Positions 1 through 64,000 of a DNA stretch of 64,000 bases are shown in pieces. The notes below the pieces were generated by a model. The model saw nothing but the letters and a program-made list of their open reading frames with translations. It was not told where the DNA came from and made no database searches. The position numbers and the translations under genes were made by a program. The first letter of the stretch is position 1, and every line of letters starts with the position of its first letter. Source of the DNA: Nitrososphaeraceae archaeon (GTDB taxonomy: Archaea > Thermoproteota > Nitrososphaeria > Nitrososphaerales > Nitrososphaeraceae); contig JAICFW010000105.1 in assembly GCA_025923455.1 (NCBI GenBank), positions 458 through 64,457 on the forward strand. Direction: 5' to 3'.

Positions 1-332
1 TTGACAAAAGTAGTCTTGAAGAGGAAATTCCTTCCAGTCTTACTTTGGGAAAAAATAACCAAACTATCGTACAAGACCTTCGCGCTGAGACAAAAGTAAT
101 TGGGAACGCCAGCAACAGTACTCAAAACATTAGCAATGTAATACAACCATCTAATCAAAGTGCACGAGATTCTGTTGACCAAATAAAGCAATCATTCCAA
201 AAATCTATGTACAATTCCACAATTGCTCAGAGCTTTGACAATAATAGTTTTACCAAATTAGCGGATCAAAATACTTTTGATAATTTGATTTACAAAATGA
301 AAAATATTTTAGATACCGACTTGTTCAAATAG
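1..332 (+). CDS. Hypothetical protein, C-terminal part (5' truncated by the window edge)
   Basis: The frame of ORF 45..332 stays open back to position 3 (DKSSLEEEIPSSLT-LGKNN...). Low-complexity S/N/Q-rich sequence with no recognised motif. Confidence 0.5.
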   Translation, partial: DKSSLEEEIPSSLTLGKNNQTIVQDLRAETKVIGNASNSTQNISNVIQPSNQSARDSVDQIKQSFQKSMYNSTIAQSFDNNSFTKLADQNTFDNLIYKMKNILDTDLFK

Positions 333-557
333 GCGAAAAGTTTATTCCATGACAAAACTATTTCTAATCATCATTTGTCTTTGTTTTTCAGTTCATGTAA
401 TTATTATTTAACCCAGTGTATTAAGGCCAACCAGTGCAATATTAATTTAAGACTTGAAAATTATGATAATTATATAATAATACTATTATATGTTATATTT
501 TTAATCTGTTTAAAGTTTTTTGAAAACCTTATATTCTTTATATATTTATGAGAAAAC

Positions 558-905
558 ATGAAGCGTATTGAAGCGATAGTTCATAGTGAAAAAATTAACG
601 AATTAAACGAAGAACTAAAGAAGATAGGAAATAGTGGAGCTACAATATATGATGCAAAGGGGAGAGGACATGGTGAAAAGCCTATGGTACAATCAGGACG
701 TGGAACAGGGAAGTATACTTCAGAATTTTCTTCTAGGTCATGTTTATCTACGGTTGTGGATGATGGTGAAGTTGATAAAATAGTAAAGACAATACTGGAT
801 ACAGTAAGTACTGGTTCTCCAGGTGACGGCAAGATCTTTATCTCGACAATTGCCGAGGCAATAGATATAGGAACTCAAAAAAGAGGAAACGGCGCTCTCG
901 AATAA
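558..905 (+). CDS. glnB: P-II family nitrogen regulatory protein (GlnB/GlnK)
   Basis: MKRIEAIV start, KGRG..T-loop with Tyr, and STGSPGDGKIFIS B-loop signature. 115 aa. Confidence 0.95.
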   Translation: MKRIEAIVHSEKINELNEELKKIGNSGATIYDAKGRGHGEKPMVQSGRGTGKYTSEFSSRSCLSTVVDDGEVDKIVKTILDTVSTGSPGDGKIFISTIAEAIDIGTQKRGNGALE

Positions 906-1089
906 TCTGATTCCTAAATAATTTTACAGTTTATCTATTTTTCAATGTCTTGATTCTATTGGAATCTCTAGTCGTGATTAGGTTCCGCTGTTAAATAGGT
1001 TTTTTTAGTTAACGAGTTTCAATTAAAGTAATGAAAAATAAAATAAACATATCACTTTTAAGTCAGATAACAAAAATATCTAAATATTA

Positions 1090-1884
1090 ATGGCTATTGG
1101 CAGACAGATAAGACTTTCAAGAATTTTGAACGATGGAAAAATGCTTTGTATTCCAATGGACCATGGAATAACAAACGGTCCTATTCTTGGACTGGAGGAT
1201 GTTTATGAGTTTATTTATCGATGTGAAAATTCTGGTGTTACAAGTGTTATTATAAACAAAGGCATCATCAAGTCATTACCTCGACCTCCAAAGGTAGGCA
1301 TTATTGCCCATCTGTCTGCCAGTACGTCACTTGGACTTTCGCCAAACAAGAAGGTACAGATGGGTGGAGTCGAGGACGCAATAAGATTAGGAGCTGATGG
1401 TATTTCAGTCCACATTAATATAGGTGCTAAGGAAGAACCCGAGATGCTTCAAAAATTGGGGATAATTTCGGACAAATGCAACGAGTGGAATATTCCATTA
1501 ATAGCCATGATGTATCCTAGAGGACAAAACATCAAGAATCCATATGATGTAGAGATTGTATCACATGTTGCTAGGATAGGCGCAGAAGCAGGTGCCGATA
1601 TTGTTAAGACGGTTTATACCGGAGACAGAGATTCATTTAAGAAGGTTATAAGAACATGTCCAGTACCTGTAGTTATTGCAGGTGGACCAAAAGCAACCAC
1701 GGATGAAGATATATTGGAGATGTGTGATGGTGCTATGCAAGCTGGAGCTATTGGTGTTACCTTTGGACGTAACATATTTCAACATAAAAATCCGCCAAAT
1801 ATACTCACTGCATTATCTAGAATTATATTTAACAGTGAAAAACCAAGAGAGGCGTTAAAGAACATTGTCAGTTCAAAAGAATAA
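1090..1884 (+). CDS. aroA': 2-amino-3,7-dideoxy-D-threo-hept-6-ulosonate synthase (class I DhnA-type aldolase, AroA')
   Basis: PMDHG, MMYPRG, AELGAD-like AEAGADIVKT (Schiff-base Lys), AGGPK and GRNIFQH motifs. Overlaps the DHQ synthase II gene. Confidence 0.9.
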   Translation: MAIGRQIRLSRILNDGKMLCIPMDHGITNGPILGLEDVYEFIYRCENSGVTSVIINKGIIKSLPRPPKVGIIAHLSASTSLGLSPNKKVQMGGVEDAIRLGADGISVHINIGAKEEPEMLQKLGIISDKCNEWNIPLIAMMYPRGQNIKNPYDVEIVSHVARIGAEAGADIVKTVYTGDRDSFKKVIRTCPVPVVIAGGPKATTDEDILEMCDGAMQAGAIGVTFGRNIFQHKNPPNILTALSRIIFNSEKPREALKNIVSSKE

Positions 1885-2929
1885 AGAATTTATTCTAAAA
1901 CCGCTCGTAGAAAAAGAAAAACTGGATGATTTTTTATCCAAAGTATCGAATGTTTCACTGATATATGGCGACCCTTCTGTTATCACAAGTAAGAGATTTA
2001 AAACAATATTTCATTCTGATAATGCGGATTTTGTAGTATGTAATACGCTCGACTTGCTACGTAAGAGTAAGAAAAATCTAACGAAAAGTATAGGCTATAT
2101 AAAAAAAATATCGAGTAACGACGATCTAGATGAAATAGTTCTTGCGTCTAAATATGGCGCAGATTTTGTCATAGTTGAGGCCACTGACTGGAAGATAATT
2201 CCACTGGAGAATCTTATCGCCAAACTTCAAAAAACGGGAACAAAAATTTACACTACCACAAGAAATTCTGAAGAAATTAGAACAATGTTCTCTGTTTTGG
2301 AACTTGGTGTTGATGGAGTTATTTTGGAAACAGATGATGTAAACCAAGTTGAGAATTCGCATGACTTGCTTGAGAATCCTAGTTTTAAGTTAGAATATGC
2401 AAAAATTTTAGAATTAAAGGATGTTGGAATGGGTGAAAGAGTATGTGTAGATACAGTATCGATGATGGACATGGGCGAGGGAATGCTTATTGGTAGTAGG
2501 TCTAATTTCCTGTTTCTAGTACACAACGAATCAGTAGGTTCATCATTTACTTCGCCCAGGCCATTTAGAGTAAATGCGGGAGCCGTTTACTGTTATACTG
2601 CCATGTCTGATGGGACTACAAAATACTTATCTGAGCTTGAAGCGGGTGTTGAAATTCTCGTTGTTAGCAAGGACGGAACGAGCAGAAAATCGACTGTTGG
2701 GAGGTCCAAGATTGAATCCAGACCCATGAAGCTAGTAAAGGCTCAGATAAATGATTCTAATGGAACAGTCATTTTGCAAAATGCTGAAACAATTAGGTTG
2801 ATTACAAAGGACAATAAACTTGTATCAGTAACTGATCTAAAGATTGGCGATGAGGTCCTGGCTTGTACAAGGTCTTCTTCTGGAAGGCATTTTGGAATGC
2901 CAGTAGATGAATTTATCTTGGAAAAGTAA
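1865..2929 (+). CDS. aroB': 3-dehydroquinate synthase II (AroB')
   Basis: WKIIPLENLIA, LELGVDGV, GERVCVDT, RPFRVNAG, GRSKIESRP and GRHFG motifs. Confidence 0.95.
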   Translation: MSVQKNKEFILKPLVEKEKLDDFLSKVSNVSLIYGDPSVITSKRFKTIFHSDNADFVVCNTLDLLRKSKKNLTKSIGYIKKISSNDDLDEIVLASKYGADFVIVEATDWKIIPLENLIAKLQKTGTKIYTTTRNSEEIRTMFSVLELGVDGVILETDDVNQVENSHDLLENPSFKLEYAKILELKDVGMGERVCVDTVSMMDMGEGMLIGSRSNFLFLVHNESVGSSFTSPRPFRVNAGAVYCYTAMSDGTTKYLSELEAGVEILVVSKDGTSRKSTVGRSKIESRPMKLVKAQINDSNGTVILQNAETIRLITKDNKLVSVTDLKIGDEVLACTRSSSGRHFGMPVDEFILEK

Positions 2930-3242
2930 CTAAATACATTTTGAGTAGTATCAAAAAAGCTCATTAAACATTACCAATCATACATGACATTTCGCTATTT
3001 GATGACGAGACCAGTACAACATGGATGGGTGCAATACTCCATATCTAATCTTGTGACTGCCTTGACTCCGTAAATCTACTAGAATGAGAGAGGTTATTTT
3101 TTGGATTCCTGATAGAATGAGACATACTGTCTTGAGTATTTATCTTCACTACAAGTTAATTTCAATTAATTTAATTTATCAGCATGTTTACTTTTTTTAA
3201 GTATGCGGGATATGGGCTGACTATGGAGCAAACATTATTCCA

Positions 3243-4109
3243 ATGTTACTTGAATTTCATAATTCCGTTATACAGGGGGACTGCAGAAAAGTACTATCAG
3301 AGTTATCCGCAAACTATGTCCAACTTACAATTACTTCTCCTCCATATAGAAACGCTATTGACTATGAGGCACACGTTGAGAAAAATGGCAATTATCGCGG
3401 AAAAACGAAAAAAGAAACTGGAGAATATCTTGAGGAAATGGTCCAAATCTTTAATGAACACGTATACAGAGTAACTAAAGATGGAGGTTACTGTTGTATA
3501 GTAATAGGAAATGAAGTTGTAAACGGAACAATTATCCCACTACCACATATGTTACTCTCTAAATTAGTAGAACCTTTTGGAAATTGGAATCTTCATGAAG
3601 AGATTATATGGCACAAGGTTACGGGGGGTACTAATAGGTACGGATCATTTGTGATTAATCCATATCCTAAATATTTCAGAGCTAATATAATGCATGAATT
3701 CATCCTTGTTCTGAGAAAGGGAGATGTAAATAGCGGGAGAACAAATAGACATGACATACTTCCAGCAAAGCACGAAGAATTTACTAAAGAGATCGCAAAT
3801 TCCATTTGGCATATTGCGCCTGTTCCTCCAGGACATATCGAACATCCCTGTCCATTTCCTGAAGAGATTCCATATCGTCTCATGAAGCTCTATTCTTATG
3901 AAGGTGATCTTGTTCTTGATCCTTTCAATGGTAGCGGCCAAACAACCAAGGTTGCGCATAATTTTGCTAGGCGGTACATCGGTATAGATTTAATGAACGA
4001 GTATGTGTCATTGGCTAAACTGAGAATAGATAAAGAATCAATACACATAAGGCCAGATGCGTTGATAGCAAAATGGCAAAAAGTACGGTCACACTATCTC
4101 GCAAATTAG
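3243..4109 (+). CDS. Orphan DNA amino-methyltransferase, beta class (N4-C/N6-A)
   Basis: Catalytic motif IV TSPPY comes before motif I DPFNGSGQT. HPCPFPEEIP is present. No restriction endonuclease gene is adjacent. Confidence 0.9.
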   Translation: MLLEFHNSVIQGDCRKVLSELSANYVQLTITSPPYRNAIDYEAHVEKNGNYRGKTKKETGEYLEEMVQIFNEHVYRVTKDGGYCCIVIGNEVVNGTIIPLPHMLLSKLVEPFGNWNLHEEIIWHKVTGGTNRYGSFVINPYPKYFRANIMHEFILVLRKGDVNSGRTNRHDILPAKHEEFTKEIANSIWHIAPVPPGHIEHPCPFPEEIPYRLMKLYSYEGDLVLDPFNGSGQTTKVAHNFARRYIGIDLMNEYVSLAKLRIDKESIHIRPDALIAKWQKVRSHYLAN

Positions 4110-4324
4110 CCTCTATCTAGTTTCCTTCTACTTGACTAGCAATTATCCCTTGAATAAAATTAAAGTCAAATAATTTAACACATACGAATGGCGGAGAACC
4201 CACAATAAAACTGCCTGTTTTGAGATTATCATGATCCCATGCTTGAAAATTAGATGTTGTCTACTGTTTTTTAATTAATGCTTAACATGAATTACAGCCT
4301 CACCTTTTATAGATTTTTTAAGCA

Positions 4325-5755
4325 TTGGAGAATAACACATTGCATCATTCAGAGTATCCCAAATTAGTTGTAATCTACATTGTAGTATCCATTTTGCTGA
4401 TATTATTCCTAATCATACCAGGTTATACCAATGCCACTCTAGAAAATAATAATATCAACATTATATCTCCCTCAAACAACAGTAAGGTTCAACCCGGCAA
4501 TTTGACAATTACTGGAACTGCTGTATTTGACTCAAGCCAACCTTGTTCCGTTCATGCTACTTGGAATGATTCACAATCATTACGCCATCCAGTGAAAATT
4601 ATAAACGACGGAAAAAATTATTCAATGTGGAAATTCACTTATGATCCTAATTCTCACGAAATAATTGAGGGTCCTAACACTCTCACGGGAATTCTATCGT
4701 GCTTGAATTTACCTTCTGACAATCTAACAAGGATTTCTTCAATAATAGTCAATGGTAATGAAAAATCAGTTAAGGGCAATAACCTGTTCAACAGTGGGTC
4801 AGATTTTTCTCAAATGGTTCCAACTACTAGTCTAAGTGGTCAGCAACAGAATAGTGATGTTTTCTCAAGTAATGATTTTGACTTAGCAATTCCATTTACA
4901 AAGGAAAATGAAACGAAATATGACTCACCGATTAACAATGAGTTTGAGAGAGTGAATAGAACTTATATAAATAGCACTTTACAAGGTAATAAATCTCTAG
5001 CAAGTGCTGCTGCACCTCCATCAATCCTAGAAATTGAATCAAATCAAAACTCAAACAAATTTCTATCAATTTCTAATGATACACGAGTTGTAGCTGATGC
5101 AGGACCAGATCAGACAGTTTATGAAAGTGCATCAGTTATCCTTAATGGAAGTAACAGCAAGAGCAACAATAATGTTATCTTGTCTTATGAGTGGAAACAG
5201 ATTCCCAATCCCAATATTACGGTAGGTGGTGCAAACACCATGATGTGGTCGTTTATAGCTCCCTATGTTTCAACAGACACCACATTAACATTCGAACTAG
5301 TTGTTACTGATAATAAAGGAATAACTTCAACAGATGAGGTCAATATCAATGTTAGAGACGGTAATAAAACTGTCAGCGAAGTGGAGTTGACCAATGGATT
5401 CTTGTCTAAGGAAAGTAATAAAAGTAAAAGCGACACTCCGTCCGAACTAAGCAATCTTGTTATTCAAACTTTAGTAGACGAGAATTCTGTTTCTATTGGT
5501 GAAGAACAAGTCATTAAAATAGATCTAATTGATGCTAATTCTGACGATAGAATTAACAATGCTACAATAAGAGGTGAAATATTGGATTCCTCAGAAAAAA
5601 TTATCAAAGAATTTTCAGAAAATAATGACACTTTAGAATTATCACTAAAGATACCAGAGCACGCGAAAGTAGGAGATTTTGTGATTCGGGTTAATGCTAC
5701 TGCCCCTGGATATATCTCTTCAAACACTGACACAAATTTTAAAGTTCAAAAATGA
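4325..5755 (+). CDS. Secreted or membrane-anchored protein with a PKD/Ig-like domain
   Basis: N-terminal hydrophobic segment. ADAGPDQTV...LNGSNS...YEWKQ...LTFELVVTDNKG PKD-like repeat. Many N-x-S/T sequons. Confidence 0.8.
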   Translation: MENNTLHHSEYPKLVVIYIVVSILLILFLIIPGYTNATLENNNINIISPSNNSKVQPGNLTITGTAVFDSSQPCSVHATWNDSQSLRHPVKIINDGKNYSMWKFTYDPNSHEIIEGPNTLTGILSCLNLPSDNLTRISSIIVNGNEKSVKGNNLFNSGSDFSQMVPTTSLSGQQQNSDVFSSNDFDLAIPFTKENETKYDSPINNEFERVNRTYINSTLQGNKSLASAAAPPSILEIESNQNSNKFLSISNDTRVVADAGPDQTVYESASVILNGSNSKSNNNVILSYEWKQIPNPNITVGGANTMMWSFIAPYVSTDTTLTFELVVTDNKGITSTDEVNINVRDGNKTVSEVELTNGFLSKESNKSKSDTPSELSNLVIQTLVDENSVSIGEEQVIKIDLIDANSDDRINNATIRGEILDSSEKIIKEFSENNDTLELSLKIPEHAKVGDFVIRVNATAPGYISSNTDTNFKVQK

Positions 5756-5809
5756 TAACTCTGTTTTAGTAGTCACACAATCCAAATACTAACAAGTATG
5801 AATATGAGT

Positions 5810-5839
5810 CTACTATGGAACACGACATGTTCCAAGTAG
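5810..5839. terminator. Hairpin between convergent genes (possible bidirectional terminator)
   Basis: CTACT-A-TGGAACA/TGTTCCA-AGTAG forms a 12-bp stem with one bulge, between stops at 5755 (+) and 5887 (-). Confidence 0.3.
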
Positions 5840-5886
5840 TTGGTAAAGAATTATTTTAAAATGGTATAATATTTCGACTATATGTT

Positions 5887-6207
5887 TTATTTTGACACGT
5901 AACTACGAATTTTGTCAATCACATCTCCGCTCAATTTTAGAGTATATGCAGAAGAATCACTGTCCGAGTAATGGGATAATTCCTCTAGAAATTTTGCCTT
6001 GTCTTTGCCTCTTTCATACATTCCCCCAGATTCCTTGATACAAAGAGGAAATTTCTGCATTTTCAGTCCATTGGAGTTCAAATAGTTTATGAAATTGCGA
6101 TATCCTTCAACATTATACCAATCATTTTCTCTTTCTTCACAATAGGCTATCCAGACATCAATTGTATTTTGAAAGAAAGCCTTGTCCCTCAACTTTTCAA
6201 GCATCAT
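5887..6207 (-). CDS. Conserved hypothetical protein
   Basis: 106-aa ORF with typical codon use and an AT-rich upstream promoter region. No motif recognised. Confidence 0.7.
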   Translation of the reverse strand: MMLEKLRDKAFFQNTIDVWIAYCEERENDWYNVEGYRNFINYLNSNGLKMQKFPLCIKESGGMYERGKDKAKFLEELSHYSDSDSSAYTLKLSGDVIDKIRSYVSK

Positions 6208-6493
6208 TAGTATAATATTTTTTTAATGTAATATAATATATCTCTATATTTGTTTTAAAAAATGATATAATAGTTTACAACTGACCTTACATTAACAAAT
6301 TGATTGATGCTTATCCGGTGAAAGAAAGCACCAATCAAGCCATCTTAAACAATGAATCCAAGAAAGGCAAACCGTGATGTGTACAATTTTTATTTAATAC
6401 TTCTGGTACACTTAACTAATTGTCTTGTTAGAATATAGTCACTCACCTTCTTTGTTACTTCAGTTTTAAATCTGCATTTGCAGAATAAATCAT

Positions 6494-6786
6494 ATTACTG
6501 TAGATCAAATATTGCAAGAAGAAATTAGGATTCACGGATTTGAATTTCTCGTGAAAAAGATGAATCTACCTGCAAACGTGATCTTCGTAAAAGGATTGAA
6601 CTGATCCATTGGATTCTTCAGAATATGAAAAATCCTAACGTCGAAGTGTGTTGTCTGAATGAAACCATACAGGAAATAAATAAGTTAAATTCGATATTTT
6701 AATCTGATATATTAGCTAGCGAATTACGCATTTTGGATTGGATATGCTATCAAGTATGTATGAATCAACAAAAAAATTTAATCTGA
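6494..6786 (+). pseudogene. Degraded small gene (frameshift plus in-frame stop)
   Basis: ITVDQILQEEIRIHG continues after a frameshift as ISREKDESTCKRDLRKRIELIHWILQNMKNPNVEVC..., then TAA, then SDILASELRILDWICYQVCMNQQK. The pieces read as one helical protein. Confidence 0.45.
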
Positions 6787-7039
6787 TTCAAAGTTACACA
6801 TTTTGTATCAGTTGTGATCTTTTTCCTTCACTATAACAGAAGTAGGAAGCTTTAAGCACAAAAAAATTACTGATTTTAGCCGCAATTTTTTATAATATTT
6901 TTACGATTCTAAACATACCGATTCACTGATAGGAAGGCTTTTTTTGATTCGTGGTACAAGATTTGTAAACGAACTGCGTTTGCAATAGTTCCCTCGTCGG
7001 ACTGTGAACCATTATAAGTTTATTTGACTTTTATATTTT

Positions 7040-7192
7040 ATGCAGATTCATGATATCTGTCTTAATTGCGGGCATAGGAAAGACGAACATAGTTCGGATG
7101 GTTCCCGTTGCCATAACAACCTCTGTCCTTGTTTGGGTTTAAAACAACATTCTTGCAATATGAGTCCGAGTTATAATATAGAGATTGGATGA
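7040..7192 (+). CDS. Small Cys/His-rich putative zinc-binding protein (50 aa, below the ORF-track cutoff)
   Basis: MQIHDICLNCGHRKDEHSSDGSRCHNNLCPC..., i.e. C-x2-C-G-H-x4-H-x6-C-x4-C-x-C. The same motif occurs in ORF 22354..22554. Confidence 0.55.
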   Translation: MQIHDICLNCGHRKDEHSSDGSRCHNNLCPCLGLKQHSCNMSPSYNIEIG

Positions 7193-7368
7193 TTTTTTTC
7201 CTATTTTTCGAATTGGATTTTTTACGGTATATTTGAACAACCTATTGTTTGTAATAATCCAAGGGTGCTAATCTAATCTTCTTAGGTCTGAATTATTTTA
7301 TGTATAGAATTTAGAAAATCAACAAAAAATTTATAATATATCTCTTCAATAATTTTTGTACTCGGCGG

Positions 7369-7818
7369 ATGGTATACTTGGCAAACAGAATTGTTAGTAT
7401 AGTAGACGATGAGATAGATATAACTGATCTTTTCCAAGCTGCAATAGGTAACAATATTGATGGTATTTCCGTTGTAAGTTTTAACGACCCAACGCTAGCG
7501 TTAGAACATTATAGCCAATATAAACAAAATTACGCTTTGATCATTTCTGATATGAGAATGCCTCTTATGACCGGATTGGAATTACTAAAAAAGGTCAAAG
7601 AACTTAATCCTAATGTAAGAACGATGTTAGTAAGCGCATTCGATATGCAAGATAATCCGGATTTTCAAAAATATTTGAAAGAAGGAGTTATAGATTCATT
7701 CCTTGAAAAGCCAATAACCATTAATAGATTATGCCAAGAAGTGAGAGACGAGGTTGAGATTTACTTTCTAGGCTTAAAAAGGGTAAGACCTCAAATTCAG
7801 AAAAATTGTCGAACCTGA
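7369..7818 (+). CDS. Orphan response-regulator receiver-domain protein
   Basis: IVDDE, IISDMRMP (phosphoacceptor Asp), MTGLELLK, VSA and EKP motifs. Confidence 0.92.
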   Translation: MVYLANRIVSIVDDEIDITDLFQAAIGNNIDGISVVSFNDPTLALEHYSQYKQNYALIISDMRMPLMTGLELLKKVKELNPNVRTMLVSAFDMQDNPDFQKYLKEGVIDSFLEKPITINRLCQEVRDEVEIYFLGLKRVRPQIQKNCRT

Positions 7819-8033
7819 AATTATTTATATTTGTTGAACCATCCCATCCAATCAAGAAACCAATTCCCTGCCAGTTTGAACTTTTTTATATTTTGTTATG
7901 ATGATAAAATTACCTGATATCTTTACATGTTCTCTGGTGTGTCCACTTCCCACAAGTGTTTGGTCAAGTATACTCAGCAGTAGTTGATTGGATAGTAATT
8001 CTGACACAGAATTTGGTGTAATGTAAGTTTATG

Positions 8034-8465
8034 TCAAAAAGTATCTTCTGTTTCGACATCCATCTTGATTCCATTACGGTCGAACGCTCCAATATTTCCA
8101 ACGTCATATGGATAACAAATTATTAATGATACCAATCCAAAAAAATGATTCAAATCCTCCAGTGATGGCCGATTGGACCCACTTGGATGGGAATGTATTG
8201 TGCCAATATAGGATAAATCGAATGGAAGTTCATACACTGGAAACCCCGAGTAATATGGTCCATGAGAAGAAAATGGCGGAATTATTAAACCGGTTATTCT
8301 AATTACATTTTTTTCTTTTTTACCTTGCAAGATCAATATTCCCTCATTAGGATGCCATGATTTTGCATAGGTTATTACACTGTCTATAATCTCTTTAGTC
8401 AGAACTATTTTTCGCTTTACTTCAGCCAGATCCTTCTTCCTTCTAAAAATCACAACAGTAATCAC
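8034..8465 (-). CDS. JAMM/MPN+ (Mov34) metalloprotease
   Basis: HPNEG...HSHPSGSNRPSLED matches the E-xn-HxH-x7-S-x2-D motif. Confidence 0.92.
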   Translation of the reverse strand: MITVVIFRRKKDLAEVKRKIVLTKEIIDSVITYAKSWHPNEGILILQGKKEKNVIRITGLIIPPFSSHGPYYSGFPVYELPFDLSYIGTIHSHPSGSNRPSLEDLNHFFGLVSLIICYPYDVGNIGAFDRNGIKMDVETEDTF

Positions 8466-9000
8466 GAAATTCCTGGTATTAAAATTAACTATTAATGGTT
8501 AACTCACGCAATCAAAAGAAATTAATGGTACAGTCATATGTGGATAGAAATACTTTAATGAATGCATAAAATTATAAAAATAGATGATACTGTTGCGGAG
8601 TAACAATAATTGTTTCAATAGTTCAGCAATTTCTTCGAGTTAATCAATTAACTTTATCCAAGTAAGTTATTTTAAAATGGTACTTGTAAAATTCTAATGA
8701 AATAAAAGGACTCCACAATCCCAGACACGGAGCGATAACCGTACACATTTTGCGTGCAAAAGATTTACTATTGACAATACCCATACGTGTAAAGATCTAA
8801 AAGGGACAGTAAGGGGCTTGCCTGTTACGAAAGTTAACTTTCTGCACACAAAACTCTCACTGAAAAATTGGTTAAAAGTAAATTCTAGCTCCCACGCTCG
8901 CACACCTGGTAATGCGATACCTTGAATAAGATGACCTATCAAAAAAGCAAGTGACATTTGCAAATGATATTTTAAAGGGCTTCCAAACAATTTAGATTAC

Positions 9001-9966
9001 TTGATAACTGTAAAGAATCTTGTCAAGAAATACGCAGACTTCAAAGCACTAGATGACCTAAGTTTTGAAGTCAATGAGAATGAAATATTTGGACTTTTAG
9101 GACCAAATGGGGCAGGAAAGACCACTCTAATACATATACTGGCTACTCTGCTAAAGCCGACGGAGGGAGGAGCTATTGTGAATGGTTTTGATGTTTTGCA
9201 CAATGCAAATAAAGTAAGACAGAGCATTGGTGTAGTTTTTCAAGCTCCAAGCAGTGATGATATCCTAACTGGGTATGAAAATTTAAAGGTTCATGCGTTA
9301 CTCTATGGGATACCTCGAAAGTTAAGAGAAAAAAGAATTTCGGAGGTACTAGAATTAGTTGGATTGGGGGATAGAAAAAATGACCAGGTAAAGAAATACT
9401 CTGGTGGAATGAGAAGGCGATTAGAAATTGCACGCGGGCTCTTACATCATCCTAAAGTTTTCTTTTTAGATGAACCCACATTGGGTTTAGATCCGAAAAG
9501 TAGAGAAACTATGTGGAAGTACATCAAAAAAATAGTGCGTGAGGAAAAAGTTACTATCATATTGACGACACACTATATGGAGGAGGCTGATATGTTGTGT
9601 GATAGAATTGGTTTTATTACCAACGGGAGAATAATTGCACTAGATTCACCATCAAAATTAAAACAGGAAATTGGTGGTGATATTGTAAAGATAACATTCA
9701 GCGATCGAGTCCCTCTAGATAAAGATTTTACTAAATTTGATTTTGTTCATAAGGTAGAGCGGAAGGAAAATTCTGTCATAATTTACATGGAAAAAGTAAA
9801 CTCTAACTTGCATATGCTAATAAAGGATTTAGATGATGTCCAGACCATAGAATATAAGAAACCTACGCTAAATGATGTGTTCTTGAAACTTTCAGGAGAT
9901 TACTTGTCCGGAGACAGTCCAGAAGGGGGATTCATGCAAAGATATGCTCAGTACAAAAAATCTTAG
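9001..9966 (+). CDS. ABC transporter ATP-binding protein (DrrA-like exporter)
   Basis: Walker A GPNGAGKTT, signature YSGGMRRR, Walker B FFLDEPT, and H-loop TTHYMEEA. Confidence 0.95.
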   Translation: MITVKNLVKKYADFKALDDLSFEVNENEIFGLLGPNGAGKTTLIHILATLLKPTEGGAIVNGFDVLHNANKVRQSIGVVFQAPSSDDILTGYENLKVHALLYGIPRKLREKRISEVLELVGLGDRKNDQVKKYSGGMRRRLEIARGLLHHPKVFFLDEPTLGLDPKSRETMWKYIKKIVREEKVTIILTTHYMEEADMLCDRIGFITNGRIIALDSPSKLKQEIGGDIVKITFSDRVPLDKDFTKFDFVHKVERKENSVIIYMEKVNSNLHMLIKDLDDVQTIEYKKPTLNDVFLKLSGDYLSGDSPEGGFMQRYAQYKKS

Positions 9967-10723
9967 CTCAAACATTGTATTAGGACAGCTCTATGCGTTA
10001 TGGCTTAGAGAAATTAAGGTGTTCCTACGTGAAAGAAGTAGACTTGTAGCATCTACTTTCACCCCACTATTATGGTTGAGCGTCATAGGTTCTGGACTAG
10101 GGTCAACGAATCTGCAAATAGGAACAGATTACGAAAAATTCATTTTTCCAGGTATCATCTGTATGTCGGTAATTTTTACATCTGTTTTTTTCGGCTCATA
10201 TATCATTTGGGACAGAAAATTTGATTTTCTTAAAAGTGTAATGGTTGCACCGTCCAGTAGAACTACAGTGTTTGTTGGTAAGACTCTTGGTGGAATGACA
10301 ACTTCGCTTTTTCAGGTCGCTATCGTACTTGTTCTCGGTATTGCTTTGGGGATAAATTATGACGCACTATCATTACTCCAAATATTGTCAATTGTCCTGA
10401 TTCTTTCATTTTGTCTAACGTCGTTGGGACTAACATTTGGAAGCTATATTGAGAGCTTGGAAGGATTTCAATTGATTATTAGTTTTGTAGTATTCCCATT
10501 GTTTTTCCTAAGTGGGGCGCTTTTCCCAATTGACAATTTACCTGCTTGGTTAAAGTTAATCACTCTTATTGACCCTGCCACATATTCAGTAGATGCATTA
10601 AGAAATAGTATATTAAATTTAGGAACGTACTCTTTCGAATACGACCTTGCAGTACTACTATTGTTTACTTTCATCATTACTATAATAGGGATCTTGTCAT
10701 TTAGGCGAATGAAGGCTGTTTAG
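9944..10723 (+). CDS. ABC-2 type transporter permease
   Basis: About 6 transmembrane segments. WDRKFDFL..VAP and PLFFLSGALFP motifs. Overlaps the ATPase gene. Confidence 0.93.
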   Translation: MLSTKNLSSNIVLGQLYALWLREIKVFLRERSRLVASTFTPLLWLSVIGSGLGSTNLQIGTDYEKFIFPGIICMSVIFTSVFFGSYIIWDRKFDFLKSVMVAPSSRTTVFVGKTLGGMTTSLFQVAIVLVLGIALGINYDALSLLQILSIVLILSFCLTSLGLTFGSYIESLEGFQLIISFVVFPLFFLSGALFPIDNLPAWLKLITLIDPATYSVDALRNSILNLGTYSFEYDLAVLLLFTFIITIIGILSFRRMKAV

Positions 10724-10872
10724 CATTGATATAGTAAAAGAATCGATTTGCTCCACTATGAATTACAGTAGGACGTAAATTTTTAATTAATTCTAGAAAT
10801 AATCAAGATTCAAACAAATATGATACCTACCTACGATGAGTAATAATTCTATCTTGTATCGAATTGCTATTA

Positions 10873-11079
10873 TCAGATCTCTTCGTCCAGATCTTCAAAT
10901 GCTCTTGCCTTTGAAATCTCATGTAGTCTCATAAATGTCAGTCTCTCAAATTCCCCATTATTCAAAATCCCCTTATTCTCTAGTAATTCTACTAGAGTAG
11001 TAATCTTGATATTTAATTCGTCCTGCAATGATAATTCCTTACCTGTTATTTTTCTTTTTGAAGACTGTTTCTTCCTCAT
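10873..11079 (-). CDS. Small conserved hypothetical protein
   Basis: ORF 10873..11163. The likelier start is the ATG at 11079 (MRKKQSSK...LVELLENKGIL). Confidence 0.6.
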   Translation of the reverse strand: MRKKQSSKRKITGKELSLQDELNIKITTLVELLENKGILNNGEFERLTFMRLHEISKARAFEDLDEEI

Positions 11080-11210
11080 GCCAAAATAATTATAGAAATA
11101 ACATGATATTAGTGTAGTTCTTTCTAAATTTCTTTTTATTAGTTCAGAAACAGCCATATACAAAAATAATAATTCCGAACGAAGTTGACCCAGTTGATCA
11201 TTTCTGAAAG

Positions 11211-11579
11211 CTAGCTGTGGTCTACGTAATACTTGAATCTTTTTTCCACTTCCTTGTTCTTCCCTGACAATATCTCGTTGGCTTTGTCTTTTACTCCTCT
11301 TTTCACATGATCTAACAAATCATCCGAATTAGGATAATCCTGATAACCAGTTGACAGAGCATTTTCAAACAAGTTCATGAACTCAATTACCTTGAGTCTG
11401 TATTCATCTCGTGTCGGCGACTTGTTTCCTGTAACTTTGAACCAAGTCGTTGCACTCGGTGCGGCAAATGTTCGAGCCAATTCATCTAATACTCTATCCA
11501 TTTCAAAAAAATCCACTACATTTTCACCATGTCTTTGTAAATCCACCAAAGCGTTGAAGATAATGATTTCCAATCCCAA
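11211..11579 (-). CDS. Conserved hypothetical protein
   Basis: 122-aa helical ORF (start may be internal). Divergent from the membrane protein gene at 11620. Confidence 0.65.
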   Translation of the reverse strand: MGLEIIIFNALVDLQRHGENVVDFFEMDRVLDELARTFAAPSATTWFKVTGNKSPTRDEYRLKVIEFMNLFENALSTGYQDYPNSDDLLDHVKRGVKDKANEILSGKNKEVEKRFKYYVDHS

Positions 11580-11619
11580 TCCTTCGTTTGGTGTGATAAG
11601 AATAAATTTGTCTAAGGGT

Positions 11620-12759
11620 ATGGATAATTATATTTTGAACTTCAAAGGAGAATTGTCGCCGTCACTTTCCTCATCATCTACATTGCTCTGGATCTATTTT
11701 CTGGTTGCATTAGGAGTAGCTCTTCAAGTCGCAGCTGCTAATTGGGATATCATATGGCATGGTGTTGTAAATGTTGAATCATTTTTTACTCCACCACATA
11801 CAGTGTTGTACTCTGGAGTAGGTTTATCACTGATCGCTACTGTTGCAGGGATAGTAATTTCAATAAAACAAAAATGCTCCTTAAAGAACTCCTTTGCAAT
11901 ATTTCATAAAATTCCAAATCCATTAAAACTAATTGCCTTGGGATGTCTTGTGGAATTGTTCTCCGGCCAATTTGATAATTGGTGGCATACAAATTTTGGG
12001 TTTGATGGACTACTTAGTCCTCCACATCTCATGTTGATAAGCGGAATGTTGCTTTCTATAGTAGGTGCATTAATTGGAACCCATTTATTTGAATCCAGCA
12101 GAAAATTTAGGATAATATCTGAAATGATTTGTTATGGAATTCTGTGGTTGATTTCTATTAATTTTGTTTTCATGTTTACGCTTCCATTTTCGGAAGGTCA
12201 GTACTTTGATTTCAATCCTTCTCCAACTACTGCACTAATACTTGGATCTACTCTTCCTCCGATTTTCACTGCAATAATTTTTTATTCACTTCAAAATCTC
12301 AAATTTCCCTTCCGAATGACGGTCGTTACAGCTACTTTGATGGCCATACAATCATCTGCAACTATCACCTCAAATAATTATTTCATGGGTTTGTTGCCTC
12401 TTTATCTTCTAAACATACTCATACCTATAACATTGGATGTTATTTCCATATTTACACAAAGTAACTATAAAGTGGCAGTAAAATCTAAAGATCACAAACG
12501 CATTATTTTCTCCATTGCCATTTCATTCTTCTTTGTTACTTTTTATTTCCCATGGTCGGTGAATATGTTCAAATCATTTTTTGGGATAGATCTAGTAACT
12601 TTTGAAAGTGTATTGATATTTGAACAACTTTTGTGGAAATTCATTATACCAATCTTAATGCCTGTTTCATTCATCTCAGCATTTTTGGGGATATTACTTT
12701 GGAAAAAATTGTATGAACGCTCCAAATTGTCTAATATATTCAAAGTTGTTGTTGAATAA
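11620..12759 (+). CDS. Polytopic membrane protein with two AmoC/PmoC-like D-x3-H-x12-H motifs
   Basis: The ORF-track start at 11377 overlaps the opposite gene, so the ATG at 11620 is likelier (379 aa). WDIIWH..ESFFTPPH and FDNWWH..DGLLSPPH motifs, with about 10 hydrophobic segments. Confidence 0.8.
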   Translation: MDNYILNFKGELSPSLSSSSTLLWIYFLVALGVALQVAAANWDIIWHGVVNVESFFTPPHTVLYSGVGLSLIATVAGIVISIKQKCSLKNSFAIFHKIPNPLKLIALGCLVELFSGQFDNWWHTNFGFDGLLSPPHLMLISGMLLSIVGALIGTHLFESSRKFRIISEMICYGILWLISINFVFMFTLPFSEGQYFDFNPSPTTALILGSTLPPIFTAIIFYSLQNLKFPFRMTVVTATLMAIQSSATITSNNYFMGLLPLYLLNILIPITLDVISIFTQSNYKVAVKSKDHKRIIFSIAISFFFVTFYFPWSVNMFKSFFGIDLVTFESVLIFEQLLWKFIIPILMPVSFISAFLGILLWKKLYERSKLSNIFKVVVE

Positions 12760-13079
12760 TCATCACAAATTCTTGGCTTCAATCACTCCAAATACTCTCT
12801 GATTAGTTTTTGAATTTTGAACCAAAATTTAGAACTATTCTTTTTCATTTGAAAATTCTGCGAAAACACTTACACGGTTGGGTATTTTTATGACGAAAAT
12901 ACTGAAATGTCTGATGGTTAGGTTGCAAACTAATCTGAATAATTGCCAGCAAACTAAAAATAACCTGGCAATAATCCATCTTAATAAAATACTGTATTAA
13001 TGATATAGTATTTGGATAATAATGGGTTTCAAAATAGTTAACCTTAATAATCTTGTTTAATCAATTATTATATTGCAGC

Positions 13080-13382
13080 ATGGACAATAAAGAATTTCTT
13101 GCATTCCAATTAATGTGGATCGTAATCTCAATTGGTATTAGCGTTACAGTATCATTATTCGTTCCATTTCCGTATTCATGGGTAATAATTATCGGCATAT
13201 TTCTTCTCATGGGCTTTTACATGCGAAATAGGATGGCGAAGAACGCCGGAGCAGGTATGTTTGGTTCACTGTCCTCTCCTTTCTCTGGGAATTCAGTTAA
13301 CTATTACTGCATGAGCTGTGGCACAAAACATAGAGAAGCCTCATGTCCAAGATGTGGCTCAAAGATGAAAAGAGTCGGATAG
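13080..13382 (+). CDS. Small membrane protein with a C-terminal zinc ribbon
   Basis: Two TM segments followed by CMSCG..CPRCG. The ATG at 13080 is in frame with ORF 13053. Confidence 0.75.
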   Translation: MDNKEFLAFQLMWIVISIGISVTVSLFVPFPYSWVIIIGIFLLMGFYMRNRMAKNAGAGMFGSLSSPFSGNSVNYYCMSCGTKHREASCPRCGSKMKRVG

Positions 13383-13465
13383 GCTAGACTTCTAAATTTT
13401 AATGTTTTCTAAAAACAAGAATAGTAAACTCAATCCGTCTAGATAAAACTCCAGTGGGTTTGAAA

Positions 13466-14413
13466 TTAGATAAATTCACTAATCCTGTATTGCTTTGTGG
13501 ATATCGCATATTCTGACTTCAAGTTAGAAATATATTCTATTAGTTTATCAAAACCAAATTCAATGTTCTTTCTTGAAAGTTCGTATTTAAGACAATTAAT
13601 TACATTGTCACTATAGGCTGTATTTGCACTCAGATTGTTGTCGTTCATTAATGGCTCTTGGAACCCAAATATTTTTTCATACTCTTCAATACTCCAAGAT
13701 ATTCCCAATAGTTCGAGGATTTCCCTAATTCTTATCCAAATATCTCTCCTCAGTCTCAGGATTGATCCGGAAATGTATCTTATGCCGAATTGATGACACA
13801 AATCAACGACTGATAGTATGTGTTCCTCACTATCAGTAACAAATGGGATAATGGGGTCAATGTTTACACAACATTTAATTCCAGAATCGAGAAATTTATT
13901 TATCGTTTCAAAAACCCTTGATGTTGGCGGCGTTCCTGGTTCTATGATTCGCTTTACTTTTTCATCTATGGTTGTTATTGACCAAACTACAAAACAATTA
14001 GTGTTATAATTGCGAAACAGGTTCAGATCACGTTCAATAAGGCATGACTTGGTGAATACGTAAAATGGAATTTGAAACTGTTGTAACACTTGAATACATT
14101 TTTTTGTAATACCAAACTTTGCTTCTGCATATTGATAAGCATCAGTTGCAGAGGATATCATAACAGGTAACATTGAAATATTCTTCCATTTGTTCAATTC
14201 TGATTCTAAAATTTCAGGGGCATTAATTTTACCATAGATCTTGTCATAAAAATCTGGTGACCACTTATAGGTTGCGTAACAATACCCACATCTGTGATGA
14301 CAGCCTTGATAAGGGTTTATAGTCATTCCTATATGCGATCCTACCTTGAAATATCGCAGAATTGATTTAGAATATTTTCTCTCAATAGTAGGGGCTTTAT
14401 CAGAATACCACAA
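13466..14413 (-). CDS. Radical SAM protein, SplB/Rv2578c-like (putative DNA repair)
   Basis: INPYQGCHHRCGYCYA (CxxxCxxC), SSATDAYQ, FTKS and EPGTPP motifs. Confidence 0.88.
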   Translation of the reverse strand: MWYSDKAPTIERKYSKSILRYFKVGSHIGMTINPYQGCHHRCGYCYATYKWSPDFYDKIYGKINAPEILESELNKWKNISMLPVMISSATDAYQYAEAKFGITKKCIQVLQQFQIPFYVFTKSCLIERDLNLFRNYNTNCFVVWSITTIDEKVKRIIEPGTPPTSRVFETINKFLDSGIKCCVNIDPIIPFVTDSEEHILSVVDLCHQFGIRYISGSILRLRRDIWIRIREILELLGISWSIEEYEKIFGFQEPLMNDNNLSANTAYSDNVINCLKYELSRKNIEFGFDKLIEYISNLKSEYAISTKQYRISEFI

Positions 14414-14489
14414 CGATACTTTGAATGTAGGAGTCCTAATTAGGATTGGATTACCATTAGATAAGGGGGAGGGTACACAGTCCTAATTT

Positions 14490-14864
14490 CTATGATTCAT
14501 CTAATCTTCTAACTAAGGTGTTATCTGCCCGATTGATGATTGTTTGAATGAAATTGAAAACTGGTTTTACCTCTGAGAGAGGACCGCTTATTTCAAATCT
14601 TATCCCGCCTTGGATTCTAATTTTAGAAGTTTTGAAGAAAATGCCTTCTTCATTGTATTCTATGCCATAAATGCTTTCTAACCTCTCGCTTATCACATCA
14701 GGTGATTTAAAAATACGACCTCTTTCGGAATATAGTAGTACCCTGAAATTGGTAATTATGATATTATATTTTTTTTCCGTACACTTTAGTTTTGTCTTTG
14801 TCCTGAACATTATGTTCTCCTGGGGGAGTAATATTTCCTTAAGTGCCAAGAACACAATATGCAT
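14490..14864 (-). CDS. Hypothetical protein, possible bacterial-type PH domain
   Basis: IIITNFRVLLY...IYGIEY..GIF pattern typical of bPH domains. Confidence 0.55.
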   Translation of the reverse strand: MHIVFLALKEILLPQENIMFRTKTKLKCTEKKYNIIITNFRVLLYSERGRIFKSPDVISERLESIYGIEYNEEGIFFKTSKIRIQGGIRFEISGPLSEVKPVFNFIQTIINRADNTLVRRLDES

Positions 14865-15442
14865 AACAATGGGTTATATTCATAAAAGTTGAATGATTTT
14901 ATTTAATATACTAACAAATATGAATGATCTTAAATACTGTTAAAATGTTTCATAACAAGTATCCATTTGAATCCCAATCACATGGCATAGATTTTTCATT
15001 TAGAGATAAACATGGATATTAACTTTATAATTTCAACAAATTGATCAAGTCGGCACAAAGCAGATGAGGTGATGATTCACATATGATATTTGACTGCATA
15101 AATTCTTGAAATCACTGCTAATAATTTAGGCTTGCATAAAAAGAATAGACCACATGCTTGAAGCAGTTAAATCACTAGAGCAACTGTTTTGAGGCAGTTC
15201 CTAGCATAAGTTGAAAATTTTAATTTTTCTGATTCTTTTTGTTACGTGAAATCTTCAAGTTTTGAATGACTTTTTCAGAAGATTCTAGGGTTTTTATTTG
15301 ATTCAAAGCTAGTGTGGTTGAAAGAGAATGATAGGCCCATGCAGTTAAAATTCCAAAGCAGTCAATAGAAGAATCTTAGATCGTGACATATCGATAATAT
15401 TCCCATCAACATTTAAATCTCAACCTTCTCTATCTTTTCTAT

Positions 15443-15763
15443 ATGGATGGTATCAATAATGCTATCTTGCAGGTTCCAGTTGGATATGAAGTTCTGATCA
15501 TTATTGTTATCATCGTGGTATTGTTCTTTGGTGTCAAGAAAATACCTGAGTTGGCCAGATCATTTGGAAAGGCAACGGCAGAGTATGAAAAGGCAAGGAT
15601 TGAAGCCAAAAAGGAGCTCGCGCAGATTAAAGGCAATGATAAGATAGGCCGTGAAAAACTTGAAGAGATAGCCGAAACTCTAGGAATAGACTATACTAAC
15701 AAGAATGATGATGAGCTTAAGAGGGCCATAGAAGGGGCCGTGAATAAGGAAAAAAGTAATTAA
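15443..15763 (+). CDS. tatA: Twin-arginine translocase TatA/TatE family subunit
   Basis: One TM helix ending in FFG, followed by KKIPELARSFGKA.EY.KA amphipathic helix. Confidence 0.92.
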   Translation: MDGINNAILQVPVGYEVLIIIVIIVVLFFGVKKIPELARSFGKATAEYEKARIEAKKELAQIKGNDKIGREKLEEIAETLGIDYTNKNDDELKRAIEGAVNKEKSN

Positions 15764-15857
15764 TTTGTAAACATACAGAATAGAAATTCACTTAAACTAA
15801 CAAACTATTCCATTTGGAAAATTTTATTTATAACAGATTTCTTCTGCATGGGTAAAT

Positions 15858-16955
15858 ATGATAGATGTTGATACAATATCTGAGATTGTGGGAAAATATG
15901 ATCTAGAGAATATACACTTGGCAGTCATTGGTAGTCATTCCGCATTGGAGATAATGGATGGAGCAAAGGACGAGGGGATGAAAACTGTATGTATTTGTCA
16001 AAAAGGAAGAGAATTACCATATTTGAGATTTAAGCGATTGGTAGATGAAATAATTTTAGTAGATAAATTCTCAGACCTACTTTTTAAAGAGAATCAAGAG
16101 AAACTTAAAGAAATTAGTAGTATTGTTGTACCCCATCGGGCATTCACTGCATATGTAGGGTACGATTCAATAGAGAACGAATTAAAATTACCAATACTTG
16201 GAAATAGGAGCCTTTTTCGTGCCGAGGAAAGGGGTGCCGACAGAAATCAGTATTATTTGTTGGAACGCGCGCAAATAAACCATCCTAAGATTTACAAAAA
16301 ATATTCAGATATAGACGGATTAGCAATAGTTAAAATTCAAGAATCTAAAAGAAAGCTTGAACGAGCATTTTTCATAGTCAGCTCAGCACAGGATTATGTC
16401 GTAAAATCGCAAAACAAGATAAAAGAGAAAATGATTACAATGGAAAATCTTGATTCATCTGTAATTGAACAATTCGTTGTAGGAACATATTTTAATTTTA
16501 ATTTTTTCTCATCGCCCTTGACACCTGAAACTGAATTCTTGGGTATTGAAAGAAGACTTCAGACTAATCTCAATGATCTAAATGGGCTGCCCGCAAGAGA
16601 TCAATTGGAGTTTGAAACAGAGGTGAGACATATAGAAATAGGCCATACTCCTGCAAGCATTAGGGAGTCGATGCTTCAAAAAGTATTTGAACTCGGCGAT
16701 AAATTTACTAATGCGGTACGAAAAGAATATCCACCCGGTCTAATTGGACCCTTTTCTCTACAGAGCATTATCACACCAGATTTGGAAATAATTGTTTATG
16801 ACGTATCTCTTAGAGTTCCTGGAAATCCTATCATGGCTACAACCTCTCCATATACAAAATATTCCTATGGCCAAACATTTGGTATTGGCCGGAGGATTGC
16901 AATGGAGGTCAAGAAGGCGATAGCATCAAACAAACTATCTGCAATAGCTACTTGA
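15858..16955 (+). CDS. purP: PurP family ATP-grasp formate ligase (FAICAR synthetase-like), paralog 1
   Basis: IGSHSALEI.DGAKDEG, FNFNFFSSP and GHTPASIRES motifs. DUF1246/DUF1297 architecture. Confidence 0.9.
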   Translation: MIDVDTISEIVGKYDLENIHLAVIGSHSALEIMDGAKDEGMKTVCICQKGRELPYLRFKRLVDEIILVDKFSDLLFKENQEKLKEISSIVVPHRAFTAYVGYDSIENELKLPILGNRSLFRAEERGADRNQYYLLERAQINHPKIYKKYSDIDGLAIVKIQESKRKLERAFFIVSSAQDYVVKSQNKIKEKMITMENLDSSVIEQFVVGTYFNFNFFSSPLTPETEFLGIERRLQTNLNDLNGLPARDQLEFETEVRHIEIGHTPASIRESMLQKVFELGDKFTNAVRKEYPPGLIGPFSLQSIITPDLEIIVYDVSLRVPGNPIMATTSPYTKYSYGQTFGIGRRIAMEVKKAIASNKLSAIAT

Positions 16956-16963
16956 CTAATTAA

Positions 16964-17389
16964 CTATTGCTCAATTGTTTCCTCAAATAGATTTTTCCTT
17001 ACCTTTATGGGAACATCAAAAAATGCGGCTAAGGCTATAGAATCAGAAGCACGATAATTTCTTAAAGTGATTATTTCCTTGCGAGTCTTGAAATAAAGAT
17101 TAGACCTCAATACAGGACCGTTTCTATATATTCTGACTTCTACTAAAAGTAAATCCTGCAATGCAGAAATTTCTTCAATAAGATTATAGATTGTAGGTAT
17201 GGTGTTCTTATCGCCTTCTCTGAATCTTAAAATATGTCTAGCTACCTCCCCAGAAAATGCGCGAATCGGAAATTCTCTTCCATCGTCGGATTTTAATGTA
17301 AGTAACCCTTCTAGACCAAGTTTATCAACGAAACCAACAAAGCTTATGGAAGCTGTAACAAACCCTTCGCCTGTGAAAGTTTCGTCCAT
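16964..17389 (-). CDS. Bifunctional nuclease (DUF151) family protein
   Basis: REFPIRAF, PTIYNL and RASDSIALA motifs. Confidence 0.8.
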   Translation of the reverse strand: MDETFTGEGFVTASISFVGFVDKLGLEGLLTLKSDDGREFPIRAFSGEVARHILRFREGDKNTIPTIYNLIEEISALQDLLLVEVRIYRNGPVLRSNLYFKTRKEIITLRNYRASDSIALAAFFDVPIKVRKNLFEETIEQ

Positions 17390-17498
17390 ATTTTTTTTTA
17401 AACGTCGATAAATTTAGACTTTTTCCAATAGATGACAGAGATATCTGAATTAGCTTAATATAGATTGGACTGTTTTCCATAAATAACCTAACTTTTGG

Positions 17499-18329
17499 TT
17501 GTTGGCAATGTTGGAGAATCATGATTCGCTGAAAAATAGGGGCATACGTATTATTTGCATTGGCATCTTTTCATTAATTTTCTCTCTCTCAATCTATTCA
17601 TTATTAAGTTCCAATCAATCTCAGTCAGACATTGCCAAATTGTATAACTTAGCGACAGCCGTCATCATTCTAATTATGGTTTCATTGATTGCAATTGGTT
17701 ATGGGTCTTATCTGATCCTCCGGTCTGAAGCTTCAAGACCTGAGCCCAAAAAAAGTCATCTTGGATATGTATCTCGGATTTTGACCCAAAAGACCTATTG
17801 GAAAATATTTGTTGTTTCATCCATTGCCTATGGCATCTTTTTTGCATTCCTATCTCAGATTTTCATCTATCATAATGATGTTGAGGGTGTTACCGCACCT
17901 TCTCTGTATCTGACATTGTGTTGCAATTACCCTGGATATGTTCCCATGATCACAGCTGAAGTAACAGAGCTATTTTCAATTTTAATAGTTCCAATAAATT
18001 TAATACTTGCAATTATAGTCTCGATCTTAGTTGGTTTTAATCTTGCACTAAATGTGCATTTCTTGAGATTGTTTAGAAATCAATCTCAAAGAAGATTTCC
18101 AATTGCTTCAACTTTTGGAGTTTTCAGTGGTCTATTCATTGGTTGTCCTACTTGTGCAGGAAGCTTATTTACTGTGATTGTTGGCTTCGGCGCTAGCACT
18201 GTATTGTCGGCTTTAGCTCCTCTTCAGAGCTTGTTTATTGCAATAAGCATTCCAATTTTGGTTGTAATACCACTGTTGATAATACGCGAGATGAAGAAGA
18301 ATGAAACCTGTGATATGATTGACAATTAG
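17499..18329 (+). CDS. Conserved membrane protein with CC and CPTC motifs
   Basis: About 6 TM segments. LTLCCNYPG and FIGCPTCAG. Confidence 0.75.
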   Translation: MLAMLENHDSLKNRGIRIICIGIFSLIFSLSIYSLLSSNQSQSDIAKLYNLATAVIILIMVSLIAIGYGSYLILRSEASRPEPKKSHLGYVSRILTQKTYWKIFVVSSIAYGIFFAFLSQIFIYHNDVEGVTAPSLYLTLCCNYPGYVPMITAEVTELFSILIVPINLILAIIVSILVGFNLALNVHFLRLFRNQSQRRFPIASTFGVFSGLFIGCPTCAGSLFTVIVGFGASTVLSALAPLQSLFIAISIPILVVIPLLIIREMKKNETCDMIDN

Positions 18330-18394
18330 TCGGATTCTGCTATTTTTGGAACCTATAATCTCGTGGCATTATTACAGAATGTCCCGACAGATTA

Positions 18395-19585
18395 TTATTC
18401 AAAAATAGTAAGACTGTTTGTTTGTTCCTTTAGAATTTTTTCAAATTTCAAAATATCAATGTCTATGAAAGGTCTCATTTTTGGTAATTGTGGTGGTTCT
18501 TTTACCTTGTCTAAAATTCCTCTTGAAACAAGCTCGGCCTTTAATTTTTCTCGCAATTCCGGATGACACAACTTGCTATGAAAAATACTTCCCCACCCTT
18601 GAGAGAACATCTCTTTTATGTGTAAATCCCCCTTCTCTTCATGGAAATGTGGATTACGTGTTTCAATTTGCATTACCTCTACTCCTTTCTCCATAGTATC
18701 CTTATGTTCTGGTGGAGTAATTCCGCCAAATTGCTCCAATAAATTAACTATTTCATAAGGTTCGATAGAAAAACCAGATGAGTAGGTTAATAATTCAGCT
18801 AATTGAACAGACATGCAATGTTCTCCAGAATTCCCCGTTCTAATGACTTCTGTTTCAAATCCAGTATAATACGATATCATTAAATTCAAAAATTGATTTG
18901 TCATCTCTGAAACTCTACCCAATTTGGAAAATCGTACTCCTGATTCTGAAATTTTCGGTTTGTAGATCCAAGACACACGCACCATAGTATAGGGCGTAGA
19001 CGATAATGCAATTCCTGATGAGAATATTTTTGTGTATTCGTTAACTGCACCTGGAACATAATTATCTGAATCAACGAATCCAACGTATTTTTTTCCCATC
19101 ATTTTCGAAAGCAACATGCCAATGAACATTCCCTCGCCTTTCCCATTACGTATTTTTCCTTCTGAATCAAAAAGATCCGGATAATCAACTGCTTCTAGCG
19201 CTTTTGCAAGACCCGGATCCTTCTGATGAATGATTACTGATTTTTTTTCAGTGAATCTATTAAATTGTTCAAATGCCTGTTTTTCCAATTTATATCTATC
19301 AATTGGTTCTCTAGGGCTGTTTGATACAATTATCGTCAAACAATCATGTGGAATACCACTCAATACTCCTTCTAAAAGCTTTAAACGTTCTCCTTTTATA
19401 GGAATCACAATTGCCATTTCGGCTTCTATCTTGGAAATTATTTCGTCATCAATTGAACGAATAACCTCAGATTCAGTTTTTGTGTTTTTGTTCTTGTGTC
19501 CAGAATCCAGTTCATACACACGTTGCACTCCATGTAGACTTACTGATCCAAATCTTTCTGTAAATCTCGGGACATCAAGTTTCAT
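18395..19585 (-). CDS. mpgS: Mannosyl-3-phosphoglycerate synthase
   Basis: VIPIKGE.LKLLEGVLSGIPHDC, IHQKDP, RNGKGEGM, GFVDSDNY, GNSGEH and ETRNPHFHE motifs. Confidence 0.93.
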   Translation of the reverse strand: MKLDVPRFTERFGSVSLHGVQRVYELDSGHKNKNTKTESEVIRSIDDEIISKIEAEMAIVIPIKGERLKLLEGVLSGIPHDCLTIIVSNSPREPIDRYKLEKQAFEQFNRFTEKKSVIIHQKDPGLAKALEAVDYPDLFDSEGKIRNGKGEGMFIGMLLSKMMGKKYVGFVDSDNYVPGAVNEYTKIFSSGIALSSTPYTMVRVSWIYKPKISESGVRFSKLGRVSEMTNQFLNLMISYYTGFETEVIRTGNSGEHCMSVQLAELLTYSSGFSIEPYEIVNLLEQFGGITPPEHKDTMEKGVEVMQIETRNPHFHEEKGDLHIKEMFSQGWGSIFHSKLCHPELREKLKAELVSRGILDKVKEPPQLPKMRPFIDIDILKFEKILKEQTNSLTIFE

Positions 19586-20057
19586 ATCTTTAATTCAGTT
19601 ATGCCATATTTATTGCAAGTGTATATAAATCAATAATTATTTTTATCTTACACCAAAATCATGCTTTTCAGTAGCAGGCATTCGTATTGCCTAGATCGTC
19701 TGAGAATCCAAAAGTAACGATCATCTTTGATGTAAAGTACCATTTATTCAATGTATAAAAGATGATTTCAATAGTGTATTACTTCTAAATGTTATAGAAC
19801 CCATTCATGGGTGTTAATGTTTCAAAATGTCGAGAGACCATCCTCACATGTCATCGATGGAACTCACATGTAAATATAGAAATTGGTTATTCATTCTTCT
19901 TTTCGATTCAAACCTATTATTAAATGATACAGAATTGATACTAGGGTACCTTACACTGGTAAACTGAAATATTCATTAAAATTGGTTTTATCCAATTGGA
20001 TTAATTAGATTAATTCTACAGTACAATGGTAATGCGCTATCATGATATATTGTAGGC

Positions 20058-20366
20058 CTATATTTCTACATACAATGTATCCTTCTCAATCGAAATCTTA
20101 TGACTCTGTAATGGTTTTAATTTTTGTGGAAATGAGATTAAATTACCTGTTTTTATATCCCATCTTGCGCCATGCCAAGGACAAGTCAATTCATTATTAT
20201 TTAATTCCCCTTCATGAAGGTCCGCTCCCGCGTGAGCGCAAACATTGTCCATTGCATAATAATTTCCATCCAATTTCGTTACTACTATTTCTTTCCCACC
20301 TGCTGTAATATGCATCAACTTTCCATCTTGAACTTCTGAAGTTTTACCAACAACAACCTTGGCCAT
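20058..20366 (-). CDS. Rieske [2Fe-2S] ferredoxin
   Basis: CAHAG (CxH) and CPWHG (CxxH) motifs. Confidence 0.93.
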   Translation of the reverse strand: MAKVVVGKTSEVQDGKLMHITAGGKEIVVTKLDGNYYAMDNVCAHAGADLHEGELNNNELTCPWHGARWDIKTGNLISFPQKLKPLQSHKISIEKDTLYVEI

Positions 20367-20481
20367 AGAGATAAAAATATCTCCGTATTATTTTAACCTA
20401 AGTTTCTCAAAATTTGTGCAATTTAGATATCTTAATATACAATATTTCAACTTTTCAAAGGTAATCAAGAATGAGGGCCAG

Positions 20482-21447
20482 ATGACAAATATTGAATATT
20501 CTGATCAGCTTGAATCGATTGCCAATAAGAATCTGACCTGGGTAGATATCCAAAAGCCTACTCGAAAAAAATTAAAATTACTGGAGGGAAAATATCCACT
20601 TCACGAATTAAATATTGAAGATTCTCTTTCAAAAATACAAATACCCAAAATTGACAAGTACCACGATCATATTTTCGTAATCTTGCATTTTCCGACCGTA
20701 GATAAAGATAAGAGTATCCCACGGTCGACTCAGCTCGCGATATTTGCAGGGCCCAACTATCTTATTACTGTACAGCAAGGAGAATTGAAACCCATACAGG
20801 AAATGTTCAATCTTTGTAAGGAAAATGAGAAACAAAGGGAGACATTTATGGGCTCATCCTCTGGTTACTTGCTGCACAGCATTATAGATTTAATGGTAGA
20901 TGATTTGCTACATGTTTTGATGAAGCTTGAGGGAAATTTGGATGATATAGAAGATTTAGTTTTCGATGAGAAAGTCGCAGTAGCTCGAGATATTTCACTA
21001 TTGAGAAGAGAGATAACAACCCTTAGAAGAGTAGTTGTTCCACTGAGGAGAATCATTTTGGAGTTAAGCAAAGAGATGCAAAGATTTTCTGAAGAAGATT
21101 TAACTGACTATTATGATGACGTAAAGGACCATGCTGAAAAGGTCCTTGAAGTTCTTGAAGAATCCAAAGAAACTGTAGAAATTTTTAAGGATACTGATTT
21201 CATGTTGAGTACTGAAAAATCAAACAAGATCTTGGCAACTCTTACGATTCTCTTTACCCTATCTATCCCTGCTACGGTAATCGGGGCTTATTATGGAATG
21301 AATGTTAATTTGCCTGGAGGTATTGTGACTGGTACTCCCGAATTTCTTGGACCTTTCACTTCATTCATAGTTTTACTAATAACCGCAATAGTACCCTCAT
21401 TAGTAATGGTTTGGTACTTTAAGAGATTAGGATGGTTTGGATGGTAG
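20482..21447 (+). CDS. corA: CorA family Mg2+/Co2+ transporter
   Basis: YYGMN signature between two C-terminal TM helices, plus IPKIDKY. The ATG at 20482 avoids overlap with the Rieske gene. Confidence 0.93.
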   Translation: MTNIEYSDQLESIANKNLTWVDIQKPTRKKLKLLEGKYPLHELNIEDSLSKIQIPKIDKYHDHIFVILHFPTVDKDKSIPRSTQLAIFAGPNYLITVQQGELKPIQEMFNLCKENEKQRETFMGSSSGYLLHSIIDLMVDDLLHVLMKLEGNLDDIEDLVFDEKVAVARDISLLRREITTLRRVVVPLRRIILELSKEMQRFSEEDLTDYYDDVKDHAEKVLEVLEESKETVEIFKDTDFMLSTEKSNKILATLTILFTLSIPATVIGAYYGMNVNLPGGIVTGTPEFLGPFTSFIVLLITAIVPSLVMVWYFKRLGWFGW

Positions 21448-21489
21448 TATGTTATTGATATGATTGTGCACTTACAACTACAGTTCGAT

Positions 21490-22290
21490 TCAATCTCTAC
21501 TTTCAACTAATGACTTCAAGTCAACATTGAAGAACGTTCGCAGGATGCCAATATATGATTCAACTGGGGGTGGAATCTCATCCTCACATGATACTTTCAT
21601 ATTCCAAGCGTTGATCCATATTATCATTGCATACAGGATATTGAGAAATCGCTTATACTGATCGGGTACAACCCCCAGGCTTTCCAAATACTTGTCGCCC
21701 AATATCCAAGACGCTGTAAAGTCAAGACACTTTTGACCATAGATGGCCTTAATCTGGCCTTCTATACTCTTAGCGTATTTAAACGGAGTTCGGGAAACAA
21801 AAAAGGGGAAATCTGTTTTATTAGGTATAACAAGGTCGGGGGGTGACCAGAGGGTAATAATTCTACTGCCCTTTTTTAATTCTGTAGAAAATTTCTGCAT
21901 CATTTGTTTTATCATCTTTTCATCATGAAACCAAAAAAGGAACACATTCCCATTAGAGATATCCACACTCCTTATGTCGCCGATTATTACTCTAGCATTT
22001 CTTATTGAACGGGTTTTTTCCAAAAGACCCGCAACTGATTTTTTTCGTTTTTCCACACCTATTGCTTTCTTGACTTTATACTCAGTCGATGCAATGTAAA
22101 CTGCATTACTATTCCCGCATCCGAGATCATAAAAAATATCTTTCTTGGACAGTCTCGCAAGTTTAAACATTCTCCTTATCACACCATCCGGCAAACTAAC
22201 ACTGTCACCTTTAACAACAGAAGTTGGCAGGGTAGAAATGAATTCATTAATATTCATTGTAAATCGTGTATCGGGTACAAGAATGCCCAC
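21490..22290 (-). CDS. SAM-dependent methyltransferase (DOT1-like Rossmann fold) with a lineage-specific C-terminus
   Basis: FYDLGCGN motif I, IGVEK, GDIRSVDIS and FLFWF. Confidence 0.8.
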   Translation of the reverse strand: MGILVPDTRFTMNINEFISTLPTSVVKGDSVSLPDGVIRRMFKLARLSKKDIFYDLGCGNSNAVYIASTEYKVKKAIGVEKRKKSVAGLLEKTRSIRNARVIIGDIRSVDISNGNVFLFWFHDEKMIKQMMQKFSTELKKGSRIITLWSPPDLVIPNKTDFPFFVSRTPFKYAKSIEGQIKAIYGQKCLDFTASWILGDKYLESLGVVPDQYKRFLNILYAMIIWINAWNMKVSCEDEIPPPVESYIGILRTFFNVDLKSLVESRD

Positions 22291-22353
22291 TTATTATATA
22301 AAAATGGAACTGTGATAATAGTCCAATTAGTGTATCCTGAATAAGCATAATGT

Positions 22354-22554
22354 TTGATAAAGTTAATAATGGACATTGGGATATTCTTCTTTGTGAACTG
22401 TCATTACTGTGGGCATAACTACATAGCTCATCAACTCGAAGGGAATAAGAATAGACAATACTCTCTGTTTGATGGTGGTAGATGTCTGATAATGGGGTGC
22501 GGTTGCTCCAGTTATATCGATAAAATTGAAAAGATAGACGAAGAATTATTATGA
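22354..22554 (+). CDS. Small Cys/His-rich putative zinc-binding protein
   Basis: CHYCGHNYIAH...DGGRCLIMGCGC. Possible GTG start at 22393. Confidence 0.65.
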   Translation: MIKLIMDIGIFFFVNCHYCGHNYIAHQLEGNKNRQYSLFDGGRCLIMGCGCSSYIDKIEKIDEELL

Positions 22555-22655
22555 ACGGAGCTTTCTCAAATCTGAATACGCTGGAAATAGTTTCTACTGA
22601 TTCACTGTACTGTGGTTTAGTAAATAGACCATGATTCACTAGTAGATGGATCAAA

Positions 22656-23102
22656 ATGAATAACACCAAATTTTTGAATATACTGTTACCTTTCATATCT
22701 TTGAGTCTAATTTATTCGACCATGCTCATTGGTGTCTATGTTTCTTCTCTGAATAGGGGTGTGGCATGCCCTGATTGGCCCCTATGTCCAAACGGATTTG
22801 CGTTTCCTCCAGAGAAATTTTTCTACGAACATTTTCATAGACTTGTTGCAATAGTTGCTGCTATTTTTACTGGCGTCGCTTTGATTTTCATCAGAAAAAG
22901 CCTTTGGAAATTGAATAAACTGATTGTCATAATAGTTACCTCACTGATTATTGTCCAAATTATCATGGGCATCTTTGTCATTTCAAGTAAATTGAATTCT
23001 GTAATTGTTGCAGTACATCTCTCTACAGCAGTAACAATTTTTTCGCTTATTTTTGTACTGCTAAGGGAATCATATCTTGAAATCAAGAAAGGAAGAATAT
23101 AG
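22656..23102 (+). CDS. ctaA: Short-type heme A synthase (COX15/CtaA family)
   Basis: GVACPDWPLC, FYEHFHRL and VHL motifs. Four TM segments, 148 aa. Confidence 0.85.
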   Translation: MNNTKFLNILLPFISLSLIYSTMLIGVYVSSLNRGVACPDWPLCPNGFAFPPEKFFYEHFHRLVAIVAAIFTGVALIFIRKSLWKLNKLIVIIVTSLIIVQIIMGIFVISSKLNSVIVAVHLSTAVTIFSLIFVLLRESYLEIKKGRI

Positions 23103-23171
23103 AATTAATGAATAGCAATGATTTCAGAAATTCAAAATAATGGTTGTATTGATGGGTAGTAATGGTATTCC

Positions 23172-23864
23172 ATGATAAAATATATTTTTTTTGTTGGAAG
23201 AATACTAATAGACGAGGAAAATTTTTATTCATATATTGATTCTAGATTAATTTACCTATTAAATCAATTTGGGGCAAAAATTGATTATAGAAATTATTTT
23301 GCAATAAAGGACGATATCATAAAGAATAGAAAGTTGTCAAACGGCAGTGTCGAAGAGTTAGTGACTCAAATATGCATGGTCCTAATGCCTAAGGGATATG
23401 AAAAAATGATTTTGAGGTACATCCTACCTTCAATAGAATTTGCAAAGAAACACCTATTGTATCCTTATGATGACACAATGGCCACGATAGAAAAACTTGC
23501 CAAAAATTTTAGAATAGGGATAATTGGCAGTGAGAGCGAATATTCAAAAATTTTGAAAACCTACGGAATAGGCAGGTACATTAATTGTTGTGTCTTATCT
23601 TACAAAGAAAATAATGAACCCGACAGAGAAATCTTTGGTTTGATTTTAAATATGTTGGCTATTAAATCCCACGAAACTTTACTTGTTGGTGATAGACTTG
23701 ACTTACATATTCATCTTGCAAATGCGTTGGGGACGATTTCAATTAGGTTTTATAAAACCATATTCAATTTACAGGAAGCTACGAACCAAAATGAAGTTCC
23801 AAAACTAACCATCAATAAACTTAACGAACTTGCCAACACCGACTATATGATGGACCAAATTTGA
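23172..23864 (+). CDS. HAD-superfamily protein with degenerate catalytic motifs
   Basis: HAD fold cues (EPDREIF, LLVGDRLD), but motif I reads FFVGRILID with no nucleophilic Asp. Confidence 0.7.
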   Translation: MIKYIFFVGRILIDEENFYSYIDSRLIYLLNQFGAKIDYRNYFAIKDDIIKNRKLSNGSVEELVTQICMVLMPKGYEKMILRYILPSIEFAKKHLLYPYDDTMATIEKLAKNFRIGIIGSESEYSKILKTYGIGRYINCCVLSYKENNEPDREIFGLILNMLAIKSHETLLVGDRLDLHIHLANALGTISIRFYKTIFNLQEATNQNEVPKLTINKLNELANTDYMMDQI

Positions 23865-23879
23865 AAGACTAGCTTGAAT

Positions 23880-24329
23880 CTAATGACCCTTTTCGGACTG
23901 TTCTTTTATGCTTTTGAATACCCTCATCATTTCACTTTTTTCTAGCCTATGGTTTGAAGTAAACATGGAATGAATTGTACCTCCTCCATCGCCAGGCTTC
24001 CTTGGGACTATATGCAAATGTACATGTGGTATCTCTTGTCCTGAATCTTTACCATTATGTATCGATAGTAACGTGCCTTGTACATTGGTTCCTTCTTCTA
24101 TGAATGGTAGTATATTGTATGCCAATCTAAACAGATTGATAATCTCATCAAATTCAACATCTTGTAATTTTGCATAATGATTTTTAGTAATAACCAGAGT
24201 ATGTCCTGCAGTCAGTGGAAATGCATCAAGAAAAGCAATTGCGTTTTCATTTTCGGCTATAATATTGACCTCAATTTTCCTTTGTCTAATCTTGCAAAAT
24301 ATACATTCGCCGTCGATTTTTGCATTCAT
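23880..24329 (-). CDS. HIT family nucleotide hydrolase
   Basis: CIFCKI, AFLDAFP..GHTLVI and HVHLHIVPR motifs. Confidence 0.95.
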   Translation of the reverse strand: MNAKIDGECIFCKIRQRKIEVNIIAENENAIAFLDAFPLTAGHTLVITKNHYAKLQDVEFDEIINLFRLAYNILPFIEEGTNVQGTLLSIHNGKDSGQEIPHVHLHIVPRKPGDGGGTIHSMFTSNHRLEKSEMMRVFKSIKEQSEKGH

Positions 24330-24396
24330 GTTATTTATCAGTCCCTTCCACTAATAAAATATTACCACATCTGAAATAAATTTTTGATAAAAATAT

Positions 24397-25761
24397 TCAA
24401 GCTGTATGATTGAAAAGCGATGTAATGTGCTTTGCTGCAACATATTTATTGATATTATTATTAATGGTAACCATAGGCCGTTCTTTGTCATTCACAAATC
24501 CAATAATCTGAGGATTGAAGTTATGTTTCTTCAGGTCTTCCAAAATTAGGGGGGCCAAATCCTCACTTGTTACTATCAAGTGACATCCATTAATCGCTGC
24601 TGTTGAATTTGAAACAAGGAATTCATCTGTCGCAAATCTTGCCAACTCCTCATGCTTTATTGGTACTTCATTAATAACCAAGTGGGCATTTGCCACTTTG
24701 GCTAAATTAATTAATGCCAAGATGCCGTCAGAACCAACAGGATAAACGCCAATAATATTACCATTTGTATCCACCTCTTTTCCAAATTCAGTACAGTATT
24801 TTGAAATTATCTTACCCAAGGAAAATCTGGGTTGAGTTAAAGATTTTATTATTTCATTCTTGATTGAGATATCAATTGGTTCATGCTTACTCAAAATGGA
24901 GTTGATTTCGCCAATCCGATTTATTGTGTAGATGCTCAGAGGAGTTAATGAACCGAACTTGTCTGTCAATATCAATACCATCCCTGATTGAATGAGATCA
25001 TATCTTGTGGGTAATTCCTTTGTGGAATGGGCATAAGCTGTTGCCCCATAGAACAATTTTCCTAATTTAAGAGAACTATAGTCATCGAGTAACAAATTAT
25101 ACTTTGCCGCAAACTTATCACTGTTTGTTCTTATACTATCCAACAAACCTTCATCTGGCGCATCGTAAATTGGTAATATTTTAAAACCCGAAGTACATCC
25201 TAGTAAAAGTAGATTTTCGATGGCTGAGGCAAGGGCAATTGAAGTGTTTATCATAGAATCCGGTTCCTCATCGGGATCGATTAATTTACCCGATGATATA
25301 TTGACTGCCGTATATCCCAACTTATTTCCTCTATGTGTGTCAATGTAATCAACAAGTCCAAATTGTGATTCAAATTGCGATGTAGTTGAAAGCACGACTC
25401 TCTTTAACTGATGTTTGGGAGGTTTTTTACCATAGAAATTGTCAAGTAATTGGGTCAGACTTTGTTCATCTTCTGCTACTTCATTGTGAATCCTCATTAG
25501 CGAAATAATTTTCTTGTTTTTCAAATCCTCAGAAATTGATTCGTTAACATTGTATATCCTGCGGGTTATATCGGGACTCTTTCCGCTATAGTGAAATGAA
25601 TCAAACCACGACAGATCGCCCCAAGAATTATGTTTTATCTTTTTAAAAGATTTCTCTAGGGAAAAAAAATCAACTTCGTTAGAGCAATTTGATATCCAGC
25701 CGATTGGATCAAAGCCTAAATTCTGATATTTGAATATATTTTGCCAAAAATCATGAGTCAA
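24397..25761 (-). CDS. SelD-related (AIR-synthase/PurM fold) protein, putative sulfur metabolism
   Basis: DPIGWISNCSNEVD in the position of the SelD Cys loop, DYIDT, and DGILAL...NGCHLI PurM-C-like segments. Divergent from cysH-sat. Confidence 0.65.
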   Translation of the reverse strand: MTHDFWQNIFKYQNLGFDPIGWISNCSNEVDFFSLEKSFKKIKHNSWGDLSWFDSFHYSGKSPDITRRIYNVNESISEDLKNKKIISLMRIHNEVAEDEQSLTQLLDNFYGKKPPKHQLKRVVLSTTSQFESQFGLVDYIDTHRGNKLGYTAVNISSGKLIDPDEEPDSMINTSIALASAIENLLLLGCTSGFKILPIYDAPDEGLLDSIRTNSDKFAAKYNLLLDDYSSLKLGKLFYGATAYAHSTKELPTRYDLIQSGMVLILTDKFGSLTPLSIYTINRIGEINSILSKHEPIDISIKNEIIKSLTQPRFSLGKIISKYCTEFGKEVDTNGNIIGVYPVGSDGILALINLAKVANAHLVINEVPIKHEELARFATDEFLVSNSTAAINGCHLIVTSEDLAPLILEDLKKHNFNPQIIGFVNDKERPMVTINNNINKYVAAKHITSLFNHTA

Positions 25762-25898
25762 AAACTAAAGCCCCCACACACCACTCATATACAACACTAA
25801 TAATGAATCTTCCTAATGGATAAAACTCCTCAACTATATTTAAGTAGTCTGATAAAAAGAATAATAATTATAAGCCTAAAATTCTCAAATTACAAATA

Positions 25899-26651
25899 AT
25901 GCAGATAAATCATGATAAAAAAAAGGTACATGATTCGTTATTAAACGAAATAGAAAACATTGAGGAGATGGAAACCAAATCTGCCCCTGAGATACTAAAT
26001 TGGGGATTTGAGAAATTTGGAGATAAAATGGTGCTCGCTTCAAGCTTTGGAGCTGAAGACGTTGTATTGATTGATATGATGTGCAAAATCAATAGAAATC
26101 TTACTAGAGTATTTACGTTGGATACTGGTAGACTTAACCAGGAAACATATGATCTTATTGATAAAATTAGAAAAAAATATGACATTATTGTAGATGTATA
26201 TTTTCCGAACGCAAGTGATATTGAAAAGATGGTCGCAAGCAAGGGAATGAATCTGATGTATCAAAGCATTGAAAATAGGAAACTTTGTTGCAACCTTAGA
26301 AAGATTGAACCGTTGAAAAGAGCACTTAAACAGTTCGATTGCTGGATTACAGGATTACGTCGACAACAAACCATGACTAGGAGTAAGATACTGAAGATTG
26401 AAGTTGACTCCTTGAACAATAACATTATTAAATTGAATCCGTTGGCCGACTGGACTAATGATGAAATATGGAAGCATATTCACGAAAATAAAATCCCGTA
26501 TAATGAATTACACGATAAAGGTTATCCAAGCATTGGCTGTGAACCTTGCACTAGGGCTATTAAGGATGGTGAGGATCCTCGGGCTGGAAGGTGGTGGTGG
26601 GAAAATGATGCCCATAAGGAATGCGGTTTACACTGGAAAGAAGGTAAATAA
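25899..26651 (+). CDS. cysH: Adenosine 5'-phosphosulfate/PAPS reductase (CysH), Fe-S type
   Basis: SSFGAED, LDTG, CCNLRKIEPL, WITGLRR, YPSIGCEPCT and ECGLH motifs. Confidence 0.95.
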   Translation: MQINHDKKKVHDSLLNEIENIEEMETKSAPEILNWGFEKFGDKMVLASSFGAEDVVLIDMMCKINRNLTRVFTLDTGRLNQETYDLIDKIRKKYDIIVDVYFPNASDIEKMVASKGMNLMYQSIENRKLCCNLRKIEPLKRALKQFDCWITGLRRQQTMTRSKILKIEVDSLNNNIIKLNPLADWTNDEIWKHIHENKIPYNELHDKGYPSIGCEPCTRAIKDGEDPRAGRWWWENDAHKECGLHWKEGK

Positions 26652-26657
26652 ATACTA

Positions 26658-27797
26658 TTGTCAACTAATTTAATTTTACCACACGGTGGTAAATTAATCA
26701 ATAAACAAACTAAAAGAAATCATGATGATCTAAAATCGTTCGAGGTGTCTCTCGATATTAGAACAGATGCTGAAAATATAGCTACAGGGGTTTTTAGTCC
26801 ACTTGAAGGTTTCATGACTCAAGAAGATTTTCTAAACGTGCTTAACGAAGGACGATTGAGTAACGGTATTCCATGGACCATTCCCATCATTGTTGATACG
26901 AAAAAAGAAGTCGCCGAGCATATGAAGGATCTAGGTGATATTGTTCTTGGTTCAGATGGCCAAGAATTTGCTATACTTCACGTTGACGAAATCTATGCTT
27001 ACAACAAGGATGATATTGCAACTGCAGTATATGGTACCAACGATGTTAACCATCCTGGTGTAAACAGACTCTCTAAAATGCATGAATTCCTAGTAGGCGG
27101 AAAAATGGAAGTTTTTCAAATGAAGGAACATGATAAGATCCAAAAGTTTAGGATGCATCCAACAGAAACTCGTGCAGAAATTGTCAAGAGAGGCTGGAAG
27201 ACTGTGGTAGGTTTTCAAACAAGGAATGTGCCGCACGTTGCCCATGAAATGTTACAGAAGGCCGCTTTGAACATATACGATGGTTTGTTTGTCAATCCGT
27301 TAATTGGCAAAAAAAAGATAGGCGATTTTACAGATAGTTTGATAATAGATGCATATGAGTCATTAATCAGGAATTATTTTCCCAAAAATAGGGTATTGTT
27401 TTCAACAATCCATACATTGATGAGGTATGCGGGTCCACGTGAAGCTATTCACCACGCTATCATGCGGAAGAATTTTGGATGCACACACTTCATAGTAGGC
27501 AGGGATCATGCCGGTGTGGGCGACTATTATCAACCATTTGCAGCTCAAGAAATATTCAACGAATATCCTGATCTGGAAATTGAGCCAGTTGTCTTTCCAT
27601 CATTTTATTTTTGCAAAACATGTATGTCCTATGCCAACGAAAAGACTTGTCCCCATGGTGCAGAGTCAAAAGAGGAGCTGAGTGGCACTATGATTCGAAA
27701 AATGGTAAATTCAGGTAAAGTACCAGAAAAGCATTTAATGCGTCCAGAAATTTCTGATTTAATTCTTAGATCAGAAAAACCATTTGTAGTTGATTAG
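26658..27797 (+). CDS. sat: Sulfate adenylyltransferase
   Basis: PHGG, FSPLEGF, FQTRNVPH.AHE, MRYAGPREA and GRDHAGVG motifs. Confidence 0.97.
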   Translation: MSTNLILPHGGKLINKQTKRNHDDLKSFEVSLDIRTDAENIATGVFSPLEGFMTQEDFLNVLNEGRLSNGIPWTIPIIVDTKKEVAEHMKDLGDIVLGSDGQEFAILHVDEIYAYNKDDIATAVYGTNDVNHPGVNRLSKMHEFLVGGKMEVFQMKEHDKIQKFRMHPTETRAEIVKRGWKTVVGFQTRNVPHVAHEMLQKAALNIYDGLFVNPLIGKKKIGDFTDSLIIDAYESLIRNYFPKNRVLFSTIHTLMRYAGPREAIHHAIMRKNFGCTHFIVGRDHAGVGDYYQPFAAQEIFNEYPDLEIEPVVFPSFYFCKTCMSYANEKTCPHGAESKEELSGTMIRKMVNSGKVPEKHLMRPEISDLILRSEKPFVVD

Positions 27798-27799
27798 GC

Positions 27800-28495
27800 T
27801 TGATTGGAACACTGAGAGTTGGATTAATTTTCGCGGTATTGTTGATAGTATACCCCACGTTTACAATCAATGCACAGAGTGTTGTTCACGATGTAATCAA
27901 AACAAAAAATTCAGAAAGATTTGATGTTGATTACAATGCATCCAATACTTTTCGAAGACAACCTGTGGTCTATCAATTTTCACAACCAATACAAACAAAT
28001 TGGCAATTTACAATTCAAAACAACCTGTCCTATCTAGATAGCGCTGATGCAAAGAGTGTAATAAAGATCAAAGAGCCTGCGCCGAGCGAGAAATTCATAG
28101 AACTTGCCATGTTTAGTGAAAAAACTGGAAAATTCTGGGCAGCCATCAATACAAACGAATCGGGATATATCAAAGTATATGAGCGTGATCAGGACGGCTG
28201 GTCTAGGGATCAACCCATTTTTGTAGCGCATGCAAACAACCAGGGTCTAACCATAACAAATGGCAAGAGAATAATAATTGACAAGCTATCAATAGATGAT
28301 TTTGTTGTTGGTTCGGTATCAATATATGGTAAAGATGAATTAACAAGTCCAGACAATTCAAACGCTGGTACTATTTCATTCGATATCATATTTGGTAATC
28401 CTGCGGAATCTCCACTATATTTCGTACCATTAATAACCATCATAGCTATTGGATTAATAGTACTTGTTTTGCTTATCAGAAAAAAACGGGATTAG
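27800..28495 (+). CDS. Hypothetical protein with signal peptide and C-terminal membrane anchor
   Basis: N-terminal hydrophobic signal and C-terminal TM helix ending RKKRD. Confidence 0.75.
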   Translation: MIGTLRVGLIFAVLLIVYPTFTINAQSVVHDVIKTKNSERFDVDYNASNTFRRQPVVYQFSQPIQTNWQFTIQNNLSYLDSADAKSVIKIKEPAPSEKFIELAMFSEKTGKFWAAINTNESGYIKVYERDQDGWSRDQPIFVAHANNQGLTITNGKRIIIDKLSIDDFVVGSVSIYGKDELTSPDNSNAGTISFDIIFGNPAESPLYFVPLITIIAIGLIVLVLLIRKKRD

Positions 28496-29151
28496 TTATT
28501 AGTTTCGTAGTATTTGCATAGTTTTGTTAAGCGACAGACATTACATTTTGGTTTAATTGGCAAGCAAACGTTTTGACCAAAAACAACAAAGGTTTCATTC
28601 ACTGCAATCCAATACTTTCTATTTATTGATTTTTGAAGGACAATTTCAGTCTCTTCCGGTTTTTTGGTATTAACTATCCCAATTCTATTGGAAATTCTAT
28701 GCACATGAACGTCCACTGGAATCGCTGGTTTTCTAAACCCGTATACCAGTACACAATTTGCAGTTTTTCTTCCTACACCTGGGAATGAAAGGAGATCTTC
28801 TAGATTGGGAGGGACCTTGCTATTGTATTTATCCACTAATATTTTTGACACCTCCTTTATTCTAGCTGCCTTTACATTATAGAAGCCTATTTTCTGAATC
28901 AATTCCTTTATTTCCTTCAAATTTGCTCTCGATAACTCCTCGGGATTCTTGAATTTGGAAAAGAGCATTTTAATTACGTTTGTGGTAGTTTCATCTCTAG
29001 TACGAGCCGACAATATAGTTCCTATCAATATTTTATAGGGATCCCCATCTTCTTGAGTCTGCAAGTTTTTCAATGCAGTGGCTCTGACGAGATTGTTATT
29101 GCGTAGAGTACTTTGCATTAACGAAATTATCTTTCCAAATTTTAAAGTCAT
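28492..29151 (-). CDS. nth: Endonuclease III (HhH-GPD DNA glycosylase)
   Basis: LSARTRD, LLSFPGVGRKTA, PVDVHVHR and C-x6-C-x2-C-x5-C Fe-S motif. Confidence 0.96.
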   Translation of the reverse strand: MTLKFGKIISLMQSTLRNNNLVRATALKNLQTQEDGDPYKILIGTILSARTRDETTTNVIKMLFSKFKNPEELSRANLKEIKELIQKIGFYNVKAARIKEVSKILVDKYNSKVPPNLEDLLSFPGVGRKTANCVLVYGFRKPAIPVDVHVHRISNRIGIVNTKKPEETEIVLQKSINRKYWIAVNETFVVFGQNVCLPIKPKCNVCRLTKLCKYYETNN

Positions 29152-29215
29152 GTTCCTAACTAATTAGTATTAAGAATATGAATAACGTTACAAAAATGTT
29201 TTTGGAATGAAATGA

Positions 29216-29947
29216 TTATTCCTTCTTTTGTTTTACTCTGGCTCTACCAGTCTTTCGTGGTGCGATGTTACCTACTTTTCTACCTGGAGGAGTTGTTCTG
29301 CCCACTGATGATTGACGACCTACGTGTTGATGTCTTCCACCGCCGTGTGGGTGGTAAACAGCAGCTTGTGCTATACCTCTTACCTTTGGATATAATTTGC
29401 CATGAGCAGTCATGTATTTTTGCTTGTTTCCAGCTTTAAGGAATGGCTTTTCTTTTCTTCCGGCGCCAGAAATAACTCCAATCATTGCCTTGCATCTTGG
29501 GTTTAATGTTGTAAATTTCCCCGAGGGTAACTTTATAGACACACCTTGAGAAGTATGAGAAAAAACAATAGCTGACGATCCAGCAGATTTGACAAGTTTT
29601 CCTCCATCGCCAATGTTCTTTTCCAGATTACAAATAAGGGTGCCGTCAGGAATAGATTCTAGTGGTAAAATATTGTTAGGTTTGAATTCAACATTGTCTC
29701 CAATTTGAATTTTTCCTCCTACTTCCAAACCATCAGGGGCGGGCACATAGCTAATTTCTTTATCAAATTCAACTTTGGCTAATGGGGCATCTCTCCCTCG
29801 TTCATGAACAATGTCAACTATAGAACCAACTTTTTGTTCGGATGATTGTAAATTCGGATATTTGGCAGGCACAATTTTTCCTGTTTTTATGGCCTGAAAC
29901 TGTTTGCCTCCTCTTCCCCTTCTACGTACTAATGTTCTTTTACCCAA
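29216..29947 (-). CDS. rpl2: 50S ribosomal protein L2
   Basis: MGKR..RRRGRG, HERGRDAP, HPHGGG and GRKVG motifs. Confidence 0.98.
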   Translation of the reverse strand: MGKRTLVRRRGRGGKQFQAIKTGKIVPAKYPNLQSSEQKVGSIVDIVHERGRDAPLAKVEFDKEISYVPAPDGLEVGGKIQIGDNVEFKPNNILPLESIPDGTLICNLEKNIGDGGKLVKSAGSSAIVFSHTSQGVSIKLPSGKFTTLNPRCKAMIGVISGAGRKEKPFLKAGNKQKYMTAHGKLYPKVRGIAQAAVYHPHGGGRHQHVGRQSSVGRTTPPGRKVGNIAPRKTGRARVKQKKE

Positions 29948-30144
29948 AACAGTCCAATCAAATAGGGAATATCATCAAGATTTGAATCTTTTGGTATGCG
30001 GTAGATTGAGATAGGCAAATTAAAGATGAACCTGTTTCAATTCGTTTCTTGTACTCTAAGGATCGTGAAGTGAAACAATTTTCGGTTTAACATAGTACTA
30101 ACATACCTTATTTTTTCCGATGTTTTACTAGAGAAGATTTTTGA

Positions 30145-32364
<2,220 letters not shown>

Positions 32365-32418
32365 TACCCGTTACTATTTTTTCATTTTTTAGGATTCGAC
32401 TGATGATAAAAGATACTA

Positions 32419-33078
32419 CTAATCATGGCTGTATAGTTTTTCTCTGACGACCTCGTACGCCTTGGCAGCGTCATCCATACCCAGAATCAAAACTATTTCA
32501 TTTTGCGTAAAAAAGGCATTATACAAAGGAATACGATTGTTGTGTAGTATGGAGAGAACAATTGACAGAACTTCATAAGTATTTTCCTTCTCCGACTGAA
32601 CGGTAATTGTAATTTTTGAGAGTCCATCCTTAATTTCGCCCGGAACACCTTTTGGAGATGATTTGAACATGCTCCGAATTTCATCTATGTCTTCGGCAAA
32701 GATCCGGAATTGCTTGTTCGTCTTGAACATATTGTATCCCCCGCCTAATTCGAATATTTCATCTAGCACTTGATAAGTATCATCACTTTCCTGAAAATCA
32801 ATATCTATGATGCTTCCTGTTAGAGTCATCCTGACTCCATCAAGAATTGGATGAACTTCATAATTATTATCCTCCAGAGAATCCGCGAATCTTTTTATCG
32901 CTACAACAAGCGTATTAATATTTACTTCAGATTTTGTCAGCTTCTCTACCTCAGGTTTGATTTTTTGTGCCAATGCCGTATAGTTTGCTATACCTGTGCT
33001 TAGAGCCTGAAAGAATAACGTATTAGAGCCAATAACCTGTCTCACTGCATGTGGTACAGAAAATGCTTGAGAATACAT
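32419..33078 (-). CDS. Conserved protein with a probable C-terminal ACT-like domain
   Basis: GIANYTALA..IKPEVE N-terminus. LSKITI...LSILHNNRI...NEIVLIL ACT-like region. Confidence 0.65.
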   Translation of the reverse strand: MYSQAFSVPHAVRQVIGSNTLFFQALSTGIANYTALAQKIKPEVEKLTKSEVNINTLVVAIKRFADSLEDNNYEVHPILDGVRMTLTGSIIDIDFQESDDTYQVLDEIFELGGGYNMFKTNKQFRIFAEDIDEIRSMFKSSPKGVPGEIKDGLSKITITVQSEKENTYEVLSIVLSILHNNRIPLYNAFFTQNEIVLILGMDDAAKAYEVVREKLYSHD

Positions 33079-33242
33079 ATCTTTTATATACCATATAAAA
33101 GTAATAAACCTTTCTTGTATGTCTAAAAAGCTACTATATGTACTGGAATTTACAAAATGTTAGAATTTTTACTAGGCATGTTGTATTATAAATTTAACCT
33201 AACTTGTTCTAATAGAATTGACAATGACTTTTTTTAACTAAA

Positions 33243-33545
33243 TTGAATGGAATGTTCGCATTGACAAAGCGTGAATTCATTATAGATAATGGAACTGAAA
33301 AAATTCAGGAGTTAGGCCACCTCCACAAGAACGTTGCAGTCAAATATCTAATGAAGAGGCGAAGATCAGTTTTGATGACAAAAAATCTAGAAAAAGTAGA
33401 AAGTCTTTTTTCTAAACTTCCTAGAAAAATCAGGATAATAGGGAAACAGGTAACTCATAGTTACGAAGTGAACTGGGAGAGACAAGGGGTAACAGAATTT
33501 GAGGGATCTAGATTTGTGTTTACTTTAAAGTCGTTAGACAATTAA
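33243..33545 (+). CDS. Conserved hypothetical protein
   Basis: 100-aa basic ORF. No motif recognised. Confidence 0.65.
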   Translation: MNGMFALTKREFIIDNGTEKIQELGHLHKNVAVKYLMKRRRSVLMTKNLEKVESLFSKLPRKIRIIGKQVTHSYEVNWERQGVTEFEGSRFVFTLKSLDN

Positions 33546-33875
33546 ATCAAACGCCAATGGTATGCTCAGATGATTATTTTTTCATTATTGTTCCTCATAT
33601 CTCTGCTTAGACCCATGGAACTTAGAATTCGCCAACAAATAGCGTCCTACTTTCGTTAACGGGAATGCTCGCTTAACTTTTCGTTAGGATGGCTGAAAGA
33701 ACTTGCAATTCAATTATCTAAAAAATCCTAATGAAATCTTGACTACGATATAATCCCGCTTGTCGATATCATATTAATTTTCACGCATAATGCGGAGCCA
33801 TGATGTTAGAAGAGTATTTATAATATGTAATTATCAAATAATTAAATTCATACATTCTGAAATTGGTGATGACAT

Positions 33876-34088
33876 TTGAAATATCCGATAAGAAATATTG
33901 TATTAGAAAAAATTAAGGAAGTGGGCAACTTGTCGGATAATGAACTCTTAAACAATTTGGAAAAAGACGGAGTACAAATAACCGTGGCTGATTTGAACAA
34001 AACGTTACTTGATTTGGAAATTTTTGGATTGGTGAGAGTAAGCTGGTTAACAAAGGACAAAAGAAGAATAGAACTAGTTACATCCTAA
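33876..34088 (+). CDS. Small winged-helix-like protein
   Basis: 70 aa with LNKTLLDLEIFGLVRV wHTH-type pattern. Confidence 0.65.
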   Translation: MKYPIRNIVLEKIKEVGNLSDNELLNNLEKDGVQITVADLNKTLLDLEIFGLVRVSWLTKDKRRIELVTS

Positions 34089-34125
34089 ATTTCTTCATTG
34101 CTGTTTGAGAGGGTAGTCTTCGAAA

Positions 34126-34896
34126 TTGAATCCCATCTTATATGATTCTCACATACACCTTACTGATGCTGAGTATGACAGTTATTTGCCGTCAATTCTT
34201 GCAACTCTAAAAGGAATGCGAATAAAGGCATGTTCAGTAACAGTCGACTGTGCCACTTCTTCAAAGGCACTAAGACTTTTTGGGGACAAAGATGTTAATA
34301 AAATTGTATATAATTTTGTGGGAATACATCCGCAACATGCAAATGAAGACATCTCACTGTTTGAAGAGATGGTATCTTCCAACATCAAGAGTATTGATGG
34401 GATAGGTGAAATTGGTCTTGATCCGACTTATTACGATAAGGATAGAAATACCGATACCTTGCAGGACCTTGTTTTCAACAAGATGTTAACTCTTGCAGAA
34501 ACGTATGATAGGCCAGTTTCAATACATTCTAGGCAGTCACTTGATAATATTCTAAATCTTTTATCAACATATAATCTGAAGAAAGTATGTCTTCATTGGT
34601 TTGATGGTTCTCCACAACAACTAGAAAGATCTCTAGGGATGGGGCTGCATGTTTCCTACGGGCCTTCGCTAGTTTATTCAAAGAAAAAGCAAGCACTACT
34701 GAAGTTGACAGATGAAGGAAAAATATTAATTGAAACCGACGGACCAGTAAGATATCCCTCGTGTTTCAAAAATATTATTACACTTCCAACATCAACATTA
34801 ATGAGTGTAATAAGAAGCATGTCTGATATTTTTTGCATGCCCCCTAAAGATACAGCAGATAAACTTGAAGAGAATTCCATTTTATTCTTTGATTAG
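34126..34896 (+). CDS. tatD: TatD family hydrolase
   Basis: DSHIHL, GIHP, GEIGLD, IHSR, LHWF and ETDGP motifs. Confidence 0.93.
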   Translation: MNPILYDSHIHLTDAEYDSYLPSILATLKGMRIKACSVTVDCATSSKALRLFGDKDVNKIVYNFVGIHPQHANEDISLFEEMVSSNIKSIDGIGEIGLDPTYYDKDRNTDTLQDLVFNKMLTLAETYDRPVSIHSRQSLDNILNLLSTYNLKKVCLHWFDGSPQQLERSLGMGLHVSYGPSLVYSKKKQALLKLTDEGKILIETDGPVRYPSCFKNIITLPTSTLMSVIRSMSDIFCMPPKDTADKLEENSILFFD

Positions 34897-34923
34897 AATA
34901 GGAATTTGGTTTCTTTAATAGGG

Positions 34924-34934
34924 AAGGTATAAAA
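34924..34934 (+). promoter_or_regulatory. BRE/TATA element of the rps17e operon
   Basis: AAGGTATAAAA lies about 26 nt before the TTG start. Confidence 0.55.
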
Positions 34935-34959
34935 TAGCCTATATGAGTAAAGTCAGATA

Positions 34960-35175
34960 TTGAATAGAGTTAAAAGACTTTCAACGGAGCTCTTAAATCG
35001 ATATCCAGATAAATTTAATGTTGATTTTCAACAAAATAAAAAAAAAATCGATGAGATTGCAAAGGTCAGGTCAAAAGAACTACGTAACCAAATAGCCGGA
35101 TATATTGCCTCATATATCAATAAACAAACAAGAGAACAAAATAAGAAAATTGAACAAGACGTCGATGAAGAGTAA
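34960..35175 (+). CDS. rps17e: 30S ribosomal protein S17e
   Basis: VKRLS.EL..RYPDKF..DF..NKK...SKELRNQIAGYI. Confidence 0.95.
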   Translation: MNRVKRLSTELLNRYPDKFNVDFQQNKKKIDEIAKVRSKELRNQIAGYIASYINKQTREQNKKIEQDVDEE

Positions 35176-35196
35176 AATAAATTTCTCGGCGGGAAA

Positions 35197-35448
35197 TTGA
35201 TAACTTTAAAGCTGCTGGGTTCTATAAAGAAGTATTGTGGCAAAGAGAGTATTATTGTTCATGAAAAGGAGATTGTGCTATCAAATATCTATTCTATACT
35301 TTATCAGAACATGTCTAATTCTAGACATATTGATACAGAAAACCTCCTAATTTTGATTAATGGTGTAGATTTATCAATATCCGAAAATGGTAAAAAAATT
35401 AAATCTGGCGATATCGTAACTATTGCAAACCTAGTTCACGGCGGTTAG
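35197..35448 (+). CDS. Ubiquitin-like MoaD/ThiS/Urm1 (SAMP) protein
   Basis: Beta-grasp size (83 aa), LILING, GD.V and C-terminal VHGG. Confidence 0.9.
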   Translation: MITLKLLGSIKKYCGKESIIVHEKEIVLSNIYSILYQNMSNSRHIDTENLLILINGVDLSISENGKKIKSGDIVTIANLVHGG

Positions 35449-35474
35449 GGAAATCAATAAAACCTGAAAATGGA

Positions 35475-36029
35475 ATGAAAGAAAAAATCATTACAATTAG
35501 TAGCGTTCCACTATATAAAATAGATTCAGTTTATGTGGCAATAATCAGCACCGATACCTTAAATATTACTGATATAGGAAACACTATAGAACCATTTAGA
35601 AAGATGTTTCCAGATGTTATGATTCAAGGTATTAATCCAAAATTCATATTTGGAATAGACCACATATTTGAGGTAATTCAGATAGTTTTAGAATCAAATA
35701 GTAGAAAAATCAATATCGCAAAGAGGTTCGAAATGGAGGTTTTATTGAGACTAATTTGCAGTAATCAAGTTGATAAGGCAATTGACATCGGAGGCATAAA
35801 AAATAACTGTTCAGGTTGTTTCGTTTTACTTTCTGAAAATAAGCGATTGATGGCAGATTCTATAAAATATTTGAGGAAAGCGTTTGTAATACAAAATCTC
35901 TCTTTATTGAATGCGACAACAGATAAGATTAGCTACATTTGCAATAAAATGGGGTTTAGGCGTGGCAATTATAGCAAAACGGAATTTTTGAAAATTCTAA
36001 CCGAAAAAGCCGTACTAGTTTCTCAATAA
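35475..36029 (+). CDS. cgi121: KEOPS complex subunit Cgi121
   Basis: IQGINP.FIFG..HI, AKRFEMEVLLRL..SNQV.KAI..GG, and ending EKAVL. Confidence 0.8.
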   Translation: MKEKIITISSVPLYKIDSVYVAIISTDTLNITDIGNTIEPFRKMFPDVMIQGINPKFIFGIDHIFEVIQIVLESNSRKINIAKRFEMEVLLRLICSNQVDKAIDIGGIKNNCSGCFVLLSENKRLMADSIKYLRKAFVIQNLSLLNATTDKISYICNKMGFRRGNYSKTEFLKILTEKAVLVSQ

Positions 36030-36165
36030 GGGTTCAGTTATACCGAAATAGCTCAAAAGCAACTATTTTTTAAATATTAAGTTATTAATCCGAACCAGCT
36101 TGTATCTTTCAAAATTCTAAAATAAAAAAAATATAGTTAATTTTCGCAATGAATGGAAAGGAGAA

Positions 36166-36657
36166 ATGGGTGCAAAGTCAGATAAGCCTGATATAGGAAT
36201 ATCGCAAATTGACAGAAAAATACTAAAAATTTTGCTAGCTCCTAATGGTCAAAAGACTACTAAAAGTATATCTACAAAATTAGGAATTCCTGTTACTACT
36301 GTTAGGCGAAGACGCAAGCGATTAGAAGGTAAGTTTTTGAAAATGCAATATGTGCTGGATATTGAAAAATTTGGATGGAGGCGAATTGATTTTTTTATTT
36401 CGATAAGAAACGGGATGGTGAATGCTGTTGCCAATAAGCTAATGGATTTTGAAGATGTCACTTACGTCGGCAAGAGTATAGGGGAGCATACCATTGACCT
36501 AAGAGTAGAAACAATTGTAAAAGATAATGCAATATTGCTTGACCTTCTGGAGGAAATTAAAGGCATGGATGGTGTCAAGGATGTAGTATGGAGCGAAATT
36601 GTTAGTGTTGTAGGAAGGAAGATATCAATACCGGTTTCCATTATTGACAAAATATGA
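36166..36657 (+). CDS. Lrp/AsnC family transcriptional regulator
   Basis: IDRKILKIL..NG...IS.KLGIP.TTV.RR HTH followed by a RAM domain. Confidence 0.9.
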   Translation: MGAKSDKPDIGISQIDRKILKILLAPNGQKTTKSISTKLGIPVTTVRRRRKRLEGKFLKMQYVLDIEKFGWRRIDFFISIRNGMVNAVANKLMDFEDVTYVGKSIGEHTIDLRVETIVKDNAILLDLLEEIKGMDGVKDVVWSEIVSVVGRKISIPVSIIDKI

Positions 36658-36669
36658 TTATCGTTATTT

Positions 36670-36735
36670 TTGAGTGACTGGCGGGAGGACTCGTGCTAGC
36701 AGATGATGAAAAAAGGAGTACTGACCCCACCAGTT
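36670..36735 (+). ncRNA. Candidate C/D-box-like small RNA
   Basis: GC-rich island in an AT-rich spacer between convergent genes. ATGATGA at 36703-36709, CTGA at 36721-36724, and terminal ACTGG.GGG/CCC.CCAGT pairing. Confidence 0.35.
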
Positions 36736-36866
36736 TATGAACGTAGAGTATTTGTTATTGGATTCACATAATTTTATTACTATCAACTGAATGAACACCT
36801 TCATACATATACATTTTCAAGTATCAATAATTTTTTTATTTTGTATTGACTCTGTAATATTTGATG

Positions 36867-37388
36867 CTATGAGGATATTTTTTCTTTTACCGAGCTAAAT
36901 ATTTGGTTTGGTCTAAGAATCGATATACCGGCATCCATTTTTACTATTTGGATGAGGATTATCCAATTTGGATTATCCAAATTTACTTTCATTTTCAATT
37001 TGCTTGTAACGGTAGAAATGATTTCATTAGAATGCAATCTTGAATGTCTTTTTTCTATCAGTACTCTATACGTCTCCAGCGCATCAATTTTTCTACCGAG
37101 TTGATTGACAATATCATGAATCTCGGTTACTTCTGCTTTACAATTCATTTCAAGTGGTATAATTCTTAGAACATATCTAAATTTCCAAGGCTCCTTTCTG
37201 ACCATTTCTTTGCATTCTTCCACAAATTGAAAGGGATCTAGACTGGTATCGACTAGAATGATCCCCGAAACAGACGAAACCTCAATCGATGGGTCCTTAT
37301 CACCTATAACCTCTAAAAGTTCCAATATTTCATCAAAGGCATCATCTTCTCTATTTCTAAACGTTGTTACTAGCAAATTAAAATTCAT
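36867..37388 (-). CDS. THUMP domain RNA-binding protein (Tan1-like)
   Basis: Likely start MNFNLLVTT (ATG at 37388). RYVLRIIP, YRVLIEKRHS and VNLDNPNWIILIQI motifs. Confidence 0.88.
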   Translation of the reverse strand: MNFNLLVTTFRNREDDAFDEILELLEVIGDKDPSIEVSSVSGIILVDTSLDPFQFVEECKEMVRKEPWKFRYVLRIIPLEMNCKAEVTEIHDIVNQLGRKIDALETYRVLIEKRHSRLHSNEIISTVTSKLKMKVNLDNPNWIILIQIVKMDAGISILRPNQIFSSVKEKISS

Positions 37389-37548
37389 GATATGTTCACT
37401 AACTGACGAGTCTTCACTCTTACGGTATCTATTTATTCGATAATAACTATTTCGAATTCTTTCTTTTATCAAATGTGATTTAGGAAAATATTGTCTTTTC
37501 ATTAAAGGAATCCAATGTTTTTAATATGCAATATCATATCGTAAGATT

Positions 37549-38334
37549 ATGAGTCAAATCAATATAGTTAAAAACAAACCAGCTTTATTGATTGACGTCA
37601 TAATCGATAATCAGTCAAATAAAGTATTGGTAGTAAGCGATTTGCATATGGGCAGGACAGATTGGTCACAAAATAATGACATCGCATTTGATTGGTATCA
37701 CATCACAACAGAAATTGAGACTGAGCTGCGGGATATTGTTGTTTCAAACAAAGTAGATTCTATGGTTTTACTTGGTGATATTAAAAACAATATCTATAAA
37801 GTAGTAAGGGATGATTGGAATTTAATTCCAAAATTTTTACATTCATTGTCCACATTCTGCCAAGTATATTTAATCCCTGGAAATCATGACTCAAAGATAG
37901 GATTGGTAACGCCGGAGAATATCCATCTAATGGGAGTTAAAGGTATGGTACTAGGTGACATTCTCCTGACACACGGACATACGTTTCCCTCTGAGCTCAG
38001 ATCAAATATTAATAAAATTATTATGGGACACTTACATCCTACATTTTTCAGAGAAAACAGTGTTTTGAATGGACAAAAGATTTGGATTTTTCTGAAGGTA
38101 AAAAAGGAATCTATTTTCCCGAGTACAAAAGGATCACTAGAACTAGTAATGTTACCGTCATATAATAAATATGTTTATGGGAGCTACAGAGTGAGAAACA
38201 AGAGAACAAATTCACCAATTTTAAAAAAGATACTAAGAAAGGAGATTATCGAAAAGTGCTTAATAGTGTCAATAGATGGTACCATTCTAGGTAATGAAAA
38301 TCTACTAGGAGAAGTCTTTAACTCCTCGCTCTAG
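37549..38334 (+). CDS. Calcineurin-like metallophosphoesterase
   Basis: SDLH, LGD, GNHD, HGH and GHLHP motifs. Confidence 0.92.
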   Translation: MSQINIVKNKPALLIDVIIDNQSNKVLVVSDLHMGRTDWSQNNDIAFDWYHITTEIETELRDIVVSNKVDSMVLLGDIKNNIYKVVRDDWNLIPKFLHSLSTFCQVYLIPGNHDSKIGLVTPENIHLMGVKGMVLGDILLTHGHTFPSELRSNINKIIMGHLHPTFFRENSVLNGQKIWIFLKVKKESIFPSTKGSLELVMLPSYNKYVYGSYRVRNKRTNSPILKKILRKEIIEKCLIVSIDGTILGNENLLGEVFNSSL

Positions 38335-41300
38335 TCAATATGATATTTGGATAATGGGTTTATTGATGGTTTATTCTTATTTCGCCACTCTAAACAGTGT
38401 ATGAATGAAATGGCTGATTCAACGGTGGTAAGAACAGGTACTCCCATTTCTACAGCCTTTCTTCTAATTTGATATTCATCGTCTAGCATTCCTACGTACT
38501 TTTCAATGGTAGAAGTAGATGGAATGTTAATTATAAAATCTATTTTCTTGTCATAAAGGAGATCTGCAATATTTGGTTTTCTTACCGGTTCACTAATTTT
38601 GTGAACTTCTTGCACATTTGTAGTAATATTGTTCTTGATAAATTCAGCAGTGTGTTCTGTTGCAAGTAAATTAAATTTCATAGAGTTTATGAGTGAAATT
38701 AAAGAAAGCATTTTTTCTTTATTTTTTTGACCTCCTATGGTTATTAGGGCCGATCCTGAAAGTGGTAAATTGTATCCTGCTGCTTCATAAGCCTTTGACA
38801 AGGCATCATAGAAACTATTACCATGACAAGCAACTTCTCCTGTTGATTGCATTTCGACTCCCAATACAATGTCTGACCCTTCTAATTGCATAAAAGAAAA
38901 CTGGGGTACTTTTATTCCAAAACCGCTTATTTTTAGCCAGGGTTCATTAAGGCCATCCGGCAAGTTCCCGTCAATTATGGCTTTGGATGCTAGCGAAATT
39001 AAATTAATCCCAACTATCTTTGAAACAAATGGCGTAGTTCTAGAGGCTCTGACATTTGCCTCAATAACATATACCTCATCATCCTTGACCAAGTATTGGA
39101 TATTGAGCGGACCCTTCACTTCTAATTTTGTTGCAATCATGTTAGAGTAATCCACAATAGTATTCATTGTTTGTCTGTTCAACCTCCATGGAGGTATGCA
39201 CATCATTGCGTCTCCAGAGTGGATTCCTGCGTTATCAATGTGCTCAATTAAGGCTCCTATTATGACATCCTTTCCATTACACACCGCATCTACTTCTACT
39301 TCAGACGAATCCTGAAAGAATTTACTAATCACAATAGGGTACTCTGGACTTACTTGTGCCGCTTCATTGATGTATCGCTCTAATTGTTCATCATTCCAAA
39401 TTACTTTCATGGCTGCACCACTTAACACATATGATGGCCTTACTAAGACAGGGAATCCTACATTTTGAGAAAATATTTTTGCTCCATCCAAGTCTGTGAA
39501 TTTATTCCAAGGAGGTTGTTTTATATTCAATGAATCGAGCAATCTACTAAATTTTTCCCTATCTTCTGCCATGTCAGTATGTGTACTATCGGTACCAATA
39601 ATCGGAATATTTAGAAGTCCTAATTTAGGTACAAGGTTATTTGCAGTCTGTCCTCCCACACAAGTGACTATTCCCTTAGGGTGCTCCTTTTCATATATAT
39701 CTAGAATGCGTTCTAAAGATAGTTCCTCGAAATAGAGTCTATCTGAGATATCATAATCGGTTGAAACTGTTTCTGGGTTACAATTAATAACTGAAACTGA
39801 TTTGATACCATTCTTTTTTAGGCCCCACACCATGTTAACCGTACCCCAATCAAATTCTACACTACTTCCTATTCTATACGGCCCTGCTCCAAGCACCATA
39901 ACCGAATTTGTTTCTTTCCTATAAACAATATCATCTTTATCTCCCCCATACGTCAGATAAAGATAATTTGTCTTTGCAGGCCATTCTGCTGCTAATGTAT
40001 CAACTTGCTTTACTACAGGATTAATGCCAAGTTTTTGCCTTAACTTTCTGGCACTTATTTCCTTTATACCTAAGCACTGACCTATTTGTGAATCTGAAAA
40101 TCCATACCTTTTTGCATCTCGCAACATACCTTCAGAAATATCAGATACATCGACATTGTGTAGTTTATCAAACATTTCCACAATATTTTTGATTTTTATC
40201 AGAAACCATGAATCAATTATAGAAAGTTTGTTTATTCTGGATATGGGAATTCCCAGTCGGATGGCCTTTACCACATCAAATAATATTTCATCACTTGGAT
40301 ACAACAATTTTTGTTCGACTAGTTCTAATTCTTCCTTCAAATCCTGTTCATTTCCAACAAGACCCATCCTTCCCGTATCAGTCATTCGGATCGCTTTTTG
40401 AAGTATTTCTTCAAATGTTCTACCGATTGCCATGACTTCACCAACTGATTTCATACTTGTGCCAATCCTTCTGTTGACCAATTCAAATTTTTTAAAGTCC
40501 CACCTTGGCATTTTTAGAACTACATAATCTAAGGAGGGTTCAAAACAAGCTGTTGTCGCCTTGGTTATACTATTCACAAGTTCTGTAAGTGAGTAACCAA
40601 GTCCCATTTTTGCAGCCATATACGCCAATGGGTATCCAGTTGCTTTGCTGGCCAGCGCCGATGACCTTGAAAGTCTTGCGTTTATTTCTATTGCACAATA
40701 TGACTCACTTAACGGATCTAAACCAAATTGAATATTACATTCGCCAACAATACCGCAGTATTCTACTGCTCTAATTGCAGCAGATCGTAATCTATGATAT
40801 TCTTCATTATTGATCGTTTGCGACGGGGCGATAACTATATTATCTCCTGTATGAACTCTCATACCCAGAACGTTTTCCATGTTGCAAATCGCAATACTGT
40901 TACCAGTATAATCTCTCATCATTTCATATTCAATCTGTTTCCAAGTTCCAATGTATTTTTCAATCAGAACCTGATTTACTATACTTAATGAAAGTCCTCG
41001 TTGAACAATCTCTTGAAGTTCATACTCATTATGTGCTACTCCTCCTCCCTTTCCACCAAGAGTGTATGCAACTCTGATTATTACCGGATAACCAATTCTT
41101 TGTGCGACATCTAATGCTTCTTTTATATTGTATGCAGGTGAACTTTCAAGTACCGGAACGTTACTATTGATCATGGCTGTCTTAAATTGTTGTCGATCTT
41201 CAGTAATCTTTATGCTATTTATGGGAGTGCCCAATACTTGAATTTTATACTTTTCTAAAATACCTTCATCGTGTAGCGACACTCCACAATTTAATGCGGT

Positions 41301-41583
41301 TTGTCCACCAAAACCTAACATAATTGAATCAGGGAGTTCTTTCTCTATTATTTGGCTTATGTAATATCCGTTTACTGGTAACAAATACACTTTATTTGCG
41401 AATCTAGTGTCTGTTTGGATAGTTGCAATATTGGGATTTACCAATACGGTCTTAATTCCTTCTTCGGATAAAGCTTTGAGACATTGTGAACCGGAATAGT
41501 CGAATTGACGGTCAGAATATCTGACTTTCGCCCGCTTCTCCGATTTTTATTGCTCCGCTTCCTAATACTATTGTTTTCTTTAT
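38331..41583 (-). CDS. carB: Carbamoyl-phosphate synthase large subunit, split gene: join(41583..41527, 41504..38331), about 1076 aa after splicing
   Basis: ORF 38331..41444 has both ATP-grasp halves and the MGS domain but lacks the N-terminus. KKTIVLGSGAIKIGEAGE (41583-41527) and FDYSGSQCLKAL (from 41504) lie upstream in different frames, separated by 22 nt. Confidence 0.95.
41505..41526 (-). other. Putative 22-nt BHB-type mRNA intron in carB
   Basis: GGCG-AA^A-GUCAGA-UAU-UCUGAC-CGUC-AA^U: 4-bp central helix, 3-nt bulge and 6-bp intron hairpin. Excision restores the frame and the GEFDY motif. Confidence 0.85.
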
Positions 41584-42806
41584 GGTTTCATTTTTTGGAA
41601 AATTTTCCCACCTCCATTCATTCTATCGATTTTAATTGACTTTTCATCCGGTTTATCTTGTTCAACAAGATGTTTAAATTCTTCGAAAACATACATGCAG
41701 TCATAAGGACCAGGAGATGCTTCTGGATGAAATTGTACCGCAATTATGGGTTTTGACTCATGCTTGATACCTTCAATGGTATTGTCATCAGAGTTAATAT
41801 ACCAAGCTTTAAATCCAGTTTTATTAAGTGTGTTTGCTTTTACCCCGTATCCGTGATTCTGGCTGGTGATAAAGGTTTGATTGGTATTCAGGTCTGTACA
41901 TCCTTTGTTCTGACCTCTATGTCCGAATTTTAATTTGTATGTGTCGCCACCGGCAGCAAGAGCTATGATTTGGTTACCTAGACATATTCCTAGCATTGGT
42001 AATGTTGATTCAAACAGTTTAACAACAGTTTCAATGGTGCTATTGCACATTTTTGGATCTCCGGGACCGTTACTTATTATAACACCCTTTGGATTGTATG
42101 AAATAATCTTGCTGAATGATGTATCCCATGGAACTTGAATAACCCTATAACCCATACTCAAGATATTGCGAATAATACTATATTTCGTACCTGTATCGAT
42201 AAGAACAATAGGTTCCAACGCTCGGTCACCATATTCTACTGTTTTGTCAATGGATACTTGAGACATAAAGTTAAACCCGTCATATTTGGTCTTTTTAATA
42301 GTACTCAACAATTCTTTAGGGTTTATTTCGTTTTTTGAAACAGACAATGCACCATTCATTACTCCCTTTATTCGAATTTTCTTTGTCAAATCACGTGTAT
42401 CGATTCCACTAATACCTGGTATTTTTTCATCATATAGCCACTGATCTAAAGTCTTATGACATTCCCTGTGATTTGCGACACTAGATATCTCATGAACTAT
42501 CAATCCAGAAACTTGAATGCTATCAGATTCAAAATACTTTGGTAATCCATAGCTGTCTTTAATAGAGTTGCTCGGAACTCCATAGTTTCCAATGAGTGGA
42601 TAAGTCAAACAAAGAATTTGTCCTCTATATGATGGATCAGTCAAAGTCTCAGTATAACCCACCATGCCCGTGTTAAAAACGAATTCTCCGCCTACTGTCG
42701 TTGGATAGCCAAAACCTATACCTCGATACATTGACCCGTCTTCTAAAACTATCATCGCATTAAGGCCTATGTGATTAGCATGAATTGTAGGAATTTTGAC
42801 CCTCAT
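41580..42806 (-). CDS. carA: Carbamoyl-phosphate synthase small subunit
   Basis: GEFVFNTGMVGY, TDPSYRGQ, SNGPGDP, GICLGNQ (catalytic Cys) and QFHPEASPGP motifs. Confidence 0.97.
   Translation of the reverse strand: MRVKIPTIHANHIGLNAMIVLEDGSMYRGIGFGYPTTVGGEFVFNTGMVGYTETLTDPSYRGQILCLTYPLIGNYGVPSNSIKDSYGLPKYFESDSIQVSGLIVHEISSVANHRECHKTLDQWLYDEKIPGISGIDTRDLTKKIRIKGVMNGALSVSKNEINPKELLSTIKKTKYDGFNFMSQVSIDKTVEYGDRALEPIVLIDTGTKYSIIRNILSMGYRVIQVPWDTSFSKIISYNPKGVIISNGPGDPKMCNSTIETVVKLFESTLPMLGICLGNQIIALAAGGDTYKLKFGHRGQNKGCTDLNTNQTFITSQNHGYGVKANTLNKTGFKAWYINSDDNTIEGIKHESKPIIAVQFHPEASPGPYDCMYVFEEFKHLVEQDKPDEKSIKIDRMNGGGKIFQKMKP
41609..41615 (-). promoter_or_regulatory. Shine-Dalgarno-like GGAGGTG inside the 3' end of carA, upstream of carB exon 1
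   Basis: Near-perfect anti-16S motif. It lies 7 nt before an in-frame TTT-CCA-AAA and about 25 nt before the ATA that overlaps the carA stop. Confidence 0.5.
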
Positions 42807-42941
42807 AAAGTTGTAAAATATCGAGATTTAAATTTTCCTAAGTTGAATATTGTTTGTAATATATATCCAAAATTTGATTAGGATTTTTATCGGGGCTGGA
42901 TAGGCGAAAAGTTATGGACACGTTAAATGAATTCGTTTTGC

Positions 42942-43439
42942 TTATTTTAGCCAATCGATAGGAATGTCTTGATACAATCCATTTGGCAGGATTCTTCTTA
43001 TAGAAATAGGTAGAACTTTCAAATTCAGTTCTTCTACTGCAATTGAAATAGTATCGTTGAATTTTTTTGAAGAATCAACTAATATCGGTGCACCTAGCGA
43101 CAGCTGTAATGATCTTGAGCCTATTATTCTGGCGCGTTCAAATCGAGTCAATGTTGGGGGGCCTATCAAGACCTGACTATCTTGAGGAGCTATTTCTCTT
43201 GATTCAAAATCCATTTCTGGATAAACTACTACTTCGTCTTTTGGCCTGCCGCTGTTTGATTCTTCGACAGTTTCTAATTTCTCAATTTTGGTTTTTTTAG
43301 ATTTCTTTTCTTTTTCTTGAGGATTCTTCCTTTTTATTTCTGCAGCTTTCTTTACTTTAGACTGTTTTTTCACTTTGACAGGTTTTTTTTCCTTATTTTT
43401 TTCAGAGCTAGAACGTCTTAAAACCAAGAATAAAAGCAA
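42942..43439 (-). CDS. rpoK: DNA-directed RNA polymerase subunit K (Rpo6) with a long Lys-rich N-terminal extension
   Basis: LTRFERARIIGSRSLQLSLGAP...AVEEL...LPISIRR.LPNG. Confidence 0.93.
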   Translation of the reverse strand: MLLFLVLRRSSSEKNKEKKPVKVKKQSKVKKAAEIKRKNPQEKEKKSKKTKIEKLETVEESNSGRPKDEVVVYPEMDFESREIAPQDSQVLIGPPTLTRFERARIIGSRSLQLSLGAPILVDSSKKFNDTISIAVEELNLKVLPISIRRILPNGLYQDIPIDWLK

Positions 43440-43517
43440 AAAAAGTGAATATATAATTAAATGTTGCTAATAAATCAACAAATTAATAGTAATGCAGAAT
43501 TTAGTTTACAAATACAT

Positions 43518-43910
43518 ATGTCCTGGAGCAATCCAAACTCCGTCTCAAGGATTCAAGTGGTGCTAGAGTCTAGAGAAAAAGGGAAAATAATGCTAGAACT
43601 TGTCCGCCATATATCCCCTATCACATTCTCAAAGATCATTAAGGCAATGCCAATTTCAGGAAGACTGCATTTTTTAGACCACAAATTAGGATATGTAGAA
43701 TCGGGATTAACTGTAGGGGCAGAAAAACAGAAATCAACATTTCAGAGAGGGGATCTGGGATTCATGATTTCAAATGGTTCTATTTGTATCGTCTTGCAAG
43801 ATACAAAAGGGTTAAGTATGAACCACATAGGTCACTGTATCGATGATCCATTATTGTTAGAATCAATGGAATCAGGAGAAATCATATTTATAAAGCTGGC
43901 ATCTGGATGA
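43518..43910 (+). CDS. Cyclophilin-like fold protein
   Basis: ORF 43461..43910 with likely ATG at 43518. FQRGDLGF..SNGSICI pattern. Confidence 0.65.
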   Translation: MSWSNPNSVSRIQVVLESREKGKIMLELVRHISPITFSKIIKAMPISGRLHFLDHKLGYVESGLTVGAEKQKSTFQRGDLGFMISNGSICIVLQDTKGLSMNHIGHCIDDPLLLESMESGEIIFIKLASG

Positions 43911-44239
43911 CTAGTATTCTGGTGAGTTGCATATCATCAATATTCCCATCGCTTAAATGTCACTTATTTGAACCAAGTCAAAAAATGATTTGGACAATCG
44001 TTGGGAAGCATCATGAATATTGGATTGATTTGGATTTAGAGTATTGTTCGTGCAATGATTATTATTTTAGAACACTTTCAGGTCAGGGTTTATGCTATCA
44101 TTTAGGTTTCGCTAAAGAAAAAATAAATTCAAAGGTAGATACTATTCACTTTTCTGATTCAGAATATTGTGATTTTGTAAAATCAATAATCAATGATAAT
44201 TACCTCATGATTCTAAATGAAACAGGAGAATTAATTTGA
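43907..44239 (+). CDS. SWIM zinc-finger protein
   Basis: YCSCNDY...LCYH (CxC-xn-CxH). ATGA overlap with the preceding gene. Confidence 0.75.
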   Translation: MTSILVSCISSIFPSLKCHLFEPSQKMIWTIVGKHHEYWIDLDLEYCSCNDYYFRTLSGQGLCYHLGFAKEKINSKVDTIHFSDSEYCDFVKSIINDNYLMILNETGELI

Positions 44240-44278
44240 TTAGTTTAGTTTTGTCGAATTCATATTTAATGATTTGAA

Positions 44279-45583
44279 ATGAAGCATTATGATACGATCT
44301 TGATTGTAGGTTCTGGAGGGAGAGAACATTCCATTGGATGGAAACTGCTACAAGATACAACAAAAAAAATATTTTTTGCTCCAGGAAATGGAGGGACACA
44401 AAATAATATCGAAATAGATTCTAGTGATTTAATGAAACTATGTGAATTTGCAAAACAGAACAATTCTTTTACTATAGTGGGGCCTGAAAAGCCACTTTCG
44501 CTGGGCATTGTTGATTTTTTCGAAAAGAATCAATTGCCCATATTTGGACCCAATAAAAGCGCATCCCGATTAGAATCAAGCAAAGTGTTCTCAAAACTCT
44601 TCATGCGTGAGATGGGAATTCAAACTGCTTCTTTTTCAATATTTTCAGACGCAAGTTCTGCAATAGAGTATGTCAAATCATCCTCCAAGAAAGTAGTTGT
44701 CAAAGTAGATGGACTTGCCGCAGGAAAGGGTGTATACGTATGCGATAGTACTAAATCAGCTATTGATGCGATTCAGAAAATCTTTAACGATAGTGAATTT
44801 ACTGATTCAAGAAATAAGATAATCATCGAAGATAGAATTTACGGAGATGAAGCCTCATTCATCGCTCTATGTGATGGCAAGTCCATAATTCCGATGGCAA
44901 CAAGTCAGGATCACAAGAATATCTTTGATGGAGATAAAGGTCCGAATACTGGGGGAATGGGTAGCTACTCTCCTACGCCTCTTATCACAGAAAAAATAGG
45001 TAATAGGATAATTGAGAAAATAATGAGTCCTACAATAAGGGGCTTAAATGACAGTGGAATTAAATTCAAGGGCTTCCTATATGCAGGAATCATGATAGAA
45101 CGTGGTTCAAATGAACCCTACGTGCTTGAGTTTAATGTAAGAATGGGTGATCCAGAATGCCAATCCATTTTATCAAGAATGGATACTAGTTTGTTAAAAT
45201 ATTTTGAGGCGGCTGTTGATGAAAGGCTTGATTCAATGCCACCAATCAGATGGAAAGACAAACGTTCAGTTTGCATAGTCATGGCTTCAAAAGGTTATCC
45301 TGGGAAGTATCAAACAGGAAAAATCATTCATGGGTTGGACTCTAAATTTGACAATGATACAAATATATTTCATGCAGGAACTAAAAAAAATTCTTCGGGA
45401 GAAATACTCACAAATGGTGGAAGGGTATTATCAATTACTTCCCTGGATGATACACTTGAAGGAGCCAAGAAAAAGTCCTATTCATTAGTATCTAAAATCC
45501 ATTGGGGGAATAACGAGGAGTACTATAGAACGGATATAGCATTAAAAGGTATCAAATACTTGGATTCTATCATCCGTGATTAA
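44279..45583 (+). CDS. purD: Phosphoribosylamine-glycine ligase
   Basis: GSGGREH, APGNGG, VGPE, LESSK, GLAAGKGV, GPNTGGMG, EFNVRMGDPE and TNGGRV motifs. Confidence 0.97.
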   Translation: MKHYDTILIVGSGGREHSIGWKLLQDTTKKIFFAPGNGGTQNNIEIDSSDLMKLCEFAKQNNSFTIVGPEKPLSLGIVDFFEKNQLPIFGPNKSASRLESSKVFSKLFMREMGIQTASFSIFSDASSAIEYVKSSSKKVVVKVDGLAAGKGVYVCDSTKSAIDAIQKIFNDSEFTDSRNKIIIEDRIYGDEASFIALCDGKSIIPMATSQDHKNIFDGDKGPNTGGMGSYSPTPLITEKIGNRIIEKIMSPTIRGLNDSGIKFKGFLYAGIMIERGSNEPYVLEFNVRMGDPECQSILSRMDTSLLKYFEAAVDERLDSMPPIRWKDKRSVCIVMASKGYPGKYQTGKIIHGLDSKFDNDTNIFHAGTKKNSSGEILTNGGRVLSITSLDDTLEGAKKKSYSLVSKIHWGNNEEYYRTDIALKGIKYLDSIIRD

Positions 45584-46132
45584 TATATCTATTTTCTTGT
45601 CAAATTCAAATTTTGGAATAGGGTTTTTCATTACTTGAAAATCATATGCTAAACCAATCGATCTTGAAAAGTTTTTCTGGGCCATGAATTTATCATAGTA
45701 ACCATACCCATAGCCAATTCTATATCCATGGGAATCAAATACAATTCCTGGAACAATTAACAAATCGATAAAATCTAATTTCATATTAGTCTTCTTTGGT
45801 TCTTTAATCCCGAATTTATTTACATCAAACGAATCATGATCATAATCATGTTTTTCCACAATAAAGAAATGAAGTTCATTTATTATTACACGAGGTAACA
45901 TCACTATCTTATCTGATTCTAGTGCATTTCTGATTATATAATCCGTTTGTACTTCTGATCCAATGGGAAGATAGACCCCAATAGATTTGGATTCAATGAA
46001 TTCGGCACTTCCTATGAGCTTCTCTTGGATTAATTTACTCCTCCTGGTAATTTGAGAATCGCTTAAAGAGTTTCTCTTCTGTAGAACCTCTTTTCTTAAT
46101 ATTGATTTTTGTTCTTGATTGCCTAATTTCAT
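45542..46132 (-). CDS. 5-formyltetrahydrofolate cyclo-ligase
   Basis: SEVQT, FGIKEP, DLLIVPGIVFD..GYRIGYGYGYYD motifs. Confidence 0.93.
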   Translation of the reverse strand: MKLGNQEQKSILRKEVLQKRNSLSDSQITRRSKLIQEKLIGSAEFIESKSIGVYLPIGSEVQTDYIIRNALESDKIVMLPRVIINELHFFIVEKHDYDHDSFDVNKFGIKEPKKTNMKLDFIDLLIVPGIVFDSHGYRIGYGYGYYDKFMAQKNFSRSIGLAYDFQVMKNPIPKFEFDKKIDILITDDRIQVFDTF

Positions 46133-46137
46133 TTATA

Positions 46138-46998
46138 TTAATTACTGCTAATCTTGTTTATGATGCTGGCTGCGTGAACTGTATTCTTTAATAGCATTGT
46201 AACAGTCATTGGTCCAACTCCACCAGGAACAGGAGTGATGTAAGCTGCTTTTTCTGAAACGGATTTAAAATCAACATCTCCATGAATCTTTCCATTTATT
46301 CTTGTAATACCAACGTCGAATATTATTGCATTTTCCTTGACCATATCTCCCGTAAGAATAAATTTTTGACGATCTCCAACCGCCGTAATAATGCAATCAA
46401 AGTTTCTTAATTTGTCTTGCATTCCTTTTGATTTTGAATGGAAAAATGTTACAGTTGCATCACGATTCATTAGTAAGATTCCTAAAGGTTTTCCAACCAG
46501 ATTACTTCTATTTATGATGGCCACATCAATCCCTTTAACATCGATGTTGTAAAAATCCAGTAGTTCAAGAATGCCCAAGGGAGTACATGGTACGAGTTTG
46601 GGAGTTCCCTCCAATAAAAGGCCCAAATTGTAAGATGTTAAGCCATCCACGTCTTTTTCATGTCTTACCAAATTGGTGATGGATGTTTCAATTTGATCAG
46701 GTAATGGAAGTTGAATTAGAATTCCATGGACTTTTTCATCATGATTTAATTCTTTAATTGTCTTGGAGAGCTCTTCTTGAGTTATGTTTTGTGGAAGTTT
46801 AAAATCTCGGGTTAGTATTCCAACACTACTTGCGGCAATTTGTTTATTTTTCACATATGTTGCGGACGCTTGATTATCGCCAACTAATACGGTGGCCAAG
46901 CATGGCTTAATTCCTTGGCTTGCTAGTACTGATACCTCTTTTTTAACCATATTTCTGATGTGTTGGGATACTAGCAATCCATCTATTAATTTGCCCAA
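46138..46998 (-). CDS. folD: Bifunctional methylenetetrahydrofolate dehydrogenase/cyclohydrolase
   Basis: YVKNK, GILIQLPLP, KDVDG, PCTP.G, RSNLVGKP and TPVPGGVGPMT motifs. Confidence 0.97.
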   Translation of the reverse strand: MGKLIDGLLVSQHIRNMVKKEVSVLASQGIKPCLATVLVGDNQASATYVKNKQIAASSVGILTRDFKLPQNITQEELSKTIKELNHDEKVHGILIQLPLPDQIETSITNLVRHEKDVDGLTSYNLGLLLEGTPKLVPCTPLGILELLDFYNIDVKGIDVAIINRSNLVGKPLGILLMNRDATVTFFHSKSKGMQDKLRNFDCIITAVGDRQKFILTGDMVKENAIIFDVGITRINGKIHGDVDFKSVSEKAAYITPVPGGVGPMTVTMLLKNTVHAASIINKISSN

Positions 46999-47064
46999 AC
47001 ATTTTAGAAAATCACGACGCCATTTTTTTGCTTTACTGTCAATTACATTATTTTTCCTTCAAAT

Positions 47065-47676
47065 CTAAGTAACGATTACTCTTCTACCTTCAACCAATAG
47101 CCTCTTTTCAGAAAAGAGCTTTACGCAATTTGGGTACAGGATATGCTCCTGTATAAGGATTCTCTCGGATAATGTTTCAAATGTATCATTGTCCAATACA
47201 GCCACGTGTTTCTGTGCGATAACTGGTCCTGAATCCAATCCCTCGTCAACAAAGTGAACAGTACATCCAGTTACTTTTACTCCATAATCCAGCGCTTTTT
47301 TTTGGGAATTGAGTCCAGGAAAAGATGGCAAAAGTGATGGATGTATGTTCATGATGCGCATTTTGTACTTTCTTACAAATTCTGGACTCAAGAGTCGCAT
47401 GTACCCAGCCAAACACACAAGTCCGTTTTCCGGGTTTACATCATATTCTTGCAAAATGTTTATTATCTCACTGTCGTAATCCCAACCTTTTGAATTATTG
47501 GAGACAACCCTTGTTGGAACTCCATATTTTGATGCCTTTTTGAGACCTTCAGCTTCAGGTTTGCTTGAAATTACTATTTTAGGACATATATCTGCAATGT
47601 TATTTTCTTTTAGAAAATTTAATATTGATTCCATATTACTACCTCTACCCGAAATTAGTATTCCAAGGTTTATCAT
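47065..47676 (-). CDS. purN: Phosphoribosylglycinamide formyltransferase
   Basis: ISGRGSNM, LAGYMR, NIHPSLLP.FPG, GCTVHFV and LDSGP motifs. Confidence 0.96.
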   Translation of the reverse strand: MINLGILISGRGSNMESILNFLKENNIADICPKIVISSKPEAEGLKKASKYGVPTRVVSNNSKGWDYDSEIINILQEYDVNPENGLVCLAGYMRLLSPEFVRKYKMRIMNIHPSLLPSFPGLNSQKKALDYGVKVTGCTVHFVDEGLDSGPVIAQKHVAVLDNDTFETLSERILIQEHILYPNCVKLFSEKRLLVEGRRVIVT

Positions 47677-47896
47677 TTGCAGCTAATATGTATGGTTGAG
47701 ATTCTTAAATGTAATGAATTAATTCTAAGAATGGCATTGGTATATCTATTCTCATTGAGCCCATTGAGTAATCATTTGATAACGCTGATGTAAACGTTAC
47801 TAAAAAGGTGTCTCAAGTGTGCATAGATTGATTGCCTATGCATTGAAGAAAGGTGCTGAAATGGAGTTAATTATAGCGATCCAAAAAATAATGTGC

Positions 47897-49144
47897 TTAC
47901 TTCGTATGATTATATCGGAATTTATCTAATTTTATTAGTTCGTGATATGATCCAAACTTTGATACTTCTGCAGTATCTAGCAATGATTCATTTCCATTGG
48001 CACTCTCATCAAAAATTTTGACAATTCGATAAACCGAGTTTCTCTGGGCGGGTACTCTACCTGCAGAGACTATCAAAGATCTTATTTCCTTGGGTTTCAT
48101 TATCTGTCCATATTCAGATCCTGCCGAGGTGGATATGCTTTCGTTAATCAAAGTTCCACCAAAATCATTTACTCCAGCTTCAAGAAGTAGTTGAGACATT
48201 TTTGTACCCTCCTTGACCCAAGATACCTGGATATTATCAATAAAATTGTTGAGCATTATTCTAGAAACCGCGTGCATCTTTATCACGTCCTGACCTGTAG
48301 GACCAGGAGAAATTCCTTTTACTAAATTGTGATTATACATTGGAGCTTCTTTGTGAACAAAACCGAGAGGTACAAATTCAGTAAACCCTCCTGTCTCTTT
48401 CTGAATCGACCTTATCAGTCCTAAATGCTTGGCTATGTGTTCCGTTGTTTCTATATGACCGTACATTATAGTAGATGTAGTAGGAATCTTTAGTTTGTGG
48501 GAGGTCGTAATAACGTTAATCCAATCATCCACGGTGATTCTACCTGGAGAGACTATATCTCTTAAATCCTGATCCAAAATCTCCGCAGCCGTTCCGGGCA
48601 AACTTCCTAATCCCGCCTCTTTTAACAGACTCAAATAGTCCTTCACAGATAATCCTGATCTGGCACATCCATACATTATTTCTTCAGGAGAAAAAGCATG
48701 AATATGTATGTCGGGTAATTCTTTTTTTATCGCTCTGCAAATATCGACGTATAATAAACCATCCATCTTTGGGGGTAGACCTGCTTGGATACAAATTTCA
48801 GTCGCACCCAATTTCCATGCCTCTACCGCTCTCCTAACGACCTCTGTTATCGGAAGAAAATATCCTTCTTCATTTCTAAAATCTCTACTGTAGGCACAGA
48901 AACCGCATCTTTTGATACAAACATTTGTAAAATTGATATTCCTGTTGATAACAAAAGTGACCCTGTCGCCGACTTTATTTCTCCTCAATCTGTCTGCAAC
49001 CATTGTAGTCATGATCATTTCAGTACCTTTTGTTAGCAACAATTCGACAGCTTGTTTTATCGAAATGTTTTTAGAATCAAGGGCCTGATTCAAAGTTTCA
49101 GAGACAACGGGATCTATGTCCTTTAACATAGATTCAAAAATCAA
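47897..49144 (-). CDS. cofH: FO synthase subunit CofH (radical SAM)
   Basis: NINFTNVC...CGFCAY, GSLPGTAAEIL, TSTIMYGH and NIQVSWVK motifs. The TTG start at 49144 forms a TTGA overlap with the cofG stop. Confidence 0.93.
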   Translation of the reverse strand: MIFESMLKDIDPVVSETLNQALDSKNISIKQAVELLLTKGTEMIMTTMVADRLRRNKVGDRVTFVINRNINFTNVCIKRCGFCAYSRDFRNEEGYFLPITEVVRRAVEAWKLGATEICIQAGLPPKMDGLLYVDICRAIKKELPDIHIHAFSPEEIMYGCARSGLSVKDYLSLLKEAGLGSLPGTAAEILDQDLRDIVSPGRITVDDWINVITTSHKLKIPTTSTIMYGHIETTEHIAKHLGLIRSIQKETGGFTEFVPLGFVHKEAPMYNHNLVKGISPGPTGQDVIKMHAVSRIMLNNFIDNIQVSWVKEGTKMSQLLLEAGVNDFGGTLINESISTSAGSEYGQIMKPKEIRSLIVSAGRVPAQRNSVYRIVKIFDESANGNESLLDTAEVSKFGSYHELIKLDKFRYNHTK

Positions 49145-50331
49145 CTTAACTCCTCCTTTACAAGGCCAGAACCATCCGAAAGTGGGGCTATGTAGTTCCA
49201 AAGATTATTTGGAACAAATTCACTTTTGTTCACGAGAAACTCTGGATAGATTGCAAGTCTACCTCTAAAATCATAACCTGCTTTATGAGTTGCCTGTTTA
49301 ACATCCTTAATATCGGGCCATGGCGACTCCGGATTTACAAAATCAATTGTCAATGGAGATATACCTCCCCAGTCATTAATTCCTGAATTAATGTATGTCG
49401 AATAATAGTTAGGACTAAGATTAGGTGGAACCTGAATGTTCATATGGGGCATAATAATTCTTGCCAGAGAAACAGTTAGTAAGAACAAATCTTGTGTTGG
49501 AGGCATAAAGCTCCCCATTTTAGTATTATATTTTGGAACGTGGTTTTGCATTATCACTTCTTGGATATTAGCATACTTTTGATTAATTTCCCTAATTAGT
49601 ATTAAAGAATCAACAATTTCTTCTAACGTTTCCCCAATTCCAATTAACAACCCTGTTGTTATAGGTATTTTTAACTTTCCTGCATTTTCAAGTACTCGAG
49701 TTCTTGCTCTGGGATTTTTACTGGGTGCATATTCATGTGGCATGTTTTTATCTCCAAGTCGTTCACTAGACGTCTCCAGCATACATCCTAGGCTAACATT
49801 CGTTTTCTTTAATAGTGACAATTCATCATAGTTCAATGTGCCTGCATTTGTATGTGGCAACAGTCCAGTTTCTTCTAAAATCAAGTTACTGATCTGGTCT
49901 ACATATTCTATTGTAGTTGAGCAATCATTTTTTCTTAACCATTCTCTATATTCTGGATATTTTTGCTCAGGTCTTTCTCCCGTCACTATTAATGCTTCGG
50001 TACATTTCAATCGTTTACCTTGACTTGCGATGTGTAAAGCCTGTTCCTTTGTGAGAATTGACAAATCAGAATCCGATAACTCTTTTTTGTAAGTGCAGTA
50101 AGAGCAGGTATCCCTGCACAGATTTATCAAATTTATGAATACCTTTCTAGAATATGTAATTAGATCATTTTTGCATTCATCCCTAATTGTTTTCGCTAGC
50201 ATACACAGAGATATTGTATCATATTTTTCTATTAGTTCAAGTACTTCATCTTTACTAATTGGGAAATTCTGTACGTTTTGAACTATGTCATTTATTGTAG
50301 ATAGATTTATTCCATCCAGTTGAGATTTCAA
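49141..50331 (-). CDS. cofG: FO synthase subunit CofG (radical SAM)
   Basis: ITYSRKVF.NL.NLCRDTCSYC, PHTNAG, TTGLLIGIGE, IQVPPNL and DWGGISPLT motifs. Confidence 0.93.
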   Translation of the reverse strand: MKSQLDGINLSTINDIVQNVQNFPISKDEVLELIEKYDTISLCMLAKTIRDECKNDLITYSRKVFINLINLCRDTCSYCTYKKELSDSDLSILTKEQALHIASQGKRLKCTEALIVTGERPEQKYPEYREWLRKNDCSTTIEYVDQISNLILEETGLLPHTNAGTLNYDELSLLKKTNVSLGCMLETSSERLGDKNMPHEYAPSKNPRARTRVLENAGKLKIPITTGLLIGIGETLEEIVDSLILIREINQKYANIQEVIMQNHVPKYNTKMGSFMPPTQDLFLLTVSLARIIMPHMNIQVPPNLSPNYYSTYINSGINDWGGISPLTIDFVNPESPWPDIKDVKQATHKAGYDFRGRLAIYPEFLVNKSEFVPNNLWNYIAPLSDGSGLVKEELS

Positions 50332-50491
50332 TGCCTTAGTAATATTGAAGGACTTTATTATTAATAATTTGTTTCAAGACAATAATATGTATCGTGATTT
50401 CATTCTACAAACAATCCTTACCACTATTTAGCCAAATTGCAAAGGTTGGTTTAGGCATATTGAATTATTTCCCGCACAGTTCGTCTCGATT

Positions 50492-51694
50492 TCATAGGTG
50501 AAATGCGTGCTGCTTTGTACCTACCAAGTAGCTCCTATCACGCCACTTCACCGTTTGATTTGCTTTCAAGGAAAAAGCAGACATCAAGAAACTAGCAGTT
50601 ATTACAGTGCATCCCAATACAAAACCAAGACCATAAATTGATTTTTGTAACAGACCGAAACGAGATTGTACAGTTGCGCAGATTAGAATTACAATTATTG
50701 TCAATATACAGACAATTTCCAAGGCTCCTTTGAGTAGACTCTCTGATAAATAAAGTAAGGAGAGAGGCAGCGTTAGAAATGGTTCCATTAGAATAAAAAA
50801 AATAAAAGCTGTAATCATCATTGCCGATTTTTTCTTCTCCATATGTAATGGTATGATAATACGACGCAATGCATGCCATAATGAACGTGGGTCTCTGGCC
50901 CACAATGCTTCAACATAATTTTCACCTCTGACCAGTCTTAAGTTCATTCCTTGTTCTTTTACCATCCTCCCTAGCGCTCCATCTTCAACTAACTCTTGAC
51001 GTACCTCCTCATGTGTTCCAATTTTCTCGTAATTTGTTTTGGATATTAGGTAAAAACTACCGAAAAAATAACCGATCTTATTATTTGGATTATTTACTCG
51101 AAGAGGTGAATATCTTGAATGTAGAAATACAGAAAGAACGGGCAATGTGACTTTTGTAATAATATCTTGGCACAAAAGTTTGGGTGCTAAAGTGAGTGCA
51201 TCTATCTTATCATGGATCATAGTATTGATTGCTGAAGATAATGCATCTGATCTGTGTACGGTATCAGCATCAGTAAACAAAAGAATTTCCCCAGTTGATT
51301 TTTTGTAACCTTGAAAACATGCCCAGTTCTTTCCAACCCAATCATCTGGTCTGGGTGGACACTTTATTGGTGTCAAAATGTGGTTATTTTTGGACAAATC
51401 TGAGATAATTGAAAATGTATTATCTGTGGAGGAATCATCAACTGCGATTACTTCATAATTGTCGTAGTCTTGAGACAACAATGACTGGAGACACTTGGAT
51501 ATTGCCCGGCCTTCATTCCTTGCGGGCACAATAATGCTAACCATGGGTTTTGATTTTATGCGATATCTTGCTGACCATTCTAGTTTGGGTGACCTTGTAA
51601 TTGACCACGAAATTAAAATCAGAAAATATACCCAACATGCAAGGATTCCAATATTAATTGCTAATATGATACCAAGCGATACTAAAATAATCAA
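50492..51694 (-). CDS. Membrane-bound family 2 glycosyltransferase
   Basis: VSIIVPARNE, VDDSSTD, WVGKNWA, FTDADT and LVEDGALG motifs, with N- and C-terminal TM helices. Confidence 0.92.
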   Translation of the reverse strand: MIILVSLGIILAINIGILACWVYFLILISWSITRSPKLEWSARYRIKSKPMVSIIVPARNEGRAISKCLQSLLSQDYDNYEVIAVDDSSTDNTFSIISDLSKNNHILTPIKCPPRPDDWVGKNWACFQGYKKSTGEILLFTDADTVHRSDALSSAINTMIHDKIDALTLAPKLLCQDIITKVTLPVLSVFLHSRYSPLRVNNPNNKIGYFFGSFYLISKTNYEKIGTHEEVRQELVEDGALGRMVKEQGMNLRLVRGENYVEALWARDPRSLWHALRRIIIPLHMEKKKSAMMITAFIFFILMEPFLTLPLSLLYLSESLLKGALEIVCILTIIVILICATVQSRFGLLQKSIYGLGFVLGCTVITASFLMSAFSLKANQTVKWRDRSYLVGTKQHAFHL

Positions 51695-51829
51695 TTGATA
51701 CCGTTAACATATTCTAAATATAGACTATACGATAGATACTTTCTGGATGAATAACTATTTGACCTTATCAAATTAGTAAAGTCAGACAATGCTGATTAGG
51801 ATTTTATAGTCGAATATATCATTAAAGAA

Positions 51830-52126
51830 TCAAACACCTAAAATCTGTTTTAGGAGAGCTCTATAATCTACACTTTCTTTACTGCTTCCGGGTGCAGGTA
51901 ATTCAAAAATTAATGGAATTGGGCGATTAGCTCTAATACTAGTCAGTTGGCTACGGATTTCTTTTCCAATGTCTTCACTGATAAGAACTAGTCCTACATC
52001 GCTGACATTATCTAGACTATTGATATGGCGCAGAGCTTCAGTGGCTGACTCAACCTTAACACCTTCGACACCGGCCAATTGAAAGCTTGTTACAAAAATT
52101 CTACTTCCAACAGCCATAATTCTCAA
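51830..52126 (-). CDS. atpF: A/V-type ATP synthase subunit F
   Basis: AVGS..FVTSFQLAGV, VGLVLISED, P.IFELP and LKQILGV motifs. Confidence 0.9.
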   Translation of the reverse strand: MRIMAVGSRIFVTSFQLAGVEGVKVESATEALRHINSLDNVSDVGLVLISEDIGKEIRSQLTSIRANRPIPLIFELPAPGSSKESVDYRALLKQILGV

Positions 52127-52246
52127 TTTGTCTTAAACTCCTGATCTCTCAGTTCTTTTTAATTCTTTGTATGATAAACGGAGGATAGGGATGTCGAATT
52201 TCTAGAACATTACAGATAAATCATGGTTTTTTAAATCCTTTTAACA

Positions 52247-53536
52247 TTGTCTGAGAACCAGGATCTTAAGATATTGTATGTTCTATTAGATGGAATAGGT
52301 GATTTGCCAAACCCTGAATTGGACGGTAAAACCCCATTAGAGGCAGCTAATACTCCCAACATTGATATTTTGGCAAGAAAGGGGAAAATGGGTCAGGTAA
52401 TAAGCGTTGGCGAGGGAATATCACCTCAATCTGATATTGCTGTATTCAATATGTTAGGTTACAACTTTCAGGGACAAAAATATGCCGGGAGGGGAATTGT
52501 AGAAATAATTGGATCCGGGGTTGAGTTTCGCGATGGAGACCTGGCTCTAAGAGGTAACTTTGCAACGCTAGATAACAGCAAAATAATAGATAGGCGAGCA
52601 GGTCGCGATATCATTAAGCATGAAGCAAGTAGCATTTGTTCATTTCTTGAAGCCAATGTGAGATTTGACGATCCGGATGTCTCTGTTAAGATAACTCCTA
52701 CGATTTCTCATCGTGTAATAATTAAATTTAGACACAACAAGAAATCTCTATCTGATAAAATAACTAATACAGATCCTGCATATGGTAAACTAAATGGTAT
52801 CGGGATTGCAAAAGCTGACATTAAAAATATGGCCGTACAGGAATCTACATCAGAAGACAATTCTGACTCATCCATATTATCCGCAAAAATTGTTAATGAA
52901 TTTACATGGAAATCTATTGCTTTAATGAAAGATCACCAAGTAAATCTTGACAGAATTTCAAAAAACAAGAAACCAATGAATGTTATATTATTGCGAGATG
53001 CAGGTAACAGCGTTCCTAATCTTCAACCGATAAATGAAAAATATGGGATTTCGACTTCCTGTCTTGTTGACATGCCCGTAGAAATCGGAATCGCGAAAAT
53101 AATTGGTATGGATTTATTTTGTTCACAAAAAATTGATGATTATAGGCAAAAGGGAATAGAAGCTGCAAAAATCCTTGATTCGTATAACCTAGTTTATGTT
53201 CACATAAAAGGGCCTGATGAATATGGGCATGATGGCAACGCACTTGGAAAAAAGTCCAATATTGAACTTATAGATGAAAATTTCTTTGGTGTGTTCTTAA
53301 AATCAGTAACTCGGAAGAATGTAGTGGTAATTTCGGGTGATCATTCTACACCTTGCATTAAGAAATCACATACAGATGATCCAATCCCATTATTAGTATC
53401 TGGAAATGGTATCACAAGTGATGGAAGTCAACGCTTTACAGAATCATGGGCAAGTAAAGGCTCTATGGGCACCTTGAAAGGATCCCAAGTAATTTCATAT
53501 GTATTGAAAATGATGATCACACAAAAGGATAGTTAG
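52247..53536 (+). CDS. apgM: 2,3-bisphosphoglycerate-independent phosphoglycerate mutase (archaeal)
   Basis: LLDGIGD, TPLEAA.TPN.D, PQSD.A, HIKGPDEYGHDG and SGDHSTP motifs. Confidence 0.93.
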   Translation: MSENQDLKILYVLLDGIGDLPNPELDGKTPLEAANTPNIDILARKGKMGQVISVGEGISPQSDIAVFNMLGYNFQGQKYAGRGIVEIIGSGVEFRDGDLALRGNFATLDNSKIIDRRAGRDIIKHEASSICSFLEANVRFDDPDVSVKITPTISHRVIIKFRHNKKSLSDKITNTDPAYGKLNGIGIAKADIKNMAVQESTSEDNSDSSILSAKIVNEFTWKSIALMKDHQVNLDRISKNKKPMNVILLRDAGNSVPNLQPINEKYGISTSCLVDMPVEIGIAKIIGMDLFCSQKIDDYRQKGIEAAKILDSYNLVYVHIKGPDEYGHDGNALGKKSNIELIDENFFGVFLKSVTRKNVVVISGDHSTPCIKKSHTDDPIPLLVSGNGITSDGSQRFTESWASKGSMGTLKGSQVISYVLKMMITQKDS

Positions 53537-53557
53537 AAAAATAATCTCACAAGATAT

Positions 53558-53965
53558 TTATTGCTGCGTTCCAGTCAGGGTTATCTTGCATTGTTCGCAT
53601 ACCTTTTCGTCAATATTTCTCTCAAGACTATGATGCGCATCGCATATGATAAGTGAGTACCGCATATAATTACAGAGCCCAATAAACTTTGAAAGAGTTT
53701 TTGCTGTATATGCCCTATTAGTTGAAAGATCATTGCTGATTTCCTTAATCATGCTCATGATTTCATTGAGGGACATTAGTTTTGAAATTAACTCGTTATC
53801 TCCACGAGTACCTCTCAGATAATTGCTTACTGCTGCTTGAGTAATTCCCAACATTCTAGCTACTTCTTCTTCCTTTAACCCTTTTTCGATCACCAGCTCT
53901 TTTGATAATATTGCTCTTATCGCAGGGATTAGTAATTTAGACTCAATTTCTGATGGAAGTAGCAT
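53558..53965 (-). CDS. HTH transcriptional regulator with a Cys/His-rich C-terminus
   Basis: LLPSEI...PAIRA, VARMLGITQAAVSNYLRG.RG, and C...CDAHH...C..C. Confidence 0.85.
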   Translation of the reverse strand: MLLPSEIESKLLIPAIRAILSKELVIEKGLKEEEVARMLGITQAAVSNYLRGTRGDNELISKLMSLNEIMSMIKEISNDLSTNRAYTAKTLSKFIGLCNYMRYSLIICDAHHSLERNIDEKVCEQCKITLTGTQQ

Positions 53966-54190
53966 TAGGTGAGCCTAAATATAGATTCTTAAATATATAT
54001 AGTTTCTTTAGAACATTTACAACAGTATCGATTTATCATACCGTTTTCGGTTTAGTTTTTAATAATCAATTTGTTAATTGGTATATTATATTAATTCGAT
54101 TTTCTAAAGGTCTGTTTCGTTAAACGAGTTTAGTGAGCATTTTTAATCAAAAATTACATTTATTAATACAAGAATGTTATTGACTAGAAA

Positions 54191-54643
54191 TTGCAAAAAT
54201 TCGACGATTTAGACATGAAAATATTGTCAGAACTTTGTAAGAATGCTAATATTTCTGTGCCAAGACTGAGTAAATTGTTATCCACTAATTCGTCTGTCCT
54301 ATATAGTAGAATAAAGCGACTTTATAAGAGAAATTTGATCCAAAAATCCACCATAATTGTGAATGAACCTCTATTAGGAATCAATGTAAAGGCCGTGGTT
54401 GGAATAAATAGAGATCCAAAATTAAAAGAGGAAATTCACACTGCGTTATTGAAAATATTTCAGATAATATCGATTTCTGAAGTAACAGGAAGGTTTGATA
54501 TCTTGGTGACTATCAGTGCAACCACTCTGGAAGAACTCCACAATGTTGTCATTAAACAGATTGGGAAAATTGAAGGAGTTCAGAATACTGAAACCTTTGT
54601 AGAAATGCAAAGAACGGAGAAAGAGCGTATTTTTACCGCATAA
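54191..54643 (+). CDS. Lrp/AsnC family transcriptional regulator
   Basis: DDLDMKIL.EL..NA...HTH and EVTGRFDI RAM domain. Confidence 0.92.
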   Translation: MQKFDDLDMKILSELCKNANISVPRLSKLLSTNSSVLYSRIKRLYKRNLIQKSTIIVNEPLLGINVKAVVGINRDPKLKEEIHTALLKIFQIISISEVTGRFDILVTISATTLEELHNVVIKQIGKIEGVQNTETFVEMQRTEKERIFTA

Positions 54644-54940
54644 CTATATTTTTTTTAATGCTATTTGGTAGTAACGCAATAAAATTGATTTTATTGAATA
54701 ATCATTGCGATTAAGCATTATTTACTACATATTGCTCTAGGGAGTGTCAGAAAGTATGAGCCATTTGGATTGTCTACTAGCTAATGGATAATTGAGTAGG
54801 AGTATCTTCGATGATTTGTAATTTCTCAGTATTGCGTGATTTATCTTACCTGACGTCCGGTCATTCCTTTTTTTCGTCAAATTGTGAGTTTTGTTCACGA
54901 TAGATTCAAATATTCCAATCTTGCGATAAAATGTGAATTT

Positions 54941-55120
54941 TTGTCTTTTGTACAACAAAAAGTATGGGAAATAATCCAAACTCTGAAACTCGCAAAAAAA
55001 ACTAGCAAGGATGACTATATGACCCATCTCAGATTGGTATTAATGGGAATTGGCATAGTTGGCGGAATTGCTTTTGTCATCAAGTTGATTGCAGAATTTC
55101 TAACCTTTAATGGCGAGTAA
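54941..55120 (+). CDS. secE: Preprotein translocase subunit SecE (Sec61 gamma)
   Basis: LKLAKK....Y..HL.LV..GI..VG.I.FVIKL. In-frame TTG at 54941 within ORF 54884. Confidence 0.85.
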   Translation: MSFVQQKVWEIIQTLKLAKKTSKDDYMTHLRLVLMGIGIVGGIAFVIKLIAEFLTFNGE

Positions 55121-55198
55121 AGGATTATTTTCAAATATCAAATTGAATTTCGAATAAGATTAATTTACCAGTCGTAGTAGTCCTTTAGGGTAGCTGAA

Positions 55199-56227
55199 TT
55201 GCAAAAAATAATAGGAACTCTTGGATCTCACTGCTCGCTTCAGGTGTTAAAGGGTGCAAAGGATGAAGGGTTTAAAACTCTATTGATAACGGAGAAGAAG
55301 CGGTACCGCGTATACCAGAGATTTAATTTTATTGACCACATAATACTGGTTGACAATTTTAGAGATATTCTAAAGTCAGATATTCAAAAAAGATTAAACC
55401 AATTAGGTTGTATTCTGATACCTCACGGCACTCTCGTTTCTACCTTAACTTCTGATGAAATAGAAAGTATTAACGTCCCTTTTTTTGGTAATAAGTTTAT
55501 TTTAAGATGGGAGGCTGATAGAAATCTTAAACAGAAACTGATGGTAGAATCAAAACTGCAAGTTCCAAGAGAAATAAATTCAAAGAGTGACATTAAAGAT
55601 CTTTGCATTGTGAAGTTACACGGAGCTGCTGGAGGCAAGGGATATTTCCTTGCATCAGATCAAAACGGTTTCGATGAGGGATTTCATAAACTCTTAAATG
55701 ATGATGTAGTTACTAACGAAAATGAGCTTTACATTCAGGAATATGTGAAGGGAGTTCCAGTGTTTTTACATTTCTTTTATTCTCCAATCTCCGGAGAGAT
55801 AGAGTTAATGGGCGTTGATAGAAGATACGAATCGGATATAGACGGTATTTCGCGTATCCCATCAAAGCATCAGCTAAATGTCGCAACGGAACCTACTTAC
55901 AATGTAGTAGGAAATATCCCGCTAGTTTTAAGGGAATCACTTTTGGAGGGAGTATACCAAATGGGTGAAAATTTTGTTGAAGCTTCTGAAAGGCTTGTTC
56001 CTCCAGGTATCCCTGGACCATTTTGCTTGGAAGGAGTGTATAATAGGGATGCAAAATTCATTACTTTTGAATTTTCTGCAAGAATTGTTGCCGGGACCAA
56101 TCTGTATGTATCTGGCTCACAGTATTCGGACCTTCTGTTTAAGAATAATATGAGTATGGGGAGAAGGATTGCATTAGAGATAAGAAACGCATTAAACAAA
56201 AGGAAACTTGATAAAGTCCTCACATAG
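55199..56227 (+). CDS. purP: PurP family ATP-grasp formate ligase, paralog 2
   Basis: LGSHCSLQVLKGAKDEG, IPHGT, GAAGGKGYF, GVDRRYESD.DG and FEFSARIVAGTN motifs. Confidence 0.9.
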   Translation: MQKIIGTLGSHCSLQVLKGAKDEGFKTLLITEKKRYRVYQRFNFIDHIILVDNFRDILKSDIQKRLNQLGCILIPHGTLVSTLTSDEIESINVPFFGNKFILRWEADRNLKQKLMVESKLQVPREINSKSDIKDLCIVKLHGAAGGKGYFLASDQNGFDEGFHKLLNDDVVTNENELYIQEYVKGVPVFLHFFYSPISGEIELMGVDRRYESDIDGISRIPSKHQLNVATEPTYNVVGNIPLVLRESLLEGVYQMGENFVEASERLVPPGIPGPFCLEGVYNRDAKFITFEFSARIVAGTNLYVSGSQYSDLLFKNNMSMGRRIALEIRNALNKRKLDKVLT

Positions 56228-56256
56228 GAACCTAAATTTTCCCGTTGGAATTAGGT

Positions 56257-56916
56257 TCATTTTTGAACAAGATCGATTGAATTAATCAAACCATATAATG
56301 GGTTTTTCAAAAAATGTTCCAAGCTTTTTTTATCGTTAATATCCATCATTATTACTTTTTCATTTACAAGTGATACTGTAATAGGAACATCTTTCCATTC
56401 CAATACTCCATTAGTGTATATATCCACATTACATTTAAAACCTGAAGAGTTGTCACTTTTACTTTTATACAAAACACCAAGTCTGTCTTTGATGTCGTGA
56501 TCAACTGACTCATTTGATACCGGCCTGTAAACAATTGTATGAAAATGAATACCTCCTCCATCAACCTCGATCATTGTAAAGTTGCTTTTGAAATAAGTCA
56601 AATTATCCTTTAACACGTCAATCCTCCATTTTCCTCCTAGAATATATTTGGAAGATGAATTGGTATTGATGTCCTTGACAATGGCTTTTGTAGCGTTTGA
56701 CCCGTCCTGCAAAAAAAGAATAGTATTGATCGTTCCTTCGGCGTTGAAAGACGAATTTGAAGTTTGATAAATAAGATCTGACGCATTTGTCAAAGTTTGT
56801 CCATAAGCACTCGAACCAAAAAAATCATTTTCACCATAAGTAAAGATTTGAAGACAAATCACAAATGAGATTAAATTAATATTTGAAATAATAAGCAAGT
56901 TGTGACCCCATATCAT
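56257..56916 (-). CDS. Secreted hypothetical protein (lineage-type beta-rich)
   Basis: Signal-like N-terminus. GGKWRIDV, HFHTI and EHF..NPLYG motifs. Confidence 0.7.
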   Translation of the reverse strand: MIWGHNLLIISNINLISFVICLQIFTYGENDFFGSSAYGQTLTNASDLIYQTSNSSFNAEGTINTILFLQDGSNATKAIVKDINTNSSSKYILGGKWRIDVLKDNLTYFKSNFTMIEVDGGGIHFHTIVYRPVSNESVDHDIKDRLGVLYKSKSDNSSGFKCNVDIYTNGVLEWKDVPITVSLVNEKVIMMDINDKKSLEHFLKNPLYGLINSIDLVQK

Positions 56917-57060
56917 TACTCAAAATTAGAAATTTAACATAACTTAAATTTTACATTTCTAATTATCTCATAATTTAGGATTCTGTTCGATTAAGGGACA
57001 TGTCCAGAATTTTAAATACTAACTGGCTTCTAATTAGGCTAAAGAGTTGGGAGTTCAAAC

Positions 57061-57800
57061 ATGAAGGCGAAATGGACTACTGTCTTTGCAATCTTCGCCA
57101 TTTCATCAGCACTTGCTATAGCATTTTTCATAGGACTTACAGTATCAACCCTAATTCAAAGTCAATATCCACTTTTATTTATCGTAGCAATAGTTGTAGC
57201 ATTCACCGCATGGTTCGGAAGGGGAACTGATATTTTGAGTCTTATACGTGAATGGCACAAGGAAAGAGTAGAAGAAGAAAGGAGAATTAGGAGCATACCC
57301 AAGTTTATCATCACACATGATGAAGGTTCAACGCAGTTTGTTCGTGATAAAAGATTATTTAAAAGAGAAGGATATGGATTAGGAAAACGAAAGTTCTAAC
57401 AATTGGTGTTTATAATGATAGTGAAGGCGTAGCAGAGAATTGCAGTGCAAGTTTTAACATTGATAATGTAATTAAGACTAAGTTTCCGACAGATGAAAGA
57501 AAATTTCTAAGATGGGCTAGTTATGATACTGTTTTTATGAAAATAGGTTCACATAAAACCGAATATCTTAATGTGGTGTTCTTTAGTGAAATCTCATTCC
57601 ATGACATGAATGTTTTCGTTGCACAACAAGATAGTATTAATGAACCGAAAATCCCCAGAGATATGGATGGTTTTACATCTGGAGAGCACATATTCACAAT
57701 AACAATTGAACCAGACATCGGACAGAAAAAAGTGGCTAAATTTAGAGTTAAGGCTACTACAAATTGGAACGATTTTTCGATGTCATTAATCGAATCTTAG
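57061..57800 (+). pseudogene. Membrane-anchored hypothetical gene split by a frameshift near 57360
   Basis: ORF 57061..57399 has two TM segments. The -1 frame is open from 57363 to 57800 (WIRKTKVLTIGVYN...MKIGSHK...) and includes ORF 57537..57800. Confidence 0.55.
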
Positions 57801-58039
57801 TCTCTGTACGTCTTCAAGACCATCGACATGGTTTGTGATTTTCGAAAACCTCCTTATCATAAAACTCCTTACGACACATGTAACAGAATATGTTTTTAGA
57901 TCCCTTTCCTTCGGTCATAGTTAATGAGAGTCATGGTTGATTGAAAACAAGTAAGTGTTATAGAGATCTATACAATGACTGCCATTGTTCCCAAATTGTG
58001 TAAATTAAAAAATCAATAGATCGTAATGGAACTGTTAAT

Positions 58040-58198
58040 TTACAATATAATCACGCCAGATTCAACTGCCTTTACTTTTTCTATTTCCAAAATAGACTGC
58101 AATTGTTTTACCTCGTCTTTTGTAAGGGAATCATCTATCAATTTTCCAGTAAGTTGCTGTCTTTGTTTGATTTGTTCAGTCGTTAGGATTGTGCTCAT
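58040..58198 (-). CDS. Small helical protein (52 aa) coupled to the upstream ORF
   Basis: MSTILTTEQIKQRQQLTGKL...ESGVIIL. The ATG overlaps the TGA of 58195..58422 as ATGA. Confidence 0.5.
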   Translation of the reverse strand: MSTILTTEQIKQRQQLTGKLIDDSLTKDEVKQLQSILEIEKVKAVESGVIIL

Positions 58199-58422
58199 GT
58201 TTTAGATTCGACCTCTCCTCGCTTAAGTACACTATCGACAAGATTTATGAAACCCTTCTCCGTTTCGAACTTGCTAAATGCAGATAACAAGGGATTATCA
58301 TTTATTCGTCTTTCAAGCATATTAATTTTCCAATTTAATCTTGCTATGTAAACCGCAATCGGTACTGAAAATACAAGTAATGCTATAATGAGTTGAATGG
58401 TTTCGCTGGTTAATTCAACCAA
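58195..58422 (-). CDS. Small single-TM hypothetical protein
   Basis: 75 aa, with one TM segment followed by a coiled-coil-like segment. Confidence 0.55.
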   Translation of the reverse strand: MVELTSETIQLIIALLVFSVPIAVYIARLNWKINMLERRINDNPLLSAFSKFETEKGFINLVDSVLKRGEVESKT

Positions 58423-58491
58423 TAGAGATACTGTTCATATCAATTATTTAAGGAAACAAAGCCGTATATAGTCAAATCACATATTGTTATT

Positions 58492-58611
58492 ATGAATATA
58501 AAATCGCTATTTACTCGAATCAGAACATGCTGTAATATAACAAAGGAAGAAAAGGAAAAGGCATCAAAACAGGTCATTAAGGATACTAAGTCAGACTTTC
58601 CAGAAGATTAA
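58492..58611 (+). CDS. Possible 39-aa microprotein
   Basis: MNIKSLFTRIRTCCNITKEEKEKASKQVIKDTKSDFPED. ATG start downstream of an AT-rich TATA-like tract. Confidence 0.3.
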   Translation: MNIKSLFTRIRTCCNITKEEKEKASKQVIKDTKSDFPED

Positions 58612-58706
58612 CCACTTTTTGCCGTTTATGTCAATGTCCCTTAATCGAACAGAATCTAGTTTAGAAATCCTTAATAGATATTAAACTATGTTGGACTATC
58701 TCGAGT

Positions 58707-58913
58707 ATGAAACATCTGAATATCTTATTTCCTACGATTTCGGTAATCTTTGCTACCATGCTAACTGCTACTGTTTCTGCTAGTTCGTCTGACGATTATT
58801 GTTACGATCATGAACTGGAGGATTCCATTTGTCATGAAACCCAAAAGTCGTGCGAAGTTGAGCGAAAAAATGACCTTATGGCAGAAGGTAAATGCTATAA
58901 GGCCATAATGTAG
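58707..58913 (+). CDS. Small secreted four-Cys protein
   Basis: Signal peptide (TVSA-S), then YCYD..ICHE..SC..GKCY. Confidence 0.65.
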   Translation: MKHLNILFPTISVIFATMLTATVSASSSDDYCYDHELEDSICHETQKSCEVERKNDLMAEGKCYKAIM

Positions 58914-59543
58914 AATATTTTATTATCTTTTGCGAATAAATATATCCATCTCACCGGACTGATGGGAGTACAACCCATAACCTCGGCGATTGTATCTATA
59001 TGTATCTTCCTTGATTGGAATTAATTTAATAATTTGTTGTACATATCTAATCGCCTAGTCCGACTATCAAGATTTAATGTAATATGATTATTTCATCCCA
59101 TGTTCCAGTTGTCGAAAGCATATAGTATTTGCTTTGATCCGATGACTCTAAGTGTATGATATCACCTGGCGTAATCTGAATTTGAAATAATCTGTTCAGG
59201 AATTACAGGAAACTTGGCCCTGCTACTATGCTATTTGCTTCCTTTTTAAAAGATTATCATAGTACTCTTTCAAAGTATCCGCTAGACCAAAACTACTAAG
59301 TTTTTCAACTAATTCAGACAAATCAACAAATTGTGAATTCCACTTGTAGACCATAAGAATTGCCATTGTAAAATCTCTATCATAACATATAAGCTGCTAT
59401 TTATATATAACATTTCTCACTTGATGTGCGATTGCCGATCATTGATATGGTACATGAGTATCGACTTTAAGGAGTTTCCATTTGCGAGTTCCTCGGTTAT
59501 GATATTACCAAGACTTATAAACGAATGAGTGATAATATACTTA

Positions 59544-59681
59544 TTGCATAACTCTTGTTCGATATGCGGTAATGACTTCAACAATCTAGTTAGCGGTGTT
59601 ATTTATCTAAGTACAGTAAAGGGAAAACTAGAATTCTGTTCAGATAAATGCTGCAGAGATTTCCTAAAGAAAAATTTGTAG
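59544..59681 (+). CDS. TRASH/YHS-like metal-binding microprotein (45 aa)
   Basis: CSICG...LEFCSDKCCRDF. TTG start at 59544, with an alternative GTG at 59529. Confidence 0.55.
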   Translation: MHNSCSICGNDFNNLVSGVIYLSTVKGKLEFCSDKCCRDFLKKNL

Positions 59682-59840
59682 ATCTGCGCCTCTGGATTTA
59701 ATACTTGTTTCTCTATGTTAGTATTATTTAACGTAAGATTGAACGAATAGTATTGTCAATGAATTACGAGGGGAATGCATTTTATAGATCTGAAAAATAA
59801 GGCGAATAACCATTAATACACGTGGATGTAATAAGATCTA

Positions 59841-60002
59841 ATGAATAAATCCCCAAAGTGTATAGAACAACAACATGATATGTGTGACGGAAACATAATA
59901 GAAATGATCAATAACTCCAACGTAACAAGATTATGTGAATGTCAGTGTCATGACAATATGTACAAACTAGTTAGTAGAATGCAGGCTGCAAATAATCAGT
60001 AG
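59841..60002 (+). CDS. Cys/His-rich microprotein (53 aa)
   Basis: MNKSPKCIEQQHDMCDG...LCECQCHD. Confidence 0.55.
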   Translation: MNKSPKCIEQQHDMCDGNIIEMINNSNVTRLCECQCHDNMYKLVSRMQAANNQ

Positions 60003-60422
60003 TTTTCCCACCAGATTTTAATATTAAGGACATCTTTGGGATGTTTGTGCTTAGATTTAGGACTAACCCTTTTATTGTTTGTTGGTTATTGCCCTATAAG
60101 TGTCGACAAGTCCCAAGAATATACGCATGACTGTAGGCTATTAGTGGATTGGCCTATCATTTTTAATTCCATATTATAACATGATCGGCAATTCTGGTCA
60201 TCTTGACCTATTTTATAGTTTGTTGTCTATTGCTTAACCAACGCTACCAAATAAAACCGGTGGGCATGTTGTATCGTACCAAATCAACCATCAACTCATC
60301 CCACCAGCAGTCATATGTTGTTATAATATTTGTAAATTAGGTAAGTTACAATGGTAACATCCAATGGTCGGATTATTTTTGGCCGTTATCGCAAACGGCA
60401 CTAGTTCCGCCGGATATTTTAT

Positions 60423-60626
60423 TTAAATCTCGTAGATGATTAGCGCAGAATAATTCACATCTGAGGTTTGCCTAGCGTCCTGCAAAAGTTTGGGAGTAGA
60501 AGAAAATTTTATGTCAATAAGTCTGAATGTACTACCGTGCTGCTTTGTTATGTCTTCCATAAATTTATCGATATTGTCTGTCACCGATGTTAGTCTGTCT
60601 GATTCAAATCCTATTGTCTTTATCAT
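60423..60626 (-). CDS. Small protein resembling the Cse60 family
   Basis: MIKTIGFE...IDKFM...LIDIKFS...YSALIIYE pattern. Confidence 0.55.
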   Translation of the reverse strand: MIKTIGFESDRLTSVTDNIDKFMEDITKQHGSTFRLIDIKFSSTPKLLQDARQTSDVNYSALIIYEI

Positions 60627-60927
60627 ACCTACCTCATGTTTCTAATTGGCTAAATGCCTTATCTATCTTACCCTTCCCTAAGTTTTTAGAAAGTCCTATT
60701 AAGGAGTATTATAGTAGTACGGGAACATAAATTATACCAACACCCTGGATTAATTCAGCAAATTTTTTACTATCTTTTTACGGATATTGTTCCGCCTCAC
60801 CGAACTGCTGGGAGGATAACTAGCCGTCACTCGTATGTTTGTTTTGTGCATTTGGATTTAACCGGTGTATTGTAAGTTCCGTCAAGTGGGATTTGTTTGC
60901 TAGTGAGTAAATCTATCTTATTCACTA

Positions 60928-61500
60928 TCATGGGTATTGTCCGTCATATTCACCTGTTCCCGTCAGGGTATCGTTTTGTGTGTCATACGTTCCCTCCAAT
61001 CGGAAATAGTAAGTTGGATCATTCTCCTCAGAATTATATTTTGACAAATCGGGATATTCGTTAGAGCACTTGTATATTATATTGTTTTCTTGTTCAATGA
61101 TATCTTTGACGCTATTTACGTCACAAAAGATTGAAAGTTCGTATCTTTCCACCAATCTTTTCTCTAAAGGAGTAAGATCCTTGTTTGTCACATTGTCGTG
61201 AATGTAAAAATATAGTGTAGTATACAAACGAGGATCAGTATCCTCGGGGTCTGGAAGTACTACATATGAAGAATATCCATCATCTTCAATCTGACATTGA
61301 CTTGAAGGGCAAACTTTCTCCCATACTTCTCCTGATAGTTGGAAGTTCTTAGTGATAGGATTTGTCCTCAAACCCTGCACCTCAAATACAAGATCGTTCT
61401 CTTGATTATTTTTCTCTTGTGAATACACAGGTGCATTTGTGTTGATTGTAACGAAAAAGATTAGATTCGTCATTAGTACTCCTAAAATGAGAGGTTTCAT
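60928..61500 (-). CDS. Secreted hypothetical protein
   Basis: Signal peptide with AxA-like site, paired Cys (CPSSQC), acidic sequence. Confidence 0.75.
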   Translation of the reverse strand: MKPLILGVLMTNLIFFVTINTNAPVYSQEKNNQENDLVFEVQGLRTNPITKNFQLSGEVWEKVCPSSQCQIEDDGYSSYVVLPDPEDTDPRLYTTLYFYIHDNVTNKDLTPLEKRLVERYELSIFCDVNSVKDIIEQENNIIYKCSNEYPDLSKYNSEENDPTYYFRLEGTYDTQNDTLTGTGEYDGQYP

Positions 61501-61736
61501 TTTAAACCTGTATATTGCGAGTTACTTAAAAAGACTTATTCTCCTCATCTTTATCATCTTCAACTTTCATATTGAATAATATAACACCATAATTTAATAT
61601 TATATCGTGATAACCACTTTTACTTTGGATGATTCTTGCACAAATCGGGGGATTTGAATTGAAGGAATTCTAAATATAAGTATACAGATACTTGTAATAT
61701 CAAAATTAATATACTATCTCAAAATCAAAGAGACTG

Positions 61737-62768
61737 ATGTTCCAAGTTTCTGTTGACAATTATGGGATAACGGTGGGCACAGAAGATACAACTATTTACC
61801 TTGATCCGAATAAACAGCCTAATTCTGATTTCATTTTCATATCCCATGCGCATACTGATCATCTATACAAGAGCGTTAAAGAGAACGGTAAGAAGATCAT
61901 CACCTCACAAATAACACACAAAATAGCAAAGCATAGAGGTTACAAGTATGGGGATACATACGAGGAACATGATTTCAAATTATTGGATTCAGGGCATATT
62001 CTCGGATCGAATGGACTCCTAATAGAAGACGAGTTGTATTACACAGGTGATATTTCCATACGAAAAAGAGCATTCATGAATCCTGCCGTTATTCCCAAGG
62101 TAAAAACCCTCATAATAGAGTCAACCTTTGGTCATCATGATTATATTTTTCCAAAATTTGAGAGCACAATACATAGGGCCAATCTAATAATTTCCGAAAT
62201 GTATCACCAGGGTATACCAGTAATCTTATTGGGATACACTTTAGGAAAAGCGCAAATTCTAACAAATGTATTTAGACATTGGAAACCATTAATCATTCAC
62301 GATTCGATACACGAAATAAACAGGATTTATTCGGAATTTGGTATCGATATGGATAACTATGTTACCTTCGCTGAGGCAGAAAAAAACAACATGTTGTCAT
62401 CTCATAATCCGTGGTTAATGATTGCTCCTATTGAATCTTGCAAAAATGGATTTCTAAATTATATTAAGACAAAATATGGTGCACTATCAATTGGATTTAG
62501 TGGATGGTCTGTAAAACCTTATTACAAAAACGCGATGGGATTAGATCATTGTTTACCTCTGAGCGACCATTGCGATTACAACGATTTGATAGCAGTAGTA
62601 AAAAAATGCAATCCTGAAAAGGTATATACATTTCACGGATTTGCCGATGGATTTGCACGAGATCTACGTTCGATTGGTTTTGATGCAAATCCACTTGTTT
62701 ACTCTAGAGGTAAAGCCAGTAAAACATCACTGAAACTTGACACCTTTTTTGGTAAGTCAAGAACTTAA
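61737..62768 (+). CDS. Beta-CASP metallo-beta-lactamase nuclease
   Basis: SHAHTDH, SGHILGS, YTGD, ESTFG, LGKAQ, SDHCD and TFHG motifs. Confidence 0.92.
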   Translation: MFQVSVDNYGITVGTEDTTIYLDPNKQPNSDFIFISHAHTDHLYKSVKENGKKIITSQITHKIAKHRGYKYGDTYEEHDFKLLDSGHILGSNGLLIEDELYYTGDISIRKRAFMNPAVIPKVKTLIIESTFGHHDYIFPKFESTIHRANLIISEMYHQGIPVILLGYTLGKAQILTNVFRHWKPLIIHDSIHEINRIYSEFGIDMDNYVTFAEAEKNNMLSSHNPWLMIAPIESCKNGFLNYIKTKYGALSIGFSGWSVKPYYKNAMGLDHCLPLSDHCDYNDLIAVVKKCNPEKVYTFHGFADGFARDLRSIGFDANPLVYSRGKASKTSLKLDTFFGKSRT

Positions 62769-62822
62769 TATGTGGTTAAATCTACATCCTTCAATTGAAG
62801 TATAGCGATCTGCTATCATGAA

Positions 62823-63905
62823 TCACTTTTTTTCTTGTTCTCTAAAATAGGGAATTACCTTTTTACCAAAGAGCTCAATGTTTTTGAAATAACCATCTCC
62901 CCAAAATCTAATGATAAAATGATTCGTTCCTGCTTCAATAAACCTTTCCAACATTTCGATTACATCATCCGGCTTACCCACTCCTATCGCACTCCTCGCC
63001 ACATCATCTGGTATTTGCATCGCGGCCCGTTTCATCTGCTCCATCAATTCTGGCTTATTCATTGCATATTCTGTAAAGTACCTCCGGAAATCAAACTCTG
63101 AATCTTGTTGAATATTGTGCACCTTCAATAATTCAGGTTTGTATAAACTAACCTTGACTGCGTTTTTCATCTTATTCCACGCTTCCTCCCCATCTTCGGT
63201 AAAGTATACATCTACATCATTAGCGAATTGAAAATTGCTTATATCTCTACTATTTTTCTTTGCATGATCCTTTATGACTTCTGCATGGTGTTTGAACAGT
63301 GCGGGAGTATAGCCAATTGGTATCCAGCCATCTCCATAGATAGCACACATCTCCAGTGTTTTTGGTGCTCCTGCCGCGATATAAACGGGCGGTCTAGGTT
63401 TTCTGATACTCTTTGCCTGTAAACATGCATTAATCAGTTTATAGTATTCCCCGTCATAATTTACTCTATTATCAGGATCAGAATCAAAGAGAGCTTCAAT
63501 GACTTCTAATTGCTCTTTGAATTTAGTTACAGGCTTTTTGAATTCTATTCCAAAGTCAACCACATTTTGTGCTTCTCCCGCACCAATACCCAATATTGCT
63601 CGTCCGTTAGTGAGCCTATCTAACGTGATCGAAGAAAGTGCGATAGTCGAAGGATGCCTTCTAATCGCATCTGTCACACATGTTCCCAACTCAACATTCC
63701 TTGTTACTGCACCAATGGCCGCTAACAATAACCATGCATCATTTACAACCGCATTCTTCCACTGCGGTACATTTGAATGATCCATGGACCATATCGAATC
63801 AAAATCAAGCCTGTCAGCAATTTGACATGCCGTCATTATTTGGATTTCATCCAAACCTAGTCTGGCAATATTTAATCCTTGGGTAAAGCCAAATTTAGTT
63901 CTCAT
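62823..63905 (-). CDS. LLM-class (probably F420-dependent) oxidoreductase
   Basis: GFDSIW-like DFDSIWSMDH, LGTCVT...RHP, GRAILGIGAG, PPVYIAAG and GDGWIP motifs. Confidence 0.92.
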   Translation of the reverse strand: MRTKFGFTQGLNIARLGLDEIQIMTACQIADRLDFDSIWSMDHSNVPQWKNAVVNDAWLLLAAIGAVTRNVELGTCVTDAIRRHPSTIALSSITLDRLTNGRAILGIGAGEAQNVVDFGIEFKKPVTKFKEQLEVIEALFDSDPDNRVNYDGEYYKLINACLQAKSIRKPRPPVYIAAGAPKTLEMCAIYGDGWIPIGYTPALFKHHAEVIKDHAKKNSRDISNFQFANDVDVYFTEDGEEAWNKMKNAVKVSLYKPELLKVHNIQQDSEFDFRRYFTEYAMNKPELMEQMKRAAMQIPDDVARSAIGVGKPDDVIEMLERFIEAGTNHFIIRFWGDGYFKNIELFGKKVIPYFREQEKK

Positions 63906-64000
63906 TTTATAATGGAATTATGCGTTCATATGACTATATAAGGTTTGGACGATTCGGATTAGGATAACTACCTACCTAATCTATTAGAAATATTTGAATC

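Follow-up and report, generated by a model that had tools for sequence, protein, structure and literature searches.

The window, by which the whole 64,000-nucleotide stretch of DNA is meant, carries on its minus strand the gene carA, which encodes the glutamine amidotransferase small subunit of carbamoyl-phosphate synthase and lies upstream of carB in the same operon, with the TAA stop codon of carA (41582-41580) overlapping the first exon of carB. The features of the locus are as follows:

41580..42806, minus strand: carA, an open reading frame matching the Pfam profiles CPSase_sm_chain (E-value 4e-47) and GATase (E-value 5e-52)
41609..41615, minus strand: Shine-Dalgarno-like GGAGGUG, 7 nt 5' of the conserved carB start position
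41527..41601, minus strand: carB exon 1, 25 codons, (F)PKNETIKKTIVLGSGAIKIGEAGE, from reading of the sequence
41505..41526, minus strand: carB intron, 22 nt, AGUCAGAUAUUCUGACCGUCAA, in DNA contigs and missing from RNA contigs
38331..41504, minus strand: carB exon 2, 1057 codons plus stop, beginning FDYSGSQCLK, from reading of the open frame

The minus strand of 41491-41545 reads AATCGGAGAAGCGGGCGAAAGTCAGATATTCTGACCGTCAATTCGACTATTCCGG, letter for letter as given in the sequence-only reading that preceded this analysis and that had proposed an endonuclease-spliced intron at this position. Removal of 41505-41526 (AGTCAGATATTCTGACCGTCAA, 22 nt) fuses GGC GAA to TTC GAC TAT and, as that reading had put forward, rebuilds GEAGEFDYSG in a single open frame which runs to the stop at 38331, includes IKIGEAGEFDYSGSQCLK and has its junction at GEAGE^FDYSG (junctions and cut sites are marked with ^ throughout). 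Left unspliced, the exon 1 frame continues after GAA (41529-41527) with SQIF and then a stop, and translation likewise returned the product GEAGESQIF-stop that had been described. The proposed length of about 1076 aa assumed an ATA start at 41583-41581, whereas the start position of the relatives (41601-41599) gives 1082 aa. The peptide expected across the junction of spliced carB is IGEAGEFDYSGSQCLK. As AA is present at both junctions of the insert, three deletion offsets lead to an identical product.

The 22 nt were present in contigs of four soil metagenomes from four studies (X1, X3, X8 and X13, depth 7-17), which cover 41380-41660 with zero differences, and the identical insert in four metagenome studies excludes an assembly artefact as its origin, so that the insert is real DNA, as the sequence-only reading had taken it to be. 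No intron-less carB allele was found in these four DNA runs and homologue searches recovered no intron-less carB sequence within 90% identity. In a rhizosphere metatranscriptome (X29), a 311-nt contig with a depth of 26 showed no mismatch to 41380-41628 and omitted exactly 22 nt at 41505, the spliced carB being the only form assembled in this run, and an identical 22-nt deletion was present in a 454 metatranscriptome (X38) from a different study. The L001 lineage (93% protein identity) was spliced in X53, with its own 22 nt gone from a 1013-nt contig of depth 11.5, and a third lineage, with an intron ending in CGCCAG, was spliced in X35 with the junction GGCGAA^TTTGAC and intron-containing in the DNA run X8 and in the runs X25, X26 and X28. 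Splicing of carB is demonstrated in three lineages, the RNA evidence consisting of assembled contigs, in which minor forms and ratios of spliced to unspliced molecules are hidden and DNA carry-over is possible. RNA junctions across the insert had been named beforehand as one of the checks, and they are supplied by the contigs lacking exactly 22 nt in X29 and X38 and by those of the two relatives. Unspliced contigs of the window lineage were assembled at a depth of approximately 3 from X25-X27, libraries labelled 'METATRANSCRIPTOMIC WGS', and L001 was unspliced in X52, a library labelled RNA. The L004 lineage, in which the intron is 29 nt long and the outer pair of the central helix is replaced by a G.A mismatch, gave only unspliced contigs in four true RNA runs (depth 5-13), which could reflect carried-over DNA, pre-mRNA, or splicing that is inefficient or conditional.

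The distribution of the insert was assessed by a genome scan using one genome per species, which returned 80 carB loci. Seven Nitrososphaeraceae loci carry an insertion of 21, 22, 22, 28, 28, 29 or 31 nt between the GEAGE and FDYSG codons, and none of the 71 contiguous loci (Nitrosopumilales, other archaea and bacteria) has an insertion at this boundary. A DNA-pattern scan of metagenome contigs brought the distinct introns at this codon boundary to 85, with lengths of 18-42 nt and mostly from Nitrososphaeraceae; because the pattern required GGCGAA, only the 10 loci obtained from outside the pattern scan give an unbiased view of how conserved this hexamer is. The frame is shifted by 68 of the 85 variants and the remaining 17, whose length is a multiple of three, carry an in-frame stop without exception (17/17), so that CarB production is impossible in any intron-bearing lineage unless the insert is removed. 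Insertion at the same site with compensatory base changes, which had been suggested as a comparative check, is what the 85 variants display, with the bulge-helix-bulge pairing kept. Gene callers produce truncated or wrong-frame N-termini, as had been foreseen, and the protein search turned up many relatives with frame-shifted called starts, MNVRSSDRQFDYSG and SEKQAKVNYNDRYFDYSG being two examples.

The Nitrosopolaris-like group carries the carB intron, and an intact GEAGEFDYSG was found in sequences labelled 'Nitrososphaera sp.' by their sources and in a sequence nearly identical to a 'Candidatus Nitrosocosmicus sp.' protein. In a neighbour-joining tree (360 residues, no bootstrap), these Nitrososphaera- and Nitrosocosmicus-labelled intron-less sequences nest within intron-bearing clades, which suggests that the intron was lost at least twice. 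A 20-nt intron is present in a Nitrosopumilus-like lineage (L107), whose CarB shares 84% identity with the CarB of a Nitrosopumilus genome assembly, and a 23-nt intron in another deep lineage; the carB intron is therefore probably older than the Nitrososphaeraceae or was transferred between lineages.

The elements of the fold, all on the minus strand, are as follows:

41538..41543, minus strand: outer exon-exon helix, 5' strand UCGGAG, pairing with 41491-41496, from the RNAalifold consensus
41491..41496, minus strand: outer exon-exon helix, 3' strand UUCCGG, from the RNAalifold consensus
41536-41534, minus strand: second outer segment of 3 bp, AGC, pairing with G41501, C41499 and U41498, from the RNAalifold consensus
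41529..41532, minus strand: central 4-bp helix, exon strand GGCG, from pair counts across variants
41507..41510, minus strand: central 4-bp helix, intron strand CGUC, from pair counts across variants
41526..41528, minus strand: 5' bulge AAA, the second nucleotide of which precedes the 5' splice site (41527/41526)
41511..41525, minus strand: inner intron hairpin of 6 bp, GUCAGA, UAU loop, UCUGAC, from folding and covariation
41502..41506, minus strand: 3' bulge AAUUC, 5 unpaired nt, with the 3' splice site between 41505 and 41504

In the inner hairpin, GUCAGA (41525-41520) pairs with UCUGAC (41516-41511). The 67-nt region has a folding energy of -20.2 kcal/mol (z = -3.35), which was equalled or bettered by none of 200 shuffles, and the bulge-helix-bulge conformation at -19.8 kcal/mol lies close to this minimum-energy fold, in which the central region is paired differently. 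Pairing across variants was counted in constructs of fixed length, in which 6 nt from the 5' end and 12 nt from the 3' end of the intron stand between two exon stretches of 24 nt each; a MAFFT alignment of full-length introns was avoided because loop lengths vary. Among 98 distinct constructs, 98.1% of cells were paired, compared with 17-46% when the partners were slid by 1-3 columns, and the observed covariation score was reached by none of 500 shuffles. The same fold was returned independently by RNAalifold on 102 sequences. The shared plan is exon GGCG-AA^(A/U/C)-G-Y stem, loop, stem R-C-CGYN-A(A/U/G)^UUY GAY exon. In the central helix (GGCG/CGYN), pairs 2-4 are formed in 100% of variants and the outermost pair less often, in 82% when the 85 distinct introns are counted and in 84% when the 98 constructs are. 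The 5' bulge is 3 nt long, A-A-(A/U/C), the first intron base being A in 78/85, U in 6/85 and C in 1/85. The first five pairs of the inner helix are 96.5% paired and all five change on both sides (80 cells), with pairs such as UA 67 and CG 25, or GC 57, UA 11, AU 8 and CG 7. On the 3' side, the consensus consists of the central helix, 5 unpaired nt (A-A/U/G-U-U-Y), and a 3-bp followed by a 6-bp exon-exon helix.

By the RNA junctions the cuts are symmetrical, each lying 2 nt 3' of its own strand of the central helix. The 3' cut is fixed because introns ending in AU or AG keep the GAA^UUY codons with that cut only, and the X35 junction GAA^TTT agrees with the position so deduced. Cleavage of bulge-helix-bulge substrates by the splicing endonuclease follows the same rule, with symmetric cuts 2 nt 3' of the central helix. 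In the nomenclature that reportedly stems from Marck and Grosjean, hBHBh' is distinguished from the relaxed HBh' and BHL forms. The helices listed in the sequence-only reading (GGCG/CGUC, the AAA bulge, the 6-bp hairpin and the outer helix) were all recovered, and its placement of the 3' junction in a bulge or internal loop held in so far as the outer helix closes it, but the bulge is the 5-nt AAUUC and not a strict 3 nt. In a strict canonical hBHBh' motif the 3' bulge is exactly 3 nt and the outer helix follows directly; with its 5-nt 3' bulge, the carB motif is accordingly a relaxed bulge-helix-bulge form. The 4-bp exon-intron helix, the 3-nt 5' bulge with intron helix and the symmetric cuts are those of archaeal endonuclease-type introns, and the insert is present in DNA and precisely absent from mature RNA, with unspliced contigs also found in RNA libraries. 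A scan of the 64-kb window for RNA families (Rfam) gave no family, the carB motif matching no curated RNA family, and a tRNA scan of the window (ARAGORN) gave no tRNA and hence no local tRNA intron for comparison.

The outer helix is encoded by the I-G-E and Y-S-G codons and exists already in intron-less genes because the protein motif is universal: 84% of its cells are paired in intron-less genes and 100% in intron-bearing genes, where only changes from GC to GU occur. Paired four-fold degenerate sites of intron-bearing genes hold pair-compatible bases only (GGA/GGG, TCC/TCU), whereas all four bases occur at their unpaired four-fold sites. In intron-less genes, all four bases also occur at the synonymous sites that are paired in intron-bearing genes, and the first of these pairs in only 24% of cases. 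Glycine in the central helix is encoded by GGC at every intron-bearing locus from outside the pattern scan, compared with 28% of intron-less genes. To judge from these comparisons of sequence, the splice motif can leave its mark on protein-coding exons, where synonymous sites are constrained to pair.

The codon at the carB start position (41601-41599) is TTT here and ATG or TTG in relatives, and no in-frame ATG, GTG or TTG was found in exon 1 after the upstream stop. In most lineages, exon 1 comprises 25 codons and begins with ATG or TTG 6-8 nt 3' of GGAGG, and the relatives with such a start have the same Shine-Dalgarno-like motif and spacing as the window. Other clades have TCG, GCG, ATA or ATT at this position, and the N-terminal P-K-N-E-x-I-K-K of CarB is conserved even in clades without a canonical start. 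RNA editing and a further intron close to the absent start codon were both rejected, as the X29 RNA contig is colinear with the DNA as far as 41628 and has the same sequence. A shift of -1 that would carry ribosomes out of the carA frame into carB was also rejected, the carA frame having no canonical slippery heptamer; other clades with a non-canonical carB start have different sequences at the candidate region for such a frameshift.

On this evidence, carB very probably has a genuine 22-nt archaeal endonuclease-type intron of the relaxed bulge-helix-bulge form. In the pre-mRNA, GGCG at the end of exon 1 would pair with CGUC of the intron to form the 4-bp central helix, on one side of which the 6-bp hairpin of the intron would stack while the exon-exon helix would close the other. 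Cuts after GGCG-AA and after CGUC-AA would release the intron, and joining of GAA to UUC would give GEAGEFDYSG. From the cut geometry and the literature, we infer that the splicing endonuclease makes the cuts and that an RtcB-type ligase seals the exons; Thaumarchaeota have a broad-specificity (alpha-beta)2 endonuclease that accepts relaxed motifs (PMC5829648). Neither endA nor rtcB was found among the ten window ORFs that were profile-scanned. Since translation of unspliced RNA halts four codons into the intron, CarB synthesis would depend on the tRNA-splicing machinery.

That the 'spliced' contigs are artefacts, produced by reverse transcriptase skipping the hairpin or by co-occurring intron-less strains, is highly improbable. 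Four independent libraries, of Illumina and of 454 chemistry, and three lineages share the exact deletion, by which the frame and a universally conserved motif are restored every time, and in X29 the spliced form was assembled alone, at a depth of 26. A stable hairpin with a 2-nt AA repeat could in principle favour template switching, but the lineage with the AG-ending intron has a 1-nt repeat only and nevertheless shows the junction GAA^TTT. Metatranscriptomes are indeed mixtures of strains; the intron-less allele that such mixing calls for was, however, absent from the four DNA runs and from the homologues within 90% identity. Even less credible is decoding without splicing, by ribosomal frameshifting or translational bypass, or a decaying pseudogene, for which the frameshift seen by gene callers and an exon 1 without a canonical start codon might be adduced, since insert-free RNA exists in X29, X38, X53 and X35. 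No single recoding signal fits inserts that measure 18-42 nt, fall in all three phases and carry stops, and it is the bulge-helix-bulge pairing that is conserved and not a slippery site. Comparison of spliced carB between the window and L001 over 1082 codons gave dN/dS = 0.034 (dS = 1.14), which excludes decay; carB is functional and under strong purifying selection, and not a pseudogene.

The carB intron could also be spliced conditionally and so switch or throttle CarB after transcription, and with it arginine and pyrimidine synthesis, in the manner of the frame-shifting XBP1/HAC1 splicing of eukaryotes; we consider this refinement of the main reading unlikely. RNA libraries contain the spliced as well as the unspliced form, and L004 appears solely unspliced in its four RNA runs, where a contig break in X86 exactly at AA plus exon 2 hints at a minor second form; the unspliced contigs may, however, stem from DNA carry-over or nascent RNA, and contigs mask minor forms. 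Long retention of an intron that can be lost precisely, as at least two losses in the tree would imply, is in keeping with a regulatory role, but retention can be neutral because imprecise loss would be lethal, and the cbf5 introns have no known regulatory role (PMC7714728).

Among the closest known systems is the pre-mRNA intron of cbf5 in Crenarchaeota (Aeropyrum, Sulfolobales, Desulfurococcales), reportedly the subject of work by Watanabe in 2002 and Yoshinari in 2006. Like that of carB, the cbf5 intron is of the short bulge-helix-bulge type inside coding sequence, is mis-annotated as a frameshift, is found in hosts with a heteromeric (alpha-beta)2 endonuclease (for the carB host, according to the Thaumarchaeota literature) and has a patchy distribution implying gains and losses. 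The two differ in that cbf5 encodes an RNA-modification enzyme (pseudouridine synthase) and carB a metabolic enzyme, in the site of insertion and in the phylum, the carB hosts being mesophilic ammonia oxidisers. Their introns share no sequence relationship, those of carB being shorter (down to 18 nt), and because carB is a different gene it represents an independent case and not part of the cbf5 intron lineage. The evidence also differs in kind, since carB splicing is known from metatranscriptome contigs only and not from RT-PCR or in-vitro cleavage. Splicing was confirmed for no archaeal gene besides cbf5 according to Yokobori 2009 (PMC2738675), and Schwarz 2020 (PMC7714728) lists only cbf5, plus a Haloferax 5'-UTR intron. 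The latter, in HVO_1309 of Haloferax volcanii (Schwarz 2020, PMC7714728), resembles carB as a non-cbf5 mRNA substrate of the tRNA-splicing endonuclease (presumed for carB), but it lies in the untranslated leader, leaves the reading frame uninterrupted and belongs to a euryarchaeon with an endonuclease type whose cleavage is reportedly confined to canonical motifs. Archaeal tRNA and rRNA introns share with carB the 4-bp central helix, the 3-nt 5' bulge, cuts 2 nt into the bulges, a flanking intron helix and the presumed enzymes, whereas carB has its intron in an mRNA, with 5 nt in the 3' bulge and an outer helix made up of codons whose synonymous sites are constrained to pair. In XBP1/HAC1 splicing, removal of the intron determines which protein is made. 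There too, the frame-shifting intron is very short, measuring 26 nt in XBP1, and is processed by a protein endonuclease and an RNA ligase (IRE1 with RtcB or Trl1), as would be the case for carB; IRE1, however, recognises twin stem-loops and the process is stress-regulated, so the likeness is an analogy only.

Full-text literature searches, with subscription journals outside their coverage, found no description of a carB intron, which agrees with the sequence-only reading's statement that none was known to it. With the possibility of an earlier description in mind, carB would be the second archaeal protein-coding sequence known with an endonuclease-type intron, cbf5 having stood alone for more than twenty years. 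The class of mechanism is already established, and the novelty of carB lies in the gene and phylum concerned, in how small the intron is and in how deep the comparative support goes. The range of such introns is widened to a different phylum, to abundant mesophilic soil nitrifiers and to an essential metabolic enzyme, and the comparative support is unusually strong, comprising 85 natural variants with covariation and in-vivo splicing that is visible in public metatranscriptomes. Mis-called carB genes would skew metabolic reconstructions towards apparent arginine or pyrimidine auxotrophs. If cultured strains have the intact site found in Nitrososphaera- and Nitrosocosmicus-labelled sequences, this would explain why the intron went unnoticed. 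The carB variants also form a natural series of substrates for the rules of the (alpha-beta)2 endonuclease and for intron gain and loss. A broader proposal, which we hold to be quite doubtful, is that the carB intron is a conditional switch and the tip of a wider class of 18-42 nt bulge-helix-bulge micro-introns in genes of soil ammonia-oxidising archaea, with the odd start codon as a second layer of control; were this so, central metabolism would be tied to the tRNA-splicing machinery and many 'frameshifted pseudogenes' would be functional.

A generic bulge-helix-bulge scan of both strands of the window gave 1126 loose candidates. In a frame-merging scan with a threshold of 50 codons per side, which misses short first exons like that of carB, the only candidates with long ORFs on both sides were 27755-27831 and 49197-49279; the former joins the unrelated neighbours sat and a membrane protein, the latter the unrelated neighbours cofG and cofH, and both were treated as chance. 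Additional breaks in carB in the long-read assemblies L081, L082 and L083 were rejected as introns, as they resemble indels of one base within homopolymers or low-complexity linkers. In L083, the neighbouring folD gene is also fragmented.

A carB intron of 20 nt was identified at the same site as in the window in the relatives' locus L107 (JACXTT010008309.1) and in four similar metagenome loci, a lineage whose CarB displays 84% identity to a Nitrosopumilus genome assembly as against 73% to the window protein. A 23-nt carB intron was found in a further deep-branching lineage (L121), and together these occurrences indicate that the intron is not confined to Nitrososphaeraceae.

The intron was also examined in L004, the carB locus of an abundant relative:

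L004:2475-2503, carB intron of 29 nt, GGCG/CGCA central helix containing a G.A mismatch

Four studies supplied true RNA metatranscriptomes, four in all, and the sole carB form that these yielded for this relative, at a depth of 5-13, was unspliced, which could reflect either carry-over of DNA or splicing that is inefficient or conditional. In one run carrying an L004-lineage contig (X86), the contig break falls exactly at AA plus exon 2, which is where a second path, that of spliced RNA, would be expected to interrupt the assembly.

Two features were delineated at the 5' end of carB in the window:

41599-41601, minus strand, codon at the relatives' carB start position, non-canonical (TTT in the window)
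41609-41615, minus strand, Shine-Dalgarno-like motif before carB

Most relatives carry GGAGG followed 6-8 nt further on by a carB ATG or TTG. A canonical start codon is also absent from this position in L001, L004 and approximately 40% of the intron-bearing loci, the codon being TTT in the window clade (22 distinct sequences) and TCG (15), GCG (4), ATA (9) or ATT (5) in other clades. In the clades lacking a canonical start, the carB reading frame after the upstream stop contains no ATG, GTG or TTG. The CarB N-terminal residues P-K-N-E-T-I-K-K are nevertheless conserved, and the start region of the spliced RNA contig from rhizosphere run X29 displays neither editing nor a second intron. Since the stop codon of carA, the small-subunit gene, lies 11-19 nt downstream of the non-canonical codon, carA and carB overlap; non-canonical initiation and termination-reinitiation coupling with carA are both possible modes of carB translation.

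Several relatives carry a carB insertion of 230-290 nt encoding a low-complexity linker (for example ...TNTNTN... and ...QPSDRPKVSNEP...), located after residue ~406 (window protein numbering), where it separates the first ATP-grasp half from the oligomerisation domain:

L005:3673-3959, linker insertion, in frame
L017:3685-3917, linker insertion, in frame
L081:4056-4304, linker insertion, frame changes within it

L081 is a long-read assembly, and its frame change most probably stems from an erroneous indel of one base. P0013, a Nitrosopumilales-like CarB of 702 aa from a 134-kb ENA contig, has an intact N-terminus and an internal stretch of ~40 residues (...KTLMKKILRNICKLMMILFCIMLCLPSNKVCQPKKF...) whose sequence looks as if a pair of compensating frameshifts, one on either side, had put it out of frame.

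Elsewhere in the window, two ORFs overlapping by 61 nt (49141-49201, minus strand) in different frames were taken, on reading their translations, to be the FO-synthase subunits:

49141-50331, minus strand, putative cofG
47897-49201, minus strand, putative cofH

A loose bulge-helix-bulge-like candidate at 49197-49279 (83 nt), which would fuse cofG and cofH into an FbiC-like protein, was judged a chance match.

The ~3.5 kb at 57400-60900 contain only small ORFs (65-87 aa) and gave no Rfam match; the one weak tandem repeat of the whole window lies outside this region, at 10946-10978.
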